Origin: Naegleria gruberi
Lineage: Eukaryota
Direction: 5' to 3' (one strand)
DNA: 64,000 nt
NCBI GenBank assembly: GCA_000004985.1
Contig: GG738846.1
Both the position numbers and the translations under genes were made by a program. The notes under the pieces were generated by a model. That model saw only the letters and a list, made by a program, of their open reading frames with translations. It was not told where the DNA came from and searched no databases. This document shows, one piece after another, positions 1 through 64,000 of this stretch; the first letter of the stretch is position 1; every line of letters begins with the position of its first letter.

Positions 1-792
1 GGCAAATTAATTGCAGGTACTACAGATCAACCAACTAATTTAGATGAACGTCCTTCACCAACTAGCTCTGAAATTGATTTTATTTTAGATACAATGAAAT
101 CTTGCCTCAATGTTCCACTTTCAAGGGAGGATATTTCATCTTCATGGACAGGAATTAGGCCTCTCGTAAAACCTCCAACCAATTCATCGGAAGGAACAAA
201 GAGTATCTCCAGAGAGCATTATATTGACACGAGCAAGAATTCTTTAATAACTGTAGCTGGCGGAAAGTGGACAACATTCAGAAAGATTGGAGAAGATACC
301 ATAGATATGGCATTGACCGTTTTATTTAAAAAATCCCCAAATTTAGCCATTGTTATGGATCCATTATCCAAGACAAGGGACATTCCATTAATTGGTGCCT
401 CAAAGGAATGGGAAAATATCAAACAAGTTAACAATAGTCCATCTTCATCCATTAGTGATGAGACATGGGATCATCTGAAACATTTTTATGGAGATAGAGC
501 TACTGAAGTATTGGAGCTCTCAGAAAAGTCAAAACTCACCAGCAAACTCTCAGAAAAGTATCCAATCATTGAAGGAGAAGTTCTCTATCAAGTTAAAAAC
601 GAAATGGCACTCAAAGCACACGATATTATTGCCTATAGAATGAGTTTAATGTTCATTGATAGAAATGAATCAAAAAATATTGCAAGAAGAGTAGTTGATG
701 TAATGGGTGATTATTATAAGTGGAATGATCAAAGGAGATTGAAGGAATACCAAGAAACCATTTCATATATTGATGAATGCACAAAAAATTAA
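1..792 (+). CDS. FAD-dependent (mitochondrial) glycerol-3-phosphate dehydrogenase, C-terminal part (5' end outside window)
   Basis: Frame 1 is open from nt 1 (GKLIAGTTDQPTNLDERPSP...). It continues into track ORF 94..792. Motifs GGKWTTFR, WTGIRPLV and the C-terminal alpha-helical DAO_C-like region match GUT2/GPD2-type enzymes. Confidence 0.75.
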   Translation, partial: GKLIAGTTDQPTNLDERPSPTSSEIDFILDTMKSCLNVPLSREDISSSWTGIRPLVKPPTNSSEGTKSISREHYIDTSKNSLITVAGGKWTTFRKIGEDTIDMALTVLFKKSPNLAIVMDPLSKTRDIPLIGASKEWENIKQVNNSPSSSISDETWDHLKHFYGDRATEVLELSEKSKLTSKLSEKYPIIEGEVLYQVKNEMALKAHDIIAYRMSLMFIDRNESKNIARRVVDVMGDYYKWNDQRRLKEYQETISYIDECTKN

Positions 793-870
793 TTCTTGAA
801 TTTATGAGAGACTATGTGGTTGACTTGATGATATTACTTTATTTCTGATAAATAAATTTCAACTAAAAAA

Positions 871-1857
871 ATGTCTCACTATTTGCCAACCACACTCTCA
901 ACATATGTTCTGGCAACTAATACAGCCTTGTTCAGTTTTATTTTACTCCTGTTAATATCATGTTTTTTATTATTGTGGATAACAAGTAGAGTGAAAGGAA
1001 ATAAGAATCAATTAAATAATAATTTGATGATTGCACTACATGTTTCTGTGACTGTAAAATTATGTAATATCGGAATGATTTGCCTTTTTTTATTAATAAT
1101 ACAATCAGCTGTATTTATTTGGTATGGATGGATGTTTGATCAAAGTGGCCAATATCAAATTGTTCACTTGTCAGGATCAATAATTTTAGTTATTTTGGAT
1201 TATTTATTTCAGGTTGCATTGACATTGTTCGTATCAACTCTATCTTTTGAATGTATTAGGAAAGCTTGCAAAGTTTCAATTATCAAATATCATGGAAAAT
1301 GGTTTTCAATTTTATGTTCAATTTTAATATTTGTCACTATTTTCACACCCTTTTTTGCTTATATTGTCACACCTATAGCTTTTATTTTACACCAATTTTG
1401 TTCATTTGTTTCACCAGGAATTGTGGAAAGTGCTACCTGGTCTTCAAATCTAGTACATGCGTCAGTGATAGGATGGTGCTCAATCACAATGATTGGATTT
1501 GGATTAAAATTGAGGAATGAAAATAATCATCTTGTTGATCATTTAGATAATGATTTTAATGAAAACGAAACTCAAGTTTCATTGAAATCAAAACAAGCTG
1601 GAAATTTATTTATTTTCATATCAATTGCATTATTGTTATATTGTTTAATATTCCTCATCCAAAATTCATTTTTGCAAATACCACAAATCTATTCCAGAGA
1701 ATTGAGTAGTTTGAGCTCGAACACAACCTCTGTAAATATTCATTTGTGGTTGAACATTATACCTCAATTCTATAATCCTATCTTGTTCCTAGTTTTTGGA
1801 CTTTGTCTTGGAAAATTCAACAGCGTTAGAGATCTAGATATGTACATTAATCAATAA
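871..1857 (+). CDS. polytopic membrane protein (about 7-8 predicted TM helices), function unknown
   Basis: 328-aa ORF with repeated 20-25 residue hydrophobic stretches. No recognisable catalytic motif. Confidence 0.45.
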   Translation: MSHYLPTTLSTYVLATNTALFSFILLLLISCFLLLWITSRVKGNKNQLNNNLMIALHVSVTVKLCNIGMICLFLLIIQSAVFIWYGWMFDQSGQYQIVHLSGSIILVILDYLFQVALTLFVSTLSFECIRKACKVSIIKYHGKWFSILCSILIFVTIFTPFFAYIVTPIAFILHQFCSFVSPGIVESATWSSNLVHASVIGWCSITMIGFGLKLRNENNHLVDHLDNDFNENETQVSLKSKQAGNLFIFISIALLLYCLIFLIQNSFLQIPQIYSRELSSLSSNTTSVNIHLWLNIIPQFYNPILFLVFGLCLGKFNSVRDLDMYINQ

Positions 1858-1868
1858 ATTATTATTAT

Positions 1869-4800
1869 TTAATTATCTGAAGAACTACAAATTGGACAAG
1901 CCACAACTCCGTTATTATTTGTAAAACATCCCTTATGGAAAACAAGTTTACATGATTGACACTTGATAACCTGGCTAATGTTAAAGTCATAAATTGGACC
2001 TGTTGCACAAGAAGCACATAAATTCTTTGCCTTTGTTTGACATAATCCACACTGATTAATTATGTGTTCACTTAAAATATGGAATAGTTTGGAAAGTTTT
2101 TGTAAAAATGGAGAATCAACTTGTTTCATGTTCAATTCTTCTAAATTCTTAATACTATACATTTCAGTATCGGTCAGGTAGTGTAATCTGTGTTGTAAAT
2201 TATGTTGTTTGATTAAATTGTCTTTCATTGGACATCTGGAAACATATTCCCATTGGATGATTAATCTCTTTCTGATCATTCTGGCTGCTCCAAGATTTTG
2301 AATTTCATCAAATAATGTTGGTTTTATGGCACTGACACAAATAATTGGTTGTCTGTGAACACTTTTAAGATATTTGGAGGCTTCATCGCAAACTTTGTAT
2401 GGTTTGAAATCCCAACTACCCAATATCTTTGCTGGAATAACTTCTGTACAGGTATTGGAATGACATTTGGTACAATAGTATTTGTTTGTATAATTACAAT
2501 AACGTGGCTTTTTGAGGAATCCGTAATCTTTCCAAATCTCTCTACCACATGGACACTTATCACCTTGTAATTGAATTTGCTTTGTTTGATCTAACTTTTG
2601 AGCATTCTTAGCTTGTTCATCCTCTTCAAGAATTAATTGATAGTCAACATCATTAATGATAGACATTATATCACTACCATCTTCGGTGAGTGCCTCATCA
2701 TTGTTTTGATCGAATAACAAGTCACGATTATCCATAGCCGATAAAGTAGTTGACTTGTTAGAAATTGTTGAGGAAGGAGGTGGTACCATCTTTTCAACAA
2801 ATACGAAATCATCACTTTCTTCTCTCTTAACTGGTGTTGTTTGTGATTCCTTATCAGCTAGTGCTACAGTGTTGCTGGTTGTTGGTGGATTGGATTTAAG
2901 TGTTTCAATTTCAGCATCTTTTGTTCCTAATTGCTCATTTGCTTGTTCGAGTGATTGTTTAACAAGTTGAATTTCTTGTTTGATAATCTCATTTTCAGAT
3001 TCTCTTGTTTTGAGATTAACTTTGGTCTGTTCAAGTGATTGTTTTAGAGCTTCAATTTCTTGCTGCATTTGTGATATCTTATTTTCAAACTCAATTTGCT
3101 TGTTAGATAATTCAGAACGTTTAGATTCCAGCTCTGTTTCAATTTTTGTCCTTTGATCCATTAATTCTTTTTCCTTCTTTTTGTAAATTTGTTCTTGAAT
3201 TTCACACTTGTTAGAAATTTGAATCTCCTTCAGTTTCAATCTATCTTCTCTATATCTGACCTTTTCAGCAAGAATTGAAACATCCAATAATGAGGTTGAA
3301 TGAGGAAGAGTGTCTTCAATAATAATGTCTTTTCTTTCTGAGTATTGCATCCTTTCTAAAATGTTTTCGTATCTGTCCTTTTTGGCTTTCATTGAAATTT
3401 GTAAATCTTCAGATTTTAACAATGGATGAATATAACTCTTAAAAAAAGAATACATTTCACTGGCTGTTAATAATTTCTGGGCTGATTCAACATTACGATC
3501 AAAATCAACAATTATCACCTTTTGTTCTTGTTGTGGAGGTTGATCAGCATCATCAATTTCTGTAGCGTCTTCTTCAAATTCAGATAAAGTGTCAGAATCA
3601 GCAGACTCAGAACCAAGTAAAGAGTCAACTTCTAGATCAACCCTGTTAAGTGGAGGAGCTAATGATACATTTTCAGATAATTGAGCAATATTCGAAACAG
3701 TCAATTCAAGTTTTGGTTCTTCTATGGTTTCAATCTTGTCGGTTTGTTCCTCAAGCTGAATAGATATTACTGAATCCTTCTGTTCTTGTGTTGGAGAGAT
3801 CTTTTCCGATTCTTCTTTTGGAGGGCTTTCAACAACTGGACTAACAGTTTCGGTTGAAATTTGTATCTTAACTTCTTCCTCCTTCGATGATGTTGGAATA
3901 GCCCCTTGTTTGATTTCACTCTCAGGTTGAACAATATCTGAAGAATCATGAATTTCAGGTGTTGTTCCTCTAGACGTCTCTTCTGATATGAAATAGGATT
4001 CCATAGCTGCAATGATGGAATTTTCAGAATCATTGTCAGAGAATGAGTCATTTGTCTCTACCTTTGGAGAAAGCTCAAATGCTCTCCAGTATGGCAGCAC
4101 TTTATCAAGCTCCTTTTCGAAGATATCCTGTAAAACCTTGGCCATTCTAACCTGAGGTGATGACTCTAAATGGAACATGAACGAATTCGTAAATACGGTT
4201 TGTATATCCCTAATAAATTCATCAATATAGACATAGTGAGATTTTTCAAAGTTAGTTTTGATGATTGTAAAATCTATAGGTTTTTTGATAAACTTGGAAT
4301 AATCTCTAAATTCGGCGAGCTTTTCATTAACAGGAGAGTTGAAATGGGATGCATATTTATGGCTCATAAGAATGGAAAGAATTCGTGTCATATTATCTCT
4401 AAGTTCTGAATTGTCTCTGAGACTGGATGAAAATCTTGGAGGTGGAGTTGACAGCAGACTAATATCATTAATCTTTGAAGAGGTATTTTCTGGGGTGGAT
4501 GAAATTTCCTGAGATGATATATTTTCTTCTTTTTGAGCCAGAATATCTATTGGTTTGGATTGTTCTACTTGTTGAGTTTGAATTGAAGGAGGTATTATTT
4601 CTTCAATGAATTGGTTTTCTTGAATTTCCTGATTAATATTAACCTCTTGTTTTGAAACCTCTTCAGTTGATTCTAAAATATCGTTATTCTCCTCTATAGA
4701 AGAGATATTCTCAATAGGAGTATCCTTAGGAGTTTCAATATTTTCTATAGATATTGTGTTAGAAATAGTAGGCTGTTGTTCCTCTGATTTTTCCTCTAAT

Positions 4801-5974
4801 TTTTCATTTACCTGCTGTTCAGCAATTGCTGTAGGAATGGTAGATGAATCATCATCGACCCTAGCATCTTGTTCAGTAGGATGCGTAACAACAACCTGCT
4901 CATCTTTAGAGATTTTTTCAATAGTTTTTTCCAGTTTTTCTTGGCCAACACTGTTTGATACTTCTTGATTTGATTGAGTGATCATACTCGATTCTAACTG
5001 GTTCGATTGAACATTCTCGGATTGATTAGGCACTGATGAGAAATCATCTAGTAAATCAACTGGATCTTCCCTTATGACTTTTCTTTCAATTGTTGTGGTG
5101 GAAACTGTTCCAAAATCCTTTTCAACACTGGTGTTGGTTGTAGGCGTAATAGGTGTTGGAGTACTTGGTAGCGATTGTTTAAAGCTTGTACTCTTATCAC
5201 TTTCACTGGTAGCACTTGTTGGAGTTAAATCCTCCGATCCAATACTGCTACTTGTTGCAGTGTTTGTATCAATTGTTTTTTTATCCAATTTAGTCTTCTT
5301 TTTCTTTTCAGTTTTTTCAGGTTTAACCTTCTTTTCAGTTTTCTTTTTTTTACGAGTTGATGTCACAACAATTTCATCCTCTTCCATGTTGGTTATTTCC
5401 TTGCTTTTTTTTGTTTTAAATATCCAAATGGATTTGAAAAGGAAACTTACAAATTAAAGTTAATTGTTGAAAGAGGAGATACTAAACTCTTTAAAAATAA
5501 TATTTCCTCATCCATAAAGAATAAATCATTCACTCGCTCATTGTAAAATTTCTCTTTTGGTATCATTGAAAATAGGTCAACCAAATCAATTAATATTTTC
5601 TCATTCAAAGTTAATTTAATAATAGAACTATCATGTGACTCAAAATTTTGTAATTGTTTAACTTTTGATTTTAAATCTGATTTGTCAATGCTGAACGTCT
5701 TGTTCAGAGGAAATTGAGAAAAATTTGTATAAATATATCGGAAAATGTCTTGTAAAGTAATGGATGCCACCAATCCATCGGAAAATAAACGATGTAAAGT
5801 TTCACTATTGATGATGTTTAAATTAATAATAATTTAGTTGACATGTGTTTCAGCAGCAACCTACCATAATTCATTGGCTCCTTTAGACTCTTCATCAATT
5901 TCTGGCAATGTTAATGAGGCTTGAAATATTGTCTTGATGGCCATCTTGACCATCTGCAGTCGCTCCGAAAACAT
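1869..5974 (-). CDS. Rubicon-like protein: N-terminal RUN-like block, atypical bromodomain, coiled coil, C-terminal Cys-rich Rubicon-homology (DUF4206-like) domain
   Basis: Track ORFs 1869..5387 and 5447..5773 join through a 47-nt GTAAGT...AAAAAG intron (about 5404..5450). A further 5' exon (about 5865..5974, MFSERLQMVKMAIK...) joins via a 60-nt GTAGGT...AATAG intron. The RUN block reads LCETLHRLFSDGL. The bromodomain (about nt 4090..4400) aligns with BRD4 BD1 (FNSPV..DY.KFIKKPIDFTIIK..VFTNSFMFH). The C-terminal 230 aa are rich in CxxC pairs, as in Rubicon, PLEKHM1 and DEF8. Confidence 0.7.
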
Positions 5975-6078
5975 TTTTCAAAAAAAAAATTTGATGAGAG
6001 TGTTACACCACTTGAATAGATCTTGATTTTTTTTTCGGAGTTGGAAAATTTTATTTTTCCTTTAACATTCCAACATTA

Positions 6079-7393
6079 CTACAATTCTGAATAGAGTGAT
6101 TCTAATCCTTGGCCTAATTCCCAAATCATCACACCTGCCAATCTCTTCTCCTTTACAAAATCAACTCTTGACTTGATGGACTCAAGAGTTGGGTAGGCCA
6201 CCAATGTGATTTTATCAGGTTGTACAAACTCAAAAATGTGCTCTCTGGCCTCACTATCCCAAATTATACTATGAAGTGTTTGTGTATTATTCAATAATTC
6301 TTTCAATTTGGAACCAAGAATATGATCCAATTTAGTTTGTTTTGGTGTAAGATATTTTGAAATGAGGACTGTAGCTTCTTCAGTGGAATCCTTAATTAAA
6401 TCTGATAATAGAGAATTGGTATTTTCCATTTCAATTTGAATGCCATAAAAATTTAAGCCAACAAATAACTTTTGAGCGATATTGGTGTTTGAGCCACTCA
6501 ATGTAAAATAATTAACTGTTTGGTCAATAAATCCCTCAAGAGGACCATTGAAAATATACTTTTGAGAAGTGTCCTTAGAGCTCATATGAGAGAAATAATC
6601 ATAGGTCATTAATAAAAATCCATCAACATATGGTTCAATTTCAATTAAATGTTCAACTCTGAACAATGCTGAAAACTTTTGTTCATTTCTCGTTGGGGGA
6701 ACAAGAGATGGAACAACCAAATGAATTTCTCCCTTTTTGTTCAAGCTGTTTACCTTTTCCCTTAAAGATTTCATAAAATCTACAATAATGTGTTTAATTT
6801 GATCCATAGGTAAAAATCCAACCTCTACAACAATTCCATCCAAGTCGTAGGCTCTTATGAGTTGTCCTATTTTATCAATAATTGGCTGATGTAAATTCTT
6901 GTTGAATTTTGGTTGACCATAAAAATATCTAACTTGTTCTTGACCCCAATGGGAATAATCGAATTGAACTCTTGGTAAAATCTTGGCTAAGATTCATGAA
7001 TTATTATCATTCAAAATTCATTAAATAATTACCTCCAATATTTTGTTTTTTCACTTGTTTAATCCAATTCATGTCCACATCTTGAATTCCTGTAATTTGA
7101 AATGGAGAGTTTGGTTTTTGTTGGGATGGTCGAATTTGTAACCAAACAGGACTAATTAATTTAACTTTTTCATGTGTTTTGGCAACATTATATCCATTGC
7201 TATTCCATGGTGTGACAAAACCTAACACTTTATTTGATCTAAGAGAGGCGCTACTGCCAGTCTCGGAAAGTAATTTTTCAATAACTTGTTCCTTTTCATT
7301 TTCCGATAATTTTCTCAAGGTACTTTGAATACTGCTGCTACTAGTGATCAAAAACAAGATGAGAAATAATGTAAATAAAAGGGATGTTTGCAT
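6079..7393 (-). CDS. CHID1: chitinase domain-containing protein 1 (CHID1/SI-CLP-like GH18 family), secreted
   Basis: Two exons (about 7033..7393 and 6079..6986) joined by a 46-nt GTAATT...CTTAG intron. Signal peptide, then VLGFVTPWNSNGYNVAK...ISPVWLQI, GIVVEVG, LLMTYDY and the C-terminal GVMIWELGQGLESLYSEL. This aligns along the whole length with human CHID1. Confidence 0.8.
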
Positions 7394-7435
7394 TTTTTTT
7401 TAAAATTTTAAATTAAATATTAATCAAACATTTCA

Positions 7436-8371
7436 CTAAAAGTATCTTCTGTCATTGATATCATCAGAAACTTGGCTCCCACTATCTGATTCCTCTTGGT
7501 CATTCATTTCCATATGGCCCATTGTCTCAATATCACTCTTGTAGGAATAACACCTCTTAATAGAAACAATAGTTAAAGGAATTACGAAAAATGCAAAAAT
7601 TGCACCAGATGCAATCAAAAAACCCAATGCCAGATATCCTGCCAAACTTGTCAATTGAGATCTTCCTGGATAATAAAAATCAATTGTTCTTTCATAAAAT
7701 CCAATAACGCTCTTATCAAGAGGATTAACGTAGCAAGATCTTGTTTCCATAATTTTGGAAAACATGAGATATTGAGCTGGTATGGCTGTTGAATTTTCGT
7801 TACCAGGGAAGTGAATATTTAAAATGTCGCCACTTTGTAAAGGTTTAAAGTTCTCATCTGTTTTATATGAAACTACAAACTCATCAATTGTAATTTCATT
7901 TCTTTGGCTGACACCATCACTTGAATAATTTACCAATGCTTTGCATAATTTGAATTCCAATTTATCCGTAGACACTGTAATACCATCAACTATTACAAGG
8001 TGATCCCTTTCATCATCCGATAAGTAATGTAAGTGATCGAAAAAATCAGAAAATTTCCATTTATCTTTTGTGACAAGTAAGTCCTCCAAATCAGATTCAG
8101 TACAATTCACGGACAAATCCCTGACTGTACAAGATATTACATCAGAAAGTAAAGGATCATCTTTAGAATTTCGGGCTAAAATTGTTGATGAAGCGTAAAC
8201 ATAGAGGAATAGAGTGGCCAAACCAACAATAATCAGAAAAATCAAACAACAAATAATATTAAAAATTGATAAAATTGACAATCGGATGAGAGCCTTTTTT
8301 TTGATAGAACTCCTCTCCAAGGAGTGTTCATTATTTCTGGATAACACGTCTCTAGAAACAATACTGTGCAT
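7436..8371 (-). CDS. membrane protein with N- and C-terminal TM segments and an acidic tail, unknown function
   Basis: 311-aa ORF with hydrophobic stretches LIRLSILSIFNIICCLIFLIIVGLATLFLYV and LAGYLALGFLIASGAIFAFFVIPLTIV. No known domain recognised. Confidence 0.4.
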   Translation of the reverse strand: MHSIVSRDVLSRNNEHSLERSSIKKKALIRLSILSIFNIICCLIFLIIVGLATLFLYVYASSTILARNSKDDPLLSDVISCTVRDLSVNCTESDLEDLLVTKDKWKFSDFFDHLHYLSDDERDHLVIVDGITVSTDKLEFKLCKALVNYSSDGVSQRNEITIDEFVVSYKTDENFKPLQSGDILNIHFPGNENSTAIPAQYLMFSKIMETRSCYVNPLDKSVIGFYERTIDFYYPGRSQLTSLAGYLALGFLIASGAIFAFFVIPLTIVSIKRCYSYKSDIETMGHMEMNDQEESDSGSQVSDDINDRRYF

Positions 8372-8497
8372 TTTTTTTAAATTTAGTTTTGAATAAGATT
8401 AAAATTCAATTTATTATTTTAGTAATATGACTTGAAACTAGTTTAAATAAATTTAATTTTAATCAATTTTCAATTTATTGAAAATTTTGAATGAAAA

Positions 8498-10651
8498 TCA
8501 ATCAATGATTTGAGTCAAATTTATTAATTGAAAATGAATGGAAAAGGATAACTTTGGTCCAACAAAAGAAAATAATTGTTCATTGCTAATAAATTCCTTC
8601 AAAACCTTACGAACATTAAGATGACGATCTATCCATTCCTTCTTTAGTTTGGAGGAAAGAAAATTCTTTTCATAATATGAGTTTAGTCCAAATGTAACAC
8701 AACCATAATCTAAACAATTAACAACAATATCAAATCTATCCAAAATTTCTAATGGAAGTGTTGGATTTTTGGAGAGAACACTCGAAAACGTATTAAAAAC
8801 AAAATCCACTAATTTCACCATATTGTTAGCAGTAATTCTTGTTGAAAAGTGAATAGGAGGTGATAGTAGAACTATTTGTTCAATAGAACAAGACAACTTG
8901 TGGTCTTGCTTATACTTGAACTCTTTTCTGTCAAAATAATCCATTCCACTTAAAGAAAACAAGTCATAATCTATGGGAATAGCTTGGCTGTCGGCATGTT
9001 GATAGTAGTAAATGGATCGGCTCTTATTCCATTTTATCATGAATAGAAACCCATTGCTTAGACCATTGAAATTGGGATCATGGCTCTTATTGGAATAAAT
9101 AGTCCTTTCTATGAAATCATCCTTATAGTACAGAGAAGTAACAAGGTCCTCCATTGTCTTGGCACAACATTTCACAACAAGAGTATCCTTATCAAATTCA
9201 ATCTCATCTCTCTGCAAATCAAAACACCAATCAAATCTTAGTGAAGAAAATGAATAGTTAGAACACTTTCCAGAGTTATTCCTTGTAAATATTGATCCAT
9301 CAGAGAGTAAATAACCAAAATCTTGAAAAAACTCTCTATGAACACCACAATTAATCAAAATACCATTATGTTGATACTGTTTTGAATTTTCTTCACAGAG
9401 TGACCTTACTAGATATTCGTGCACTCCCGAGGGAATGTTTACAGTTACTTCATAGGATACCAAGGAAAGTGAAACTGTAATAGATTGAGGATAAATATCA
9501 CTACCGATCTTCATATGGAATGAACCGTAGTCGGTTGTATCAGTGATCATAAAATCTGTAACCTGTGACAGTGTTTTAAACTGATATGAACATTCTTGTT
9601 GAGCCTTCTCTTGATGGACTTTGTATGTTGCACTATTACAATAATTCGATAATGATTGATTTAACCTTTTGGAAAAACTATTCCAATAAGTTGTGGGAAA
9701 GGTGGCATTGTTAAAACCCTCTTGTAGAAGATATCTCGTCAAACCTCTGTTTTGTATTTTTAAAAATGATTCTCTGTTTAGCATTCTTATTATGAGAATG
9801 GGAGATTTGATTGCCGTTGGATTGAAGTATTGTAATGGTACACATGATTGAGAAGTAATGTTATGGAATAGAATTGCAAATAAGTTGTTATCATCATATT
9901 CACGGTTGTTAATATCTTCTAAAATGTCTGGTAATACAAGTATCAAATTATTCCTTAACAGTAAATTACTTTTTTTACAATGTGAAAAGAGACGGTTGTA
10001 GAGTGGAATTATGGCATCAGCAACAGGTTCAACAAGATGTGAAAATACAAAATCTAAAACAAAACTTTCTTCTCTTGAATTGGAAAATTCCTTCTTATTC
10101 ACTTCCGAATATTGTTCTTCAAGAGATGCTGGTTGTATCAAAGTAGTAGACTTGTCGTTTTCTACAACTTGATTGTATTCTTGTTGAATCTTATTCTGAA
10201 GAGATAACAGAGTGTGTTCAGTATCGAAAACGGTGAGCAATTCACATTCATAAAAACCTTCCGTTAAAAAGGCAATTGTGATACCGAGTCTATTATTTCT
10301 ATCAATAATGTTATCAGTTTGTTCATTAAATATTATTCTTTTGAATAAAATTATTTTCAATTTCAAACCTTGTTCATTGATGAGAATATTGGAGAGGAAA
10401 GGTACTTTTCCATTATTCTTGTTATCAGAAGATATGTTGGAATTATAATGTTGTTCTTGATGGATATTATTATTTTGGAAGGAAATAGTAGTAGTATTGA
10501 GTAGTAAATCATTACTACTATCAATATGTGATGGTACTTTGATTGAAGAACATAGATCTTTTAAATTTTGTTCAATTAATTCTTCTAAAAGAGATTCAAC
10601 AATCCATTCGATTTTTGTCTTGTCATCTTGTTGATATTTACTTCCTAGCAT
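8498..10651 (-). CDS. hypothetical protein (717 aa)
   Basis: Long uninterrupted ORF with a coding-like composition. No motif recognised. Confidence 0.45.
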   Translation of the reverse strand: MLGSKYQQDDKTKIEWIVESLLEELIEQNLKDLCSSIKVPSHIDSSNDLLLNTTTISFQNNNIHQEQHYNSNISSDNKNNGKVPFLSNILINEQGLKLKIILFKRIIFNEQTDNIIDRNNRLGITIAFLTEGFYECELLTVFDTEHTLLSLQNKIQQEYNQVVENDKSTTLIQPASLEEQYSEVNKKEFSNSREESFVLDFVFSHLVEPVADAIIPLYNRLFSHCKKSNLLLRNNLILVLPDILEDINNREYDDNNLFAILFHNITSQSCVPLQYFNPTAIKSPILIIRMLNRESFLKIQNRGLTRYLLQEGFNNATFPTTYWNSFSKRLNQSLSNYCNSATYKVHQEKAQQECSYQFKTLSQVTDFMITDTTDYGSFHMKIGSDIYPQSITVSLSLVSYEVTVNIPSGVHEYLVRSLCEENSKQYQHNGILINCGVHREFFQDFGYLLSDGSIFTRNNSGKCSNYSFSSLRFDWCFDLQRDEIEFDKDTLVVKCCAKTMEDLVTSLYYKDDFIERTIYSNKSHDPNFNGLSNGFLFMIKWNKSRSIYYYQHADSQAIPIDYDLFSLSGMDYFDRKEFKYKQDHKLSCSIEQIVLLSPPIHFSTRITANNMVKLVDFVFNTFSSVLSKNPTLPLEILDRFDIVVNCLDYGCVTFGLNSYYEKNFLSSKLKKEWIDRHLNVRKVLKEFISNEQLFSFVGPKLSFSIHFQLINLTQIID

Positions 10652-11858
10652 TTTAGAATTACTAGTTTACTTTAAAACTATTAAACAAGCTACAACTAGG
10701 TATTATTATTAGGAAGTGATTATCCACATAATTTTTTCAATTATTATTATTTATTAGAAAATATAATTGTTATTGCATGTTGATTATTATTATTGATATT
10801 TAAAAACATTGTATTGCTGTTTTTGGCGGGAATGGAACAATTCCACAATGGTTTTGGATTGTTCACTCAAACGAAAGAACCAATATAGCAAGCGTTTTCA
10901 ATGACAGTAGTTTTTCACAATTCTGTCAATTGTATAAACTATATTTCACTGATCAAAATAATTGTATAAATCTTTCATGTATGGGTCATGACAGATTAGT
11001 ACTATGGAACAGAGATGTGGATTGTTGTGGTAAACCAATTCTTTAAGAGTCTCACTCCTATAAAATCATGTTTCAAATTCAATCGATGTGAGAAAAGATC
11101 TGAAATTCATAAGTTTTCAAATAGTTCCAACTTATCTGGTCACTGTTATTTCAAGTAAAAGCGCAAAAAAGAAAGAGATAGTATAAATGATAATCTTTAC
11201 TATTACATTTTCACATCACGTCCATTTTGTTAAAATATTATTCTAATAGTTTTTGTTGAATATTGATACTGAATAATAGTAGTATTGTTATAACTCAAAC
11301 AATTTCATTCATTTACTTTTTTGAAATTTTATCTTCCTAATTGCGTAAAATAGAGAAGTGAATCAAAAACATCTGGAGAATCCTATTTGTGTGAAGCCAA
11401 CGTAAAAGGAACATTCAGCGCAAAGTGTGATTTTATACGCCATAAATGTTTCTTCATGACTCACTTCGGCGCTAAAAGTTTGCGCATCATATTAATAGAC
11501 GCGTTAAAAATTCAGTGCTCCAAAAAACATCAAAAAAAAACCATTCTTCTCTCCCTTACACTTGTTAAAATTTTTTAGCATACAAGGCAGACGTTATTTT
11601 CATCACAGAGAAACCTTGCCAAAATATTTTTTCTAAAACCCGCTTTTTCTCTCAATACGCGCCTGATTGCCTCACCCCTCAACAACAACTTCCACAACTA
11701 GGCTTTAAAAACTTGTGTACAGATACATCTTCATCATTCCTTTCTAGTTTCCCTTCTCCTGTTTCAACAATAACTCTAATCATCACCGGATATAACTCTA
11801 TTTATTCACTACATCCTTTCCCTAGCATTTACTAAACATCACAACTCCTAACAACACC

Positions 11859-12410
11859 ATGAATTTCTATTCAGCTTCATCATCATCTTGTACAAATAAT
11901 ACCATGTCAACCAAGTTACACCAACCATCCACATCCAGCCAGCCTACTTTATACATGGATGTACAAGAGACTTTTAGCGACTTTACTCTAAACGGTTCAG
12001 ACATTTCTCCAACCACCACTCCAACTAGATTCAATGATTTGTCAGTTTTTAATATTGACAATGATGACGAAGAAGGTTATTCCACACCAACGGGTGATAT
12101 AACCTTTGTGCCTGAAGAAAGTTGGGTTTACTCAACACCAACCAAGGCAAGAGGAGAACCTGTATGCCCTGGTGCTCCTAAAAGAAAGAATAATATCAAT
12201 GATGATTCTTTTTCTAGTTCTCACTCCCTCTCCTTTTCACAATCCCTCCCTTCTGACAACGTCATTTCTCCAAAGAGAGGAATTACCAAGCAAAAAAAGT
12301 ATAGAAAGACCTCTCCTTCTGCTGCATTTGTAAGAAGACGTAGCTTCCCTAACATTAGACTTGATTTTAGTGATATCGATGTTAGTGACGAAGGACAAAA
12401 CACCAACTAG
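11859..12410 (+). CDS. Ser/Thr/Pro-rich hypothetical protein (183 aa)
   Basis: ORF lying in an otherwise long intergenic region. Low-complexity composition and weak support. Confidence 0.3.
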   Translation: MNFYSASSSSCTNNTMSTKLHQPSTSSQPTLYMDVQETFSDFTLNGSDISPTTTPTRFNDLSVFNIDNDDEEGYSTPTGDITFVPEESWVYSTPTKARGEPVCPGAPKRKNNINDDSFSSSHSLSFSQSLPSDNVISPKRGITKQKKYRKTSPSAAFVRRRSFPNIRLDFSDIDVSDEGQNTN

Positions 12411-12977
12411 ATTTTTCACTAGTTTTGAATATAACACTACTAGTGCTTAACTACTAACACAACCCTCCATCATCATTACATCAACATTTAAACAATCTGC
12501 CAACATTTTGTCATGTTGTATTGCTGGTCGCACAAACGTGATCATCAATATCTTGCGTTGACAAACTTGAAGATTGGTTTATTGTTTTTTTTTTGATTGT
12601 TTAAATGTTGACACCATTGTAAATATCTGAAAACAGCCGTTTCATTCTAGGAGCTGTAAAATAACAAAAATAAATAAAAAGTATAAAATTATTCATTATC
12701 AAACGAAAATTTTACTTTTAAATTATAATCGAGATATTTAATCTCCCTTAAATATAACCAAACACTTGGTTTATTTGGTAGTGTATTGATTTTAGCATTG
12801 TTACAAAACCGACAATGAATCTGTAAACATTAACTGAATCTCAGAGTGATGTTGAACTGTTTTACATAATACTGCTGAATGTGTTAATAAAAACTCAAAT
12901 CTCAGTAAAACAAATACAATGTTGAATCTCAGTAGTTGGCTCAATAACAATAGGAATATTCGTAAATTTGAGAGATT

Positions 12978-14636
12978 TTAATTTTCTTGTACTGACAAAT
13001 AATATTCAACAATGGTTAATAAATGTTTTGGGGGAATTCTCTCTTCAACAAATGATCTATCAATAAGTAAATTGGTTTTTGAAGCATGAGAATTGTTAGA
13101 GCTTGCTATAAAATTGAAACTGACATGTCCTGACTTCTTTTTCATATGTTCCTTGGCTTGTAATTTTTCTTGTTTGTCAATTTCCTCTCTAAAAAAAGAC
13201 TTGAGAGGATCTGAACTAGGTCTCCTCTTTACAATATGACTGTCTCTTCTTTCAATTCCAACAAGATTATTTGATGCTTTTGCTATTTGTAAATTGGCTA
13301 CAAGCGAGCCACTTGGGATACTAGAAACATCATCATTACTTAAACTGTGCTTTTTCAAACGTTCTGAAATACTACTACTTGGAGATCCAACAGATGATGA
13401 AGGTGTAGTTGGACTCTTACTACTATTATTATTACTTCCCCAGTTGTTACTATTAATCATTAGGAGATTGTTGGTGGTATTGGCTGGTGATGATTGTGAA
13501 ATGGAATTTCTCAAATGGTGTGAGAGTGAATTCCTTTGTGAATGAGTTACATAGGATGGATTGGAGATGGTCTTTCTAAATGCTTTTTTAATTTCATCAC
13601 TCAAATGTTTCTTGATGTGGGAATCATTGAATTCTAATGAATTATTTTGAGAGATTAATTCGTGTGAATTTTCATTGAGCCAAGTGTTAAAATCCCACTC
13701 TGATAGAAAATTGTCGAGTTCTCTGGTTTTCTGTTCCTCTTGTTGTCTTAGCATTTCTTGTTGGAGAATTAATTGTTGAACGTGTTCTTGTTGTTGTGTG
13801 AGTGAATATCCATCCTTCCATGAATATATTGCTTTCTTGTTTCTATTGATAATTAAAACTCCAGGTTGAGTAAATCCAGTATTTAGCTTGTTATCTACAT
13901 TGAATAATTGTTTCCATTTAGTTTCGAAAAATTCCACTATAAATTTTTCATCAATTTCAATATTATTTACATTGTTAGGTGAGTCGTCATCATTGTCATC
14001 ATCACTAATAATTAGTGAAATATCATTCAATTCACTACCAATCGTATTTCTATTATGTGTATTGGTGGTACTTGAAAAGGCATCGTGTGAATCCCTCTTG
14101 TAATGATCTTTGTAATCTTCATGATTATGTTGTTTCTGTTGCTGGATTTTTGTTCGTTTCTGATTTGAATCCTGTTCATTCTTTTGTTTTCTATTTTTTT
14201 TCTTTCTATTGTTCTGAGCTTGTTTCTTATCAATAAATTCAATAATTTCAAATAGATAATCTGTAATTGTACTTCCAGTTTTTGTCATGTATCTATTCTT
14301 GTACATATTTTCAACCTTATTGTAAACTATTGAACCTTTCATGACACAATTCATATTATACTTTTCTGCCAGAATCATTCTTTCATCACTCACAATTTCA
14401 AATCTCAAATTTAATTGATTTTTTAATTGGATGGCTTGCTCTCTTGTTCCTGAAATGATGGCAGCCATATTTCCTCCAAATTCTTTTGAAATTTTATCCC
14501 ACAGAATTTTATCTAATTGTTGTAAATAATTTACACATTCTTCACACCATATTCCTCTATATAGTAATGTGATTTTGATTGTATATTTTTATGTATTTAT
14601 ATACAATAAAATTAGGATTTTAAAAAGAATGTACAT
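12978..14636 (-). CDS. thioredoxin-fold protein (PRXL2/AhpC-TSA_2-like CxxC domain) with a long low-complexity Asn/Ser/Gln-rich C-terminal tail
   Basis: Track ORF 12978..14468 extends upstream in frame (..LLYRGIWCEECVNYLQQLDKILWDKISKEFGGNMAAIISG..). A candidate 5' exon (MYILFKILILL) joins via a 48-nt GTATAT...TATATAG intron near 14500..14560. The CxxC residues follow a hydrophobic strand, as in PRXL2A/FAM213A. The start codon lies within a few nt of the stop of the upstream gene. Confidence 0.45.
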
Positions 14637-15556
14637 TAATCACACACATACCTAATGAAAATGAGAATTACAAAATTTGCCTTCCTCTTCTTTTTACTAA
14701 TAGTACTATTACCATTTGGAGAATCATTTGGTTTGTTATTCTTTGAAAATTTAACCGAATACCTAGAAGAGGATAAAGTTTGAGATGAATTATTATTATT
14801 ATTGGGAGGAGTTGATGATGATGTTGTGGATGGAGAAAAGAGTTTAAATATTGATCTTCTCTTTTCAGGTGTTGTGTTGGTTGATTTTCTATTGGAATTA
14901 TTTTGAGAATTATTGAGTGATGATGATAGTGATGGAGGTGGTTGTCCATTTGAGGAGTAAATTTGTCGATGTAAACTTGATGAATTATTGGAAGGAGTAT
15001 GAACAAATCCATTTGATGAAGTACTCTTTCTCTTTGAATCAAAATCATTCATCGAAAATACACCACCTCCATCACCATTTGTTGTTGATATTACTATATT
15101 CGAAGTATTATTATTATTATTATTACTATGATTATATAAATTATTATTTGTGTAATTATTATTGGGAAGAGAGCTAGTCGTACTAGTGGTATTATTAACA
15201 AATGATTGATTGGTGGAGGGTGTACCTTTCAACTTGGTACTATTTCTTCTATTGAAAAACCATGATTTCCTCTTTGAATTATCTTCTTGTGATGTTGATG
15301 CCAATGATGATGATGGTTGAAGTGGAGGAGATGATGAAGTAGAATCATTTAAAAATTGTTGTTGTTGTTGTTGTTGTTCGAGGAGTGAATTATTATTGCT
15401 AGTTGAATTATTGAGTGAGGAGGAATTATTGGTAATTATTGATGAAGAAATTGATAATTCATTATCGGAGGAGGAGGAGCATTGAGGAATTTTAAATAAA
15501 CTTTTCAATGTAAAATACATTGAACATTTATCTAAAAACAGTGTACGATTGGGCAT
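14636..15556 (-). CDS. low-complexity Ser/Asn/Gln-rich protein (306 aa)
   Basis: ORF with poly-N, poly-Q and poly-S tracts, including a (CAA)n run encoding QQQQQQQ. No domain recognised. Confidence 0.4.
   Translation of the reverse strand: MPNRTLFLDKCSMYFTLKSLFKIPQCSSSSDNELSISSSIITNNSSSLNNSTSNNNSLLEQQQQQQQFLNDSTSSSPPLQPSSSLASTSQEDNSKRKSWFFNRRNSTKLKGTPSTNQSFVNNTTSTTSSLPNNNYTNNNLYNHSNNNNNNTSNIVISTTNGDGGGVFSMNDFDSKRKSTSSNGFVHTPSNNSSSLHRQIYSSNGQPPPSLSSSLNNSQNNSNRKSTNTTPEKRRSIFKLFSPSTTSSSTPPNNNNNSSQTLSSSRYSVKFSKNNKPNDSPNGNSTISKKKRKANFVILIFIRYVCD
15356..15380. repeat. trinucleotide repeat (TTG)n on + strand, equal to (CAA)n in-frame poly-Gln within CDS 14636..15556
   Basis: ttgttgttgttgttgttgttgttcg is visible at about 15356..15380. 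Confidence 0.7.
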
Positions 15557-15592
15557 TGTGGTTGGTCATTCAAATGTTTTTGATTCACAGGT

Positions 15593-15612
15593 GGTGTTGT
15601 TGTTGTTGTTGT
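15593..15612. repeat. trinucleotide repeat (TGT/GTT)n in the 5' flank of gene 14636..15556
   Basis: gtggtgttgttgttgttgttgtggg at about 15591..15615, just upstream of the ATG at 15556 (minus strand). Confidence 0.6.
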
Positions 15613-15951
15613 GGGATAGACAGCTATTTGACGTTTTTTATTTAAATAACATGTCAACCTTCAACTGAACTTGGGGTAATAAAATGGCGCACAGTGAGGA
15701 CCTTGTTTGAAAACTAGTTGGATTTAAGGCAAGTAATAATTCAAAGAACTAATTGTCCAGTTTCATTCCAATTCTTATTGTAATATTAAATTAGAATCTC
15801 CTTTCATTTCTTGAAATTGTCTTGCCAAATTTGAAAATGTTTTAATATAGTTTTTATCCATAAATGTATATTAACTATTTATCGAAGGTCCATGTAATAT
15901 TTACAAAAAGATTCATGTTCGAAAGAGGGGAGTTTAATAATTCGAAAAAGA

Positions 15952-16605
15952 ATGCAACCAAAATTCAATTCACACATTACACTTGCAGTTATTTTAGTAC
16001 TAGTAGTACTACTGTTGACTATTAATCCAACGAGGGCTCATATTTCATGGGGAAAATGTAAAGATACCATCAAGGCCATGGAAAACTTTCAATTGGCTCA
16101 ATTTACAGGAAATTGGTTAGAAATAGCCAAGTACAGAAATTATTACGAAAGAGGAGTTTGTCAAAAAATAGATTTCACAATTAATCCAAACAATACAACT
16201 CAAATTCTTGTCAATGCCTCAGAGTATAGGAAGGGGTCCTCTCGTTCTATGAATGCTACAGCAAGTGCAATTTCTTCCGATACTCCTGCTCAATGGATTC
16301 TCTCAGTAAATGTTACTAGAAAGTGTAAGAAGAAACTAATTCATTACACAATTGAAACTCCACTCATGGTATTAGATACAGATTATTCAAATTATGCAAT
16401 TCTCTACTCTTGTAAGAATACTAAATTTGAACTTTTTCATAAGGAATATTTGTGGATTTTGGGAAGAAGAATTGATAGCATTTCTGAAACAATGATGAAT
16501 GATTTATTTAACAAACTGAAAGATTTAGAAATTTCTAGAAAGTATATAATGTTTTCAAGACAAAACTATTGTTCAGTAAGAAGAAGAGGAAAGAAAGATG
16601 ATTAA
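15952..16605 (+). CDS. secreted lipocalin, apolipoprotein D / Blc-like
   Basis: Signal peptide followed by the lipocalin block-1 motif FTGNWLEIAKY, the ApoD-like ERGVCQKIDFT and block-3 TDYSNYAILYSCK. The ORF aligns with human ApoD along its length. Confidence 0.8.
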   Translation: MQPKFNSHITLAVILVLVVLLLTINPTRAHISWGKCKDTIKAMENFQLAQFTGNWLEIAKYRNYYERGVCQKIDFTINPNNTTQILVNASEYRKGSSRSMNATASAISSDTPAQWILSVNVTRKCKKKLIHYTIETPLMVLDTDYSNYAILYSCKNTKFELFHKEYLWILGRRIDSISETMMNDLFNKLKDLEISRKYIMFSRQNYCSVRRRGKKDD

Positions 16606-16943
16606 CAAATGCTATATGAAATATAAATTGAGATCAATAAATTTGAATTCAATATTAAATGAAAAGCAAAATTATCCTAATTAATGAATCTGCTTACTGA
16701 ATCTTTAATTAAATACTCTGCTGTATACTACTGAGAGCATTACTATTCATGAAGTTAAATTTTTGTAATAATTGCAATATTTTTATTAGAAGTGTTTCAT
16801 CTAACACAGGACCTTTGAAACTAATGCAGGAGTGAGTGTCCCACTTCTCCTCTAGCCATGGAAGGAAATGCTGACTTCTAAATTAGATAATATATTTACA
16901 ATTTATTTACAATAAATTATGCAACAAGTTGCTCGTTTCAAAA

Positions 16944-18410
16944 TTATTCAGTACTTTCCCAAATATTTGTAGATCCATGATTCATTGTTTCAAAGAAGGA
17001 TTTATCTAATCCTCTCTTCTCCAAATTGCTTTCCAAATCAATCTTTGGTTGCATTATTGGCTCAGTGGTTAAAATGAAAGTTCCCCAGTGCATACCAATT
17101 TGTTTTTTTGATTTGACATCTAGAGCAATCTGTACAGCCTCTTCTGGGTTAATGTGTTGTGGTTTCATCATCCACCTAGGTTCATAAGCTCCAATTGGAA
17201 TAAATGACATGTCAATTGGGCCATATCTATTACCTATTTCTGTAAAACATTCAGAAGAATAACCGGTATCACCAGCAAACCATAATTTGAACTTTCTAAT
17301 CTTTTCTTGTTCAATTGTATCAACATTCTGTACTGTTTCAATGTTATCATGATCTTTGATAAATTGGAATTCAACACCCCAAGATCCCCACAATGCCTCA
17401 TTTTTATCGAAACCTGATCGCAATGACCAATGCTGAGCTGGAAGGAATGTGAAGGTAATATTAGAATCAAATTTCAATTGAGAATCAGTTTTGTGTTTCA
17501 TAGATGTGTTAAAACTAACAGATTTCCACCAATCCAATTCCACTAGTTTCAAACTGCTCAATTCCTTGTGGTTCTTTTCCTGATAAAATTTTTCCATCCA
17601 TGAATATTTCATTCTCAATGGAAGTAAAATTATTGGATCATGATGTTGTTGAATCTTAATGAGTGCATTATAATCAAGGTGATCATAGTGATTATGTGAG
17701 ATAATTATGTAATGAATTGTTGGAAGATTTTCAATATCTATTGGAAGGGGTTTTATGCGTGAAGGACCAAAATATTGTGAAGGACTGCATCTTTCTGAAA
17801 ATACAGGATCTGTGAGAATATTTACACCTCTGTATTGAATTAAAAATGTAGAATGTCCAATCCAAGTTACTTGTGGAGTAACATTATTGTCACCTTTGAC
17901 TGATCGAATATCAGGATTGAATAAAAGATCCGTATTTGGTTTGATTTGTGGAAGTTCTGTATCGGAAGGAATTTGTGGTTTGTTCTTTGCCATTTCTCTT
18001 TGAAATTTTATAACATCCGTTGTAGAAGCTGATTTAAACCCTTCGTATGGATATTGAAATTCAGTTAATTTACCATCATTTTTTACAATCCAATGAGAAG
18101 GTATTGTATTTGAATAGTTATTATCCCTTCTAACTTGTTCTACATAGTGTTTGTATGAATACTTATTTTCCTCCATTTGTTTTTCAATACATGATCCTAT
18201 AATTTGAGTAGTAGTTTCATCATTTGCTGATAAAGATGGTTGTTGATGGCTTGCTTGTTGTCCCATTTTTTCCGAAGGTTCTGTTTTCCTTCCGTGTAAA
18301 CATGTTGTAAAATTGCGTCTTGAAACCATTGTCTTATTGTGAGAATAAATATTTGTCAAGCAGTAGTTGTTGAAAATAATATTATTATTATTGAATTTGC
18401 ACCTTAGCAT
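16944..18410 (-). CDS. NAPEPLD: N-acyl-phosphatidylethanolamine-hydrolysing phospholipase D-like metallo-beta-lactamase-fold hydrolase
   Basis: ILTDPVFSERCSPSQYFGPSRIKPLP, IIISHNHYDHLDY, WFAGDTGY and IPIGAYEPRWMMKPQHINPEEAV...MHWGTF closely match NAPE-PLD. The protein has an N-terminal extension. Confidence 0.85.
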   Translation of the reverse strand: MLRCKFNNNNIIFNNYCLTNIYSHNKTMVSRRNFTTCLHGRKTEPSEKMGQQASHQQPSLSANDETTTQIIGSCIEKQMEENKYSYKHYVEQVRRDNNYSNTIPSHWIVKNDGKLTEFQYPYEGFKSASTTDVIKFQREMAKNKPQIPSDTELPQIKPNTDLLFNPDIRSVKGDNNVTPQVTWIGHSTFLIQYRGVNILTDPVFSERCSPSQYFGPSRIKPLPIDIENLPTIHYIIISHNHYDHLDYNALIKIQQHHDPIILLPLRMKYSWMEKFYQEKNHKELSSLKLVELDWWKSVSFNTSMKHKTDSQLKFDSNITFTFLPAQHWSLRSGFDKNEALWGSWGVEFQFIKDHDNIETVQNVDTIEQEKIRKFKLWFAGDTGYSSECFTEIGNRYGPIDMSFIPIGAYEPRWMMKPQHINPEEAVQIALDVKSKKQIGMHWGTFILTTEPIMQPKIDLESNLEKRGLDKSFFETMNHGSTNIWESTE

Positions 18411-18788
18411 TTTTTATTTGTAAGGAAATTTAATTTATGAGAAAATCGGTGTGAGCGCACTCTTGCAGTTCTATTGGGATGGACCTTTGATTATGGTTTT
18501 GTGCGCACGAAGCTAACAAGGTATTGTTGCTTATCTATTTCATTTGGTATTAAGTGGGTGCATCTTTCTTTGGTTTATTACTTCCTGCCATTAACCATTT
18601 CTCAAATAATGATTTAAAATTGGAAATGCTATTAGTGGTTGGATTGAGTTTTCTGTTTAGCTCACCATGTCTAACATCAAACAGTCAATTAATGTTCAAA
18701 CTCTCTATTCTTTTCTTTTTTATTGGTTTTGTTGTAAATTATCGATGGTTTTGGATTGGTTTGAAATAAATTTTACAAAATAGAATAT

Positions 18789-19613
18789 TTATTTACCAAT
18801 ACAGGAAATACACACTCTAATTAATCCTAATATGATACCACAACAACATGCCAGTACAGGTACAGTTACTCCTACCACTATACCTGCAATGGCACCACCA
18901 CTCAAAGGTTCACATCCATCTCTATTCAAATCATTGGCTAATTTGAAAAATCTCGCTCTTTCACAACCAACAAATGATGTAAAAGTTCTTCCCACATAAC
19001 TTTCCATTTGACTTTGAAGACTTTTCCCACCACTAGACCAATAATAACCATTTGTAACACGAATGGCTGGATTGTCACATTGAGATTCATCACAAAAATA
19101 CTTGATTGTTGGATTGAAAACTGTAGTGTCCAAATCAATACTATTCTTCAAGGGACCATTCACATAAATTTGAGTCAACCTTGGTCCAAAAGATTTGTAT
19201 TCATCTGAAATCTTTAGTTTAAAAGTGACTCTCTTATCAGAGGACACTACAAGTATTGTTTCCTTGATTGGAAAATTAATTGCAATCTCAATAGGTTCAT
19301 TATCAAGAGCTTCAGAAACGACAAAATAAAGTACAGCTGGAGCTGCTTGCCAAGGATATAATTTAGATGAAGTTAAATTTGCAGGATTATTCTCTACTAC
19401 AATTGCATCTCCATCAGCAATTTCACATTGGAGGCAGAAAAAACATGGATTTAATACTCCGTATAAAGCTTTTGTAAGTCTTTGATATCCACTTGCTGCA
19501 TAAACAGCAGATAGTACCACAAGCAAACCACAAGTGACGACCCATAAAGTTCTTCTTTTTATCATCATGGCTGATGATGAAATATTGTTGGCTGATACAT
19601 TTAATTGTTTCAT
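18789..19613 (-). CDS. type I membrane glycoprotein-like protein: signal/anchor region, Cys-containing ectodomain, C-terminal TM and a CCC-rich tail
   Basis: 274-aa ORF with an N-terminal hydrophobic segment and a C-terminal segment GGAIAGIVVGVTVPVLACCCGIILGLI. Confidence 0.45.
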   Translation of the reverse strand: MKQLNVSANNISSSAMMIKRRTLWVVTCGLLVVLSAVYAASGYQRLTKALYGVLNPCFFCLQCEIADGDAIVVENNPANLTSSKLYPWQAAPAVLYFVVSEALDNEPIEIAINFPIKETILVVSSDKRVTFKLKISDEYKSFGPRLTQIYVNGPLKNSIDLDTTVFNPTIKYFCDESQCDNPAIRVTNGYYWSSGGKSLQSQMESYVGRTFTSFVGCERARFFKLANDLNRDGCEPLSGGAIAGIVVGVTVPVLACCCGIILGLIRVCISCIGK

Positions 19614-19738
19614 TTTTTAATGAAAAGATAAGTTCACAGGTAACGACAAGTATTGTTTAAAAACCGTTTAAAATTGTTCTGACATGTTCAAATGGTCGAC
19701 CTTTCGCAAATTCTTATTAGAAATGATTAAATAGCTTA

Positions 19739-20221
19739 TTGGAAAGTTTATTAAACTTCAAATTTTATAATTGTATCTACAACTTTATCGAAATCAATAC
19801 AATGTATGTGAATTTTGTTGAAACGGAGAGAGATTCTCCTACCAAACTCCTTTCAAATAACAACAAAAAAATGAGCCAACAACAAGAATCGGCACCTCTC
19901 AACGCTTCCTACTATTCTAAAAATCAAGACAATGTTCCGTTTGTGATTAATAGTGATGAAGGAGGATATGAAGTAAATCCACAAATAACAATAGTTGATG
20001 CAGAGAGTGATAAAAAGGCCTTTTGGTTATTTGTGCTCGGATTTCCAATCTTTTTCTTACCGCTGTGGATTGTTTGCTGTATTCTCTATGCCCGATCGAA
20101 GAGTGAAAAGGCAAAGAAATATGGAGTGATGAGTGGATATTTTGTAATTTTTAACTTTGCATTTTGGGTACTGGTGATCCAATTTGTTATCGTTCCTCTG
20201 GCCATGATGTACTCAAAGTAA
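19739..20221 (+). CDS. small membrane protein with two TM helices (start codon uncertain; MSQQQE at about 19873 is possible)
   Basis: The C-terminal half contains FWLFVLGFPIFFLPLWIVCCILY and YFVIFNFAFWVLVIQFVIVPLAMMY. Confidence 0.35.
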   Translation: MESLLNFKFYNCIYNFIEINTMYVNFVETERDSPTKLLSNNNKKMSQQQESAPLNASYYSKNQDNVPFVINSDEGGYEVNPQITIVDAESDKKAFWLFVLGFPIFFLPLWIVCCILYARSKSEKAKKYGVMSGYFVIFNFAFWVLVIQFVIVPLAMMYSK

Positions 20222-20515
20222 ATAATTAATAGATATGAAAACCAGTTGAAAAAAAACATTTGAAAAATAATTTAATTGTGTGCATAGTAAAATAGTAACT
20301 TATTTCGAGAACACTTCAATAAATCATTTTAAACTATTTTAATAAATAAATTATCTTTTTATTAAATTAATTGTTAATGTAAATGGAAAACTATTTTTTG
20401 GCGGCAATTAATTTTTCACCCTTGCGCCCTGCCACAATTTTTTTGAGGTGGTAAAAAATTGTTTCCCGCCATCGACAATGTAAAGAGGAAAATACTTTAA
20501 AAAAAATACACAACA

Positions 20516-21941
20516 ATGGAATTGAAGTCTTTGCCAGTCACCTTGCTTTCTGGTTTCTGTGATACCTCCAAATATGCATTGATTAAAAAAGTTGCTGAAA
20601 ATACCGACAATTTGAAAGTACTCATCTTTGCTTGTCATTTGGAAAAGTGTAAGTTTTGAAAAGCTTGTGGAGAAATTTACCTAGTTGTTGAAAATAGTAC
20701 ATTTGGATGAATCTAAGGTTGAAAAGAAGACTGATGAACAAATCACTTTGAAAAACAAGTGTTTAATTGTCAAATTGACTGATCTTTTCTTTGAACAACT
20801 CAGTGATCATGTATTGTCTAAGGAATTTGATTATTGTCTTTTGGAAACTAATACATATGACGATCTTGAAGGAATGAAGGAAATGTTTTTAACTGATTTG
20901 GATGCTCATGACGAAGAACACGAACACACTGATGAGTGTGAACACTCCGAAACAACCATGAATCAGTTGGCTCCAATTTCTAATATTGCCACTGTTGTTG
21001 ATGCTGCTACTATTGTAAATGATATTAGAACTGAAGAAACTCTTGTTGATAGATTTGGTGAAAAGGTACCAGGTGCTGAAAACAGACATATCCCATTCTT
21101 GATTGTTTCTCAAATTGAAGATGCTAAAATCATTGTTATTAACAATGCTGAAAAGGCCGAAAACATTGAAGAAGTTCAAGCTTTAATTAAAAAGATTAAT
21201 GGAAAGGCCAAGGTCTTTACTGCCAAGAATTGTGATATCAGTCCTAAGGAACTTTTCGGAACTGAACTCTTCTCATTGACTGATTCAAAGAGTCAAGTTC
21301 CATCTTGGTTGAGCGAAATTAAGGGTGAAATTAAGTCTGAAACAATTTCTGGCATTTCAAGTTTTGTTTATAGAAGAAGAAAGCCATTCCATACTGAAAA
21401 GATTTACAAATTCATCTATGGTAGCGACTACTTGAATAAGGAATCAGGAGTCATTAGAAGTAGAGGTTTAATTTGGTTATGTACTAGAAATGATGACTGT
21501 TGTGATTGGAATCATGTTGCTCAAATTGCTGAAATTACCAACGCTGGTAAATTCTTTTCCTCATTAGATGAAGAAATTATTGCTGATTTGGAACCAGAAA
21601 TGGTTGAAGAATTAAAGGCCAATTGTGAAGGACCACACGGAGATAGAAGATGTGACCTTCTCTTTATTGGTAAGAATATGAACCAAAAGGAAATTGAACA
21701 AAAGTTGGATGAATGCTTAATTTCTGATGAAGATTTGGCTAAGGGCCCAACTCACTATGAAACTATGTGCGAAGATGAATTCCCTGAATTTGAAGAGTTA
21801 GATCATTTACTTGAAGATGTTTCTGATGATGAAGAAGATGAAGAAGAAGATAAGGATGCTGATATTGACATTACTTCGACTCCAAAGAGAAAGAGAAACG
21901 ATGACTCCTCAAAAGGTGCCAAAAAGACTAAGAAGGATTAA
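20516..21941 (+). CDS. COBW-domain protein (CobW/ZNG1 G3E-family-like) with a degenerate P-loop and a His/Cys/acidic insert, plus a CobW_C-like C-terminus
   Basis: Exon 1 (about 20516..20647) reads MELKSLPVTLLSGFCDTSKYALIKKV. This resembles the CobW N-terminus PVTVLTGFLGAGKTTLL, but GKT is lost. A 49-nt GTAAGT...AATAG intron follows. Exon 2 is the track ORF, with VVDAATIVND, KIIVINNAEKA and the insert HDEEHEHTDECEHSE. Confidence 0.6.
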
Positions 21942-22084
21942 AACTCGACTACGAACTAGGATAGTAAATTGTGTGTAACAAATTACTAAATCATAATTTC
22001 ATTTTTACATTGTTAAAATCTCTTATCCTGATATTGTAACAAAATACACGTTTGTAAAAAATTACTTTTTATCTTAGCTTTTCA

Positions 22085-23475
22085 TTAGTTCAAAAGTGTG
22101 GCTGATTGACCATTTCTATTCATCTTCTTTTCAACACCATAAATGACTCTATCCAATAAGGCACTGACTGTGAAAACACCACCAATAATTGCACACAAAC
22201 TTGTTAAGAATTGTACAAATGACTTCTTATTCTCTGTGATGTGAACCATAATTGGAGAAAGGTCATAGATAAAGAATACACCTGGAACTACATTTGGATG
22301 TAATCTATTCTTTGGTCTAGAGTGTTGAGTTACAGAATATTGATTGGTAATGATAGAATTGGATGAACCATATTTTTCATAAATGGTTGGAACAACCTTG
22401 ACAAAATATTGGAAGAGAGCTGATTCTCCTTCGACACGTTGTCCAGTTTCAGCATTATATCCAATAATCTTACTTGTACCATCCAAAGGATTAATGAGTC
22501 CAGGAATCTTTTCACCAAATCCAAGATAATTGATAATGTGACTAGTATTAAAGTGATCAACCTCATAGTTTGTATAATCATGCATGTGTTGTTGAGCACG
22601 AACAAATGATTTGCCTGGAGCAAAATGGAAATTACCAGCAACCTTATTAACCAAAAAGTAACCATGCAAGTTGCATCCTTCTTGCTTGGAGTATTTCATC
22701 TTTCTTTCCAAAATTTCCTCATAACATTGTTCAATATCTTCGTTTGGAGAGAATGCCCATCCAACACGACGATAAGATTCACGAACATCATCACAAGTGT
22801 TACAACATTGATTAGCATCTCTATTAGATCCGTAGCAACTTCCACAATACTTTGGATCTTTGACTTTCTTTGCTCTCTCAGCACGTATTTTATCCAATTC
22901 AGCATTATTAACTAAATCATGTTTAACAGCACCTGGTGGTGGCTTTAAAATGTCCAAAGTTGGTTTGTCATCAGATACTTGTTCAGCTTGTTGTTCAATA
23001 ATTGGTTTTCCATCCAAAGTTAATCTCATCTTGTAAACAGTGTGGTAGTCGAGATGAACGTGATGTTCTCCACTGACATCCATAACATCCAAATTTAAAG
23101 CATCACAAGAAACAGCAGGGAAGGTAATATTAATATAAATTGGAATTTTACGTTCTTGTTGAGTATCAACATATAATTGATCAAATCTTTCCACTTGTAA
23201 ATACAAATAAAACTCTCCTAATACAAGGATCAAGATGACTAAGAGTGAAATGATAGAGACTGTCCGAATGTAATTATCAAGTAATTTAATTATCACCATC
23301 ATCAAATATTGAATATGATAATGAATTAATAATATCAACAATATTAATAAAAATTGAAATTCAGGTAAGAGATCATATATATTTCCTCCCAAAACTTACT
23401 CAGACCACCTCCCAAAGTCTTGACCCGAAAATCATCCTGTGTTTTTGGATAAAAATCAAAACTTTTTAAACCCAT
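22085..23475 (-). CDS. ERGIC3: ER-Golgi intermediate compartment protein 3 (ERGIC3/Erv46)
   Basis: Exon 1 (about 23400..23475) reads MGLKSFDFYPKTQDDFRVKTLGGGL. A 132-nt GTAAGT...GACAG intron follows. Exon 2 is the track ORF, with CGSCYGSNRDANQCCNTCDDVRESYRRVGWAF, NKVAGNFHFAPGKSF and a C-terminal TM. The protein aligns end to end with human ERGIC3. Confidence 0.85.
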
Positions 23476-23710
23476 TTTTTTCAAGCCTTTGCCGTTTTAT
23501 TCGCCAATACGTGTTCGTTCTCTCTAAATTTCATGCAAGAATAGTGTTAATTATTGTTTCATTATCCATCATCTTGTTATAAACTGATTAGAAAACCCTT
23601 TTGCAATTATTGAAAAGAATCCCTTCCTATCAATTTGCATGATCATTAAAAAAAAATAATCATCATTTGGAAAGAGTTTTAATCTCTCAAAGATTTTGAA
23701 TGATTCGGAA

Positions 23711-24764
23711 ATGGAACAACAAAAACAACAAGAAAAAACATTCTCTCCTCTCACACAGAAATATCAACATGTAAATACAATGATTTCTGGTGTCTTTTCA
23801 GGTGCAATTGCAAATTTTGCACTTCATCCACTTGATTGTATAAAAATTAGAATGCAAGCCAATGAGAGAGGAGTTAAAAGGTCAACCTTTGTTGGATTGA
23901 AGGAATCTGCTAAGGTAACAAAGGCTATTTATTTAGAGGAAGGATGGAGAGGATTTTATAGAGGTCTTAGTACAGCCATGGTTGGCTCTGGAACTGCTTG
24001 GGGACTTTATTTTACAATGTATGTGTGTTATTACATTTTCATAATATTTAAATGAAAATAGTTATAATATGCAAAAGCATAATTATGAAAAAGATTTTGG
24101 AGTTAATCAAGTACCTGCTTTGCAGTTGACTTGGTGTGGAGTACAAGCTGGAGTTATAACTAATCTCATTACACATCCAGTTTGGTTGATAAAGACCAGA
24201 TTACAATTACAAAATAATAATACAACAATACCAATATCAGAAGCATCTCATCATTTAGAACAAATCAGATATAATGGACCAATTGATTGTGTTCGTAAAA
24301 TAATCAAACATGAAGGAATCAAATCTCTCTATATTGGACTGACTCCAAGCATGTTACTTGTTTCACATGGTGTAATACATTTTGTTTGTTATGATAGAAT
24401 GAAATCTCTATATTTGAATTATAAGAATGAAAATTCAAATTCCACTCAATACTATCTCAATGGATGGGAATCATTTACACTTGGATTTTTAGGAAAAGGT
24501 GTTGCTGGATTGGTAACTTATCCACTCCAGGTTATTAAAACAAGGCTTCAAGACAAGAGTAACTACTATCACCAAGAACGATATACTGGATTTTTAGATG
24601 CTACAAGAAAAATTTATAGAAATGAGGGATATAAGGCTTTCTTTAGAGGAATTGTTCCTCATGTTTTAAAGGTCTCACCTAATGGAGCAATTGTGTTTAT
24701 GCTAAATGAGCAAATTTTGAAATTATTATTCACAACAGCGGAGAGAAAATTCAAGAATGAATAA
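23711..24764 (+). CDS. mitochondrial carrier protein, folate/FAD transporter subfamily (SLC25A32/FLX1-like)
   Basis: Two exons (about 23711..24018 and 24062..24764) split by a 43-nt GTATGT...AAATAG intron. HPLDCIKIRMQ, WGLYFT(I)YN, THPVWLIKTRLQ and YPLQVIKTRLQ give three carrier repeats. Confidence 0.8.
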
Positions 24765-24896
24765 ATACATATCATACTTTGGTAGTCTTAATTGACCAGA
24801 ATTATTTTAGAGAATGACACAAGTAGCTCTAAAAATCTTAATGACTTTAACAATCAAAAATTATAGTTTTAAAATAAATTTATTTGATTAGCAAAT

Positions 24897-25823
24897 TTAC
24901 TTCTTAACACTAGAAATTTCAGTACCACCCTTAGCACCAAGCAAGTACTTAATACGAACATAGATAGCGAATTGACCAGCAGTCAAAGCACCAACCATGA
25001 TAATTCTAGGACCGAGACCCAAGAAGAGACCACGTGGACCCAATTCCTTAGCCAAACCAGCCAAACGAGAGGTGATAGAACCTTCAGCACCCTTTTGCTT
25101 GTTGATCTTTGACAACAAGGTATCAGCAGGTTGAGAAATGATGGCAGCACAAGCACCAGCAATCAAACCAGAGCTCAAGTCAACAGCAGTTTGTCCACCA
25201 GTTGACATTTCACTCTTTGGCTTTCCGACCATATTAACAATTTGTTCAACAGCCAATTCGTAAACAACGAACTTAGCCATAGTGTATGGAATTTGCTTCA
25301 ACAAGATTGGGAAGAAACCAGAGTAGAAACCACGGAGGACACCTTCTTCCTTCAACAATCTCATGAAACCACCTAACAAACCATTAGCAAAGTCTGGTTG
25401 AGAGACCAAACGAATACGAGTAGCTTCCAATGGACACAAAGCAATATCAGCAAAGAATTCAGCCAAAGCAGATGAAGTCAAATAGATAGCAGTACGATTT
25501 TCAGAAGCCTTTTCCATACCCAAAGAGTTGACGAATTGCTTCTTGAAGAATTCGTAACCACCAAACTTGAAGGCACCTTGTAAGAAATAACCAGCGAAAG
25601 TTGGACCAACACCAGTCAACAAAGCAGCTGGACCTTGTTCAGAAGCAACTTGACGGAAAGTAGCAGCCATACCTCTGTTGTATTTAACTGGATCCAATTG
25701 CTTGAGGGTCTTGACAACGTCTACAGGTGTGAGGGCACCGTGAGTGAGTGAGCAACACAAAGCTCCAGACAAAGCGAAACGGGCGTACAAGTCAACACCG
25801 GTTGGGGTCTTATCAGCGCTCAT
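24897..25823 (-). CDS. mitochondrial phosphate carrier (SLC25A3/Mir1/PiC)
   Basis: 308-aa intronless ORF with three carrier repeats (PVDVVKT, PLEATRIRLV, PADTLLSKIN). High similarity to PiC. GC-rich codon choice is typical of a highly expressed gene. Confidence 0.9.
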   Translation of the reverse strand: MSADKTPTGVDLYARFALSGALCCSLTHGALTPVDVVKTLKQLDPVKYNRGMAATFRQVASEQGPAALLTGVGPTFAGYFLQGAFKFGGYEFFKKQFVNSLGMEKASENRTAIYLTSSALAEFFADIALCPLEATRIRLVSQPDFANGLLGGFMRLLKEEGVLRGFYSGFFPILLKQIPYTMAKFVVYELAVEQIVNMVGKPKSEMSTGGQTAVDLSSGLIAGACAAIISQPADTLLSKINKQKGAEGSITSRLAGLAKELGPRGLFLGLGPRIIMVGALTAGQFAIYVRIKYLLGAKGGTEISSVKK

Positions 25824-26124
25824 TATGATGTTTAAATATTTTTTTTAAAACAAAAATATTTAATTATTTTAAAAAATGATTGTTATCCGATATTTCCCTC
25901 TCGGATATTTTGAAATAATCGAATTAGCTTGCACATGTGGTGACTCTAGGTATGGAAACTGGAAAACATCAAAAGATTAATTCTTAAATGTAGTAGAGAA
26001 TCATGATCTTCTGAATTACAATTGCAAAGAAGTGGAGAGTAAAATAATAGGATTTTGATTGAATGGTGATTATTTTTGTAACTTATTCTTTTTTTAGTAA
26101 TTTTGTTTAAACATGTCATTCATC

Positions 26125-27485
26125 TTATTTATTGAATTTTATTTGAAACCGTTCAATCAATGCAAGAATGAAATTACAAAATTGTATTGATTCATTGTTT
26201 CCCTTGTCATGTTTCCTTAAAAAAGTGACATAGTTTTGGCAACAACTAAAATGTTCAGCTGATAAAACTAATGGTTCTATTGTGGATGCTAAATGAGAAT
26301 ATTCAGAATTTGATAAATGCAGTAAAAAATAAAGACAAACTAATGTCATTCCTCCAGAATTGGAATGATTTTGAACTTTTGTTCGTTCCAGTTTTTCCAC
26401 AACAATTTTGAAAAAATCCTTGAATGATTCTGGGGAAGTTACTGATAGATTCAGATAGGGAGAGAAAACAATATTCATCAATTTACAACTACTTGATTCA
26501 TCTATGCACGGTACAAAAAAATATTCCAATAATCTGAATTTCAATTTAATATTAATATAATCCTTCCTATCCCTTGTGTACATGATGAGTCTGTATTCAA
26601 ATCTTCTTCCATTTCTGCCAGAGCAGTGATATAGAGATGCTTTATATTGAATTGTTATCATTTTAAAATAATTAAAAAAAATAATTAAAACGTACCAATT
26701 AGTTTAGAGATGCACTTAATATTGTTTAACATAGCAATATCGAAATCATCATAAGTCTCATGTAGGAGTTCAATGTATTCATTAATATACTTCATCAAGT
26801 GATTTTCACTCTCATATTTTTTTTCATAGAGTAATAATGATAATTCAGAATAATCATTTTCAATACTAAATAGAAATTCTTCAAAGAATAAATTAGAAAA
26901 ATAATCGAGCAAGTATCTAGCCATATCGAATTCCATATTTCTCAAAATGTGCGAAAATAGAAAGGTACAAACAAACTTTTGATTCTTGTCACCAGGATAA
27001 ATATGAAAAAGTTTGGATTCATCTCTTGAATTATAATTAGGACTCTGCTCAATTTTCAAATCAAATCCAAAATATAATTCTCTTCTAATGATTGGTATTT
27101 CAATAAATATCCAAGTACAATCTTTTAAAAATTGAATCAAATCAATAATATCAAAATCAGATGAATTGAAATACATCCTCTTTGATTCAATTTGATCTCT
27201 GAAACATTGAAGAATATTTCTCCACAAAATAATCAATAATTCCTTTGAAGGTAAATGGTAGACTTGTTTTTGGTCTCGAGAAAAAGTTGATGTTAGCATT
27301 CGTAGTCTCTGAAGGGCTAAAGATCGATACTCATTCGCAGAATAATGCTCTGATTTAGCACTAGATATTAAAAAGCTTTCATTGTGAGCAAGTATTTTGA
27401 AGTGTGGTAATTTTCCAAAAGTTGATGATGTATGATAATATTCATCATCAGACATTGTAGAGCTATTATTTTGATCCTCATTCAT
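26125..27485 (-). CDS. hypothetical protein, probably two exons (track ORFs 26685..27485 and 26125..26661)
   Basis: The two ORFs are separated by only about 23 nt. A roughly 57-nt GTACGT...AAAG intron would keep the frame (..ISKLI|ASLYHC..). No domain recognised. Confidence 0.4.
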
Positions 27486-27550
27486 TTTTTTAGTTAATAA
27501 TAAATAAGAAAAAAATAATTTTTTTAAAATAAAACTCGAGTTAAAAAGAT

Positions 27551-28882
27551 TTACTTCTTGGATGGTTCCTTCTTTTCGACGGACTTGATAACACCAACAG
27601 CGACAGTTTGTTTCATGTCTCTGACAGCGAATCTACCCAAAGGTGGATATTCAACGAAACCTTCAACACACATTGGCTTGGTTGGAACAATCTTGACGAT
27701 AGCAGAGTCACCCTTCTTGATCTTTTCTGGGTTAGCTTCTTGAGTCTTACCAGATCTTCTATCAATCTTTTCAATGATAGTTTCGAACTTGCAAGCAATG
27801 TGGGAGGTGTGACAATCCAAAACTGGAGTGTAACCGTTTCTGATTTCACCAGGGTGATTCATGATAATGACTTGAGCATTGAAAGAAACAGCTTCTCTTG
27901 ATGGATCATTCTTAGCATCAGAAGCAACATAACCTCTCTTAATATCAGTGGTGGACAAACCCTTAACGTTGAAACCAACATTGTCACCTGGACCAGCTTC
28001 TGGGACAGAAGTGTGATGCATTTCGACAGACTTAACTTCAGTATCAGCAGCTTGACCTGGAGCAAAGTGAACAACCATACCTGGCTTCAATTTACCAGTT
28101 TCAACTCTACCGACTGGGACAGTACCAATACCACCAATCTTGTAAACATCTTGGAGTGGCAATCTCAATGGCTTATCAGTTGGTCTAACAGGTTCAACCA
28201 AGTTATCCAAAGCATCCAAAAGACATGGTCCCTTGTACCATGGCATCTTATCAGACTTTTCAATCATGTTGTCACCAGTCCAACCAGAAATTGGGACGAA
28301 TTGGACACAGTTTGGCTTACCTTCTTCAGTTTGGAAACCCAAAGACTTCAAGTATCTACCAACTTCAGACTTGATTTCTTCATATCTCTTATCAGAGTAT
28401 TTGACAGATTCATCATCGAACTTGTTCATACAGACAATCATTTGCTTAATACCCAAAGTGTAGGCGAGCAAAGCGTGTTCTCTAGTTTGACCATCCTTGG
28501 AGAAACCAGCTTCGAAACCACCGTTAGTTGAGTCAACAACCAAGATAGCAACGTCAGCTTGGGAAGTACCAGTGATCATGTTCTTAATGAAATCTCTGTG
28601 ACCTGGAGCATCAATGATGGTGAAGACGTACTTCTTAGATTCAAACTTCCAGAGAGCAATATCGATGGTGATACCTCTTTCTCTTTCAGCCTTCAACTTG
28701 TCCAAAACCCAAGCATACTTGAATGAGGATTTACCCATTTCAGCAGCTTCCTTTTCGAACTTTTCGATGACTCTCTTATCAATACCACCACACTTGTAGA
28801 TCAAGTGACCAGTAGTGGTTGATTTACCAGCATCGACGTGACCAATGACGACGACGTTAATGTGTGACTTTTCCTTACCCAT
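27551..28882 (-). CDS. EEF1A: translation elongation factor 1-alpha
   Basis: Intronless 443-aa ORF with [17 protein letters not shown] and NKFD motifs, near-identical to EF-1alpha across kingdoms. It lacks the roughly 12-aa insertion after WYKG that characterises opisthokont EF-1alpha. Confidence 0.97.
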
Positions 28883-29341
28883 TGTGTTGTTTGTTGTTTT
28901 TTTTCGACGAAAATTGTAATAGTTGTGCTTCGTCAGTATTTATCTTGCGTTTCCTTCAACAAAACTATGCACCGTTGGCTTGCGTGTTCAAAAATCGCGA
29001 TACATCTCTCTGCTGCACGTTCCGACTTGAAGGCCAAGCTTGGTTGACTCTTTTACAACGGAAAGTGGCAAAATGGCTTTGAAGGTGACACTTCAGGTAC
29101 CTACTCTATCCTTCTACAGTTTTCTCTCTTGTCATTACTAAAGTAGACCTTTAGTGAGTTTATTATTGAGGTTGGTTAGAGTTTGTGATTCTTGTCGTAT
29201 CATTCAAAAATATCCATATTGGCAGTTAGCTCCAACTGAAAAGCCACTCATTAATGAGTGCAGCAATACTTAGTAATTAAAATTTGAGCTTTGGATTTTA
29301 TGGGAAGCAATACGCAAAAAAATTGGAATTGAATAATAGTC
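28883..29341. promoter_or_regulatory. divergent intergenic region between EF-1alpha (-) and gene 29342 (+); presumed bidirectional promoter
   Basis: Inferred from position only. No motif identified. Confidence 0.25.
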
Positions 29342-31570
29342 ATGCAAGTGGATTATTCTCCATCATTACAACTAACATCATCAATAATTAATATTGATAA
29401 TAATCAAATAATAACAAATAATTCTTTTGCCGACAATAATAATAATGAAAGTAGAGTAAGGGATAGAGAGGAAATTTATCAACAAATTATTCATCATTTA
29501 AATTACCTTAGAAACAATACCTGTACTAAAATTCATCAAATTCAGCTCTGTAATTTAATAGTATCCAATATTGATTACTTACTTTATGAGTGGCAAGATA
29601 TAACTGATGACCTTGTTCAAATTTGGATGAACGGAAAATCAAACTCTTCACTCTTAAATTTAATAGTTTGGTTATTGTCTGTCTATTCATTTCTCTCGCA
29701 CGAATATCCAATACATACACAAATAGGTATTTTAAAATGGATCATAGATTTAAAATCGGGTAGTGTTAAAATTCAACCTGACCAAAGAACATTTATCCAA
29801 AAATTAGAAATTTTATTCAAACATCATACTACATCAACACTAATGATTAATTATTGTTTAAAAAATGTTTTTAGTTCTTGTTGTGAACCAATTTGGTTGA
29901 AAAATATGAAAAGTAATATTTCACTTCAAACCAAGCTCAATATTTCCTTTTTAAACTTGTTCAATTTTTCAAAACAACTTTTAGAGACAAATGATTTTAG
30001 ATTAATTGTTCAATCTCTTTTAAAATTCGGTCAACATGACTTAGCTATAGAATTTCTTGATGACAAGACATCTAAAATTGACTCACAGTATTCATTAGAT
30101 ATTGGTTATTGTCATTTATGGTTATGTAGCATTGTAATAGACAAGTATAGAAATAATGTACTTGACATGTACAGAATACCATTTAGTGAATTGATATATT
30201 TCATCAAGGAGGTAATTTGTTCAGAAAATGGACTTTTTCAAAAGACTCAATCTTCTGGAAAAATTGTTGAAATTCCAAAAACTTTATTTCATCTATTTGA
30301 GGATGCATCTCTCCCTCAACAATTCATGCTCAATGGGCAATTAATCGTAAGCAATCATATTGAGTTAATTATTGATAGATTAGTCCATGCATCAACACAT
30401 TTTCACAATGGTGGTCATTTGAAAATTGCTTTCAATATTTATCAAAGACTTATTGAATACTACACACAAGTGCCAAACTCTGAAAATATTCTTGGAGATT
30501 TGCACAAACAATGTTCATTATGGTACAATGACAGAAAAGAGGGAATTGAATATCTATCTAAATACTGCAAATATTATTATGTCTCTGTAAAAATAAGCTC
30601 AGAGAGACATGAGGAATTTATTTACAGATCATATCATTTTGAAAATATTGATACTCTAATTGAAAAGAGAATCAAAACTGATTTTCCAAATTTTACAATA
30701 ATCAATTCTAGAAATGTTCAAATATCAGAGGGTTCTGTTAGAATTTTACCAGCATTTGAAGAAAAATCAAATTGTTTTATAGTTTATGATTATCAGAGAG
30801 AGGACGATAGAGTTTTTCCTGAAGATGATAAAATTTTTGGATGTAGTAAATCAAGGTATTTCATAGGAGATGTTGATATATTTAATAATCAGCTAGATCA
30901 ACACTACTCATTAATGATTTTAAGGGCTAGGGTTATTAGCTCAATATCAGTGTTTGATGAGGCAAATCAAATGCATGCCAATTGTCATTATTTGACAAAT
31001 ATGGATAAATATATCAAGAGAACGAGCCAAATACTGGCCCAAAATATTGTCAATGGTGTTTCACTGACAGATTCAACAACGTGCTATAATTTATTTCTAT
31101 TCATTGGTAATTTAATATTTGATATTATGGAGGGAGGAAAGTTGGATTATGTTTTAGGATTAAATCAATGTAAACAAATTATTTATTGCTACAAAGGAAT
31201 TTATAGAGATGAATTGGCAGATAGAAAGAAGGAAATTAGAAGAAAATGGATGAAGGAGAGAAAGTTCGCCACTGAAAACAAACTTGAACCACCACTAGAA
31301 CCAAGTTTGACAAATCTAATTGAACATAATGAAGAATTCTTAAAGCTTAAAGATGCATTTAATCAATTAATGGACTCTATCAATCATGCATTCATTCTTT
31401 ATAAGGAATTGGGAACAGCAATCTATAAAAATTACAAAGGTGTACCAGAAACGTTGGAAAAGGTACAAATACTCAAGTTACAAACCTTAACATTACTAAG
31501 TGAATTACCCTCAGTTATTGAAGAAATCACAACAAGCACCAGCACTGCTTCAGAACAATTAAATATTTAA
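29342..31570 (+). CDS. hypothetical protein (742 aa)
   Basis: Long ORF with an N-terminal Asn-rich stretch. No motif recognised. Confidence 0.45.
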   Translation: MQVDYSPSLQLTSSIINIDNNQIITNNSFADNNNNESRVRDREEIYQQIIHHLNYLRNNTCTKIHQIQLCNLIVSNIDYLLYEWQDITDDLVQIWMNGKSNSSLLNLIVWLLSVYSFLSHEYPIHTQIGILKWIIDLKSGSVKIQPDQRTFIQKLEILFKHHTTSTLMINYCLKNVFSSCCEPIWLKNMKSNISLQTKLNISFLNLFNFSKQLLETNDFRLIVQSLLKFGQHDLAIEFLDDKTSKIDSQYSLDIGYCHLWLCSIVIDKYRNNVLDMYRIPFSELIYFIKEVICSENGLFQKTQSSGKIVEIPKTLFHLFEDASLPQQFMLNGQLIVSNHIELIIDRLVHASTHFHNGGHLKIAFNIYQRLIEYYTQVPNSENILGDLHKQCSLWYNDRKEGIEYLSKYCKYYYVSVKISSERHEEFIYRSYHFENIDTLIEKRIKTDFPNFTIINSRNVQISEGSVRILPAFEEKSNCFIVYDYQREDDRVFPEDDKIFGCSKSRYFIGDVDIFNNQLDQHYSLMILRARVISSISVFDEANQMHANCHYLTNMDKYIKRTSQILAQNIVNGVSLTDSTTCYNLFLFIGNLIFDIMEGGKLDYVLGLNQCKQIIYCYKGIYRDELADRKKEIRRKWMKERKFATENKLEPPLEPSLTNLIEHNEEFLKLKDAFNQLMDSINHAFILYKELGTAIYKNYKGVPETLEKVQILKLQTLTLLSELPSVIEEITTSTSTASEQLNI

Positions 31571-31584
31571 AAAATCTATTTAAA

Positions 31585-32031
31585 ATGTCTTTTCATGATG
31601 TCAAAACACTCCTGCAGGATCGATCGGTTAGAATTGTGAATGAAACTAGTAGGCTTTGCCACTCACTGTTGGAAGGATCAAAACAAGATGAATACATTTC
31701 AAGTTGTACCCGATTAATGGCAACCAAGTATGAACCAATGATTACTGGATTTTCGGAACAAATAACATATATTTCCACAACAACAGTTGATTTATCTGTG
31801 CAGTATGTAAATTAAAACATTATTTAAATATTTATTAATTTATATGGATTTATCACCATTTATTTAATATTTTGATTATTTAAAAATTATTTAATGATTA
31901 TTAGAATTAATTTAATTGATAAAAGGCTTCAAAATATGAAACAGGCAAAAGAATCACTTGATGAAATAGTAAGCAAACTGAAAAGGATGGGATTTGAAAG
32001 TGAAGCAAAATCTAGAACCCCAACAAAATAA
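31585..32031 (+). CDS. small coiled-coil protein, probably 2 exons (about 31585..31802 and 31905..32031)
   Basis: Track ORF 31585..31815 ends just after a GTATGT donor. A roughly 102-nt AT-rich intron ending TTATTAG restores a frame encoding ..INLIDKRLQNMKQAKESLDEIVSKLKRMGFESEAKSRTPTK. Confidence 0.3.
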
Positions 32032-32132
32032 TAAATAATTCTGTAAATATGTAAAAATTCATATAATTACCTTCTAAAATTGTAGGAACAAATCTTTGGC
32101 GCCAAAGAAAAACCATCACAACTACAAAAAAA

Positions 32133-32584
32133 TGGGAGTACAAGAACTAGTCTCATCAAGAAAAGCAAAGGTTGTATTGACAACCAGTTTAGATGATAAC
32201 CATCCAATATCGAACATGTTAGATGATAAGGAAGAATCATTTTGGATCTCAACAGGAATGTTTCCACAGGAAATAATGTTCCAATGTGAGAGTGTATTTA
32301 ATATTCAATCAATTAAGATAATTAGCACCGGGAGTAAGTTTGTTACGTGATCCGAAGGAATAATTTATGGAAATTTAGTAAAACAATTAAGAGTAGAATG
32401 TACAGATAAAAATCAACCAATCCAATTTCAACAGGTAATGGACAAACAACTTGTTGATGAAGTAGTCCTCCAAGAGGAAGAATTTGAGGTTAAATCAGCT
32501 GCAAGATACATTAAATTCAGAATACTAAGTGGTTATCATAATTTTGTTAGTGTGCATTCAATCATTATCAAGGCCGAAACATAA
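32133..32584 (+). CDS. IFT25: intraflagellar transport protein 25 (IFT25/HSPB11), galactose-binding-like fold
   Basis: Exon 1 (about 32133..32333) contains FWISTGMFPQEIMF (human FWTTTGMFPQEFII). A 45-nt GTAAGT...TTTAG intron follows. Exon 2 (about 32379..32584) contains ARYIKFRILSGYHNFVSVHSIIIKAE (human ATYLRFIIVSAFDHFASVHSVSAEG). Confidence 0.8.
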
Positions 32585-32646
32585 AATGTTGATTTTACAA
32601 TTTTTGTAAATTTATTCAAAATCAATATTCTGATCTTATTTTTCAT

Positions 32647-33602
32647 CTAGCAAAAGTGGAATCCATTTCCTCTTCCACCTGCTGTTAACAAACTGCTAAG
32701 AAAACTATTATATGTTGCTTGACCAGTGACAGCTCCAACTTTTGCAGGATTAATTCTACTAGTCATGACTGAAAAACCATTTGGACCTTCCACTTCAATA
32801 TCTATGATATGAGATTCCAATCTGGAATCTGCAACAAGTCTAGCCTTAACGAGGTCAAATCCTAGGTTCTCAGCAGCTAATAAAATAAAAAATAATTATA
32901 ATGATTAAATAATAATTGATAATAACAAGTTACAAACCCAGAGAAGCTACTGCCATCGTATTGACATTGTTTGGAGCTATTGGACAGAGTGGACGAACAG
33001 GTCCTTCATAAATAACGTACTCCTTTGTAGGGTCATTAAGGGAAATTTGTAACTTTTCTTGCATTTCTGATGTTGTCAATTTCATACTTGCTGGATGTTT
33101 CTTCATGGTGACAGTTAATCCTTTCAAACTTCCTAACATTCCCATCTTTTGAATATCTAAAGATCCCCAAAGGGCACCACTACAGAATTCTCAAATTGAC
33201 TGTTTCATTCAAATAAACTTACCTTGCAATATAACATCCATTGGTTGACGTTTTGGCAATTGACCTTATTTCCTCCTCAACATTGATATCAGCAAAAGCT
33301 GTTGGTGATCCAACAAATAAATCACAACAAGACAAAAATTTAGATCCATATTCTACAATTATATTTGGATGGGCAACTTCTACAATAATATTTGGATTCT
33401 TTTCCTTGAAATTGTCCAAATTATCCAAATGCCATTCGGATTTTAATTGTTTATCTTCCAATACTTTATCAAATGTTCTATTCCACACAAAGGCAATTTC
33501 GAATTTTTTAGAAGCCCTTTCATCATTTAGTATTTTATCAACAAGGAATTGACCCAACAATCCGTAACCAACAATACCAACACGAGTCTTATTGTCTGAC
33601 AT
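32647..33602 (-). CDS. ASPDH: aspartate dehydrogenase domain-containing protein (ASPDH)
   Basis: Three exons (about 33223..33602, 32937..33179 and 32647..32875) with introns of 43 and 61 nt. VGIVGYGLLGQ, VVEVAHPNII, LVGSPTAF, LKGLTVTMKKHP, YEGPVRPLCPIAPNNVNTMA and a C-terminal GFHFC match human ASPDH throughout. Confidence 0.85.
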
Positions 33603-33736
33603 TTTTTTTGATGGTTGTCACTGGTCTATCATTGTAATGATTCGTCAAGTATTTCTTGTTAAATATTTATTGAACGATTTAAAGACAATAAAGAAAAAAT
33701 TAAAAAATTAAATACTAATAATATGAATATTTACAT

Positions 33737-36107
33737 TTATTCATCTGAATCCAGTTTTCTCTTTTTTTCTTGATCTGATGGAGATTTTGGTTTTCTCTTC
33801 TTTTCACCATCTTTCTTTACAGTTTTTCGTTGCATGGCTTCTCTATTTTGTTTCTTTTCCATTTCTGCTCTGCTCTTACTTCTACACCAAAAAGGTTCTG
33901 ATCTACAAACTGGTCTTTGTGAATCAGTTTCAACTATCTGAATGAAACTAATCTTCTTATTGAGTGCAGAGTTTGGAGAGGTATTTCCAAAGCCAAGACT
34001 CATGCTCACTTCTTTAATTGGAGGGAGTTTGACCTTATAGTGATGATCACGTCTCACAGAGACACAAACATCAAATGGTTCATCCGAACTATTTGTTGAT
34101 TTGTTGTTATTCTTTGAGACATCTTCTGTGAATTGAATAATTGAGTTCTCTGATAATAGCTCCATACAAATATCTGGAGTGTTCATAATATTTGTTGTAG
34201 AGAGATCACTTTCCTTTGATAATCCCCCAGCAAGTCCTGTTAAATAGTGAGCACTTCTCATTTCAATAGAATAATTGCCAATGAAGAGATTCATCATGTT
34301 TTGATCGAAAATTGAAATGTCAGCAATAATAGCATCACTACTAAAGAGTGAAGATTTTTCAAAAGCACAAGGTCTAATTCTCAATTTTAAAGTATCATTA
34401 ACAAATACTGAAAGTCTAGTTGGTTTAGCACTCTTATTAACTGTAAATCCCATTGGATCACAAACCATACTGAGAGGTGCCACTTGTTGAGAATCTGAGC
34501 CAGTTGATTCTTCAGCTGAAGAAGAAGTAGATACATCTAATTTACCAAAAAGCCACTTGGAAATGATACAACGAAGTGTAATAGAGTTTGGTCCAGTTAT
34601 TAGAGATTTCAAGTCTTCTTTTGGAAGTACAGCCTTTGATAACAGGGCACATAAACATCTCTCGTGAGGTGTTAATGCAATACCATCAAAATCTGCCTTT
34701 ACAATTGTAACAATTGAATTATCAGAACTGTGAATAAAGTAATCGAATGTTGGTGAAACTTCTCTTGAAGCACTCTCTGCCAAATATTTACCACCTGTAT
34801 TACCGCCTCTTCCTTGACCACCACGTTCTTTTGCTTCTCTTTTTCTTTTCCTCAGTAAAAGAAACTTGTGTGGATGGTTCCATTGTCTCATTATTGATGG
34901 ATAGAGAGGAGGTATTTGAATCAACTTTTTCAGGTTTTACAATGACATTGAATGATTTCTCTTCCTTTTTAAAATCAAAAGAAAGTTTTTCACAAATATC
35001 AACATTTGGATCAATACTTCCAATGATATCATCCAATTCTTGAAAGATGGAAGGTGACAAATTAGACTCCCTACTAAAACCACTGTACTGAGGTTGTTGA
35101 CTATCGGAGAATGTTGCATCATTTGTTGATATATGACTATTACCATTAATTAATGAATCATGTTGAAACGAATAGTTAGTGGAGGTATTATTATTTTGAA
35201 CTGTGCTAGTATTATTGTTTGCTACGTTGAGATGGTTCATTGAGGATAAGGTTTGGACAGTTGTTGGTCTTTGTTTGAGCATGTTTTCCAACATGAAAAG
35301 CCATGGCTTGGCAACATCTTCCATCTCTTGATGTAAATTATGAGATGATTGACTTGTCCCCATTAACATTAATTCACTCAGCATACTTGTTGGTTGAATA
35401 TTTGTTTGATTACTATTATTGATAGAGTTCGTGTAGGGCTGTGGAGTACTACTCATCAATAAATTATTGCTACTAATAGCACCATTGTGGTTCATTGAAG
35501 GCATGGGTTGTTGTTGTTGAGGAGGAGGAGTAGCAGTATTATTAGTTACATTGGTGGCTGTCAATGAAGATAGTACAGAAAGAAGACTTGGCGGTTGAAC
35601 AGAGTTGTTGACTACAACCATTGAAGTTGAATTATTGGATGGTATCATACTTGTGCCATGATTATACAGGGTTTGTTGGTGGTTAGGTATATTGTTATTA
35701 TTATTATTATTGGGTGTAGTCATGTTCATTAGAATATTCTGACTCAAAGCTTGATTCATTAAAACCAATTGGTTGTACAATAATTGTTGGTGGAGAAGAG
35801 ATTCATTCGTGATACTTGGAGTATTGGTATGAGTTGTAATACCACCACTACCAGCAAGAATAGGTTGGTGGACACTTTGAGTGGAACATTGAATAGGGTT
35901 GGTATTAATTATTGGTTGCGTAAAAGTACTATTATTTGAAGGTGGGTGAATGTGGTTGGATGAATAGTTTTGAATGTTATTGGTGATGGTGGATGGAAGA
36001 TGTTGTTGCTGAGGGGATGCAATAGATGCATTATTGGTGACTAGATTATTGTTACCAAGGAGAGTTTCAAAAAGTTGTTGTTGGTGGTGGTTGTACATTA
36101 TGTTCAA
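33737..36107 (-). CDS. Asn/Gln-rich protein with a conserved-looking C-terminal globular region and basic tail (possible nuclear regulator)
   Basis: Track ORFs 34800..36107 (N/Q-rich) and 33737..34924 overlap in different frames. They can be joined by a 31-nt GTAATA...GAGAG intron or by an assembly frameshift. The C-terminal region ends KKRKPKSPSDQEKKRKLDSDE. Confidence 0.45.
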
Positions 36108-36690
36108 AATAAATTAGTGAGAGCGTTTTCAATTATTATTAATTGTTGAGGAGAGGAGGTGACAATGTAAAATACACAATGATGACGATAAATTAATATT
36201 GGGTGTGTTAGATGCAATAGAGTTATTCTCTGATAGAGACCTGTCAACCACTTTCTCGCGCTTCTAATGGTCAAGATGCTTGATCTATTCAGTTTTTTTG
36301 TTGGAGAATTAATACGGAAGGCAACTTGTCAACATTAGTGTGCGACAACATTGATACATTTGGAAAGTATTTTGGCTTGTACAAATGATTAAACAGAGGT
36401 CAATATGTGTATGATAATAAGTATTTAAAATAAATATTTAAGAAAGGTTTACAATACACGTAATGGTTTTTTAAATGTAATAATCAATAAAATATTTTTA
36501 TCAAAATTAACAAATTAGAGGCCTTAATTTGAGGGATAAAGCGAAAGACATAATATCCTTTCCATTTTTGTACATGTTGTGTTTTTAGATACCAGGTACC
36601 TGTGACATTTCAGGAATTGTTTTGAAATGTTTAAATTACAATTTTGTAAACCAAAACATTAGTTTTTGAATTTTTTGAAAATCTAATTGT

Positions 36691-37341
36691 TTACTTTTGG
36701 AAATGTTTTGCTCTGATACAACGAATTAATTTATCATTTTCAAAATCGCAATGTGTCTTTTGTGCTCTTGTGGATTGTAAACATATGAAGAAATTAAGTT
36801 GAAGGAATTCACAATCATGAATTGGTAAGGTTTGGTCTTTAGCTTGTTTTCCCTGATTAATGATTGTTTCCAAATATGCAGGTCTATCCCATTGTGTTTT
36901 TCCACTCATTCTTTCAAAATAGTAAATGTCTCCTGGACTTCCTCCTTGTATTGATGGTGATTGAGAATTGTTTTGATTTGATCCTTGATCGATTATTTGA
37001 GCGGAACCCCAATTTCCGTGTTGTTGGTAAAAATTATTTGCAAAACCTTCCAAGCACTTCCACATTTGTTGTTCTGCTTGTTGGGCTTGGTTTGGGTCAA
37101 TAGTTGTTTGTGCTCTTATTTCCAACATTTTTCTATTCAATGGTTTACATGGTCCTAATAATGCAGCAGCAATCATATCCCTACGAATTTGGTCATTTTC
37201 GACAGCCTTTGGGGTTTCTGTTTCCTCGCTGGTATTGTTTCCGAATAATGAAAAACCTGATGATGAAGAGGTATCGTCTTTGCTCATTTTTATTTTTATT
37301 AAAAAAAATGTAAAATATTGATTGAAGTAGTTTATTGTCAA
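36691..37341 (-). CDS. twin Cx9C (CHCH) motif protein with a WW-like segment; possibly a Mic19/CHCHD-like intermembrane-space protein
   Basis: C-terminal CEFLQLNFFIC...CDFENDKLIRC gives two C-x9-C pairs with Mic19-like spacing. The upstream GDIYYFERMSGKTQWDRP resembles the second half of a WW domain. The first Trp is absent. Confidence 0.45.
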   Translation of the reverse strand: MTINYFNQYFTFFLIKIKMSKDDTSSSSGFSLFGNNTSEETETPKAVENDQIRRDMIAAALLGPCKPLNRKMLEIRAQTTIDPNQAQQAEQQMWKCLEGFANNFYQQHGNWGSAQIIDQGSNQNNSQSPSIQGGSPGDIYYFERMSGKTQWDRPAYLETIINQGKQAKDQTLPIHDCEFLQLNFFICLQSTRAQKTHCDFENDKLIRCIRAKHFQK

Positions 37342-37448
37342 TCAAAATGGCCAAGAAATTGTGGAATTAATTCTGTCATTACAATTTCATTTAAATAATT
37401 ATTTAAATGATGATAATTTTGTTTTATTGAACATTCATTCCGAAGACT

Positions 37449-39140
37449 TTAAATTTTTGAAAAACTCTTAATAGGAAAACTAGAACTCGAGTAAGACAAT
37501 GAATTGTCTTTCTTTTTTTTGGATCCTGTCATGAAGGTATTATCAGAATCTTTGGCAATATCATCTTTTTTTGAAACATCACCCACCAAAATCTTTTCCT
37601 TCACATACTTTTGCATTTCTGTAGAAAATGGTTCGAGATGGCTGGAGCTATAACTACTCATATATGAGGCATTGTATACAAAGGAGTCATCCACGTGTGT
37701 ATCACCCAAAAAATCCATAGATTCAGAAAGATGACTTGCATTCAGGAATGATTCATCGCTCGTTCTTTTTTGTTTATCACTCTTTAAGGATTTTGCTGGA
37801 CTACCAAAATCTTTCAAACTTGAAGATGAATAGAGTGGACTCTTGGTCGGATTTTCATGATCAAAATTTGATTTCTCTGAATTAACAGAAATTGTGCTAT
37901 GACTCAAATGTTGTGAATTTGTTGGGACCGACTTCTTACTCGATTGGGAGCTATTTAAACGAGAGGATTGAGAACTACCTAGTCTTATTGGAGAATTAGA
38001 GATTGTTGGACTGATCATGGCTGAATATCTATTGCTATGAGTATCACTTCTGTTGGCAGATTTTTCCAGTAAACTAGAGTTTTGACCAGTTTTAGGTTGC
38101 AAGCTACTTATATTGTTTGTCATACTCTCGTTAACTTGGCTAGTGTTGGAAAATTTTGTTGAGCTTGTCAGGTTATTTTTAAGGGATGAAGTCATGTTAG
38201 AAGCTGAGCTTGATGAGGTTCTACTACTTGGATTTTGAGTGAAGAAGTTATTGGATGCGTTTAATGGAGGTTGACGAGGTTGTGGCTCTTGTTCGATATC
38301 ATGGAAATTAGATTGGTCTTGCTTTTCGGAGTGTTGAATTGATTCTTTTGAGTTGAACGAATCAACCTTATTACATACTTCTTCCAATTTTTTCAAAATG
38401 AGTTCAATAGTTTCAGATTGACTTTGAATGATTTGTTTCATTTCTCTACTTTCTACTAGTAGCATATCAATTTTTTTATCCTTTTCGAAAAAGATGGAGC
38501 TTTCTACTGACTTGTCTGTCATGAATGATGTTTCATTGTTAGCTGTGTTATTAAATTGTTCCTTCATAGATTCCTCTGTCATTCCAGTAGAATATGGAGA
38601 ATAAAAAGGTGGATAGAATGGAAAAAATTGATAAGGATTAGGATAGATAGGATATTGAGGTTCCATTTGTAATTGTCTTGTTGATTTTTTTTGTTTCGTT
38701 GTTGACTGTGGTGGGAGAGCAGTCTTTTGGTAAGTAGCACTAGGGTGAAAACCTTTGGAAGCTGGTTGAGTTTGGTGTTTAGCATGTCTGTTGTTATTGG
38801 ATTGAGTAGGACATTGTTCCTCATTATCACTCTCCTCCGAAGGATTATAAAAATGTTGGAGAATGTTTCCCCTCACTTGGTTGGCTATTGTAGAAGACGG
38901 CTTTGAAGAAGGTTTTTCTTTTTTCATTTGGTTGTGTTGCTCCATGTGCATTACCTCATACGCATCACTGTTATCCTCTTCCCCAAACAATTGTTGATCA
39001 ACTTGTTCACTAGAGAAGTAGGAAGAAAGGTTTTGTCTTGGACCGGTGTTGTGTTTTTGGTGGGGTTTCATTTTTTTTGATTTTGTTTGAATACAAACAT
39101 TTTGTAGTTGTATTCCATTGAATAGGCGCCAATTGACCAA
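37449..39140 (-). CDS. Ser-rich low-complexity protein with a central coiled coil (563 aa; true start possibly MKPHQ at about 39074)
   Basis: Long ORF with S/T/N-rich composition. No domain recognised. Confidence 0.45.
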   Translation of the reverse strand: MVNWRLFNGIQLQNVCIQTKSKKMKPHQKHNTGPRQNLSSYFSSEQVDQQLFGEEDNSDAYEVMHMEQHNQMKKEKPSSKPSSTIANQVRGNILQHFYNPSEESDNEEQCPTQSNNNRHAKHQTQPASKGFHPSATYQKTALPPQSTTKQKKSTRQLQMEPQYPIYPNPYQFFPFYPPFYSPYSTGMTEESMKEQFNNTANNETSFMTDKSVESSIFFEKDKKIDMLLVESREMKQIIQSQSETIELILKKLEEVCNKVDSFNSKESIQHSEKQDQSNFHDIEQEPQPRQPPLNASNNFFTQNPSSRTSSSSASNMTSSLKNNLTSSTKFSNTSQVNESMTNNISSLQPKTGQNSSLLEKSANRSDTHSNRYSAMISPTISNSPIRLGSSQSSRLNSSQSSKKSVPTNSQHLSHSTISVNSEKSNFDHENPTKSPLYSSSSLKDFGSPAKSLKSDKQKRTSDESFLNASHLSESMDFLGDTHVDDSFVYNASYMSSYSSSHLEPFSTEMQKYVKEKILVGDVSKKDDIAKDSDNTFMTGSKKKKDNSLSYSSSSFPIKSFSKI

Positions 39141-39217
39141 ACAAACAAAATGAAGGACCCAAGTTCGAACTGAAACTTGATAAAATGCGTGATTGTTTTA
39201 AAAATACAAAGATTATT

Positions 39218-40721
39218 TTATTTAGTGAGGGCTTTTGCTCGTTCAAAGAGTGAATCCATTACAGAGTCCATATTTTCAATAGTTTCCAATGCAGCAGGAT
39301 AACATTCATCCTTCTTTGTTTCCTCATATACAATAATACAATCATTTCCTTGATCAAGAATACCATTAAGTTTGTTATCAAGAATCATTTGAGAAAGTTT
39401 TCTTTCAACTCTTGTACGAGGAAGATCAATCAATGAAGAAACGTGAGTAATTTGAACACGAGAGAATGGTTCAATAATTCTCAAAAGATGTTGTTCCAAT
39501 AAATTGTCATATAATTCTGAAAGGTGGGAACTAATAATCGGATCATTTTTCAATTCTCCTTCAAATTCAGATAATGCCTTTTCAAAAGAGTGAAGTGACC
39601 TTTCTTGATATGCAACAGAAACAGCCTTCATAGAATCAACTTCTCTACCAGTATATTTGAGAGCAGTCTTTGTACTGAGGAGTGTTTGAACATCATCAGG
39701 CTGTAAAGTTGGTAAAAAGTCATAATTATTCTAAGAATAACTTACATTATTTGTACAAACTTTACAGAGCAACATGTATTTAAGACACATGACAGCAGTA
39801 TAATCATCAAAGTTACTGTAACCTTCAAAAGCTTCAAAGAAATAAGAGAAGGCAGTCTTGTAATCCTTTTCTTCAGCATGCAATACACCAGATTGCATAT
39901 CAATTTCTGCTTGAAGGAGTGGAGGACAGTAGATAGCATTTGCATCTGTTCTAGCGGATGTGAGAGCAGCTCTTGATTTTGAAAGATTTCTAAGAGAATG
40001 GTAAACCTTACTTTCCAACAACTATAAATTATTGGCTTAATAATTATTTTTAAAGAAACAACATACGTGAATTTCAACTAACAATGCCTTGTCATCTAAT
40101 TTTCTGACTTCTCTCAATAATCTAGTAATTATTTCAAGAGATTCAGTAAATTCCTTCTTAATAAATAATAAATTGGCCAATCTTGATTCAATACGTTGAC
40201 GCAAGAAACTTCTCTTCTCAGTTGTTGCCCACTCGATAGATTCTCTACAAATTTCAATTTGAATTGCATCACTTCCTTTAATTGTACCAACTAATTCAAT
40301 AAGAGTTCTAACAATTTTTGCTGTTTTGGCCTTTGGAAGATCTTGGAAGAATGGTCGGATAGATTTGTTTAATTCCATGATGGCTTGAGCATCACTTTTT
40401 ATACTGTAAATATATTAAAAATCTATTAAAATACTAACCCTTTAGTGGCATAAATCTTACCGAGACTATAGATAGCCTCTTCCTTCTTTTTAATTATTAC
40501 TTCATTCTTTTTAGACACTATTAATTGATCAATTCAATAAATGATTAACCCGATCCGATTAATAAATATTATTATTAAAATTACTACATACTCTCCCCAT
40601 TAATTACTTGAGTAAAAAGTTTGATGGCTTCAGCAGTGTTTTGTTTTTCTTCCTCTTTTGTTGCCTTTTCAAAAAGGGTTGTATAAAACGTTTGTTGATC
40701 AGATGTTGTATTGTCAGTCAT
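39218..40721 (-). CDS. PSMD11: 26S proteasome regulatory subunit RPN6 (PSMD11)
   Basis: Five exons (about 40592..40721, 40439..40517, 40067..40403, 39746..40021, 39218..39700) with introns of about 74, 35, 45 and 45 nt. [56 protein letters not shown] and the PCI domain align with human PSMD11 over the whole length. Confidence 0.85.
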
Positions 40722-40815
40722 TTTTTACTTGTTTGAAGCTAAAATTAAAGCGAATCATAAAAATTTTATGTAATTCCAAAAATAACTTGCTATTCCTTGC
40801 AAAAACAGGCTTAAA

Positions 40816-40900
40816 AAAACAACTGGTGAGAGTCGGATTTGAACCCACGCCCTTCGTCTTAGAAAACTGTATCTCTCATTTTGTTTTAAGGTAAACTCCC
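40816..40900 (-). other. tRNA-like fragment: T-arm plus 3' acceptor half, resembling tRNA-Leu; no complete cloverleaf found
   Basis: Minus-strand reading ..GGGCGTGGGTTCAAATCCGACTCTCACCA contains a canonical T-loop (GTTCAAATCC) and a 3' acceptor strand. No matching 5' acceptor strand or D-arm lies upstream. Confidence 0.3.
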
Positions 40901-41005
40901 TGGAAGCAATATTGCTTTATTACTCCATCCAATCAAAAATATTCCTGCTTTGCATTTATTTAAATTTGATTTATTCTAATCTTAATTTTTGTAATGCAGT
41001 AAAAA

Positions 41006-43078
41006 ATGAAAGGACAGAGGTCTGTGGCCCTTGCACTTGGTGGACGTTATCTGATAAGCAAAAAGACAATGTGTTGGAAGTTTGGAAAATCTATCAAGTC
41101 TACTACCTCTTCAAAAATTAAAAATCATTCGCTTGTTGCTTGCTATCACTGTAAAAAATACAACCCTTCTACCGGAACTAAATACCACCAATATTTCGGA
41201 TCATCTCTAGAGGCAGGTGTTAATTTATTGAAAAGAAAAGAAATTGAATATTTGACAAAATTACAAATTAGAAGCTATTCAACAAATAATTTATATAGTG
41301 ATACTTTTCTTTTTGATGCAGAAACATTTGCTACTAATTTAAGAATTTATTTTGAAGATCCTCCTCTTGAATTGCATGAAGAAGAAAGTGATGCTCCAGT
41401 TGAGCATCACCAACTTCCCAACGAAGAGGCACACGATAATGATATTGTTTCCCTGACAATATCAGACATTATGCCATATCAACCACATGAATTTTTCACC
41501 CAGAAGCTAAGGTACTACATTGATCATAGCTTGGAAAAAATCAAGTCACAACCAGTAGGTGTAAAGAATGCAGATGCATTTGCTTTTTTTATTAATGGAG
41601 GAAAGGGCGTTGGAAAGACTAGAAATACGATTGAAACTGTCGAAGAAATGACATTAGAATATGGTGATAGGTTTTCTAAATTAATGTATTTGTATGCTCC
41701 ATTTCTGAATATGTGCCCTCTTGCAGAGGAAGAGGAAATGTTTGGAAGAGAAGAGTTACTTAATTTTCAAAAATCAAAGAAGCTAATTACAGCACGTATG
41801 ATTTATTCATATTTTACACAATCTATTGATTCATCTGAAGTTAGATCGTATAGAGACTTTCTTGAACACTGTTATCATTTCATTCCAGACAATATCAGTC
41901 ATGTTTCAGAAATTATTAAGTATGATTTGGATCTTGATAATGATGAAAGTCTTGGTCTTTTCATAGTAATGGATGATTGTGATGAATTATTACGAGTTAA
42001 ATTTGAAAATGTAATTACTCACACACCATATAGTTTATTATTGAGAATGTACAATGAATTACCAGGGGTTTTTACAGATAGACAAAATACAACATTTATT
42101 CCAATTATGGTAGGAAAAGATATTGAAGGAATGACTCAGGATTGGATACATAAGCTTGGACCTACACGTCCAACATATTCTGGAAGCTCATATCAAAAAA
42201 ATGAAACATTTACCGTTTGCCAATTTCCACTTTTAAACCAAGATCAAGTTGAAAATATAGTTGATAACATGTTTGACCGAAAAGGACAAATTCCAATAGA
42301 AGATGAGGAAGGAACAGGACAGTTTATTGATAAGGAAAATTGGCGAGATTGCAAAAGTTTTTTAACAGCTCTCGCAATGATAGGTGGGCATCCACTTGCT
42401 CTTGAACATTTCTTACTCTTTATTGCTTCAGTACAATATTTACACAGAGACTTTTTTAATTTTCAATATGCCGTAGAGAAAACCAAATATGAGCTTAGAA
42501 AAACCTACGATCTTACAGAGTTAGGTCTTAAATGCACTGATAATCAAATAGAAAAGATTATTATTAGTCTTTTATCTGATAGACAAATACTTGAGGTGAC
42601 AGGGTACAAAAATTATGAGTTTACAAATTTTTACACTTTCATGAATTCAGGAATAATATTTCCAGTTATCAAACCGGAAGAAGACGAAGTTATAGAATAT
42701 AATAACTTTTATAATTTAGAAAGGGTTGTTAATGTACCCTTTATATTCCTTGATGAGTTAATTGAGCAAATTCCAGAGGAAAGCAAGAGTAAGGAAATTT
42801 TTAGAAATCTTGCTACCGCTCTCAAGAATCTTTTAGATTTACAATTATTAGAGGAACCAATACCTAGAAAGCAAATCAAGATTATCAACACCAAGTACTA
42901 TGATGCCATGAAAGAAGTCAAGAGAAGAGTTAGGAAACCACCAGAAACAGATATTATTCCAGTTTTTTGGAGAAATGTACCTGCAGAAACACCAGAATTC
43001 TATTCCAGTTATGTTAGACATCTTTTGTCTTGCTATTTCCATAACTGGAAGGTTGTATTAGACAAAAATTTAAAGTAA
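41006..43078 (+). CDS. STAND-class P-loop NTPase with NB-ARC-like motifs (Walker A, Walker B hhhhDD, GxP/GLPL-like) and a helical C-terminal region; no repeat domain
   Basis: Walker A FFINGGKGVGKT (about nt 41590), Walker B LGLFIVMDDCDELL (about 41950) and IGGHPLALEHF (about 42380, like the NB-ARC GLPLAL motif) occur in the order and spacing of AP-ATPases. There are about 190 aa of unrecognised N-terminal sequence. Confidence 0.55.
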   Translation: MKGQRSVALALGGRYLISKKTMCWKFGKSIKSTTSSKIKNHSLVACYHCKKYNPSTGTKYHQYFGSSLEAGVNLLKRKEIEYLTKLQIRSYSTNNLYSDTFLFDAETFATNLRIYFEDPPLELHEEESDAPVEHHQLPNEEAHDNDIVSLTISDIMPYQPHEFFTQKLRYYIDHSLEKIKSQPVGVKNADAFAFFINGGKGVGKTRNTIETVEEMTLEYGDRFSKLMYLYAPFLNMCPLAEEEEMFGREELLNFQKSKKLITARMIYSYFTQSIDSSEVRSYRDFLEHCYHFIPDNISHVSEIIKYDLDLDNDESLGLFIVMDDCDELLRVKFENVITHTPYSLLLRMYNELPGVFTDRQNTTFIPIMVGKDIEGMTQDWIHKLGPTRPTYSGSSYQKNETFTVCQFPLLNQDQVENIVDNMFDRKGQIPIEDEEGTGQFIDKENWRDCKSFLTALAMIGGHPLALEHFLLFIASVQYLHRDFFNFQYAVEKTKYELRKTYDLTELGLKCTDNQIEKIIISLLSDRQILEVTGYKNYEFTNFYTFMNSGIIFPVIKPEEDEVIEYNNFYNLERVVNVPFIFLDELIEQIPEESKSKEIFRNLATALKNLLDLQLLEEPIPRKQIKIINTKYYDAMKEVKRRVRKPPETDIIPVFWRNVPAETPEFYSSYVRHLLSCYFHNWKVVLDKNLK

Positions 43079-43086
43079 TAATATGA

Positions 43087-44052
43087 TTGATGGAGAGTAA
43101 TAGCAGAAAGATGCTGAGGGTTGAAAAGTTCATCTACAACAAATTCTTAATAAAAAAAATGTTGAATTTTAATTCTACTGTGGTCAATAATGAAATTATT
43201 CCTGCCGTTCAAAAGGTTGTACCAATAAAAGTGGCAGCCCCAAAACTTCCGAACGCTAAAATACGAGTTAGAATTTCTGATATTATCATTATTATTGGGT
43301 GGCTTGTTTGGATCGCCTTTTGTACATGGTATACATATACTGTCGTGGATAACTATCTTCAAATGCAAAATACTCCAACCACCTCTTTATCATTCAATGA
43401 GACAACAACCTTAGAGTTTCCGGCTATAACTATTTGTAACTATAATGGAAGAGCAGGAAGCTCTTGTCCAGAATGTGATCTGAACTTGGTGCGCATATTT
43501 CGATTAACAGTAACTGGAATAACTTCACCAATTACTGATGGAAACATTAGAGCTGAAAAAACTCAAGTTCTCGACAATGTATATTATTCATGTTACAAAA
43601 TTAATAATGATAAGAGTAACTTGTTTTTAGCAAAAAAGAAAGGTATTTCAGGCTCAATATCTTTTTTATTTGAAATACCAACAGGAAGTTCCTTGTCAAG
43701 AAATGGGTTGCAAGTGACATTCCATGAACCAGGAGCCACACCATCTATTTATCAAGAAACTCAATTCGCCGCCCCTGGAGTTGAAAATTACTTTTCCCTT
43801 ACAAAAGTTGTAAGAACTGTATTGGATATGAATTATGATACAAATTCTGCTGTGAGAAATGTTACTTTTGATTCAGTTGTTTCCACTATTGCTGTTACTG
43901 ATATTCCATCCAATAATGTTCTTGTAACTGTTACGTATGGTACTATGAGTGTGTATAATATCGATGAAGTTCTTACAAACACCATTCCTTCTTTATTGGG
44001 TGATGTTGCGGGTATGATTGGATTAGTAAGTAGTTTCAATTTAATTTTGTAA
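43087..44052 (+). CDS. minimal ENaC/degenerin/ASIC-family channel-like protein (2 TM, short ectodomain)
   Basis: TM1 is ISDIIIIIGWLVWIAFCTWYTYTVV. The family-hallmark post-M1 motif FPAITICN follows immediately (compare FPAVTIC). An ectodomain of about 200 aa follows with Cys pairs (CPECDLN, YYSCYK). The terminal TM2 is LLGDVAGMIGLVSSFNLIL, resembling the GxS selectivity region. The true ATG is at about 43090; the track start is a TTG. Confidence 0.55.
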   Translation: MMESNSRKMLRVEKFIYNKFLIKKMLNFNSTVVNNEIIPAVQKVVPIKVAAPKLPNAKIRVRISDIIIIIGWLVWIAFCTWYTYTVVDNYLQMQNTPTTSLSFNETTTLEFPAITICNYNGRAGSSCPECDLNLVRIFRLTVTGITSPITDGNIRAEKTQVLDNVYYSCYKINNDKSNLFLAKKKGISGSISFLFEIPTGSSLSRNGLQVTFHEPGATPSIYQETQFAAPGVENYFSLTKVVRTVLDMNYDTNSAVRNVTFDSVVSTIAVTDIPSNNVLVTVTYGTMSVYNIDEVLTNTIPSLLGDVAGMIGLVSSFNLIL

Positions 44053-44261
44053 TAATTTCAAAAATAATTTCTTGGAATAAATAGACAATGGGGCTAGATC
44101 TGCTCAAAATTTGTAGAGGTATTTTGGAAGTACCCTATGCTTTCCAAGCCAAAACTATTAAAAACATTTGGAAAATCTTCAACTAAAGTTTTTGGGGAAG
44201 TATTTGAAGCCGCGTTCTTGCAATTGTTCGAACTAAATTTTTAAATAATAAACGTTAAAAA

Positions 44262-45866
44262 ATGGCTCCAAATCATCACGTAAATAACAACAACAAAGGA
44301 ATCCTTCCTTTACAACCCAACAGAAGAAGGAAGCAAAGACTATTCAATGAAAGTGATGGCAGATTACAAGGTGCAACAAATCCGATTTTATCATTAACAA
44401 CAATTAATTCTGATATCGGTATGAAAATTGATTCGGAAAGGAACCAACATTTGGCCAATATTTCTCTCAATTCTGTATGTGAAAGCTTAAATATTCCAAT
44501 GGCAATGGTCGGTAGGTTTCTAAGACCTGAGGAAGCAAGAACCTTCGTTTCTTGTAATATTTGTGCACACAGATTAAATGTGTTGTGGGCCAGTATGATG
44601 AATATGATGGCCAACCTTTATACAAGTACCATGATTGTTCAAGAAAACTCTTTTGATATCCCAAGAATGTATCCAACCATTTCTCCCCTTGTTTATATTT
44701 CTCCATCAATCGTACTGTGTAAACTTTCAGCTAAACAATTATACAAACAAATAGTGGAAACTACTTTTCAAATTGATCAAACTTTAGAACGTCTTAATGA
44801 AGACAAGAAGGCAATGACAACTTTTGAAGAAACAAACCACTTTCTTATTTCTCAACTTGTGAGATATTGCGTTGAACTGGAGAGAGGATCAACTTTGAAT
44901 CAAAATATGAAGACTGTACTTATTAAGGAAAGAGAGTTCATTTCTCATTTTCAAAAAATGATAATCAAGAGATTGAATTTTATATTGTATGGTCTTGATT
45001 TGAAATCTATAGGAATCAAGTTATCAAATACAGATATTTTAGATTTCAGTTCCTCAATATTTGATGTATCAAAAATTTTTGACATTGAAATAATACCTGA
45101 AAAGCCAAAAGTAGGAAAAGTAGATTCTTCTGGGAAAAATCAAGATTTAGAGCTCAGTAATTCTAGTGATGGTAGTGGAAAAAGTGCCATTCTCATTACA
45201 AGCAATTCTCATAGAGAAGAGCTGAATGATGACGACAATCAAAAACAATGTACAGAAAAAGATTCTTTGTCAGGATTTATTCAAACCACCACTTCAGACA
45301 CAACAACCATCTCTAATATTCAAAATAACTTGAACAATGCTAAAAAGAATACAGACTTTTCTGTTGAAACTGTTGAGGAAAGAGGGGTTACTCTTACCCC
45401 TTCGAGCCCTCCTGTAAATATTCCAACCTCCTCTCTTTCACAACCAAAAACAACACCTATTCCCAAGTCAGATTGTAATTCTCATTTTAGAGATGATGAT
45501 ATTCCATTCACCGAAATTTCTAATTTTGTACAGGAAGATGCTGCAATTTTAATGAAAAGTGCAGCATCAGCCACAACTCCAATTATTAAGAAACCTTCAA
45601 GTAACCCAAAGAAAAGTATTCTCAAGCAATCCAAAACTATTCCAAAAAGACCACCTTCTCCACTGATTGATGGTTATGATAGTGAAGAAGAGCCTCTGAT
45701 TTCTGTTCATACATCTACCTTTAGTTCACTAAATAATAAGGATCACGAGAATGTTTTAAATTCTGATTCAGACGATATGAGTGATGATCTTTCAACATAT
45801 AGCGATATCACAAGAAACATTGGGATGCATAAGGATTATAATCCTACAAAAAAACAAAAATTGTAA
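44262..45866 (+). CDS. hypothetical protein (534 aa) with a Ser/Thr/Asp-rich C-terminal half
   Basis: Long ORF. No domain recognised. Confidence 0.4.
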   Translation: MAPNHHVNNNNKGILPLQPNRRRKQRLFNESDGRLQGATNPILSLTTINSDIGMKIDSERNQHLANISLNSVCESLNIPMAMVGRFLRPEEARTFVSCNICAHRLNVLWASMMNMMANLYTSTMIVQENSFDIPRMYPTISPLVYISPSIVLCKLSAKQLYKQIVETTFQIDQTLERLNEDKKAMTTFEETNHFLISQLVRYCVELERGSTLNQNMKTVLIKEREFISHFQKMIIKRLNFILYGLDLKSIGIKLSNTDILDFSSSIFDVSKIFDIEIIPEKPKVGKVDSSGKNQDLELSNSSDGSGKSAILITSNSHREELNDDDNQKQCTEKDSLSGFIQTTTSDTTTISNIQNNLNNAKKNTDFSVETVEERGVTLTPSSPPVNIPTSSLSQPKTTPIPKSDCNSHFRDDDIPFTEISNFVQEDAAILMKSAASATTPIIKKPSSNPKKSILKQSKTIPKRPPSPLIDGYDSEEEPLISVHTSTFSSLNNKDHENVLNSDSDDMSDDLSTYSDITRNIGMHKDYNPTKKQKL

Positions 45867-45929
45867 ATTGATAAAATTTGTACCATTTTACAACAATTGC
45901 CAGCTAACTAAATCTTTCAATTAAAAAAA

Positions 45930-47453
45930 ATGATACAATGGCATCCATTAAAATCTATGATAGATAAAAACATCTCACAAATTGAACAAAAGAGACACGA
46001 CATAAATAATCAAATAGAAATTGACAGCTCCGATGAGACTGATGAAAATTCTTTGGGTACTCCTCTATTCGGAAATGTTCTCGTAGACTTTTTACTGATG
46101 ACTAACAATCAAAAAAATGTTTATGACGAATTTATATTAATGCTAAAGAAGCCCACACTACTGAATGAAGGTCTGGGAGATTATATTTTTATTCCATTCA
46201 TTTTTACTTTAGGTTTTAAATATCAGGAGATTATTATCTACTCCATTATTGAATTATTTTGTAAATTTAGGAAAAAATTAATTATTCAATTAATTGAAGA
46301 CTTTTTAAACTTCATGTCTCAAAGACCAAAAATTGATGCTTTGAAACAATTATTTAGAAAATTATGTTACAAAATTAATGATACAACTTTACTTGTAAAG
46401 TTTGATACGTATGAAAATATTAAAATAGGGAAATCAGAAGAACAATTAAAAGAGTTAGACATTTTTGGATTGTACAAAACTAAAACTATGAAAAGAAATA
46501 GTACCATGATGGAAGCAAGTGATCACCAACAGAAAACAACTCCTGAAGTAGAGTCAACTCTTCCAGAGCCATCACCAAAGAAATCTAAATTGATTGAGGA
46601 GGCTATTCCTCATACATCAATAGAATTATCATCAGACCAAAGAAAGGATATTTTGAAACTGAAGAAGCTTATTGAAAAAGCATCTAATCAAAAATCGATC
46701 AACATTCAATCAATACTATCAATTTTGAATAGTGCTCTCTGTCTTAAACAAATGGAAATGATATTTGAAGAATTGTCAATAGATAATCTCAATGATGGAT
46801 TGCTATTTCACATTATACAAGGTCTTTTTTCAAAAAGTGGACTAACAACTAATAATAACCATATTGACACATGTGATCAATGCTCCTCTATTATACAGCA
46901 TTTAATTCAACCAAAATTGATTAATATGAAGCAAAAGGCCTCTAGACATTTATTTTCAAGCATTCAACAAGTTTGTTGTAATCAAAAATTTAGTAATATG
47001 ATTATTGAACTAATAATTCTCAACCTTTTAAGAGAAAAATCATTATCTGTAGATCAAATTGAGATAATTACTAGAATATTAGATAAAATAATTGATGTTG
47101 AAGGGAAGGGGTATTTGTTCAAACTGATTATTGAAAATATTTCCAACAAACAAATCAAGTGGAATGAAGAAACAACCATTAATATTCTAAATAGGGTTAT
47201 GGAAACAAAAAATTTAATATCAAAAATTGATATTAATTTACTGGAGCAACTCATTACAGAATTTGAAGAGATTATTCCCCAATATTCGAAATCTTTAAAG
47301 TTTGCTCTTTTAGTTTCTAATTTTTTAACAATAGTTGGGCAAACACATATCATAAAGTCTCACTACCCATCAATCAAAGATATTATTGGACAACTAGACA
47401 ATAAGATGAAAGAGAATATTGAGAAAAAGTTTGAAAATTTTCAAACAAAGTGA
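45930..47453 (+). CDS. hypothetical alpha-helical protein (507 aa)
   Basis: Long ORF. No domain recognised. Confidence 0.4.
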   Translation: MIQWHPLKSMIDKNISQIEQKRHDINNQIEIDSSDETDENSLGTPLFGNVLVDFLLMTNNQKNVYDEFILMLKKPTLLNEGLGDYIFIPFIFTLGFKYQEIIIYSIIELFCKFRKKLIIQLIEDFLNFMSQRPKIDALKQLFRKLCYKINDTTLLVKFDTYENIKIGKSEEQLKELDIFGLYKTKTMKRNSTMMEASDHQQKTTPEVESTLPEPSPKKSKLIEEAIPHTSIELSSDQRKDILKLKKLIEKASNQKSINIQSILSILNSALCLKQMEMIFEELSIDNLNDGLLFHIIQGLFSKSGLTTNNNHIDTCDQCSSIIQHLIQPKLINMKQKASRHLFSSIQQVCCNQKFSNMIIELIILNLLREKSLSVDQIEIITRILDKIIDVEGKGYLFKLIIENISNKQIKWNEETTINILNRVMETKNLISKIDINLLEQLITEFEEIIPQYSKSLKFALLVSNFLTIVGQTHIIKSHYPSIKDIIGQLDNKMKENIEKKFENFQTK

Positions 47454-47506
47454 CTTCCCGCCTTTTGTAGTTAAGTTGGTTCAAAAACAAGTACAAAAAA
47501 ATAAAG

Positions 47507-50500
47507 ATGGTACGTCTTTTGCATTTTAGCTTGTCTGATTTAAACCTCATACAATACGTTGATAAATATTGTATCCATTATTAATTGATCCGATCATTTT
47601 AGAAACAACTCTTCACTGTTACTCAAGAAACAAACGGCAGAGGACCTGTTGTTTTTAGCTGGCAGAAGAGTGGTAACTACCTTGCTTGTGTAGGTTCCTA
47701 CAGAAGAGTACATATTTTCGACAGGCAAGGAAATTTATATCATCAAATATCCTTAGAAGATTCTGGAAAAGTTATTGCTTTGGACTGGGATTATAGTGAT
47801 GAAACTCTTGCCATAATGCAAGAAGGTTCAAGTAAGGTACCTCTCTTTCATATTAATACAAAAAAGGAGGAAAATATTGAAACAAGTATGAAAGAGTTGA
47901 GTTTTATGAGGTGGGCCATTGCTGGACCTTACTTGGCTATCGGAAGTGTAAAAGGAACATTGCTAATCTACAATAAGAAAATTAGCAAGTACGTCCCTAT
48001 CAAGGGTAAACATACAAAAAAGATTACAACAGGTTCTTGGAATGCTCAAAATGTTCTTGCTCTTGGTTCTGAAGATATGCAAATAACTATCAGTGATATT
48101 AATGGTGACAATATCAAACAAAAACCAGCCAAATCTGAACCAAAAACAATGGAATTTTTGAGGGTAAAGAAGAGAAATTCAAAGGATACAACTGTTGCTG
48201 CAATAGTAGGAGGAAATTTTTGGATGTATGATTATGAAGATGAAACAGAACCGAAACCAACAGAACTTGGATTTAGTGATGATTATGGTAAAATGGTTTG
48301 CTTTAAATCATTTGGTGACGGATATTTGCTCCTTGGTTTCGATAAGGGTTATGTTGTGATTGCCTCAACACATGCTGAAGAAATTGGTAATGAAGTTAAT
48401 TCTTGTAAAGTCCATGATTCTGAATTGAAGAATATTACCTATTGTGATGCTTTGAAGAAGGGTGCCTCAATAGGAGAAAATTGTGTCAAAGTATTTGATT
48501 TATCAGATTTAGCAACATTTGATACAAACACTGTAGATAGATATGAATTAGACAATGAATATGGAGCTCTGAATAAGGTACAGTGGACAGAAGATGGACA
48601 AATATTGACAGTGTCCTCAAACAATGGTAATTTGTACAATTTTTTGACCAGTATTCCAGCATTGAACGACAACCATGGTAAAAATGTATTAATGTTAGTT
48701 TCTCTCAGAGAACTGATGATTAAGGATGAAGTTAATGAAAAAGTAGTTGCCAGGTTTTCAATTGATATTGAACCAAGTTTTGTGGCACTTGGTCCAGAAC
48801 ATGTTGCTGTTGGAATGAATAATAGAGTTTGGTATTATAGAGTTGAAAATAGTTCTGCAACATTAATATCCACAAGAGAATATTTAGGAACAGTTGAAAA
48901 AGTATTTGTTGGATTCGATTACGCTGCTGTATTGTCAGGTGGTAAGATTACGCTTCATCTTATTGAGAATACAGAAGATGAAAAATGGAAAGGAAGAGAA
49001 GAAAAACACTTTCCTGAAAAGGATGATGGGTCAGTTATTACAACGTTAACTATGGCTCCAGATTTCCTTATCTATGGAACATCTAGAGGCACAATATGTT
49101 ACTTTTCTCTGGATGATTGGTCAACAGTGAATGAGTTTAGACATGATGTTGGTATTTCTTCTGTATTTACTAATATTATTGGTACTAGATTGGTATTTAT
49201 TGATGAAACAAATGCAGGATTTTTATATAGTCCTGTGGATGATTCACTTGTGGGAATTGAGTCTTTCCCTAGCTCTGTTGATAAGGTGTTGTGGGATCAG
49301 GCAGATCAAAATGTATTCGTTGTTTGCGATAGTAAGAAGTTCACAACATATGTTTATAGTCACACAACAAGATGGGGTCCAAAAGTGTTCAGTGTTAAAT
49401 TAGATAGTGACACACCAACAAGAACAATTAGACCAGAAGGATTCATGCCAATATTTTTAAATAATGGAAAAGTTTGCTGCCAAATGAAAAATGGTTCAAT
49501 AGCCCACCTTATCTTGGCTTCTCATTCTGATTATGATTTGAAAACATTTGAAGATAAGAAGAGAGCATTTAACCAAGCAATTTCCTTGCTTAGATTAGAG
49601 GACGCCTGGGCTATTGCTCTCGATTTGAATCAAGAGGTTTTTTGGAATAGATTGAAGGATGTAGCTGTTGACAATTTGGAATTGGAATTAGCCATGAAGG
49701 TTTATAGATTGAAAGGAAACTCATCAATGGTTATGGCACTTAACGAGCTGATAAAATTAGATGAAATTAATTTGATAATTGGAAACCTGGCCATGATATC
49801 TGGTGATTTTACAGATGCAGAGTCAAAATTCCTTCAATCAACGCAACCAATCAAAGCTTTGGAAATGAGAAGGGATTTAATGAATTGGGATAGAGCTCTT
49901 CAACTTGCTCAAAATCTTGATCCCAACCAAATACCTGTAATTTCGAGGGAATACGCCAATCAGTTGGAACTTAAAGGAGAATATCAAAGAGCATACGATT
50001 TATATCAAAGAGCTGTATTAGACCCTAACCCAGAAAATAGTTCCCACAATCAAATATGTAATGAAGGTCTAACTAGAATAACAATCAGATTAGGTGATCT
50101 CAGAAAAGGATTCGAATTGGCAATGAAGAGTAAGAATAAGAAGCTCTGTAGAGAATGTGCTTTAATATTTGAGGAACTATCTCAGTTCGATGACGCTGCA
50201 GCTCTTTATGAAGAAGCAGAAATGTATGAAAAATCTGCAGAAGTGTATATTCAAAATAAGAGCTACACAAAGGTAACAAACTTGATGAAATCAAAGAATA
50301 TTATGAATCCTAGACTTCATCTCCAATTCGCCAAAGCAAAGGAATTAGAAGGAAAATATGAAGAGGCAGCAAATTCTTACGAAAAAGCAGGTGATATCAA
50401 CAGTGTTATTAATATTAATTTGAGATATTTGAATAATATTCCAAAGGCTATTGATCTGGTAAAGAAAACCAAATCAACTGATGGAGCCAATATGATTGCC

Positions 50501-51679
50501 AGCTATTGTAAAGAAAAAGGAAATTACAAGTCATCAATTGAATTCTTGATAATGGCTGAAAAAGTTGATGAAGCATTTGAAATTGCAAAGGCTCATGATG
50601 AAATGGACACTTATGCTAAAATTGTTGGTGAAGGAGCAGACAAGTCTGAATACTTGAGCATTGCTAAGTATTATGAGTCGAAAGTTGCCCTTGACAGAGC
50701 TGCTGATTATTATCTGAAATGTGAAGAGTACACTACCGCTCTTACTCTCTACATTCAGTGTTCATCTAGACTGAAACAAGACTCTAAAGAAATGGAAAAT
50801 GTTATTGACAAGGCAATTGATGTTGTTGCTGCTGCAAAGAATGACAATCTAACTCACTCCTTGATTGACTTCTTGATGGGTCAAGTTGATAATGTTCCAA
50901 AAGATCCAAAACATGTTTTCAGGCTCTATATGGCTCTTGGTAACTTTAAACAAGCTGCAAGTACCGCTCTAGTTATTGCCAAACAAGAACAAGAAATTGG
51001 TAATTATCAAATTGCACATTCAATCCTCTTTGATACAGTAAGACAATTAGAGAAAAAAGGTCATCACGTGCAATTTGAACTGAGAGAAAGTTTGAATTTA
51101 CTCCACTCCTACTTGATTGTAAAATACCTTTCGAAAATGCAAGAACAAACCATTGCCTCAAGAATGTTACTCCGTATTACTAAGAATATCAGCAAATTCC
51201 CTCATCACATTGTACCAATTTTAACTTCTTCAGTTTTGCTTTGTTACAGATCTGGTCTTAAAAAATCAGCTTTTGAAAATGCCACAGTTCTTGTTCGACC
51301 AGAGCATCAAAATTTGATACCAGCCGAAAAGAAAAAGACAATAGTACAACTTGTAAGAAAGCGAAAGGCTTATGAAGACGAACCTGAACCAACTTCAGGA
51401 TGCCCAATTTGTTCTGCTCCACTTTCAGACTCCTCATTATACTGTGAGCATTGTATGAATAATGTACCAATGTGTATTTCTTCTGGTTTACACATGGTTT
51501 TAGATGACTGGTGTCAATGTCCTCAATGTCAATTCTCCTCAAGACATTCTCACTTTATCAAAATGGTTGACAGCTTGGGCAATAAGTGTCCAATGTGTGC
51601 TCAGACAGTAAATCCAGAAAATGTAAACAAATTAACAATTGAACAAGCAAAGATTGTTGTAGACAAATATCTAAAATAA
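47507..51679 (+). CDS. WDR19: intraflagellar transport protein 144 (WDR19, IFT-A complex): WD40 propellers, TPR-like solenoid and a C-terminal Zn-finger-like Cys cluster
   Basis: A one-codon exon (ATG 47507..47509) precedes a 93-nt GTACGT...TTTTAG intron. The main exon is 47603..51679. VVFSWQKSGNYLACVGSYRRVHIFDRQGN, KALEMRRDLMNWDRALQLAQNLDPNQIPVISREYANQLE and HIVPILTSSVLLCYRSGLKKSAF match human WDR19 throughout. The C-terminal cluster reads CPIC...CEHC...CPQC...CPMC. Confidence 0.9.
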
Positions 51680-51749
51680 ATACTTACAATTTAATATTAA
51701 ATTTCATTAAAATAGTTGAATTTAATTAGAAAAACGTTTCAAAAAAAAA

Positions 51750-54251
51750 ATGCCACCAAAAAAACGTGGAGAACTCTCATCAAAAGAGAGAGCAACAATT
51801 GCAAAGTCAACAAAGAGCATCAGTCTCGCATCTAACCCTTTCGAAAATATTCAACAAAGTAGAAAAAAGGCCATTATGGGAGCAAATAACACCCAAGTTC
51901 GACAAACAAGCAAGGCCAGATCAAATGACATCAACGTTAGAAAAGATACATTGCTGAAGGATTTTTGGAAGCAACAAAAACCTTCAAACAAATTTGTGGA
52001 TAAGAGACAATTAGCTTTTGATAAAACCCTCAACAAGGTGGATAAGAAGAGAAAGAAGTTTCAAATCGGAGATGATGATGAAGATGAAATGGATACTAAT
52101 TTAAAAAGAACAAAATTATCTTCATTCTCCACTCTAGGTGATATCGATGAAAGTATTGACAAGGAATTATTTAGGGATGATTACCAAACTGATGATATTG
52201 ATTCTAGATATAGTACAAAGGATGAAGTATCAGTCCTTAGAAATTTGAAAGGTATAGGAAGAGGAGAAGTTTCTTCAACCTTTGGTTTTGAACAACAAAT
52301 AGAGAGAAAATTATCCAAGAGAGAGAGAATGAATTTAAGAATTAGAGGATTTAAAGAACGTAAAATGGAACAAAAGATGGATAAGGAAGATAACTTGAAC
52401 ATGATAGAACTTTTGGATAACGATGAAGATCTTATGGAATTACTCAAATCTGATTCCACAAAGAAGGAAACCTCGAACACCAATAAGCAAGACACCAAAA
52501 AATCTCTCGATTATGATAAATTCTTGGACATGATCAAGAAGGGAGAAGATATTGATTTGACTTCTATTAGTGAAAAGAAGGAGGGTCAACAATTATTTGA
52601 AAAACAAACTAAACAGGAGGAAGGAGAAAGTTTAGAAGAGACTGAGTCAAGTGATGAAAAAGAAACTGAAGACACAAGTGAATCCTATGCACAAGATAGC
52701 TTCATAGATGATACTATTATGAGTGACGAAAATGAAGAAGAAAATGAAGACATTATCAGTGAAGAAAAGGACGAAAATAATGCTGAAGAAATCGAAGAAG
52801 ATTCTGCATCCTCCCAACCAGAGGAAGAAGACATTGAAAGTGAACAAGAAAATGATCAAGATGGTGAAAATTCCTATATCCAAGATAGTTTTATCAATGA
52901 TGAACCAATTTCTGGTGATGAAGAAGAGCAATTTGAAGAAGAAGAAGGTTTGGAAACAACAGAAAAAGATTTAGAAGAACTTTCACAATTAATTTCTAAC
53001 AATTCAGACAAGATACAAGAAAAATTGATTGAAACCATTGAAAAGAATGGACAGCCAGAAAATGAAAAACTATTCTTTACTATTGTCACGTTGTTGGTAG
53101 AGCAAGTAGGATTTGGAGAGTGGCTCTCCTCAAAGAGCAAAATTAATTTCAATCTATTGGTGAATGATCTTACTCAAGTTTTATTCAAATTAACTACCAA
53201 ACAGCCTAATACTGCCCATGATGTGTTCCACATGTTCTTATTGAGCACTTTCAATAAGTATGAAGTTTTAGAAGTTCCAAATTTGGGTGAATTAATTGTT
53301 TTAAAGATGATTACTACAGTCTATCCTCTTAAGGAAAGAATCGAAAGTCCAATACTTTCTCTCACCAATTTATTAATCCATCTCTATTTGGAAAAATCGA
53401 AACAATTCTTAACATCTCCCCTCAATATGCCAGCCATTCTCTTTTTAACATCTCTTTCAATCATTATTGACAAGGAATGCACTTTCTACTCCCCAGATGT
53501 TGTCAATACTCTCAAAGAAATTATAGCAAGAAGTGAAAAGAAACAAAAGAGTAACAAGAAAAAGACTGAGAAGAAGCCAAACTTGTTCAGATCAATTTAT
53601 GACTCAAATGAGGAATGTCAATGTTTTGAATGGGCAACACATTTGCTTTCCATCTATAGTCAACACTTGGAAAAGAATTTCTCAAAGAAAGTATCAACAA
53701 ATGATCACTTTAAGAAACTTTTGGATAGTGAAGGATTTTCCAGTATTAGTAGAGACCATATTGAAAACTTTAATATCATATTCGAGGGTATTAAATTGAA
53801 TGAAAAACCAATTCAAATCGATGAAGTTAAATCAGAAATTAATTACAAAACAAAGAAACCAAAAGCAATCGCTCAGTTTGAGCCACTCCTATTTGGTGAT
53901 AAGAATGGATCAATTGATTCCATGAAGAGTAAATACACTGATGAAAATCCTGAGCAAACTAAAATCAAGACATTAAAGAAGAAGATTGCAAAAGAAAAAC
54001 GTAAGGCCATATCAGAATTGAGAAAGGACAATCAATTTATCAGATCTGCCAGGGAACAAGTGGCAGCTGAAGAAGCACACCAAAGAAAGCAAAAGTATAA
54101 GAATGTCATTGATACTCTCAGAAGTGAAAGAATGGAACAAAATCAAATCGATAGAAAGAATAGAGATATTGAAAAGATGAAGAAGGATATGAGAACAACC
54201 AGAAAGAATGTCGGAAAACAATCAGTAAGTGCTGTTTCCAAAAATAAATAA
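51750..54251 (+). CDS. NOP14: nucleolar protein 14 (NOP14; small-subunit processome / 40S biogenesis)
   Basis: The basic N-terminus KSISLASNPFE aligns with NOP14 SLAANPFE. It has an acidic central region and a helical C-terminal domain. The C-terminal KAISELRKDNQFIRSAREQ aligns with human NOP14 GAVREIRKDNQFLARMQ. Confidence 0.75.
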   Translation: MPPKKRGELSSKERATIAKSTKSISLASNPFENIQQSRKKAIMGANNTQVRQTSKARSNDINVRKDTLLKDFWKQQKPSNKFVDKRQLAFDKTLNKVDKKRKKFQIGDDDEDEMDTNLKRTKLSSFSTLGDIDESIDKELFRDDYQTDDIDSRYSTKDEVSVLRNLKGIGRGEVSSTFGFEQQIERKLSKRERMNLRIRGFKERKMEQKMDKEDNLNMIELLDNDEDLMELLKSDSTKKETSNTNKQDTKKSLDYDKFLDMIKKGEDIDLTSISEKKEGQQLFEKQTKQEEGESLEETESSDEKETEDTSESYAQDSFIDDTIMSDENEEENEDIISEEKDENNAEEIEEDSASSQPEEEDIESEQENDQDGENSYIQDSFINDEPISGDEEEQFEEEEGLETTEKDLEELSQLISNNSDKIQEKLIETIEKNGQPENEKLFFTIVTLLVEQVGFGEWLSSKSKINFNLLVNDLTQVLFKLTTKQPNTAHDVFHMFLLSTFNKYEVLEVPNLGELIVLKMITTVYPLKERIESPILSLTNLLIHLYLEKSKQFLTSPLNMPAILFLTSLSIIIDKECTFYSPDVVNTLKEIIARSEKKQKSNKKKTEKKPNLFRSIYDSNEECQCFEWATHLLSIYSQHLEKNFSKKVSTNDHFKKLLDSEGFSSISRDHIENFNIIFEGIKLNEKPIQIDEVKSEINYKTKKPKAIAQFEPLLFGDKNGSIDSMKSKYTDENPEQTKIKTLKKKIAKEKRKAISELRKDNQFIRSAREQVAAEEAHQRKQKYKNVIDTLRSERMEQNQIDRKNRDIEKMKKDMRTTRKNVGKQSVSAVSKNK

Positions 54252-54407
54252 AAATAAAGGAGTGTTTATTACTAAATAAGTAATACTTGAATTGCAGCCG
54301 ATTGTGAATTGTTTACATTGAGTAAGGTTTGAGGTTAAGAAGTGAGAGGCTGAAGACAAGTTTCCAAAATTAAAACAGTAAAGGTAAACATTAAAAATTA
54401 AATAAAA

Positions 54408-54944
54408 ATGGTCTCATCAACCTCTCATCAACATGAACAAGAATTCAATCAATATTTAAAATATAAGGAAATGATGATTCTTCGGGATACTAAATGTTTA
54501 CACACTGATATAACAATCGATGAATTTTTAACTGCTCATCATGAATTCAATAACTCATCATCACTAATTGAAAACAAAAATTTCATATTCAAACAAGCGA
54601 ATTATGTAAAATACTTGCTCTATCATACAAATAATGGATTTGAATTAACAGAGAAGGAAATTAAATCAAAATTATTACAATTTACAGAAAATGAATTAAA
54701 AGCTGAAATACATCCGAAAGATCTATTCATAAAATCATCACCCTATCACAACTTGTACAAGTACTACTTTATCGGAAATTTAAATTCGCCCAACACAGAT
54801 ATTGACTGTGCAATGGACCAATTCCATTCTCTCAATAGATTCTTTCTTACTTGTTTGCTATTTACTACACCTCTCATTATTAAAAATTACGGAATGACAA
54901 GAGTTTTGAATACTATTGTGAGGAGATTTAATATTAAATTTTAA
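54408..54944 (+). CDS. hypothetical protein (178 aa)
   Basis: ORF with coding-like composition in a tight co-directional array. No domain recognised. Confidence 0.35.
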   Translation: MVSSTSHQHEQEFNQYLKYKEMMILRDTKCLHTDITIDEFLTAHHEFNNSSSLIENKNFIFKQANYVKYLLYHTNNGFELTEKEIKSKLLQFTENELKAEIHPKDLFIKSSPYHNLYKYYFIGNLNSPNTDIDCAMDQFHSLNRFFLTCLLFTTPLIIKNYGMTRVLNTIVRRFNIKF

Positions 54945-55057
54945 TGTAATTTGTTCATCACTAACAATCATTTCACTAATTTGATGATTTTATATTTCTT
55001 CTCGAATCATATCTAACAATAATTATTGAATGAGAGAAAATTAACTTTGGGTATGAC

Positions 55058-56614
55058 TTGCAAATATTCAGCAACAATTTTGAAATTTCGGGTATGAAAA
55101 AAATGTTTACCCCAAAAAACATCAAACATTTTGTTTCCACCACTGGTGTTGCCACTTTATCAAGAAGACCATGTTTTGTTGCTCTCAGTAACCATACAAC
55201 AACTCTCTTTAATATAAACAATAATTCATCTTGTTTTGTTAGAGAATTTTCAACCAATTCTAGTGGCAATTACCAACAAGAAGAAGGAAACAATAAGAAT
55301 TTTTACAATAGTAAAACTCTTGCTCTCGGACTTGTTGGAGGTTTGCTTTCCTCTATTGCTGCCTATTATTATTTCGATAATAATAGAAATAATGTAGATG
55401 ATAATTTACACACTCTCCTTGCTCAAGCATTATCTGCTCAAGAAAATTCAACCTTCGAAGAACAAGAAAGAACCAAAAAGAATGTTAATGCATTGCTACA
55501 ACATAATACTCCAATTTATAGAGTTGTTTTGACAGGAGGACCTTGTGCTGGTAAATCGAGTGCCATGACCAAGTTGAGAGAAAGATTACAAAATTTGGGA
55601 TTTCAAGTTTTTATTATTCCAGAAGCAGCTACCTTGTTAATGACTGGTGGTGCCAAAGTTACTGATAATTCTTCTGTTGAAGATGTTTTAGCTTTTGAAT
55701 CTTCTTTAATTAAAACTCAAATGGCTATTGAGGATAATTTCCAAGAAATTGCAAGAGTAAGCAAAAAACCGACTATTTTACTTTGTGATAGAGGTACTTT
55801 GGATCCAAAGGCTTACATGGCTGATGATTTATGGCAAGCATTGATGGATATGAATGGTTGGTCAATTCCAATGCTTCGTGATAAGAGATATGATTGTGTA
55901 ATCCATCTTGTTACAACTGCAATTGGTGCTGAAAAATTCTACACTTTGGAAAATAATACTGTCAGAACTGAAACTATTGAACAAGCAAGAGAGTTGGATC
56001 ATAGGCTCAGAGCTTCATACATTGGCCATTCTCAATTGTATATTGTTGATAATGCTGTGAATAGTTTTGATGAAAAATTGCAAAAAGTGTATAATATTCT
56101 TTCTCATCAAATTGGTATTCCAAGAGCTAAATCATCTAGAAGAAGATTCTTGTTAAAACCAATGGAAAAGGTAGACATGAATTTGAGACATGAAGTTATT
56201 GATTTGGAACAAATCTTTATTCCAACAGGAAACGAAAAGGACGTAACAAGAATTGTAAAACGTGGTCAAAATGGCGTCTTTACTTATTCCTATCATTCCA
56301 CTCAAACTATTGAAGATGGTTTGGAAAAGATTGAAGCTCGTCCAATCTCTGCCAGAACATACGTAAATCTTTCTTCTCAAGCTGACAAGTCTAGAATGCC
56401 AATTCTTAAAAAGATTTACAGTTTTGTTTATATGAATCACTACTTTGAACTTAATCACTACCTCAATGGCAAGGGTAAGGGTACCACTATTCTTACAGTG
56501 GAAGCAGTTGCAGGACAAGAAGTTTCTATTCCTCCATTTTTGGAACCATACATTTTGGAAGAAGTTACTGATAACAACAAGCTCTCTTCTTATGAATATG
56601 CTCTTAAGAATTAA
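55058..56614 (+). CDS. P-loop NTPase of the AAA_28/NadR-like ATPase type with an N-terminal hydrophobic/targeting segment and an additional C-terminal domain
   Basis: Walker A VVLTGGPCAGKSSAM with a downstream ILLCDRGTLD. About 200 aa of C-terminal sequence (possibly CYTH-like) follows. The start may be MKKMFTP at about 55094. Confidence 0.5.
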   Translation: MQIFSNNFEISGMKKMFTPKNIKHFVSTTGVATLSRRPCFVALSNHTTTLFNINNNSSCFVREFSTNSSGNYQQEEGNNKNFYNSKTLALGLVGGLLSSIAAYYYFDNNRNNVDDNLHTLLAQALSAQENSTFEEQERTKKNVNALLQHNTPIYRVVLTGGPCAGKSSAMTKLRERLQNLGFQVFIIPEAATLLMTGGAKVTDNSSVEDVLAFESSLIKTQMAIEDNFQEIARVSKKPTILLCDRGTLDPKAYMADDLWQALMDMNGWSIPMLRDKRYDCVIHLVTTAIGAEKFYTLENNTVRTETIEQARELDHRLRASYIGHSQLYIVDNAVNSFDEKLQKVYNILSHQIGIPRAKSSRRRFLLKPMEKVDMNLRHEVIDLEQIFIPTGNEKDVTRIVKRGQNGVFTYSYHSTQTIEDGLEKIEARPISARTYVNLSSQADKSRMPILKKIYSFVYMNHYFELNHYLNGKGKGTTILTVEAVAGQEVSIPPFLEPYILEEVTDNNKLSSYEYALKN

Positions 56615-56837
56615 GATGATTTATTCAATAAAAACTTTAGCTTTATGAAATTAATACGTTTTTGTCAACTATTATCATTATTTAACCTTTTTAAACCGAT
56701 AATATAAATAAAACACTTTTAATGTCTGTTCTGTACTAATAGTTGTAGTGCCAAAATAGTTGACAAACATTTACTTTTTGTGTGAAATATTTTTATTAAG
56801 CTAAGCTAATATTGTATTTATGCAATAAGAAGTAGAA

Positions 56838-57776
56838 TTAAAATTGGTTCAACTTCTTAGCAGCAAATGCTGGTAAATGGAAGCTTGCTGTGTGCAACTT
56901 GTCAGTGTAATATTTCAAGCTGTCCTTAGTCTTTTCATCCAACTTGTTGTACCAAGATTCAATTCTTCTAGGAACACTTGGATCCATATCTGGATTGGTT
57001 GAACAAACCAAGAATCCCAACAAACCACCAGGATAGGTAGGAGTGGAAACATAGGCATACTTTGCTTGATCAAAAACTTGTTCCAAATCCTTCTTGAGAT
57101 TTGAAATAAAGTCCAAATGCAACCACAAAGTTTCACTTTGTTGGGAGAAAATTCCATTAGGAACAAGAGCTTCTCTACAGGTAATGAAGAAATCCTTACT
57201 GAAGAGTACTTGAGCACACTCAATAGGATCAGAACAGTCATTAATGATAACATCAAAGTAATTCTTGTGTTGTTTCAAGTAAGCAGCACCATCAGCATTA
57301 ATAACCTTAACACGTGGATCTTCTAAACCACAGGACATTGTTGGAAGGAATTTCTTGGCAGCTTCGATAACTTCCTTATCAATTTCACACAAGACAACTT
57401 CTTCAATGGATGAATGTTTGAGAACTTCTCTAACACAACCACCATCACCACCTAAATTGTTTTAAAAAATTAGTAAAAAAATATATGAACTATTTCACAT
57501 ACCTCCGATAATACAGACACGCTTTGGTTCGTGACCAACAGTAACAAGTGGCAAGTGGCAAGCCATTTCTTGATAGGCACATTCATCTTTCTCTGTAGCT
57601 TGAATTGCTCCATCAAGAGCAAGAACGTTTCCATAACTTTCAGATTCAAAAACTAAAACATCTTGGAACTCTGACTTTTTGTGATATAAAACTTGTTTAA
57701 CTTTGAGATTTTTAGATTCGCCATCCCAAAGGCCGTTAGATTCTTCAGTAAACCATCCTTCTTTCCAAGCGTTCAT
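56838..57776 (-). CDS. SPDS: spermidine synthase
   Basis: Two exons (about 57503..57776 and 56838..57451) split by a 51-nt GTATGT...TTTAG intron. VLALDGAIQATEKDECAYQEM, IIGGGDGGCVREV, INDCSDPI and VSTPTYPGG give near-complete alignment with plant and animal spermidine synthase. Confidence 0.9.
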
Positions 57777-58446
57777 TTAGATCACCAATTGAGTGAGTTG
57801 TTTTTAAAGTTTTTGTGTGTAATTAAAAAAGTGTTTTTTTTTCAATCGAGAAGAAATAGTTAGTCTAATATGTGGCTCTATTTGAACTGTTTTCGAATCA
57901 CCACACACGACAATAAAACAGCAGCAGCATCTTCTTGCGTCCACAACAAAGATTGTTCAAGTTAGTTTCACTGTTGGAGTCTGGCTAAATTACTTACGGC
58001 CAATTTTACAATAATTGGTTGAATCGGTTCATTTTGTTGGCCAATGATTGGCTCGTTCTCTTTTCGCACAGAATCCCATTAGCCATTACAACCAGTTGAG
58101 AAGTGGTTAATTTGAAAATTCCACGATGTAAAAACAACTTTATACCGAAACCAATGAATTGTAAAGTGGGGCGAGTGAAAATATGGTACACAATTGGCCA
58201 TTTGTTTCAAATGAGTGGATATTTCCTTTCAAATTAACACGGATCCTTGTGCTCTTTGTAAAATGTATTTCTCACTTTAACGAATCTACAGTTTGTACAA
58301 TTTACAGTAAGGTGTATAAGTCCTCTATATTGGTATATTCTCTAATGTTGTTGTTATCAAAATTGAATGAATGAAATCTTAAAACCTGTTCAATCAGTTT
58401 GTTTGTTATTAAACTATAATAAAAATTAAATAAAAAGTATTAAAAA
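57777..58446. promoter_or_regulatory. divergent intergenic region between spermidine synthase (-) and INTS11 (+); presumed bidirectional promoter
   Basis: Inferred from position only. Confidence 0.25.
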
Positions 58447-60366
58447 ATGAGTTCATCCGCATCAATACAACTGCCCAATCCTAACAGTTCCTCTCATATC
58501 AAAGTTGTTCCTCTCGGAGCTGGGCAAGATGTCGGAAGAAGTTGTGTCATTGTTACAATTGGAAGAAAAACAATCATGTTTGATTGTGGTATGCATATGG
58601 GATATAATGATGAGAGAAGATTTCCTGATTTTAAATTCATCTCAAAAAATGGACAATTCACTCAAACAATTGATTGTGTGATTATTTCTCACTTTCATCT
58701 TGATCATTGTGGTGCTTTGCCATATTTTACAGAAGTTTGTGGTTATGATGGTCCGATCTATATGACTTATCCAACTAAAGCTATTGCTCCAATCCTGTTA
58801 GAGGATTTTCGTAGAGTGATGGTAGATAGAAAAGGCGATAATTTAAATCAAGGATTTTTCTCTTCGGAAGATGTAAAAAATTGTATCAAGAAGGTTCAAC
58901 CACTCAATTTACACCAAACAATAATTCTAGATGATGAATTGGAAATTAAACCATATTATGCTGGACATGTTTTAGGAGCAGCAATGTTTTACGTCAAAGA
59001 TTTGGCAACTGGGGCTAGTGTTGTTTATACAGGCGATTATAACATGACTGCTGACAGACATTTGGGAAGTGCTACAATTGATAGATGCAGGCCTGATTTA
59101 TTAATTACAGAAACTACATATGCTACCACAATAAGAGATTCAAAAAGCAGTAGAGAACGTGATTTTTGTAAACAAGTGTATGATACCGTTGTAAATAAGA
59201 AAGGAAAAGTCTTGATTCCAGTATTTGCGTTGGGAAGAGTCCAAGAATTATGTATTCTATTAGAAACGTATTGGGAACGAAAAAATCTTGGAAAGAGTGT
59301 TCCCATTTACTTTTCTGCTGGTATGGTAGAAAAAGCCAACTATTACTATCAACTTTATATTAATTGGACAAATGAGAAAATCAAAACTACACTCTTTGAC
59401 CAAAAGCGAAATCTCTTCAATTTCAGTAATATACAATCATTTGAAAGATTTTTAATGGATAATCCTGGACCTATGGTTTTATTTGCAACTCCTGGTATGT
59501 TACATGCTGGTATGTCTTTGGAGGTTTTCAAGAAATGGGCTCCTGGTGAAAATAACAAGGTAATTTTGCCTGGTTATTGTGTTGAAGGAACTGTAGGAAA
59601 TAAGGTTTTACGTAATAAGGATTTAAAATCTTCTAAAATAGAAATTGACTCTAGGACAGTTATTGATATGAGATGTGAGGTAAAAGCCATTTCATTCAGT
59701 GCACACGCAGATGCTAAAGGTATTTTACAATTGATTAGAACTGCTCAACCAAAGAATGTCATGTTAGTACATGGAGAACGAGACAAGATGGCGTTTTTCA
59801 AAAAGAAAATTGAATCTGAATTTAAAATTCCTTGTTTTGATCCACCTAATGGAGGTACAATCAAAATCAAAACAACATCACAAGTCGCTTCAGTCAATGT
59901 GAGTCTGAACTTGTTGAAAAGGACACTCTCCTCTACACCTCTTCCACATGATACTGAAACGATGAAACAAGTAGTAGCAGAACCAAAAAAGAAGAGAATA
60001 GAAGGTATTTTAATATCAAAATCGAATGGATTTTCAAATCTGCCCGATCTCTCACTTCTTGAACCGAGCCAGGCAGCAAGAGAATTGGGACTGAGACAAC
60101 ACAAACTAAGCTTTAGTAGAAGGATATCAACCAATTTAGGATATGATGTATTAAGATCTGTACTCTCAATAATGGTTAATCAATTTGGAAAGGAATTTGT
60201 AAATTATAATCCTCCTTCCCCAATAACTTTTAAGAGTATCAAAATTTCATTCGAAGAAAGCACCCAATCTCTACATGTAAATTGGCTTCTTACTGACGAA
60301 GTGGAAGGTGAGAGAATTTGTCAATTATTAGAAAATCACCTCTCTTCTTTAAAGCTCAACCAATAA
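58447..60366 (+). CDS. INTS11: Integrator complex subunit 11 (INTS11; CPSF73-like MBL/beta-CASP endonuclease)
   Basis: VVPLGAGQDVGRSCVIVTIGRK, DCVIISHFHLDHCGALPYF, YYAGHVLGAAMF, FSAHADAKGILQLI and VMLVHGE give very high identity to human INTS11. This is clearly closer to INTS11 than to the CPSF3 paralogue. Confidence 0.9.
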   Translation: MSSSASIQLPNPNSSSHIKVVPLGAGQDVGRSCVIVTIGRKTIMFDCGMHMGYNDERRFPDFKFISKNGQFTQTIDCVIISHFHLDHCGALPYFTEVCGYDGPIYMTYPTKAIAPILLEDFRRVMVDRKGDNLNQGFFSSEDVKNCIKKVQPLNLHQTIILDDELEIKPYYAGHVLGAAMFYVKDLATGASVVYTGDYNMTADRHLGSATIDRCRPDLLITETTYATTIRDSKSSRERDFCKQVYDTVVNKKGKVLIPVFALGRVQELCILLETYWERKNLGKSVPIYFSAGMVEKANYYYQLYINWTNEKIKTTLFDQKRNLFNFSNIQSFERFLMDNPGPMVLFATPGMLHAGMSLEVFKKWAPGENNKVILPGYCVEGTVGNKVLRNKDLKSSKIEIDSRTVIDMRCEVKAISFSAHADAKGILQLIRTAQPKNVMLVHGERDKMAFFKKKIESEFKIPCFDPPNGGTIKIKTTSQVASVNVSLNLLKRTLSSTPLPHDTETMKQVVAEPKKKRIEGILISKSNGFSNLPDLSLLEPSQAARELGLRQHKLSFSRRISTNLGYDVLRSVLSIMVNQFGKEFVNYNPPSPITFKSIKISFEESTQSLHVNWLLTDEVEGERICQLLENHLSSLKLNQ

Positions 60367-60457
60367 AACCATCACACCACAACAGCCACGTAATTTTTCT
60401 ACCAACAATAATTTAAAAATAATGCAATAACATCATCACCAACACAATAACATCATC

Positions 60458-62311
60458 ATGAACAAGAAAGCAAAAACAATTTTATACCTAGTGTTGGCCC
60501 TATTTGTATTCTATGTTTTGTATAATTTTTATATTTATACTTTCCTGATAGATATGGATAGGAATACACCTTCTACTAGTAATGTGATAGTAAATCCTAA
60601 ACAAGATACACCTACCGATGGTGGAAAACAAGAAATTAGACCTGTGCATAATCCAGTCATCAAGAGTGATGCAACAGGAAAGGATCAAATTTATAAAATT
60701 AGTGAATATCATCCAATTTATGAACAGTTCGTAAAGGAGGAAATACAATCGGAATATCATCCTAGCTCTTTTATAATTGCAATTGTTGCAACAAAGAGAC
60801 CATATTATTTGGAAGCTACTTTGCGTTCACTTCAACAAGTTCTTTACTATAATCCTAAGAATACTTATATTTACCAATATGGAGATGATAAAGTTATTAA
60901 TCAAATTGCAAGAAAATATGATATTTCAATGATTCATAATCAAATTTTAACTTCATATGAGGGAAGACAGTTGACTGAAGGAGCTGAACATATTTCCCTT
61001 CACTACAAATATATTATTGGTCACGTATTCGATAATCATAAGGATGTTAAGCATTTCATTATTGTTGAAGATGACATGTTATTTGCTCCAGATTTTCTCT
61101 TATATTTTGCTCAAACAGCCAAATTTCTTCATGAGGATGAGTCTATTTATGCAATTAGTGCTTATAATGACAATGGTATGAGAGGAAAAGTTAAATATGA
61201 CAATATGGTTTACAGAACTGATTTTATGATTGGTCTAGGCTGGTTAGTTTCGAGAAGAATATGGGAAAAAGAATGGAGATACAAGTGGCCAAGATCACAT
61301 TGGGACCATTTCTTACGGGCAGACAATAACAGACTAGGTAGACAAATTATTTTCCCTGAAGTTCCTAGAATCTATCACTCTGGTTACACTGGTACTCACT
61401 CTACTGTTGCTTTATATGAAAGATATTTCAGAAACCACTTGCTAAATCCAAATGGATTTTCACCATTAGGTATTGCAAGGGATCATTATCAAAATGGTGA
61501 ATATGCAATGTTCGACCTAGAAAGAACAACTACAAAATATACACTCGAATACTTGAGAAAAGAAAACTATGCAAAATTTATCAAACACTTGTTATTTGAA
61601 GATCCTAATATTGTCTACGTTAGCGATCCTGATACAATTATTAATTATCAAGGAAAAATTATTGTCATTGCATATAGTACACAGAATCCTCATGTTAATA
61701 ATGAATGGGTTTCTATTTCAGAATATTTTGAATTGTGGCACTCAACACCAATTAGAGATGAATACAATGGTGTAATGCTGTTTAGATGGTCTGATAATAT
61801 GATATTAATTGTTGGTAGTTATTCTCCTTTCTATGCAGAAACTTGTGGAAAAGCTGGTTCTCATTGTCCAGCCCCTATTTCAAAATTCCACAAGGATTCA
61901 AATTGGTCTCTGCCAAAGAAAGATAGCATAATTACTTTTGCCATTTCAAAACAAGGTCAATCCTGTTCATCTTACTGTAAGCAAGGGTTTAATATGGAAT
62001 GCTATCGTTTCTCATTTGAAGAGATGAACAGTTGTAAATTTTTGAGAAAATTTGTGGGACAGGAATGCACCGAATGTATACCAAGTTCTGGACCTGACCA
62101 ACCAGCCATTGATGTAGACAGTAAACAGTGTCTCTTTAATGGAGGTGGTAGAGGTAAATTTATTTCTACATGTGAAGCTTATCATGTCAATACTAAGAGA
62201 ATTTGTCCATGTTTTGATGAAAAAAAGACAATTATTTTGAGGGAAGAATGGGAAGATATAATCGCTCAATCCCAATACGCTGCTACACACATTGTACCAA
62301 AGATTGAGTAA
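60458..62311 (+). CDS. type II membrane glycosyltransferase family 13 (GlcNAc-transferase I / POMGNT1-like) with a Cys-rich C-terminal extension
   Basis: N-terminal signal anchor, then FIIVEDDMLFAPDFLLYF, ISAYNDNG and YRTDFMIGLGWLVSRRIWE align with the MGAT1 catalytic core. About 150 extra C-terminal residues carry more than 14 Cys. Confidence 0.8.
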   Translation: MNKKAKTILYLVLALFVFYVLYNFYIYTFLIDMDRNTPSTSNVIVNPKQDTPTDGGKQEIRPVHNPVIKSDATGKDQIYKISEYHPIYEQFVKEEIQSEYHPSSFIIAIVATKRPYYLEATLRSLQQVLYYNPKNTYIYQYGDDKVINQIARKYDISMIHNQILTSYEGRQLTEGAEHISLHYKYIIGHVFDNHKDVKHFIIVEDDMLFAPDFLLYFAQTAKFLHEDESIYAISAYNDNGMRGKVKYDNMVYRTDFMIGLGWLVSRRIWEKEWRYKWPRSHWDHFLRADNNRLGRQIIFPEVPRIYHSGYTGTHSTVALYERYFRNHLLNPNGFSPLGIARDHYQNGEYAMFDLERTTTKYTLEYLRKENYAKFIKHLLFEDPNIVYVSDPDTIINYQGKIIVIAYSTQNPHVNNEWVSISEYFELWHSTPIRDEYNGVMLFRWSDNMILIVGSYSPFYAETCGKAGSHCPAPISKFHKDSNWSLPKKDSIITFAISKQGQSCSSYCKQGFNMECYRFSFEEMNSCKFLRKFVGQECTECIPSSGPDQPAIDVDSKQCLFNGGGRGKFISTCEAYHVNTKRICPCFDEKKTIILREEWEDIIAQSQYAATHIVPKIE

Positions 62312-62336
62312 AAGAATCCATAACATAAGGAGTTTT

Positions 62337-63992
62337 TTAATGTGTTCTATCATTATTTGGTGATAATTGATTTTGAGATTGTCTTGAAACATTTGCTCTA
62401 CTCATTGAGGTAAATTCTTCTGCAGATCCTGGTGGCTCATCTTCAAATTTGACATAAACTAACTCTTTTTTGTGCACATCATATTTCCACCTTCCAGTAA
62501 TGATGTCTTGGATCTGCTTATTCAATTGTTCAATCTTTTGTATGAGCATTACATTTTCATTGGAGAGTTTTTGTATTGATTGTGATTGATCAAATCTCAA
62601 ACTTTCACCAACCATTCTAATATCCACATTATGTGATAACAACTCTTCCACCTTTACCTCTAAACTTTTCAATTGGTTCGTTAACATGAACTCTTTCCTC
62701 TTGTAAGATATTTTCAAGTACGAGATATAGTTCAATAACTTGTCAAATTCCTCCTCAAAGCTACCACCCTTAGATGTCTTGACAGAAAGATGAGGAGTTT
62801 TTGGAGTTTCTTCGAGAATTGTGTTCAGACCTCCCAAAGTTTCTGGAAATAGTTTGTGTGTTATGATTAGGCAATCCTTTTGTTTCATTGTAAACTTTGA
62901 ATAATGATATACTGGATCAATTTCTGCTCTAACAAATAAATCTTCCAAAATTGGAATCATTTGATCATCAATTGATGTTCCAACTTTTGACATTCTTTTA
63001 ATCAACTCCCTATCAGCTTCACAAATTTTTGGAAGAGATTTTCTAGGGGGATCCACAGTTACTTTCTTTCTTTTCTTAACTGCACTTGGTAGTCTCTCGT
63101 TTGGAACAATGGTGGATAGAGAAACAGAGACTAAAAAGTCAGAGGAAGCTACCGATGAGTCACTACTTCTTGTAGAGTAAATAACTTCACTGTCCTCTTC
63201 TCTTTCTGGAAGATCTAGTTTTGGAAGTTTGATTGGAATTCTAGGAGAGACAGACATTAATCTCTCGGTTGTTTGAGTGAACTGAGATGATTGTACTGAT
63301 GTTTGTGAAGCCACAATAGGAAATGATTGTCTGATATTTCCTTGAACTGTTGGATCAGATCTTACACGTTCAAATGAAAGCCTTGGAAGGGGTTTTGGTG
63401 GAGTTTCTTTTTCGGCACTTTTTTTGTGTGTTTGAGAATTCTTTTTCTGTAAAGGTTTAGGAGTTGAATCTTCTGTATTCTTATTCTTTGTAGGAGGCGT
63501 TTCTCTCTTTTTCTCTTGTTGTTTTTTGATTCTAGTAAACTCTGGAGTTTTAGACTTTGTCTTTTTACTCTCATTCACATTACGAGGCGAGAAGACTTGT
63601 TCTAACATGTCAACAGGATTATCAATTGGTCTTTCCTTAACCACATCCCTTGCTATTTCAATAGGAGGAAGAGGGCTGGACTTGTCTTCAATAAATTCTA
63701 AAGTTTCATCAAGTGGTAATGTTTGGCTCTCCCTTGTTTCTATTTCTATGGATACATTGGGTTCATTAGATACATTTGGCTCTGTATCAGATTTGAGAGG
63801 CGCAAACTCTTCAATTTGGTCATCTATTCGTTGCTTGGATGTTGGTGGGGCTTTTCCCTCCATTCCTGCAAAGGAAAGAGGAGGTTGTATTGGAGATTGA
63901 GAGGATATCGATATGGACGAAGATGATGATAGTTTGATAGGTGTTTGAATATGTGAGTTATGTACTTGTGGTGTACGATTGGGGCTCTGCAT
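62337..63992 (-). CDS. coiled-coil protein with a basic Ser/Pro-rich N-terminal half (may extend 5' beyond the window end)
   Basis: 551-aa ORF. The frame is open from the first Met to the window edge. No domain recognised. Confidence 0.4.
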   Translation of the reverse strand: MQSPNRTPQVHNSHIQTPIKLSSSSSISISSQSPIQPPLSFAGMEGKAPPTSKQRIDDQIEEFAPLKSDTEPNVSNEPNVSIEIETRESQTLPLDETLEFIEDKSSPLPPIEIARDVVKERPIDNPVDMLEQVFSPRNVNESKKTKSKTPEFTRIKKQQEKKRETPPTKNKNTEDSTPKPLQKKNSQTHKKSAEKETPPKPLPRLSFERVRSDPTVQGNIRQSFPIVASQTSVQSSQFTQTTERLMSVSPRIPIKLPKLDLPEREEDSEVIYSTRSSDSSVASSDFLVSVSLSTIVPNERLPSAVKKRKKVTVDPPRKSLPKICEADRELIKRMSKVGTSIDDQMIPILEDLFVRAEIDPVYHYSKFTMKQKDCLIITHKLFPETLGGLNTILEETPKTPHLSVKTSKGGSFEEEFDKLLNYISYLKISYKRKEFMLTNQLKSLEVKVEELLSHNVDIRMVGESLRFDQSQSIQKLSNENVMLIQKIEQLNKQIQDIITGRWKYDVHKKELVYVKFEDEPPGSAEEFTSMSRANVSRQSQNQLSPNNDRTH

Positions 63993-64000
63993 TGGTGTTT

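What the first reader, a model, noticed from the sequence alone, without database searches (positions are those of the whole stretch)
1869..5974. Rubicon-like autophagy/endosome regulator carrying an inserted atypical bromodomain
Joining the track ORFs through two short in-frame introns gives a protein of about 1330 aa. It has an N-terminal RUN-like block, a central bromodomain and a C-terminal Cys-rich Rubicon-homology domain. The bromodomain aligns convincingly with BRD4 BD1 (FNSPV...DY.KFIKKPIDFTIIK...VFTNSFMFH). The RUN plus RH combination is the Rubicon/Pacer/PLEKHM signature. A bromodomain in this context is not a known architecture. The acetyl-lysine-anchoring Asn is replaced by His (NSFMFH versus NCYIYN), which predicts altered or lost acetyl-lysine binding.
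Basis: partly seen in the sequence, partly recalled or inferred. Interest (0 to 1): 0.65.

Follow-up and report, generated by a model that had tools for sequence, protein, structure and literature searches.

The report
Naegleria RUN–bromodomain–Rubicon-homology protein
This is a real three-exon Naegleria gruberi gene whose 1332-residue protein puts a chromatin-type "acetyl-lysine reader" (bromodomain, with its key Asn replaced by His) inside a Rubicon/PLEKHM1-type endosome and autophagy adaptor, a combination found only in Naegleria and one close environmental relative and never studied.

Summary
On the minus strand, exons 5974-5865, 5804-5451 and 5403-1869 join through GT..AG introns of 60 and 47 nt into a 1332-aa protein. 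Pfam finds a Rubicon-homology (RH) domain (E=1e-49), a bromodomain (E=1e-15) and a borderline RUN domain (21.8 bits against a cut-off of 22; the same weak hit appears in two orthologs).

N. fowleri and N. lovaniensis proteins align end to end, and the exon junctions fall at identical codon positions. A metagenome contig adds a fourth taxon. The public N. gruberi model (1172 aa) lacks the RUN-like exons.

The acetyl-lysine-anchoring Asn (BRD4 N140) is His in all four taxa, while the pocket Tyr is kept.

An exhaustive HMMER scan of 1.84 billion representatives found both domains together only in Naegleria. A related contig carries RUN-like + polybasic + mid block + RH with no bromodomain, so the bromodomain is a lineage-specific insertion.

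The function is inferred: RH probably binds Rab7, a conserved acidic F-x-x-V motif may bind Atg8, and the bromodomain reads an unknown ligand.

Verdict: a new variant of a known kind, of moderate interest. It is catalogued in databases but undescribed in the searched literature.

The parts
5865..5974 (-). Exon 1 (ATG at 5974; residues 1-36 plus 2 nt of codon 37)
   Evidence: The N-terminus MFSERLQMVKMAIK matches MLSERLQTVKIA of N. fowleri and N. lovaniensis.
5805..5864 (-). Intron 1, 60 nt, GT..AG, phase 2 inside the Cys37 codon (TG|T)
   Evidence: The N. fowleri genomic contig L002 has its junction at the same codon and phase (TG|C). Retention gives an immediate TAG.
5451..5804 (-). Exon 2 (residues 37-155, the bulk of the RUN-like domain)
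5404..5450 (-). Intron 2, 47 nt, GTAAGT..AG, phase 2 inside the Phe155 codon (TT|C)
   Evidence: N. fowleri (L002) and metagenome contig L001 share the same position and phase. Coding similarity continues upstream of the annotated Met (FKEITNMEEDEIVV against FKDLAENDEEEIVV).
1869..5403 (-). Exon 3 (residues 155-1332 plus the stop codon). It contains the 1172-aa ORF that is the current public gene model.
   Evidence: P0001, 100% identity.
5403..5872 (-). RUN-like domain, residues 35-155 (spans both introns)
   Evidence: Pfam RUN scores 21.8 bits (cut-off 22), E=2.2e-4, covering profile positions 1-127 of 131. The orthologs score 14.0 and 14.3 bits at the same coordinates. hhalign against five bona fide RUN domains of RUN+RH proteins gives P=0.0011 over 136 columns, in register on three RUN motifs. 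Identity to N. fowleri is 62%, against about 20% in the flanking linker.
5286..5354 (-). Polybasic stretch (RKKKKTEKKVKPEKTEKKKKTKL), preceded by the invariant EED(E/D)IVV(T/K)STRKKKK
   Evidence: Conserved in four taxa. Similar stretches occur in the bromodomain-less relatives P0013, P0011 and L003. Its role (nuclear localisation signal or membrane binding) is untested.
4137..4385 (-). Bromodomain, Pfam residues 495-577 (full four-helix unit about 485-600, window 4068-4415)
   Evidence: Pfam E=1e-15. BRD4 BD1 is the best solved relative. The AF2 model has pLDDT 79, and all 50 best Foldseek PDB matches are bromodomains. Identity to orthologs is 59%.
4170..4172 (-). His566 codon, at the position of the acetyl-lysine-anchoring Asn (BRD4 N140)
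   Evidence: It is His in N. gruberi, N. fowleri, N. lovaniensis and L001. Tyr523, equivalent to BRD4 Y97 (window 4299-4301), is retained.
3198..3650 (-). Conserved 'mid' block with no Pfam family (LNRVD.EVDSLL ... LSEFEEDA.EI ... SEMYSFF.SY ... KKDRYENILER ... SILAEKVRYREDRLKLKE)
   Evidence: 51-54% identity across four taxa, between linkers of 11-21%. Its C-terminal half is shared with the bromodomain-less relative P0007/L003.
2883..3245 (-). E/K/Q-rich, probably coiled-coil segment (about residues 875-995)
   Evidence: Read from the sequence composition. Length and sequence are poorly conserved (13-21% identity). No coiled-coil predictor was run.
2796..2813 (-). Candidate Atg8-interacting (LIR/GIM-like) motif DDFVFV, residues 1019-1024
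   Evidence: It is the only acidic [WFY]xx[LIV] motif conserved in all four taxa (DDFVFV, DEFILI, DEFILI, DEFVLI). It fits the LIR core [W/F/Y]-X1-X2-[I/L/V] and, in N. gruberi, the GIM [W/F]-[V/I]-X2-V defined on the PLEKHM1 LIR EDEWVNV (PMC5538626). Binding is untested.
1881..2504 (-). Rubicon-homology (RH) domain, residues 1122-1329. The protein ends 3 residues later.
   Evidence: Pfam E=1.2e-49 over profile positions 1-203 of 206. phmmer against the human Rubicon RH structure 6WCW gives E=3e-22, with the Cys/His zinc-ligand positions aligned. Identity to orthologs is 75%.

Best explanation
One three-exon Naegleria gruberi gene (minus strand, 5974..1869) encodes a 1332-aa multidomain adaptor of the Rubicon-homology family. 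Its order is: RUN-like domain, polybasic stretch, bromodomain, a conserved unnamed mid block, a coiled-coil-like segment, an acidic F-x-x-V motif, and a C-terminal four-zinc-cluster RH domain.

Proposed mechanism:
- The RH domain docks the protein on Rab7-GTP-positive late endosomes, lysosomes or autophagosomes, as in Rubicon and PLEKHM1.
- The conserved DDFVFV motif contacts Atg8, as the PLEKHM1 LIR does.
- The RUN-like domain binds a second small GTPase or partner.
- The lineage-specific bromodomain has His in place of the anchoring Asn but keeps the pocket Tyr. It is under purifying selection and adds recognition of a modified-lysine or other ligand, coupling that ligand to the endolysosomal system.

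Shown here: the gene model, the domain content, the Asn-to-His change and its conservation, the restriction of the architecture to the Naegleria lineage, and the existence of a bromodomain-less relative.

Inferred: Rab7 binding, Atg8 binding, any ligand of the bromodomain, and any role in autophagy.
For: Gene model:
- Canonical introns whose retention gives immediate stops.
- N. fowleri (1230 aa) and N. lovaniensis (1292 aa) proteins align from Met1 to the C-terminus.
- Junction codon and phase are identical in N. fowleri genomic DNA and in metagenome contig L001.
- The upstream GH18 gene is syntenic.

Domains:
- Pfam RH 169.5 bits, bromodomain 57.9 bits, RUN 21.8/14.0/14.3 bits in three species.
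- RUN hhalign P=0.0011.
- RH aligns to Rubicon 6WCW at E=3e-22, with the Cys/His ligands and Rab7-pocket residues L883 and K887 conserved (PMC7382272).
- The bromodomain fold is confirmed.

Selection: the four blocks are 51-75% identical across species, against 11-27% in the long linkers and the coiled-coil segment and 32-42% in the short linker before RH. His566 and Tyr523 are invariant.

Architecture:
- Among the 150 best hits from 1.84 billion representatives, only Naegleria proteins carry both domains.
- L003 has the scaffold without a bromodomain.
- RUN+...+RH with variable middle modules (PH, C1, PX) is the recurrent theme of the family.

LIR-like motif: it is the only such motif conserved in four taxa.
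Against: - No experiment or transcript data were available.
- RUN stays just under Pfam's cut-off. AF2 could not fold the N-terminus (pLDDT 37), and a PDB profile search found nothing.
- Rubicon residues T825, A886 and F889 are R, T and N here. The arginine-rich C-terminal helix (R931-R939), whose mutation impairs Rab7 colocalisation, is absent because the protein ends 6 residues after the last Cys. Rab7 binding could therefore be weaker or different.
- The LIR-like motif is short and is not present in the bromodomain-less relative P0007.
- The bromodomain model is too poor in the ZA loop (pLDDT below 60, rmsd 7-8 A to templates) to judge the pocket.
- A polybasic, NLS-like stretch together with a bromodomain could instead indicate a nuclear role.
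Confidence: 0.6

Rival explanations
1. It is an ordinary RUN-RH Rab7 effector in which the bromodomain no longer reads acyl-lysine. The domain would serve only as a structural or protein-protein interaction module, as reported for several human non-Asn bromodomains, so the novelty is architectural and not functional.
For: The anchoring Asn is replaced. The WPF shelf is SHF, and the residue aligned with BRD4 I146 is Gln. In humans, 13 of 61 bromodomains lack the Asn (PMC5977933). A relative functions without the domain (L003).
Against: The domain is 58-59% identical across four taxa, while flanking linkers are about 11-27%. The pocket Tyr and most hydrophobic pocket positions are kept. His can donate a hydrogen bond, and it recurs at this position in unrelated protist bromodomains, which suggests a functional variant rather than decay.
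Confidence: 0.3
2. It is a nuclear or chromatin-associated protein. The polybasic stretch would be a nuclear localisation signal, the bromodomain would read histones, and the Cys-rich RH module would act as a zinc-finger reader rather than a Rab7 effector.
For: There is a conserved polybasic run. The bromodomain is closest to BET bromodomains. The Rab7-contacting C-terminal helix and some pocket residues of Rubicon are missing.
Against: The RH match covers the full length at E=1e-49 with the aligned Cys/His zinc-ligand positions matching. The RUN-like domain and RH are both cytoplasmic trafficking modules, and relatives combine RH with PX, PH and C1 membrane-binding domains. No other chromatin domain was found.
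Confidence: 0.08
3. This is a gene-model artefact. The RUN-like exons (5447..5974) would be a separate small gene ending at the TAA inside the GTAAGT donor, and the bromodomain-RH protein would start at the ATG at 5387, as in the public annotation.
For: The public N. gruberi model starts at 5387. A stop overlaps each donor site.
Against: The orthologous N. fowleri and N. lovaniensis models include the N-terminus. Junction position and phase are conserved in three genomic sequences, and coding similarity continues between the acceptor and the annotated Met. Only 59 nt separate the ORF's stop codon (5447-5449) from the ATG at 5387. The bromodomain-less relative L003 has the same RUN-like exon directly upstream.
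Confidence: 0.04

Closest known systems
Human Rubicon (RUBCN; RH domain structure 6WCW with Rab7-GTP)
   Same: N-terminal RUN(-like) domain, a central coiled-coil-like region and a C-terminal RH domain. The RH domains align at E=3e-22 with the Cys/His zinc ligands and pocket residues L883 and K887 conserved.
   Different: Rubicon has no bromodomain. T825, A886 and F889 differ here, and the C-terminal arginine helix is absent. No similarity was detected outside RUN and RH, so orthology and PI3K-complex binding are not established. The paper calls RH proteins a metazoan class, whereas this one is heterolobosean.
PLEKHM1 (RUN - PH - LIR - PH - C1 - RH adaptor binding Rab7, HOPS and GABARAP)
   Same: RUN at the N-terminus, RH at the C-terminus, and an acidic aromatic-x-x-V motif in the linker before the C-terminal module (EDEWVNV against SDDFVFV). 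A PLEKHM1-like hit (P0134: RUN+PH+RH) is in the same hit set.
   Different: No PH or C1 domains were found here. A bromodomain and an unnamed mid block occupy the middle of the protein.
BET-family bromodomains (BRD4 BD1)
   Same: BRD4 BD1 is the best solved sequence relative (48.5 bits over about 106 residues). The four-helix fold, the Y97 equivalent, the PxD and DY motifs are kept.
   Different: There is a single bromodomain and no ET domain. N140 is His, Y139 is Phe in N. gruberi, the WPF shelf is SHF, and the residue aligned with I146 is Gln.
Atypical (non-Asn) bromodomains such as PHIP(2)
   Same: The conserved Asn is replaced while the fold and the water-anchoring Tyr remain (PMC5977933).
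   Different: Human atypical domains carry Tyr, Thr or Asp, not His. His variants were seen here only in protist or metagenome proteins, for example Plasmodiophora brassicae. None of those sits in a trafficking protein.
Bromodomain-less heterolobosean-type RUN-like/RH proteins (L003/P0007; Percolomonas P0013; P0011; Acrasis kona P0006/P0153)
   Same: These are the closest RH domains (41-53% identity). L003 also has the RUN-like last exon, the polybasic stretch and half of the mid block, in the same order.
   Different: No bromodomain is found even at relaxed thresholds or in the six-frame translation. The LIR-like motif is not conserved in P0007.

Membership tests
Rubicon-homology (RH) domain family, PF13901 | Profile match above the curated cut-off over the whole domain | tested here: met
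   169.5 bits against a cut-off of 28.1, profile positions 1-203 of 206. Orthologs score 171.6 and 173.7 bits.
Rubicon-homology (RH) domain family, PF13901 | Conserved Cys/His ligands of the four zinc clusters (nine Cys plus one His originally noted) | tested here: met
   In the alignment to 6WCW, the Cys/His positions of Rubicon aligned with Cys/His here; only the first pair is offset (CxC against CxxC). The feature is defined in PMC7382272.
Rubicon-homology (RH) domain family, PF13901 | Rab7 Switch-II pocket residues (Rubicon T825, L883, A886, K887, F889) | tested here: inconclusive
   L883 and K887 are conserved. T825 is Arg, A886 is Thr and F889 is Asn (N. fowleri has Phe one position later) (mapped).
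Rubicon-homology (RH) domain family, PF13901 | C-terminal helix alpha13 with R931/R934/R938/R939 contacting Rab7 | tested here: not met
   The protein ends 6 residues after the last zinc-ligand Cys (CPICSSSDN*) in all three Naegleria species.
Rubicon-homology (RH) domain family, PF13901 | GTP-dependent binding to Rab7 | not testable with these tools
   This needs a pull-down or ITC with Naegleria Rab7.
Rubicon proper (orthology) | RUN domain at the N-terminus | tested here: inconclusive
   Pfam RUN scores 21.8 bits against a cut-off of 22 (N. gruberi), and 14.0 and 14.3 bits in the orthologs, with full profile coverage. hhalign gives P=0.0011, probability 20%. AF2 failed.
Rubicon proper (orthology) | Central region that binds the Beclin 1-UVRAG-VPS34 complex | not testable with these tools
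   No profile exists for that region. No sequence similarity outside RUN and RH was detected to any solved chain.
Bromodomain, PF00439 | Profile match above the cut-off and a left-handed four-helix bundle | tested here: met
   57.9 bits against a cut-off of 21.7. AF2 pLDDT is 79 with helices Z, A, B and C, and all 50 best Foldseek PDB matches are bromodomains.
Bromodomain, PF00439 | Conserved Asn at the end of helix B that hydrogen-bonds the acetyl-lysine carbonyl | tested here: not met
   It is His566 in N. gruberi and His in N. fowleri, N. lovaniensis and L001. At this alignment column, 258 of 279 bromodomain segments in the hit set have Asn and 13 have His; four of those 13 are this family.
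Bromodomain, PF00439 | Conserved ZA-loop Tyr (BRD4 Y97) anchoring the water network | tested here: met
   Tyr523 aligns with Y97 (RDYSKF against PDYYKI) and is invariant in four taxa.
Bromodomain, PF00439 | Binding of acetyl-lysine peptides | not testable with these tools
   This needs peptide arrays or ITC. The model is unreliable in the ZA loop.
BET family | Two tandem bromodomains plus an ET domain | tested here: not met
   There is one bromodomain and no ET/BET hit.
PLEKHM1-like adaptors | PH domains and a C1 domain between RUN and RH | tested here: not met
   There is no PH or C1 hit at E<=1. True examples in the hit set do show them (P0134, P0111).
PLEKHM1-like adaptors | Functional LIR that binds Atg8/GABARAP | tested here: inconclusive
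   A sequence motif fits and is conserved in four taxa (definition in PMC5538626). Binding was not tested.

The most novel reading that the evidence does not exclude
The His-type bromodomain is a working reader of acetylated or otherwise acylated lysine on a cytoplasmic or organellar target (for example acetylated tubulin, or chromatin destined for degradation). It would physically couple that mark to Rab7 and Atg8 membranes. That would make this protein a selective-autophagy or endolysosomal adaptor that recognises cargo by lysine acylation, a cargo-selection principle not known for any RH-family or bromodomain protein.
Probability: 0.12. Interest if true: 0.75.

Novelty: new variant of a known kind. 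Interest (0 to 1): 0.45.

Why it matters
Bromodomains are almost always nuclear chromatin readers, while RH-domain proteins (Rubicon, Pacer, PLEKHM1) are Rab7-linked regulators of late endosome and autophagosome maturation. A selectively maintained bromodomain inside such an adaptor would, if functional, link lysine acylation directly to endolysosomal traffic.

The finding also:
- shows that RUN-RH adaptors exist in Heterolobosea, not only in metazoans;
- corrects the N. gruberi reference gene model by 160 residues;
- provides a natural Asn-to-His bromodomain for studying pocket chemistry.

The ortholog in the pathogen N. fowleri has no human counterpart with this architecture.

Tried and rejected
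- AF2 of the N-terminal 173 residues with a three-row alignment gave pLDDT 37 and was unusable, so no fold search was done on it.
- A profile search of the N-terminus against PDB sequences found only chance hits, E>=0.19.
- hhalign of the Naegleria N-terminus against the Percolomonas-type N-termini (A6), and of A6 against RUN domains, was not significant. Orthology with P0011 and P0013 is therefore left open.
- The search for homologous proteins with the RH domain alone returned nothing, not even the self protein. I treated this as a limit of the word index, not as evidence.
- The same tool with the N-terminal alignment returned only an N. fowleri ORF fragment. That fragment did give the N. 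fowleri genomic locus.
- A scan of JGI metagenome contigs with the bromo-to-RH alignment found no relatives.
- The bromodomain AF2 model confirms the fold but not the pocket geometry: the ZA loop has pLDDT below 60 and rmsd is 7-8 A. No statement about His orientation is made.
- Literature searches for 'Rubicon homology'+bromodomain and Naegleria+Rubicon returned no papers.
- No tRNA or Rfam family lies in the window.
- Antisense plus-strand ORFs inside the gene (for example 5074-5457 and 4170-4409) are low-complexity mirror ORFs with no support, and I disregarded them.
Full report
**Source and gene model.** The window is AT-rich eukaryotic DNA (about 30% GC). The long minus-strand ORF 5387..1869 is 100% identical to the NCBI protein 'bromodomain-containing protein [Naegleria gruberi]', 1172 aa.

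Reading the minus strand upstream shows an ATG at 5974, a GT..AG intron at 5864-5805 (60 nt) and a GTAAGT..AG intron at 5450-5404 (47 nt). If retained, each intron gives an immediate stop.

Splicing gives a 3999-nt CDS and a 1332-aa protein. The junctions fall inside codon 37 (TG|T, Cys) and codon 155 (TT|C, Phe).

**Support for the joined model.**
- The N. fowleri (1230 aa) and N. lovaniensis (1292 aa) proteins align with the spliced N. gruberi protein from Met1 to the C-terminus. This includes residues 1-160, which the public N. gruberi model lacks.
- A Logan contig of N. fowleri (L002) shows junctions at the same codons and phases (TG|C; TT|C). It has one extra intron inside the RUN-like region, and the same GH18 gene sits upstream as in the window at 6079-7393.
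- An ENA metagenome contig (L001, 3431 nt) from a fourth, unnamed relative carries, on one strand, the end of the RUN-like exon (FYNDKVNDFLYKEEEIVFLKSLLTPLSTINFA), a GTAAGT intron and the same TT|C junction.
- In L001 this is followed by KDLAENDEEEIVVKSTRKKKK, the bromodomain, the mid block and an RH domain that runs off the contig.
- Coding similarity continues upstream of the annotated Met. I consider the three-exon model very likely, although no transcript data were available.

**Domains.**
- Pfam finds RH_dom at 1122-1329 (E=1.2e-49), Bromodomain at 495-577 (E=1e-15) and RUN at 35-155 (16.1 bits).
- On the N-terminal region alone, RUN is the top hit at 21.8 bits (cut-off 22, E=2.2e-4). It reappears at the same coordinates with full profile coverage in N. 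fowleri (14.0 bits) and N. lovaniensis (14.3 bits).
- A profile-profile comparison with five bona fide RUN domains, taken from RUN+RH proteins in the hit set, gave P=0.0011 over 136 columns.
- That alignment is in register on three RUN motifs: LCxxLxxxxxxGL; LxLNE; FY...FLKSL..L..INF.
- AF2 could not fold this region from three sequences (pLDDT 37), and PDB sequence profiles gave nothing.
- RUN is therefore 'probable, borderline'.

**RH domain.** It aligns with the human Rubicon RH crystal structure chain 6WCW_A (E=3e-22), with the Cys/His zinc-ligand positions aligned.

I validated the numbering on four letters (L883, A886, K887, F889). Of the residues mutated by Bhargava et al. (PMC7382272):
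- L883 and K887 are conserved;
- T825, A886 and F889 are R, T and N here;
- the arginine-rich C-terminal helix is absent, because the protein ends 6 residues after the last Cys.

The domain is an intact RH fold by sequence. Rab7 binding is inferred, not assured.

**Bromodomain.**
- The best solved relative is BRD4 BD1 (48.5 bits for the domain). TNSFMFH aligns with TNCYIYN, so His566 replaces N140. Y97 is kept as Tyr523, WPF becomes SHF, and the residue aligned with I146 is Gln.
- The closest database bromodomains outside the orthologs are two-bromodomain, BET-like proteins.
- The AF2 model (pLDDT 79, ZA loop below 60) matches only bromodomains among the 50 best PDB hits. TM is about 0.58 and rmsd 7-8 A, enough for the fold but not for pocket geometry.
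- His is invariant in all four taxa.
- At this column, among 279 bromodomain segments from the hit set, 258 have Asn and 13 have His. Nine of those 13 lie outside this family, for example in a Plasmodiophora brassicae multi-bromodomain protein.
- Human atypical bromodomains carry Tyr, Thr or Asp, not His (PMC5977933). The substitution is therefore unusual but not unique. Its conservation argues for altered rather than lost function.

**Pattern of conservation.** Identity between N. gruberi and N. fowleri by region:

| Region | Identity |
|---|---|
| RUN-like | 62% |
| Linker 1 | 22% |
| Bromodomain | 59% |
| Linker 2 | 18% |
| Unnamed mid block (residues about 740-890) | 54% |
| Coiled-coil-like segment | 19% |
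| Linker 3 | 32% |
| RH | 75% |

The bromodomain is as constrained as the other modules.

In the last linker, the only acidic [WFY]xx[LIV] motif conserved in all four taxa is DDFVFV / DEFILI / DEFILI / DEFVLI at residues 1019-1024. It fits the LIR core and, in N. gruberi, the GABARAP-interaction motif defined on PLEKHM1's EDEWVNV (PMC5538626). This is a lead, not a demonstration.

**Is the architecture known elsewhere?**
- A profile spanning bromodomain to RH was scored by HMMER against 1.84 billion representative proteins.
- Re-scanning the 150 best hits with separate domain profiles showed that only the Naegleria proteins have both domains; 91 hits have only bromodomains and 58 only RH.
- A protein with both domains would be expected to score above the list's lower bound of about 114 bits, but marginal or split gene calls could be missed. 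L001 itself was split into two calls.
- The closest RH domains (41-53% identity) belong to heterolobosean-type proteins without a bromodomain: Acrasis kona P0006/P0153, Percolomonas P0013, and the unnamed P0005, P0007, P0008 and P0011.
- For P0007, the whole 9.4-kb contig L003 was translated in six frames. It has a RUN-like last exon (…EEMSFLTSLFIQLKTIKFNL + GTAAG), a polybasic stretch, half of the mid block and RH, but no bromodomain.
- The scaffold therefore exists without the bromodomain, so 'inserted' (or lost in that lineage) is justified.
- Other RH proteins in the hit set pair RH with RUN+PH, RUN+C1, RUN+PX or PX. A variable middle between RUN and RH is the family's habit, and the bromodomain is a new filler.
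- No paper in the library holds 'Rubicon homology' with bromodomain, or Naegleria with Rubicon.
- A scan of JGI metagenome contigs found no further loci.

**Mechanism (inferred).** From established knowledge of Rubicon and PLEKHM1 (PMC7382272, PMC2993745, PMC5538626), the most likely role is an adaptor on Rab7-positive late endosomes, lysosomes or autophagosomes.
- The RH domain provides membrane targeting.
- The acidic F-x-x-V motif provides a possible Atg8 contact.
- The RUN-like domain provides a second GTPase or partner site.
- The bromodomain recognises an unknown, possibly acyl-lysine, ligand.

Rivals:
- the bromodomain is a non-reading structural module;
- the protein is nuclear (polybasic stretch plus bromodomain);
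- the RUN-like exons are a separate gene.

None can be excluded without experiments. The last is unlikely.

**Verdict.** The protein is a member of the RH-domain family and carries a bona fide but non-canonical bromodomain. It is not shown to be an ortholog of Rubicon.

It is a lineage-specific new variant of a known kind. It is catalogued with both Pfam domains in public databases but is undescribed, and the N. gruberi reference model is truncated at the N-terminus. Interest is moderate.

Surroundings: no tRNA or Rfam element lies in the window. Neighbours are ordinary: a glycerol-3-phosphate dehydrogenase C-terminal fragment, a GH18 protein and membrane proteins.

Noticed in passing
window 5387-5974 (minus strand): The public N. 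gruberi gene model (P0001, 1172 aa) starts at the ATG at 5387. It omits two upstream exons (160 residues, the RUN-like domain) that the N. fowleri and N. lovaniensis models include.
   Followed up: yes
L001:1780-1960: In the metagenome relative, the reading frame switches by one base in the linker after the bromodomain (…PKVETDHRNQ… in frame 1 to …SLNIVDTEVDSLL… in frame 2). The gene caller therefore split the gene in two. This could be an assembly error or an unrecognised short intron.
   Followed up: partly
L002:8300-8420 (N. fowleri): N. fowleri has an extra intron inside the RUN-like region (IPKE|GTAAGT…TAG|KFYNEK) that N. gruberi lacks. This is an intron gain or loss between congeners.
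   Followed up: partly
window 6079-7393 (minus strand) and L002:6694-7638: A GH18 (chitinase-like) gene, itself apparently split by an intron between 6843 and 7007, lies directly upstream in the same orientation in both N. gruberi and N. fowleri. Local synteny is conserved.
   Followed up: partly
window 94-792 (plus strand): This ORF has the C-terminal domain of alpha-glycerophosphate oxidase/dehydrogenase (DAO_C, E=8e-31). The gene evidently starts before the window.
   Followed up: no
proteins P0034, P0039, P0058, P0059, P0061, P0030, P0092 (hit set): Multi-bromodomain proteins from protists and metagenomes (for example Plasmodiophora brassicae) also have His at the acetyl-lysine-anchoring Asn position in one or more of their bromodomains. 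This His class is absent from the human set.
   Followed up: partly
proteins P0046, P0065, P0110, P0132, P0111 (hit set): RH domains combine with PX, RUN+PX and RUN+C1 in various unnamed eukaryotic proteins. RH proteins also occur in Heterolobosea (Naegleria, Acrasis, Percolomonas). This is at odds with the description of RH proteins as a metazoan class in PMC7382272.
   Followed up: partly
protein P0004 (Choanephora cucurbitarum, 2139 aa): Precomputed Pfam lists a bromodomain together with a Peptidase_M1 domain (PF01433) and three further families (PF25316, PF25577, PF25289) that I did not look up. This looks like an unusual fusion in a mucoralean fungus.
   Followed up: no
window 871-1857 (+), 7436-8371 (-), 8498-10651 (-): Three sizeable ORFs next to the gene (328, 311 and 717 aa; the first two look membrane-spanning) have no Pfam family at E<=0.01.
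   Followed up: no
tool behaviour: The word-indexed protein search returned no hit for the RH domain alone, and did not return the known orthologs for the N-terminal alignment. Negative results from that tool should not be read as absence.
   Followed up: no

What the first reader, a model, noticed from the sequence alone, without database searches (positions are those of the whole stretch)
41006..44052. NB-ARC-like STAND NTPase gene directly abutting a minimal ENaC/degenerin-like channel gene on the same strand
The upstream ORF (690 aa) has the ordered motifs of an AP-ATPase/NB-ARC STAND NTPase. These are GGKGVGKT, hhhhDDCDE and a GGHPLAL GLPL-like motif. It carries no recognisable sensor repeats or effector domain. 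Its stop codon (43076..43078) is only about 10 nt from the start of a 2-TM protein with the ENaC/DEG hallmark FPAITICN and a GxS-like TM2. The two ORFs are in different frames, and no intron of plausible length joins them, so they look like two cistrons with essentially no intergenic spacer. A nucleotide-binding switch protein tightly linked to a potential pore-former is the layout seen in sensor-effector pairs. Whether this is a functional module, a bicistronic transcript or coincidence cannot be told from sequence.
Basis: partly seen in the sequence, partly recalled or inferred. Interest (0 to 1): 0.8.

Follow-up and report, generated by a model that had tools for sequence, protein, structure and literature searches.

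The report
Two unrelated neighbouring Naegleria genes
In the compact genome of the amoeba Naegleria gruberi, a lineage-specific orphan gene with ATP-binding-like motifs sits next to a small relative of animal sodium channels, but this pairing is absent in every relative checked, so it looks like chance and not a sensor-effector module.

Summary
The window is Naegleria gruberi. Both ORFs are real, annotated genes: NAEGRDRAFT_45569 and NAEGRDRAFT_62088.

**Downstream gene.** It is a true but minimal DEG/ENaC (Pfam ASC) homologue, scoring 55-59 bits against a cut-off of 23.6. Its limits were misread. The homology-supported start is ATG 43159, 80 nt after the upstream stop. A 59-nt intron (44026-44084) leads to a second exon ending at 44186. 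That exon encodes the real TM2, which has G-L-D where ASIC has G-A-S.

**Upstream gene.** The 690-aa protein has Walker A-like, Walker B-like and GLPL-like strings. No profile method supports NB-ARC/STAND: Pfam, PADLOC, NCBIfam, PDB, a profile search of 1.84 billion proteins, and hhalign and hmmsearch against real NB-ARC proteins all failed. The family is confined to Naegleria and Willaertia. Two orthologues have Arg at the Walker lysine.

**Adjacency.**
- Three other Naegleria share CTP-transferase / 362-aa gene / orthologue / Rpb4(-).
- In Willaertia the two genes lie on different contigs.
- The other N. gruberi ASC paralogues have no such neighbour.
- No ASC homologue was detected in N. fowleri or N. 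lovaniensis.
- Gaps of 23-160 nt are normal in this window.

Verdict: coincidental neighbours, of low interest.

The parts
41006..43078 (+). Gene 1 CDS (690 aa), N. gruberi NAEGRDRAFT_45569 / XP_002682747. It is an orphan protein family confined to Naegleria and Willaertia.
   Evidence: ORF listed. It is 100% identical to P0001, with accessions. The only homologues found are P0002-P0004, P0008 and P0009. Orthologue C-termini align to the same stop.
41597..41620 (+). Walker A-like string GGKGVGKT (aa 198-205).
   Evidence: The three Gly and the Thr are invariant. The Lys is Arg in N. fowleri and N. lovaniensis (GGKGTGRT), and Willaertia has GGRGTGKT. This is the only stretch that hhalign aligns to NB-ARC at default settings.
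41960..41986 (+). Walker B-like string FIVMDDCDE (aa 319-327).
   Evidence: The DD pair is invariant in all five orthologues. It follows a predicted beta-strand in the low-confidence model.
42227..42274 (+). Conserved PLLNxxQVExIVDNMF segment (aa 408-423), which resembles RNBS-C.
   Evidence: P408, L409, L410, Q414, V415, E416, I418, D420 and F423 are invariant. Only the greedy hhalign run places it opposite the NB-ARC 'L..Ls.ee.w.LF' segment, and that alignment is not significant.
42383..42403 (+). GLPL-like string GGHPLAL (aa 460-466).
   Evidence: It is present in four of the five orthologues (DGHPLAL in Willaertia) and missing from the N. lovaniensis gene model.
43079..43158 (+). Likely intergenic spacer (80 nt). 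It contains a 5-codon uORF (ATG 43083) and in-frame ATGs at 43090 and 43111.
   Evidence: Sequence. The start was inferred from the alignment with paralogue P0006. Similar same-strand gaps occur across the window.
43159..44025 (+). Gene 2 exon 1 (aa 1-289 of a 322-aa DEG/ENaC-like protein, NAEGRDRAFT_62088). It holds TM1 (about nt 43276-43344), FPAITICN (43417-43440), an ectodomain of about 215 aa, and the start of TM2 (from about 43990).
   Evidence: Pfam ASC at 59.4 bits, E 4.5e-16. PDB profile hits to ASIC1, ASIC5 and ENaC-gamma. Hydropathy. Paralogue and orthologue alignment.
44026..44084 (+). Intron of 59 nt, GTAAGT...AATAG, phase 0.
   Evidence: Removing it restores a C-terminus homologous to P0006 and P0007.
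44085..44186 (+). Gene 2 exon 2: TMGLDLLKICRGILEVPYAFQAKTIKNIWKIFN plus stop TAA (44184-44186). It completes TM2 and has G-L-D at the ASIC G-A-S position.
   Evidence: tblastn of P0006 (66.7% identity) and P0007 (50%) hits 44085-44183.

Best explanation
These are two independent, separately evolving protein-coding genes that sit head-to-tail in the gene-dense nuclear genome of Naegleria gruberi.

**Gene 2** encodes a minimal member of the DEG/ENaC/ASIC superfamily of 322 aa. It has a short cytoplasmic N-terminus, TM1, a reduced ectodomain of about 215 aa, and a TM2 split by an intron. By analogy with solved ASIC/ENaC structures, it most likely assembles as a trimeric cation channel in a membrane of the amoeba. 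Its filter is unusual (G-L-D in place of G-A-S), so selectivity and gating may differ from those of animal channels. The channel role is inferred, not shown.

**Gene 1** encodes a soluble protein found only in Naegleria and Willaertia. It probably contains a divergent P-loop (ASCE-type) nucleotide-binding core, possibly AAA+/ORC/STAND-like. It is not demonstrably an NB-ARC protein. In two species it has lost the canonical Walker lysine.

**The juxtaposition** arose through a gene-order change on the N. gruberi lineage, and the short spacer reflects genome compaction. Nothing indicates that the first protein regulates the second.
For: **Identity.** Gene 1 is 100% identical to an N. gruberi predicted protein.

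**ASC membership.** Pfam scores of 55-59 bits against a cut-off of 23.6. The paralogues and the Willaertia homologue also pass. ASIC, ENaC and BRTNaC chains are matched at TM1/FPAxTxCN and TM2.

**Gene model.** The intron and second exon are supported by homology.

**Independence.**
- The neighbourhood CTP_transf / 362-aa gene / orthologue / Rpb4(-) is shared by N. lovaniensis, N. fowleri and a third Naegleria.
- None of those neighbours lies in this 64-kb window, and no ASC sequence lies in those loci.
- In Willaertia magna the orthologue (contig JBEGDK010000065) and the ASC gene (contig JBEGDK010000125) are unlinked, with other neighbours.
- The second N. gruberi ASC locus has two tandem ASC genes and no gene-1-like neighbour.
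- The ASC search found only N. gruberi and Willaertia proteins, whereas gene 1 has N. fowleri and N. lovaniensis orthologues.
- Orthologue C-termini end at the same position, so there is no fusion.

**Spacing.** It is ordinary for this window.

**P-loop idea for gene 1.**
- Conserved G-G-x-G-x-G-x-T-R and hhhhDD strings.
- A beta-alpha-beta pattern around both strings in the model.
- ORC/Cdc6, RAD51 and other AAA+ chains appear among weak Foldseek matches.
- Marginal Ffh/PilT Walker-A hits for the Willaertia protein.
Against: - No transcript data were available, so co-transcription or read-through in N. gruberi itself cannot be excluded.
- The two genes are on the same strand and close together.
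- Absence of ASC in N. fowleri and N. lovaniensis rests on a word-seeded protein search, not on a genome-level tblastn.
- A greedy hhalign run puts Walker A, Walker B, the PLLNxxQVE segment and GGHPLAL in the same order and register as the NB-ARC motifs. A very divergent STAND relationship is therefore not excluded.
- The structure models are of low confidence (pLDDT 31.7 and 44.4), so the fold evidence is weak either way.
Confidence: 0.8

Rival explanations
1. The pair is a functional sensor-effector module. Gene 1 would be a nucleotide-switch (STAND-like) protein that controls the adjacent DEG/ENaC-like pore-former, possibly from a shared or overlapping transcript.
For: The genes are on the same strand with 11-80 nt between stop and start. 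P-loop-like motifs occur in the correct order. The channel homology is real.
Against: - The adjacency is absent in four other taxa and at the other N. gruberi ASC locus.
- Phyletic patterns differ.
- The spacing is typical for this genome.
- No STAND profile support exists.
- Gene 1 has no recognisable sensor or effector domains.
- The Walker lysine is not conserved.
Confidence: 0.05
2. The two ORFs are one gene. A short intron would remove the stop codon and fuse the NTPase-like protein to the N-terminus of the channel.
For: 39 formal GT..AG pairs of 32-299 nt join the two frames without a stop, for example 43055-43110 or 43075-43118.
Against: - None of these pairs has the GTAAGT donor seen in the verified intron.
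- All orthologues of gene 1 end at the homologous C-terminus and have no ASC sequence downstream.
- ASC paralogues and the Willaertia homologue are stand-alone, with their own N-termini.
- The public annotation keeps two genes.
Confidence: 0.02
3. Apart from the adjacency question, gene 1 is a real but extremely divergent STAND (AP-ATPase/NB-ARC-like) NTPase. It would represent a new heterolobosean clade that lacks the usual sensor repeats.
For: - Four NB-ARC-like motifs (Walker A, Walker B, L-x-P-L-x-x-x-E and G-x-P-L-A-L) appear in the canonical order. The greedy hhalign alignment places them in register.
- The motifs are conserved out to Willaertia.
Against: - hhalign probability is 1.5%, and 6 of 100 shuffles reach the score.
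- The NB-ARC HMM scores are negative.
- There are no STAND hits in Pfam, PADLOC, NCBIfam, PDB or the 1.84-billion-protein library.
- Walker A to Walker B and Walker B to GLPL distances are about twice the NB-ARC norm (from established knowledge of the family).
- K to R at the Walker lysine in two species.
Confidence: 0.25

Closest known systems
DEG/ENaC/ASIC channel superfamily (Pfam ASC, PF00858), e.g. chicken/human ASIC1, ASIC5/BASIC and ENaC-gamma, plus the small members BRTNaC1 and PDPNaC1 in the PDB
   Same: - Two-TM topology with an extracellular loop.
- The post-TM1 FP(A/G)(I/V)T(I/L)CN motif.
- Palm-like beta segments.
- The pre-TM2/TM2 signature LLGD-x-x-G-x-x-GL.
- Pfam score above the gathering threshold.
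   Different: - Much smaller: 322 aa with an ectodomain of about 215 aa and 4 Cys, against about 370 aa and many disulfides in ASIC (ASIC figures from established knowledge).
- No pre-TM1 His-Gly motif is visible.
- G-L-D (G-I-D in Willaertia) replaces the G-A-S / G-x-S selectivity belt.
- TM2b carries Lys and Arg.
- It comes from a heterolobosean amoeba, not an animal.
- There are no functional data.
NB-ARC / AP-ATPase clade of STAND NTPases (Apaf-1, CED-4, plant NLRs; Pfam PF00931)
   Same: Short strings resembling Walker A (GGKGVGKT vs GMGGVGKTT), Walker B (FIVMDDCDE vs LLVLDDVW), RNBS-C (PLLNxxQVE vs L.pLs.eea) and GLPL (GGHPLAL vs GGLPLAL) occur in the same order.
   Different: - No significant profile, profile-profile or fold match.
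- Inter-motif distances are about twice as long.
- There are no LRR/WD40/TPR sensor or CARD/TIR/CC effector domains.
- The Walker lysine is replaced by Arg in two orthologues.
Archaeal AAA+ ATPase SSO1545 (PDB 2fna) and ORC/Cdc6-type AAA+ proteins
   Different: The scores fall in the range of generic alpha/beta sandwiches. No sequence-profile match exists, and the model has pLDDT 44. This is a lead, not a membership.

Membership tests
NB-ARC / STAND NTPase | Significant match to an NB-ARC, NACHT or other STAND sequence profile | tested here: not met
   - Pfam gave no hit at E<=10.
- PADLOC gave none, NCBIfam none, and the PDB profile search none.
- The library-wide profile search returned only orthologues.
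- My own NB-ARC HMM scored -0.3 to -1.9 bits.
- hhalign gave probability 1.5%, and 6 of 100 shuffles reached the score.
NB-ARC / STAND NTPase | Walker A GxxxxGK[ST] with a conserved lysine | tested here: inconclusive
   N. gruberi has GGKGVGKT and Willaertia has GGRGTGKT. N. fowleri and N. lovaniensis have GGKGTGRT, with Arg at the lysine position.
NB-ARC / STAND NTPase | Walker B hhhhD[DE] | tested here: met
   FIVMDDCDE, with the DD pair invariant in five orthologues. On its own this feature is generic to P-loop NTPases.
NB-ARC / STAND NTPase | GxP/GLPL motif in a helical ARC1/HD1 domain, followed by a winged-helix domain | tested here: inconclusive
   The GGHPLAL string is present and conserved in four of five orthologues. 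No reliable structure is available to show HD1/WHD (pLDDT 31.7 and 44.4).
NB-ARC / STAND NTPase | Multidomain architecture with C-terminal sensor repeats and/or an N-terminal effector domain | tested here: not met
   No Pfam domain of any kind was found in the 690-aa protein or its orthologues.
NB-ARC / STAND NTPase | NBD fold similarity to solved STAND structures | tested here: inconclusive
DEG/ENaC/ASIC (Pfam ASC) | Profile match above the curated threshold | tested here: met
   PF00858 at 55.1 bits for the raw ORF and 59.4 bits for the spliced 322-aa model, against a cut-off of 23.6. PDB ASIC and ENaC hits have E values down to 3e-5.
DEG/ENaC/ASIC (Pfam ASC) | Two transmembrane segments flanking a large extracellular loop | tested here: met
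   Hydropathy peaks at aa 35-63 and 278-296 of the 322-aa model. They align to ASIC TM1 and TM2.
DEG/ENaC/ASIC (Pfam ASC) | Post-TM1 FPxxTxCN motif | tested here: met
   FPAITICN at nt 43417-43440. It aligns to FPAVTLCN of ASIC1 and FPAVTFCN of ASIC5.
DEG/ENaC/ASIC (Pfam ASC) | TM2 G-A-S / G-x-S selectivity belt | tested here: not met
   G-L-D in both N. gruberi proteins aligned (this gene and P0006) and G-I-D in Willaertia sit at the position of ASIC1 G-A-S. The preceding LLGDxxGxxGL signature is kept.
DEG/ENaC/ASIC (Pfam ASC) | Pre-TM1 His-Gly gating motif | tested here: not met
   There is no HG in the 39 residues before TM1 (MLNFNST...KIRVRISD). The same holds for the aligned region of P0006 and P0007.
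DEG/ENaC/ASIC (Pfam ASC) | Trimeric, amiloride-sensitive cation conductance | not testable with these tools
   This needs heterologous expression and electrophysiology.
Conserved sensor-effector gene pair | Adjacency conserved across related genomes | tested here: not met
   N. lovaniensis, N. fowleri and Naegleria sp. all have Rpb4(-) downstream of the orthologue. In Willaertia the two genes are on different contigs. tblastn cross-checks were negative.
Conserved sensor-effector gene pair | Co-occurrence of both partners across genomes and paralogues | tested here: not met
   Gene 1 orthologues exist in N. fowleri and N. lovaniensis, where no ASC homologue was detected. The other N. gruberi ASC genes have no gene-1-like neighbour, and gene 1 has no paralogue.
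Conserved sensor-effector gene pair | Co-transcription or co-regulation | not testable with these tools
   No transcript data were available. A full-text search for the gene and protein identifiers found no paper.

The most novel reading that the evidence does not exclude
Gene 1 founds a previously unrecognised, highly divergent STAND/AAA+-like NTPase clade restricted to vahlkampfiid amoebae. In N. gruberi it would have been recruited next to, and co-expressed with, a non-metazoan DEG/ENaC channel whose acidic G-L-D filter gives it an unusual selectivity. That would be a lineage-specific nucleotide-switch/channel pair.
Probability: 0.03. Interest if true: 0.7.

Novelty: already known. Interest (0 to 1): 0.15.

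Why it matters
The proposed NTPase-channel module does not hold up, so little follows from it. Three modest points remain.

1. **Gene model.** The public model of this N. gruberi DEG/ENaC homologue (229 aa) lacks both transmembrane segments. The corrected 322-aa model, with an intron inside TM2, makes the protein usable for expression studies.
2. **Channel evolution.** Heterolobosean DEG/ENaC-like proteins are minimal and carry a conserved G-L-D in place of the G-A-S belt. This is relevant to how the channel family originated outside animals. From memory, ENaC/degenerin homologues in N. gruberi were already noted by Studer et al. 2011 (Physiol Genomics). That paper is not in the held library, so I could not check it.
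3. **Caution on motifs.** Gene 1 shows how ordered Walker A, Walker B and GLPL-like strings can suggest a STAND protein with no statistical support behind them.

Tried and rejected
- **Exact look-ups.** The 690-aa protein and P0006 returned nothing in the look-up of encoding contigs. I worked from orthologues and cluster members instead.
- **Structure prediction.** AlphaFold2 on the full-length protein with 4 sequences gave pLDDT 31.7, which is unusable. A second run on residues 150-530 with 5 sequences gave pLDDT 44.4. I used it only for secondary-structure pattern and weak fold hints. The afdb50 library was unavailable.
- **PDB profile hit.** The match to BrxC-BrxB (E 0.35) aligns the P-loop to a GGSGGS linker in a fusion construct. 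I rejected it as an artefact.
- **NB-ARC tests.** The profile-profile test and its shuffling controls were not significant. The NB-ARC HMM with filters off gave negative scores.
- **Non-independent or uninformative contigs.** L007 is 99.87% identical to the window, so it is N. gruberi itself and not independent evidence. L006 (734 nt) is too short and possibly chimeric, so it says nothing about the downstream neighbour.
- **tRNA-like stretch.** The stretch upstream of gene 1 was not called by ARAGORN (with or without introns) or by Rfam.
- **Literature.** Searches for Naegleria DEG/ENaC and for the gene identifiers found nothing relevant in the held library. PubMed id 21558422 is not held.
Full report
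**Origin and anatomy.** The window has about 32% G+C, is densely packed with ORFs, and has short introns. The 690-aa ORF at 41006-43078 is 100% identical to an N. gruberi predicted protein, NAEGRDRAFT_45569 / XP_002682747. The downstream ORF corresponds to NAEGRDRAFT_62088 / XP_002682748. Upstream on the minus strand lies an intron-containing RPN6 proteasome subunit gene. Downstream are two unannotated + strand ORFs.

**The downstream gene is a real DEG/ENaC homologue with different limits.**
- Pfam ASC (PF00858) matches the raw ORF at 55.1 bits (E 9e-15) against a cut-off of 23.6.
- The sequence at 44026 reads GTAAGT, and an AG lies at 44083-44084.
- Removing these 59 nt joins GMIGL to TMGLDLLKICRGILEVPYAFQAKTIKNIWKIFN*, with the stop at 44184-44186.
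- That tail is homologous to the C-termini of the N. gruberi paralogue P0006 (22 of 33 identical) and the Willaertia magna homologue P0007.
- tblastn of both proteins hits 44085-44183 as a separate segment.
- The tail read by the first stage (GLVSSFNLIL) is therefore intron read-through.
- At the 5' end, P0006 begins MNST..., aligned to MLNFNST at ATG 43159. This gives a 322-aa protein that scores 59.4 bits on ASC.
- The public model (229 aa, ATG 43363) lacks TM1 and the true TM2.
- Hydropathy gives two TM segments.
- A three-sequence profile hits solved ASIC1, ASIC5, ENaC-gamma, PDPNaC1 and BRTNaC1 chains. The matches fall at TM1/FPAxTxCN and at LLGDxGGxxGL-xG of TM2.
- Differences from animal channels: an ectodomain of about 215 aa with 4 Cys, no pre-TM1 HG motif, and G-L-D (G-I-D in Willaertia) at the G-A-S position.

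**The upstream gene is not demonstrably NB-ARC.**
- Pfam finds no NB-ARC, NACHT or any P-loop family for the protein or its orthologues, even at E<=10.
- PADLOC, which is rich in STAND models, finds nothing, and neither does NCBIfam.
- A profile of four orthologues finds nothing credible in the PDB. The only hit is an artefactual E 0.35 match to a GGSGGS linker.
- The same profile, run with HMMER over 1.84 billion representative proteins, returns only P0002, the Willaertia orthologue P0008 and a fragment, P0009. The family is thus confined to Naegleria and Willaertia.
- For a direct test I retrieved 120 real PF00931 proteins and built a 60-sequence NB-ARC alignment.
- hhalign against the five-sequence family alignment gave probability 1.5% and score 23.8. 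Only 14 columns (Walker A) aligned at default settings.
- Six of 100 column-shuffled queries reached that score, and reversed controls scored 16.1.
- hmmsearch --max with this NB-ARC HMM scored the family at -0.3 to -1.9 bits.
- The Walker lysine is Arg in N. fowleri and N. lovaniensis.
- AlphaFold2 models had low confidence (pLDDT 31.7 and 44.4).
- Foldseek finds nothing at E<=0.001.

My reading is that a divergent P-loop (ASCE) core is likely, at about 0.6-0.65. A STAND relationship is possible, at about 0.25, because the greedy alignment puts four NB-ARC-like motifs in order. NB-ARC membership is untested-positive at best and fails every statistical test run here.

**The adjacency is not conserved.**
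- *Orthologue neighbourhood.* N. lovaniensis (L001), N. fowleri (L002) and a third Naegleria from a metagenome (L003, the closest to N. gruberi at 66% identity) share one gene order. That order is CTP_transf-like / 362-aa gene / orthologue / Rpb4 on the minus strand.
- *Cross-checks against the window.* Translated comparison of these loci with the whole 64-kb window matches only gene 1 itself. None of the loci contains ASC-like sequence.
- *Willaertia.* In W. magna the orthologue (contig ...065, followed by an RCC1-like gene) and the ASC homologue (contig ...125, preceded by a RasGEF gene) are on different contigs.
- *Second ASC locus.* The other N. gruberi ASC locus (L008) has two tandem ASC genes flanked by unrelated genes.
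- *Phyletic pattern.* The ASC search found only N. gruberi and Willaertia proteins, whereas gene 1 is retained in N. fowleri and N. lovaniensis.
- *Not independent.* The only other contig with the pair, L007, is 99.87% identical to the window, so it is N. gruberi itself.

**Spacing and fusion.** Same-strand ORF gaps of 23, 63, 65, 70, 78, 91, 107 and 113 nt, and convergent gaps of 11 and 25 nt, occur across the window. A gap of 80 nt, or even 11 nt, is therefore ordinary here. Formally, 39 GT..AG pairs could fuse the ORFs in frame. None has the GTAAGT donor of the verified intron. All orthologues terminate at the homologous C-terminus (...LLSCYFHNWKVVLDKNLK*), and ASC homologues are stand-alone.

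**Conclusion.** Both genes are already in public annotation, and the ASC domain is precomputed for them. From memory, N. gruberi ENaC/degenerin homologues were reported by Studer et al. 2011, which I could not verify here. Residual value lies in the corrected gene model and in the unusual G-L-D filter of heterolobosean DEG/ENaC proteins.

Noticed in passing
window 40826-40860 (minus strand): A stretch resembling the 3' half of a tRNA (GGTTCAAATCC T-loop and an acceptor-like end) lies in the divergent region between RPN6 and gene 1. ARAGORN (with and without introns) and Rfam call nothing, so it may be a tRNA remnant or chance.
   Followed up: partly
window 43363-44052 versus 43159-44186: The public gene model NAEGRDRAFT_62088 (229 aa) starts after TM1 and reads into the intron. 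A metagenome gene call (P0130, 320 aa) starts at 43090 and also reads into the intron. The homology-supported model is 322 aa in two exons.
   Followed up: yes
L008 806-1747 and 1903-2844: The second N. gruberi DEG/ENaC locus holds two tandem, intron-less 313-aa ASC genes that are only about 27% identical to each other, followed by a thiolase gene. N. gruberi therefore has at least three ASC-family genes.
   Followed up: partly
window 41006-41215 (gene 1 N-terminus); also P0003, P0008: The first 70 residues of the gene-1 family are basic and Ser/Thr-rich with almost no acidic residues (N. gruberi 13 K/R vs 1 D/E; Willaertia 6 vs 1). This resembles an organellar targeting presequence. No predictor was available.
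   Followed up: no
L001 11335-11380 (N. lovaniensis): The N. lovaniensis orthologue is split into two overlapping ORFs in different frames. Its gene model (P0004) lacks the GGHPLAL segment, which suggests a mis-modelled intron or an assembly frameshift.
   Followed up: no
window 39218-40724 (minus strand): An RPN6/PSMD11 proteasome lid subunit gene is split by short introns (RPN6_N, PCI and RPN6_C_helix Pfam hits on separate ORF pieces). It is transcribed divergently from gene 1.
   Followed up: partly
window 37449-39140 (minus strand): A long (563 aa) Ser/Asn/Gln-rich low-complexity ORF with no Pfam match. It is probably a disordered protein typical of this genome.
   Followed up: no
L006 1-210: This 734-nt metagenome contig carries the C-terminal 162 aa of a close gene-1 relative. 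The sequence upstream does not continue the ORF, so the contig may be chimeric or contain an intron. Its 35 nt after the stop do not resemble the N. gruberi spacer.
   Followed up: partly
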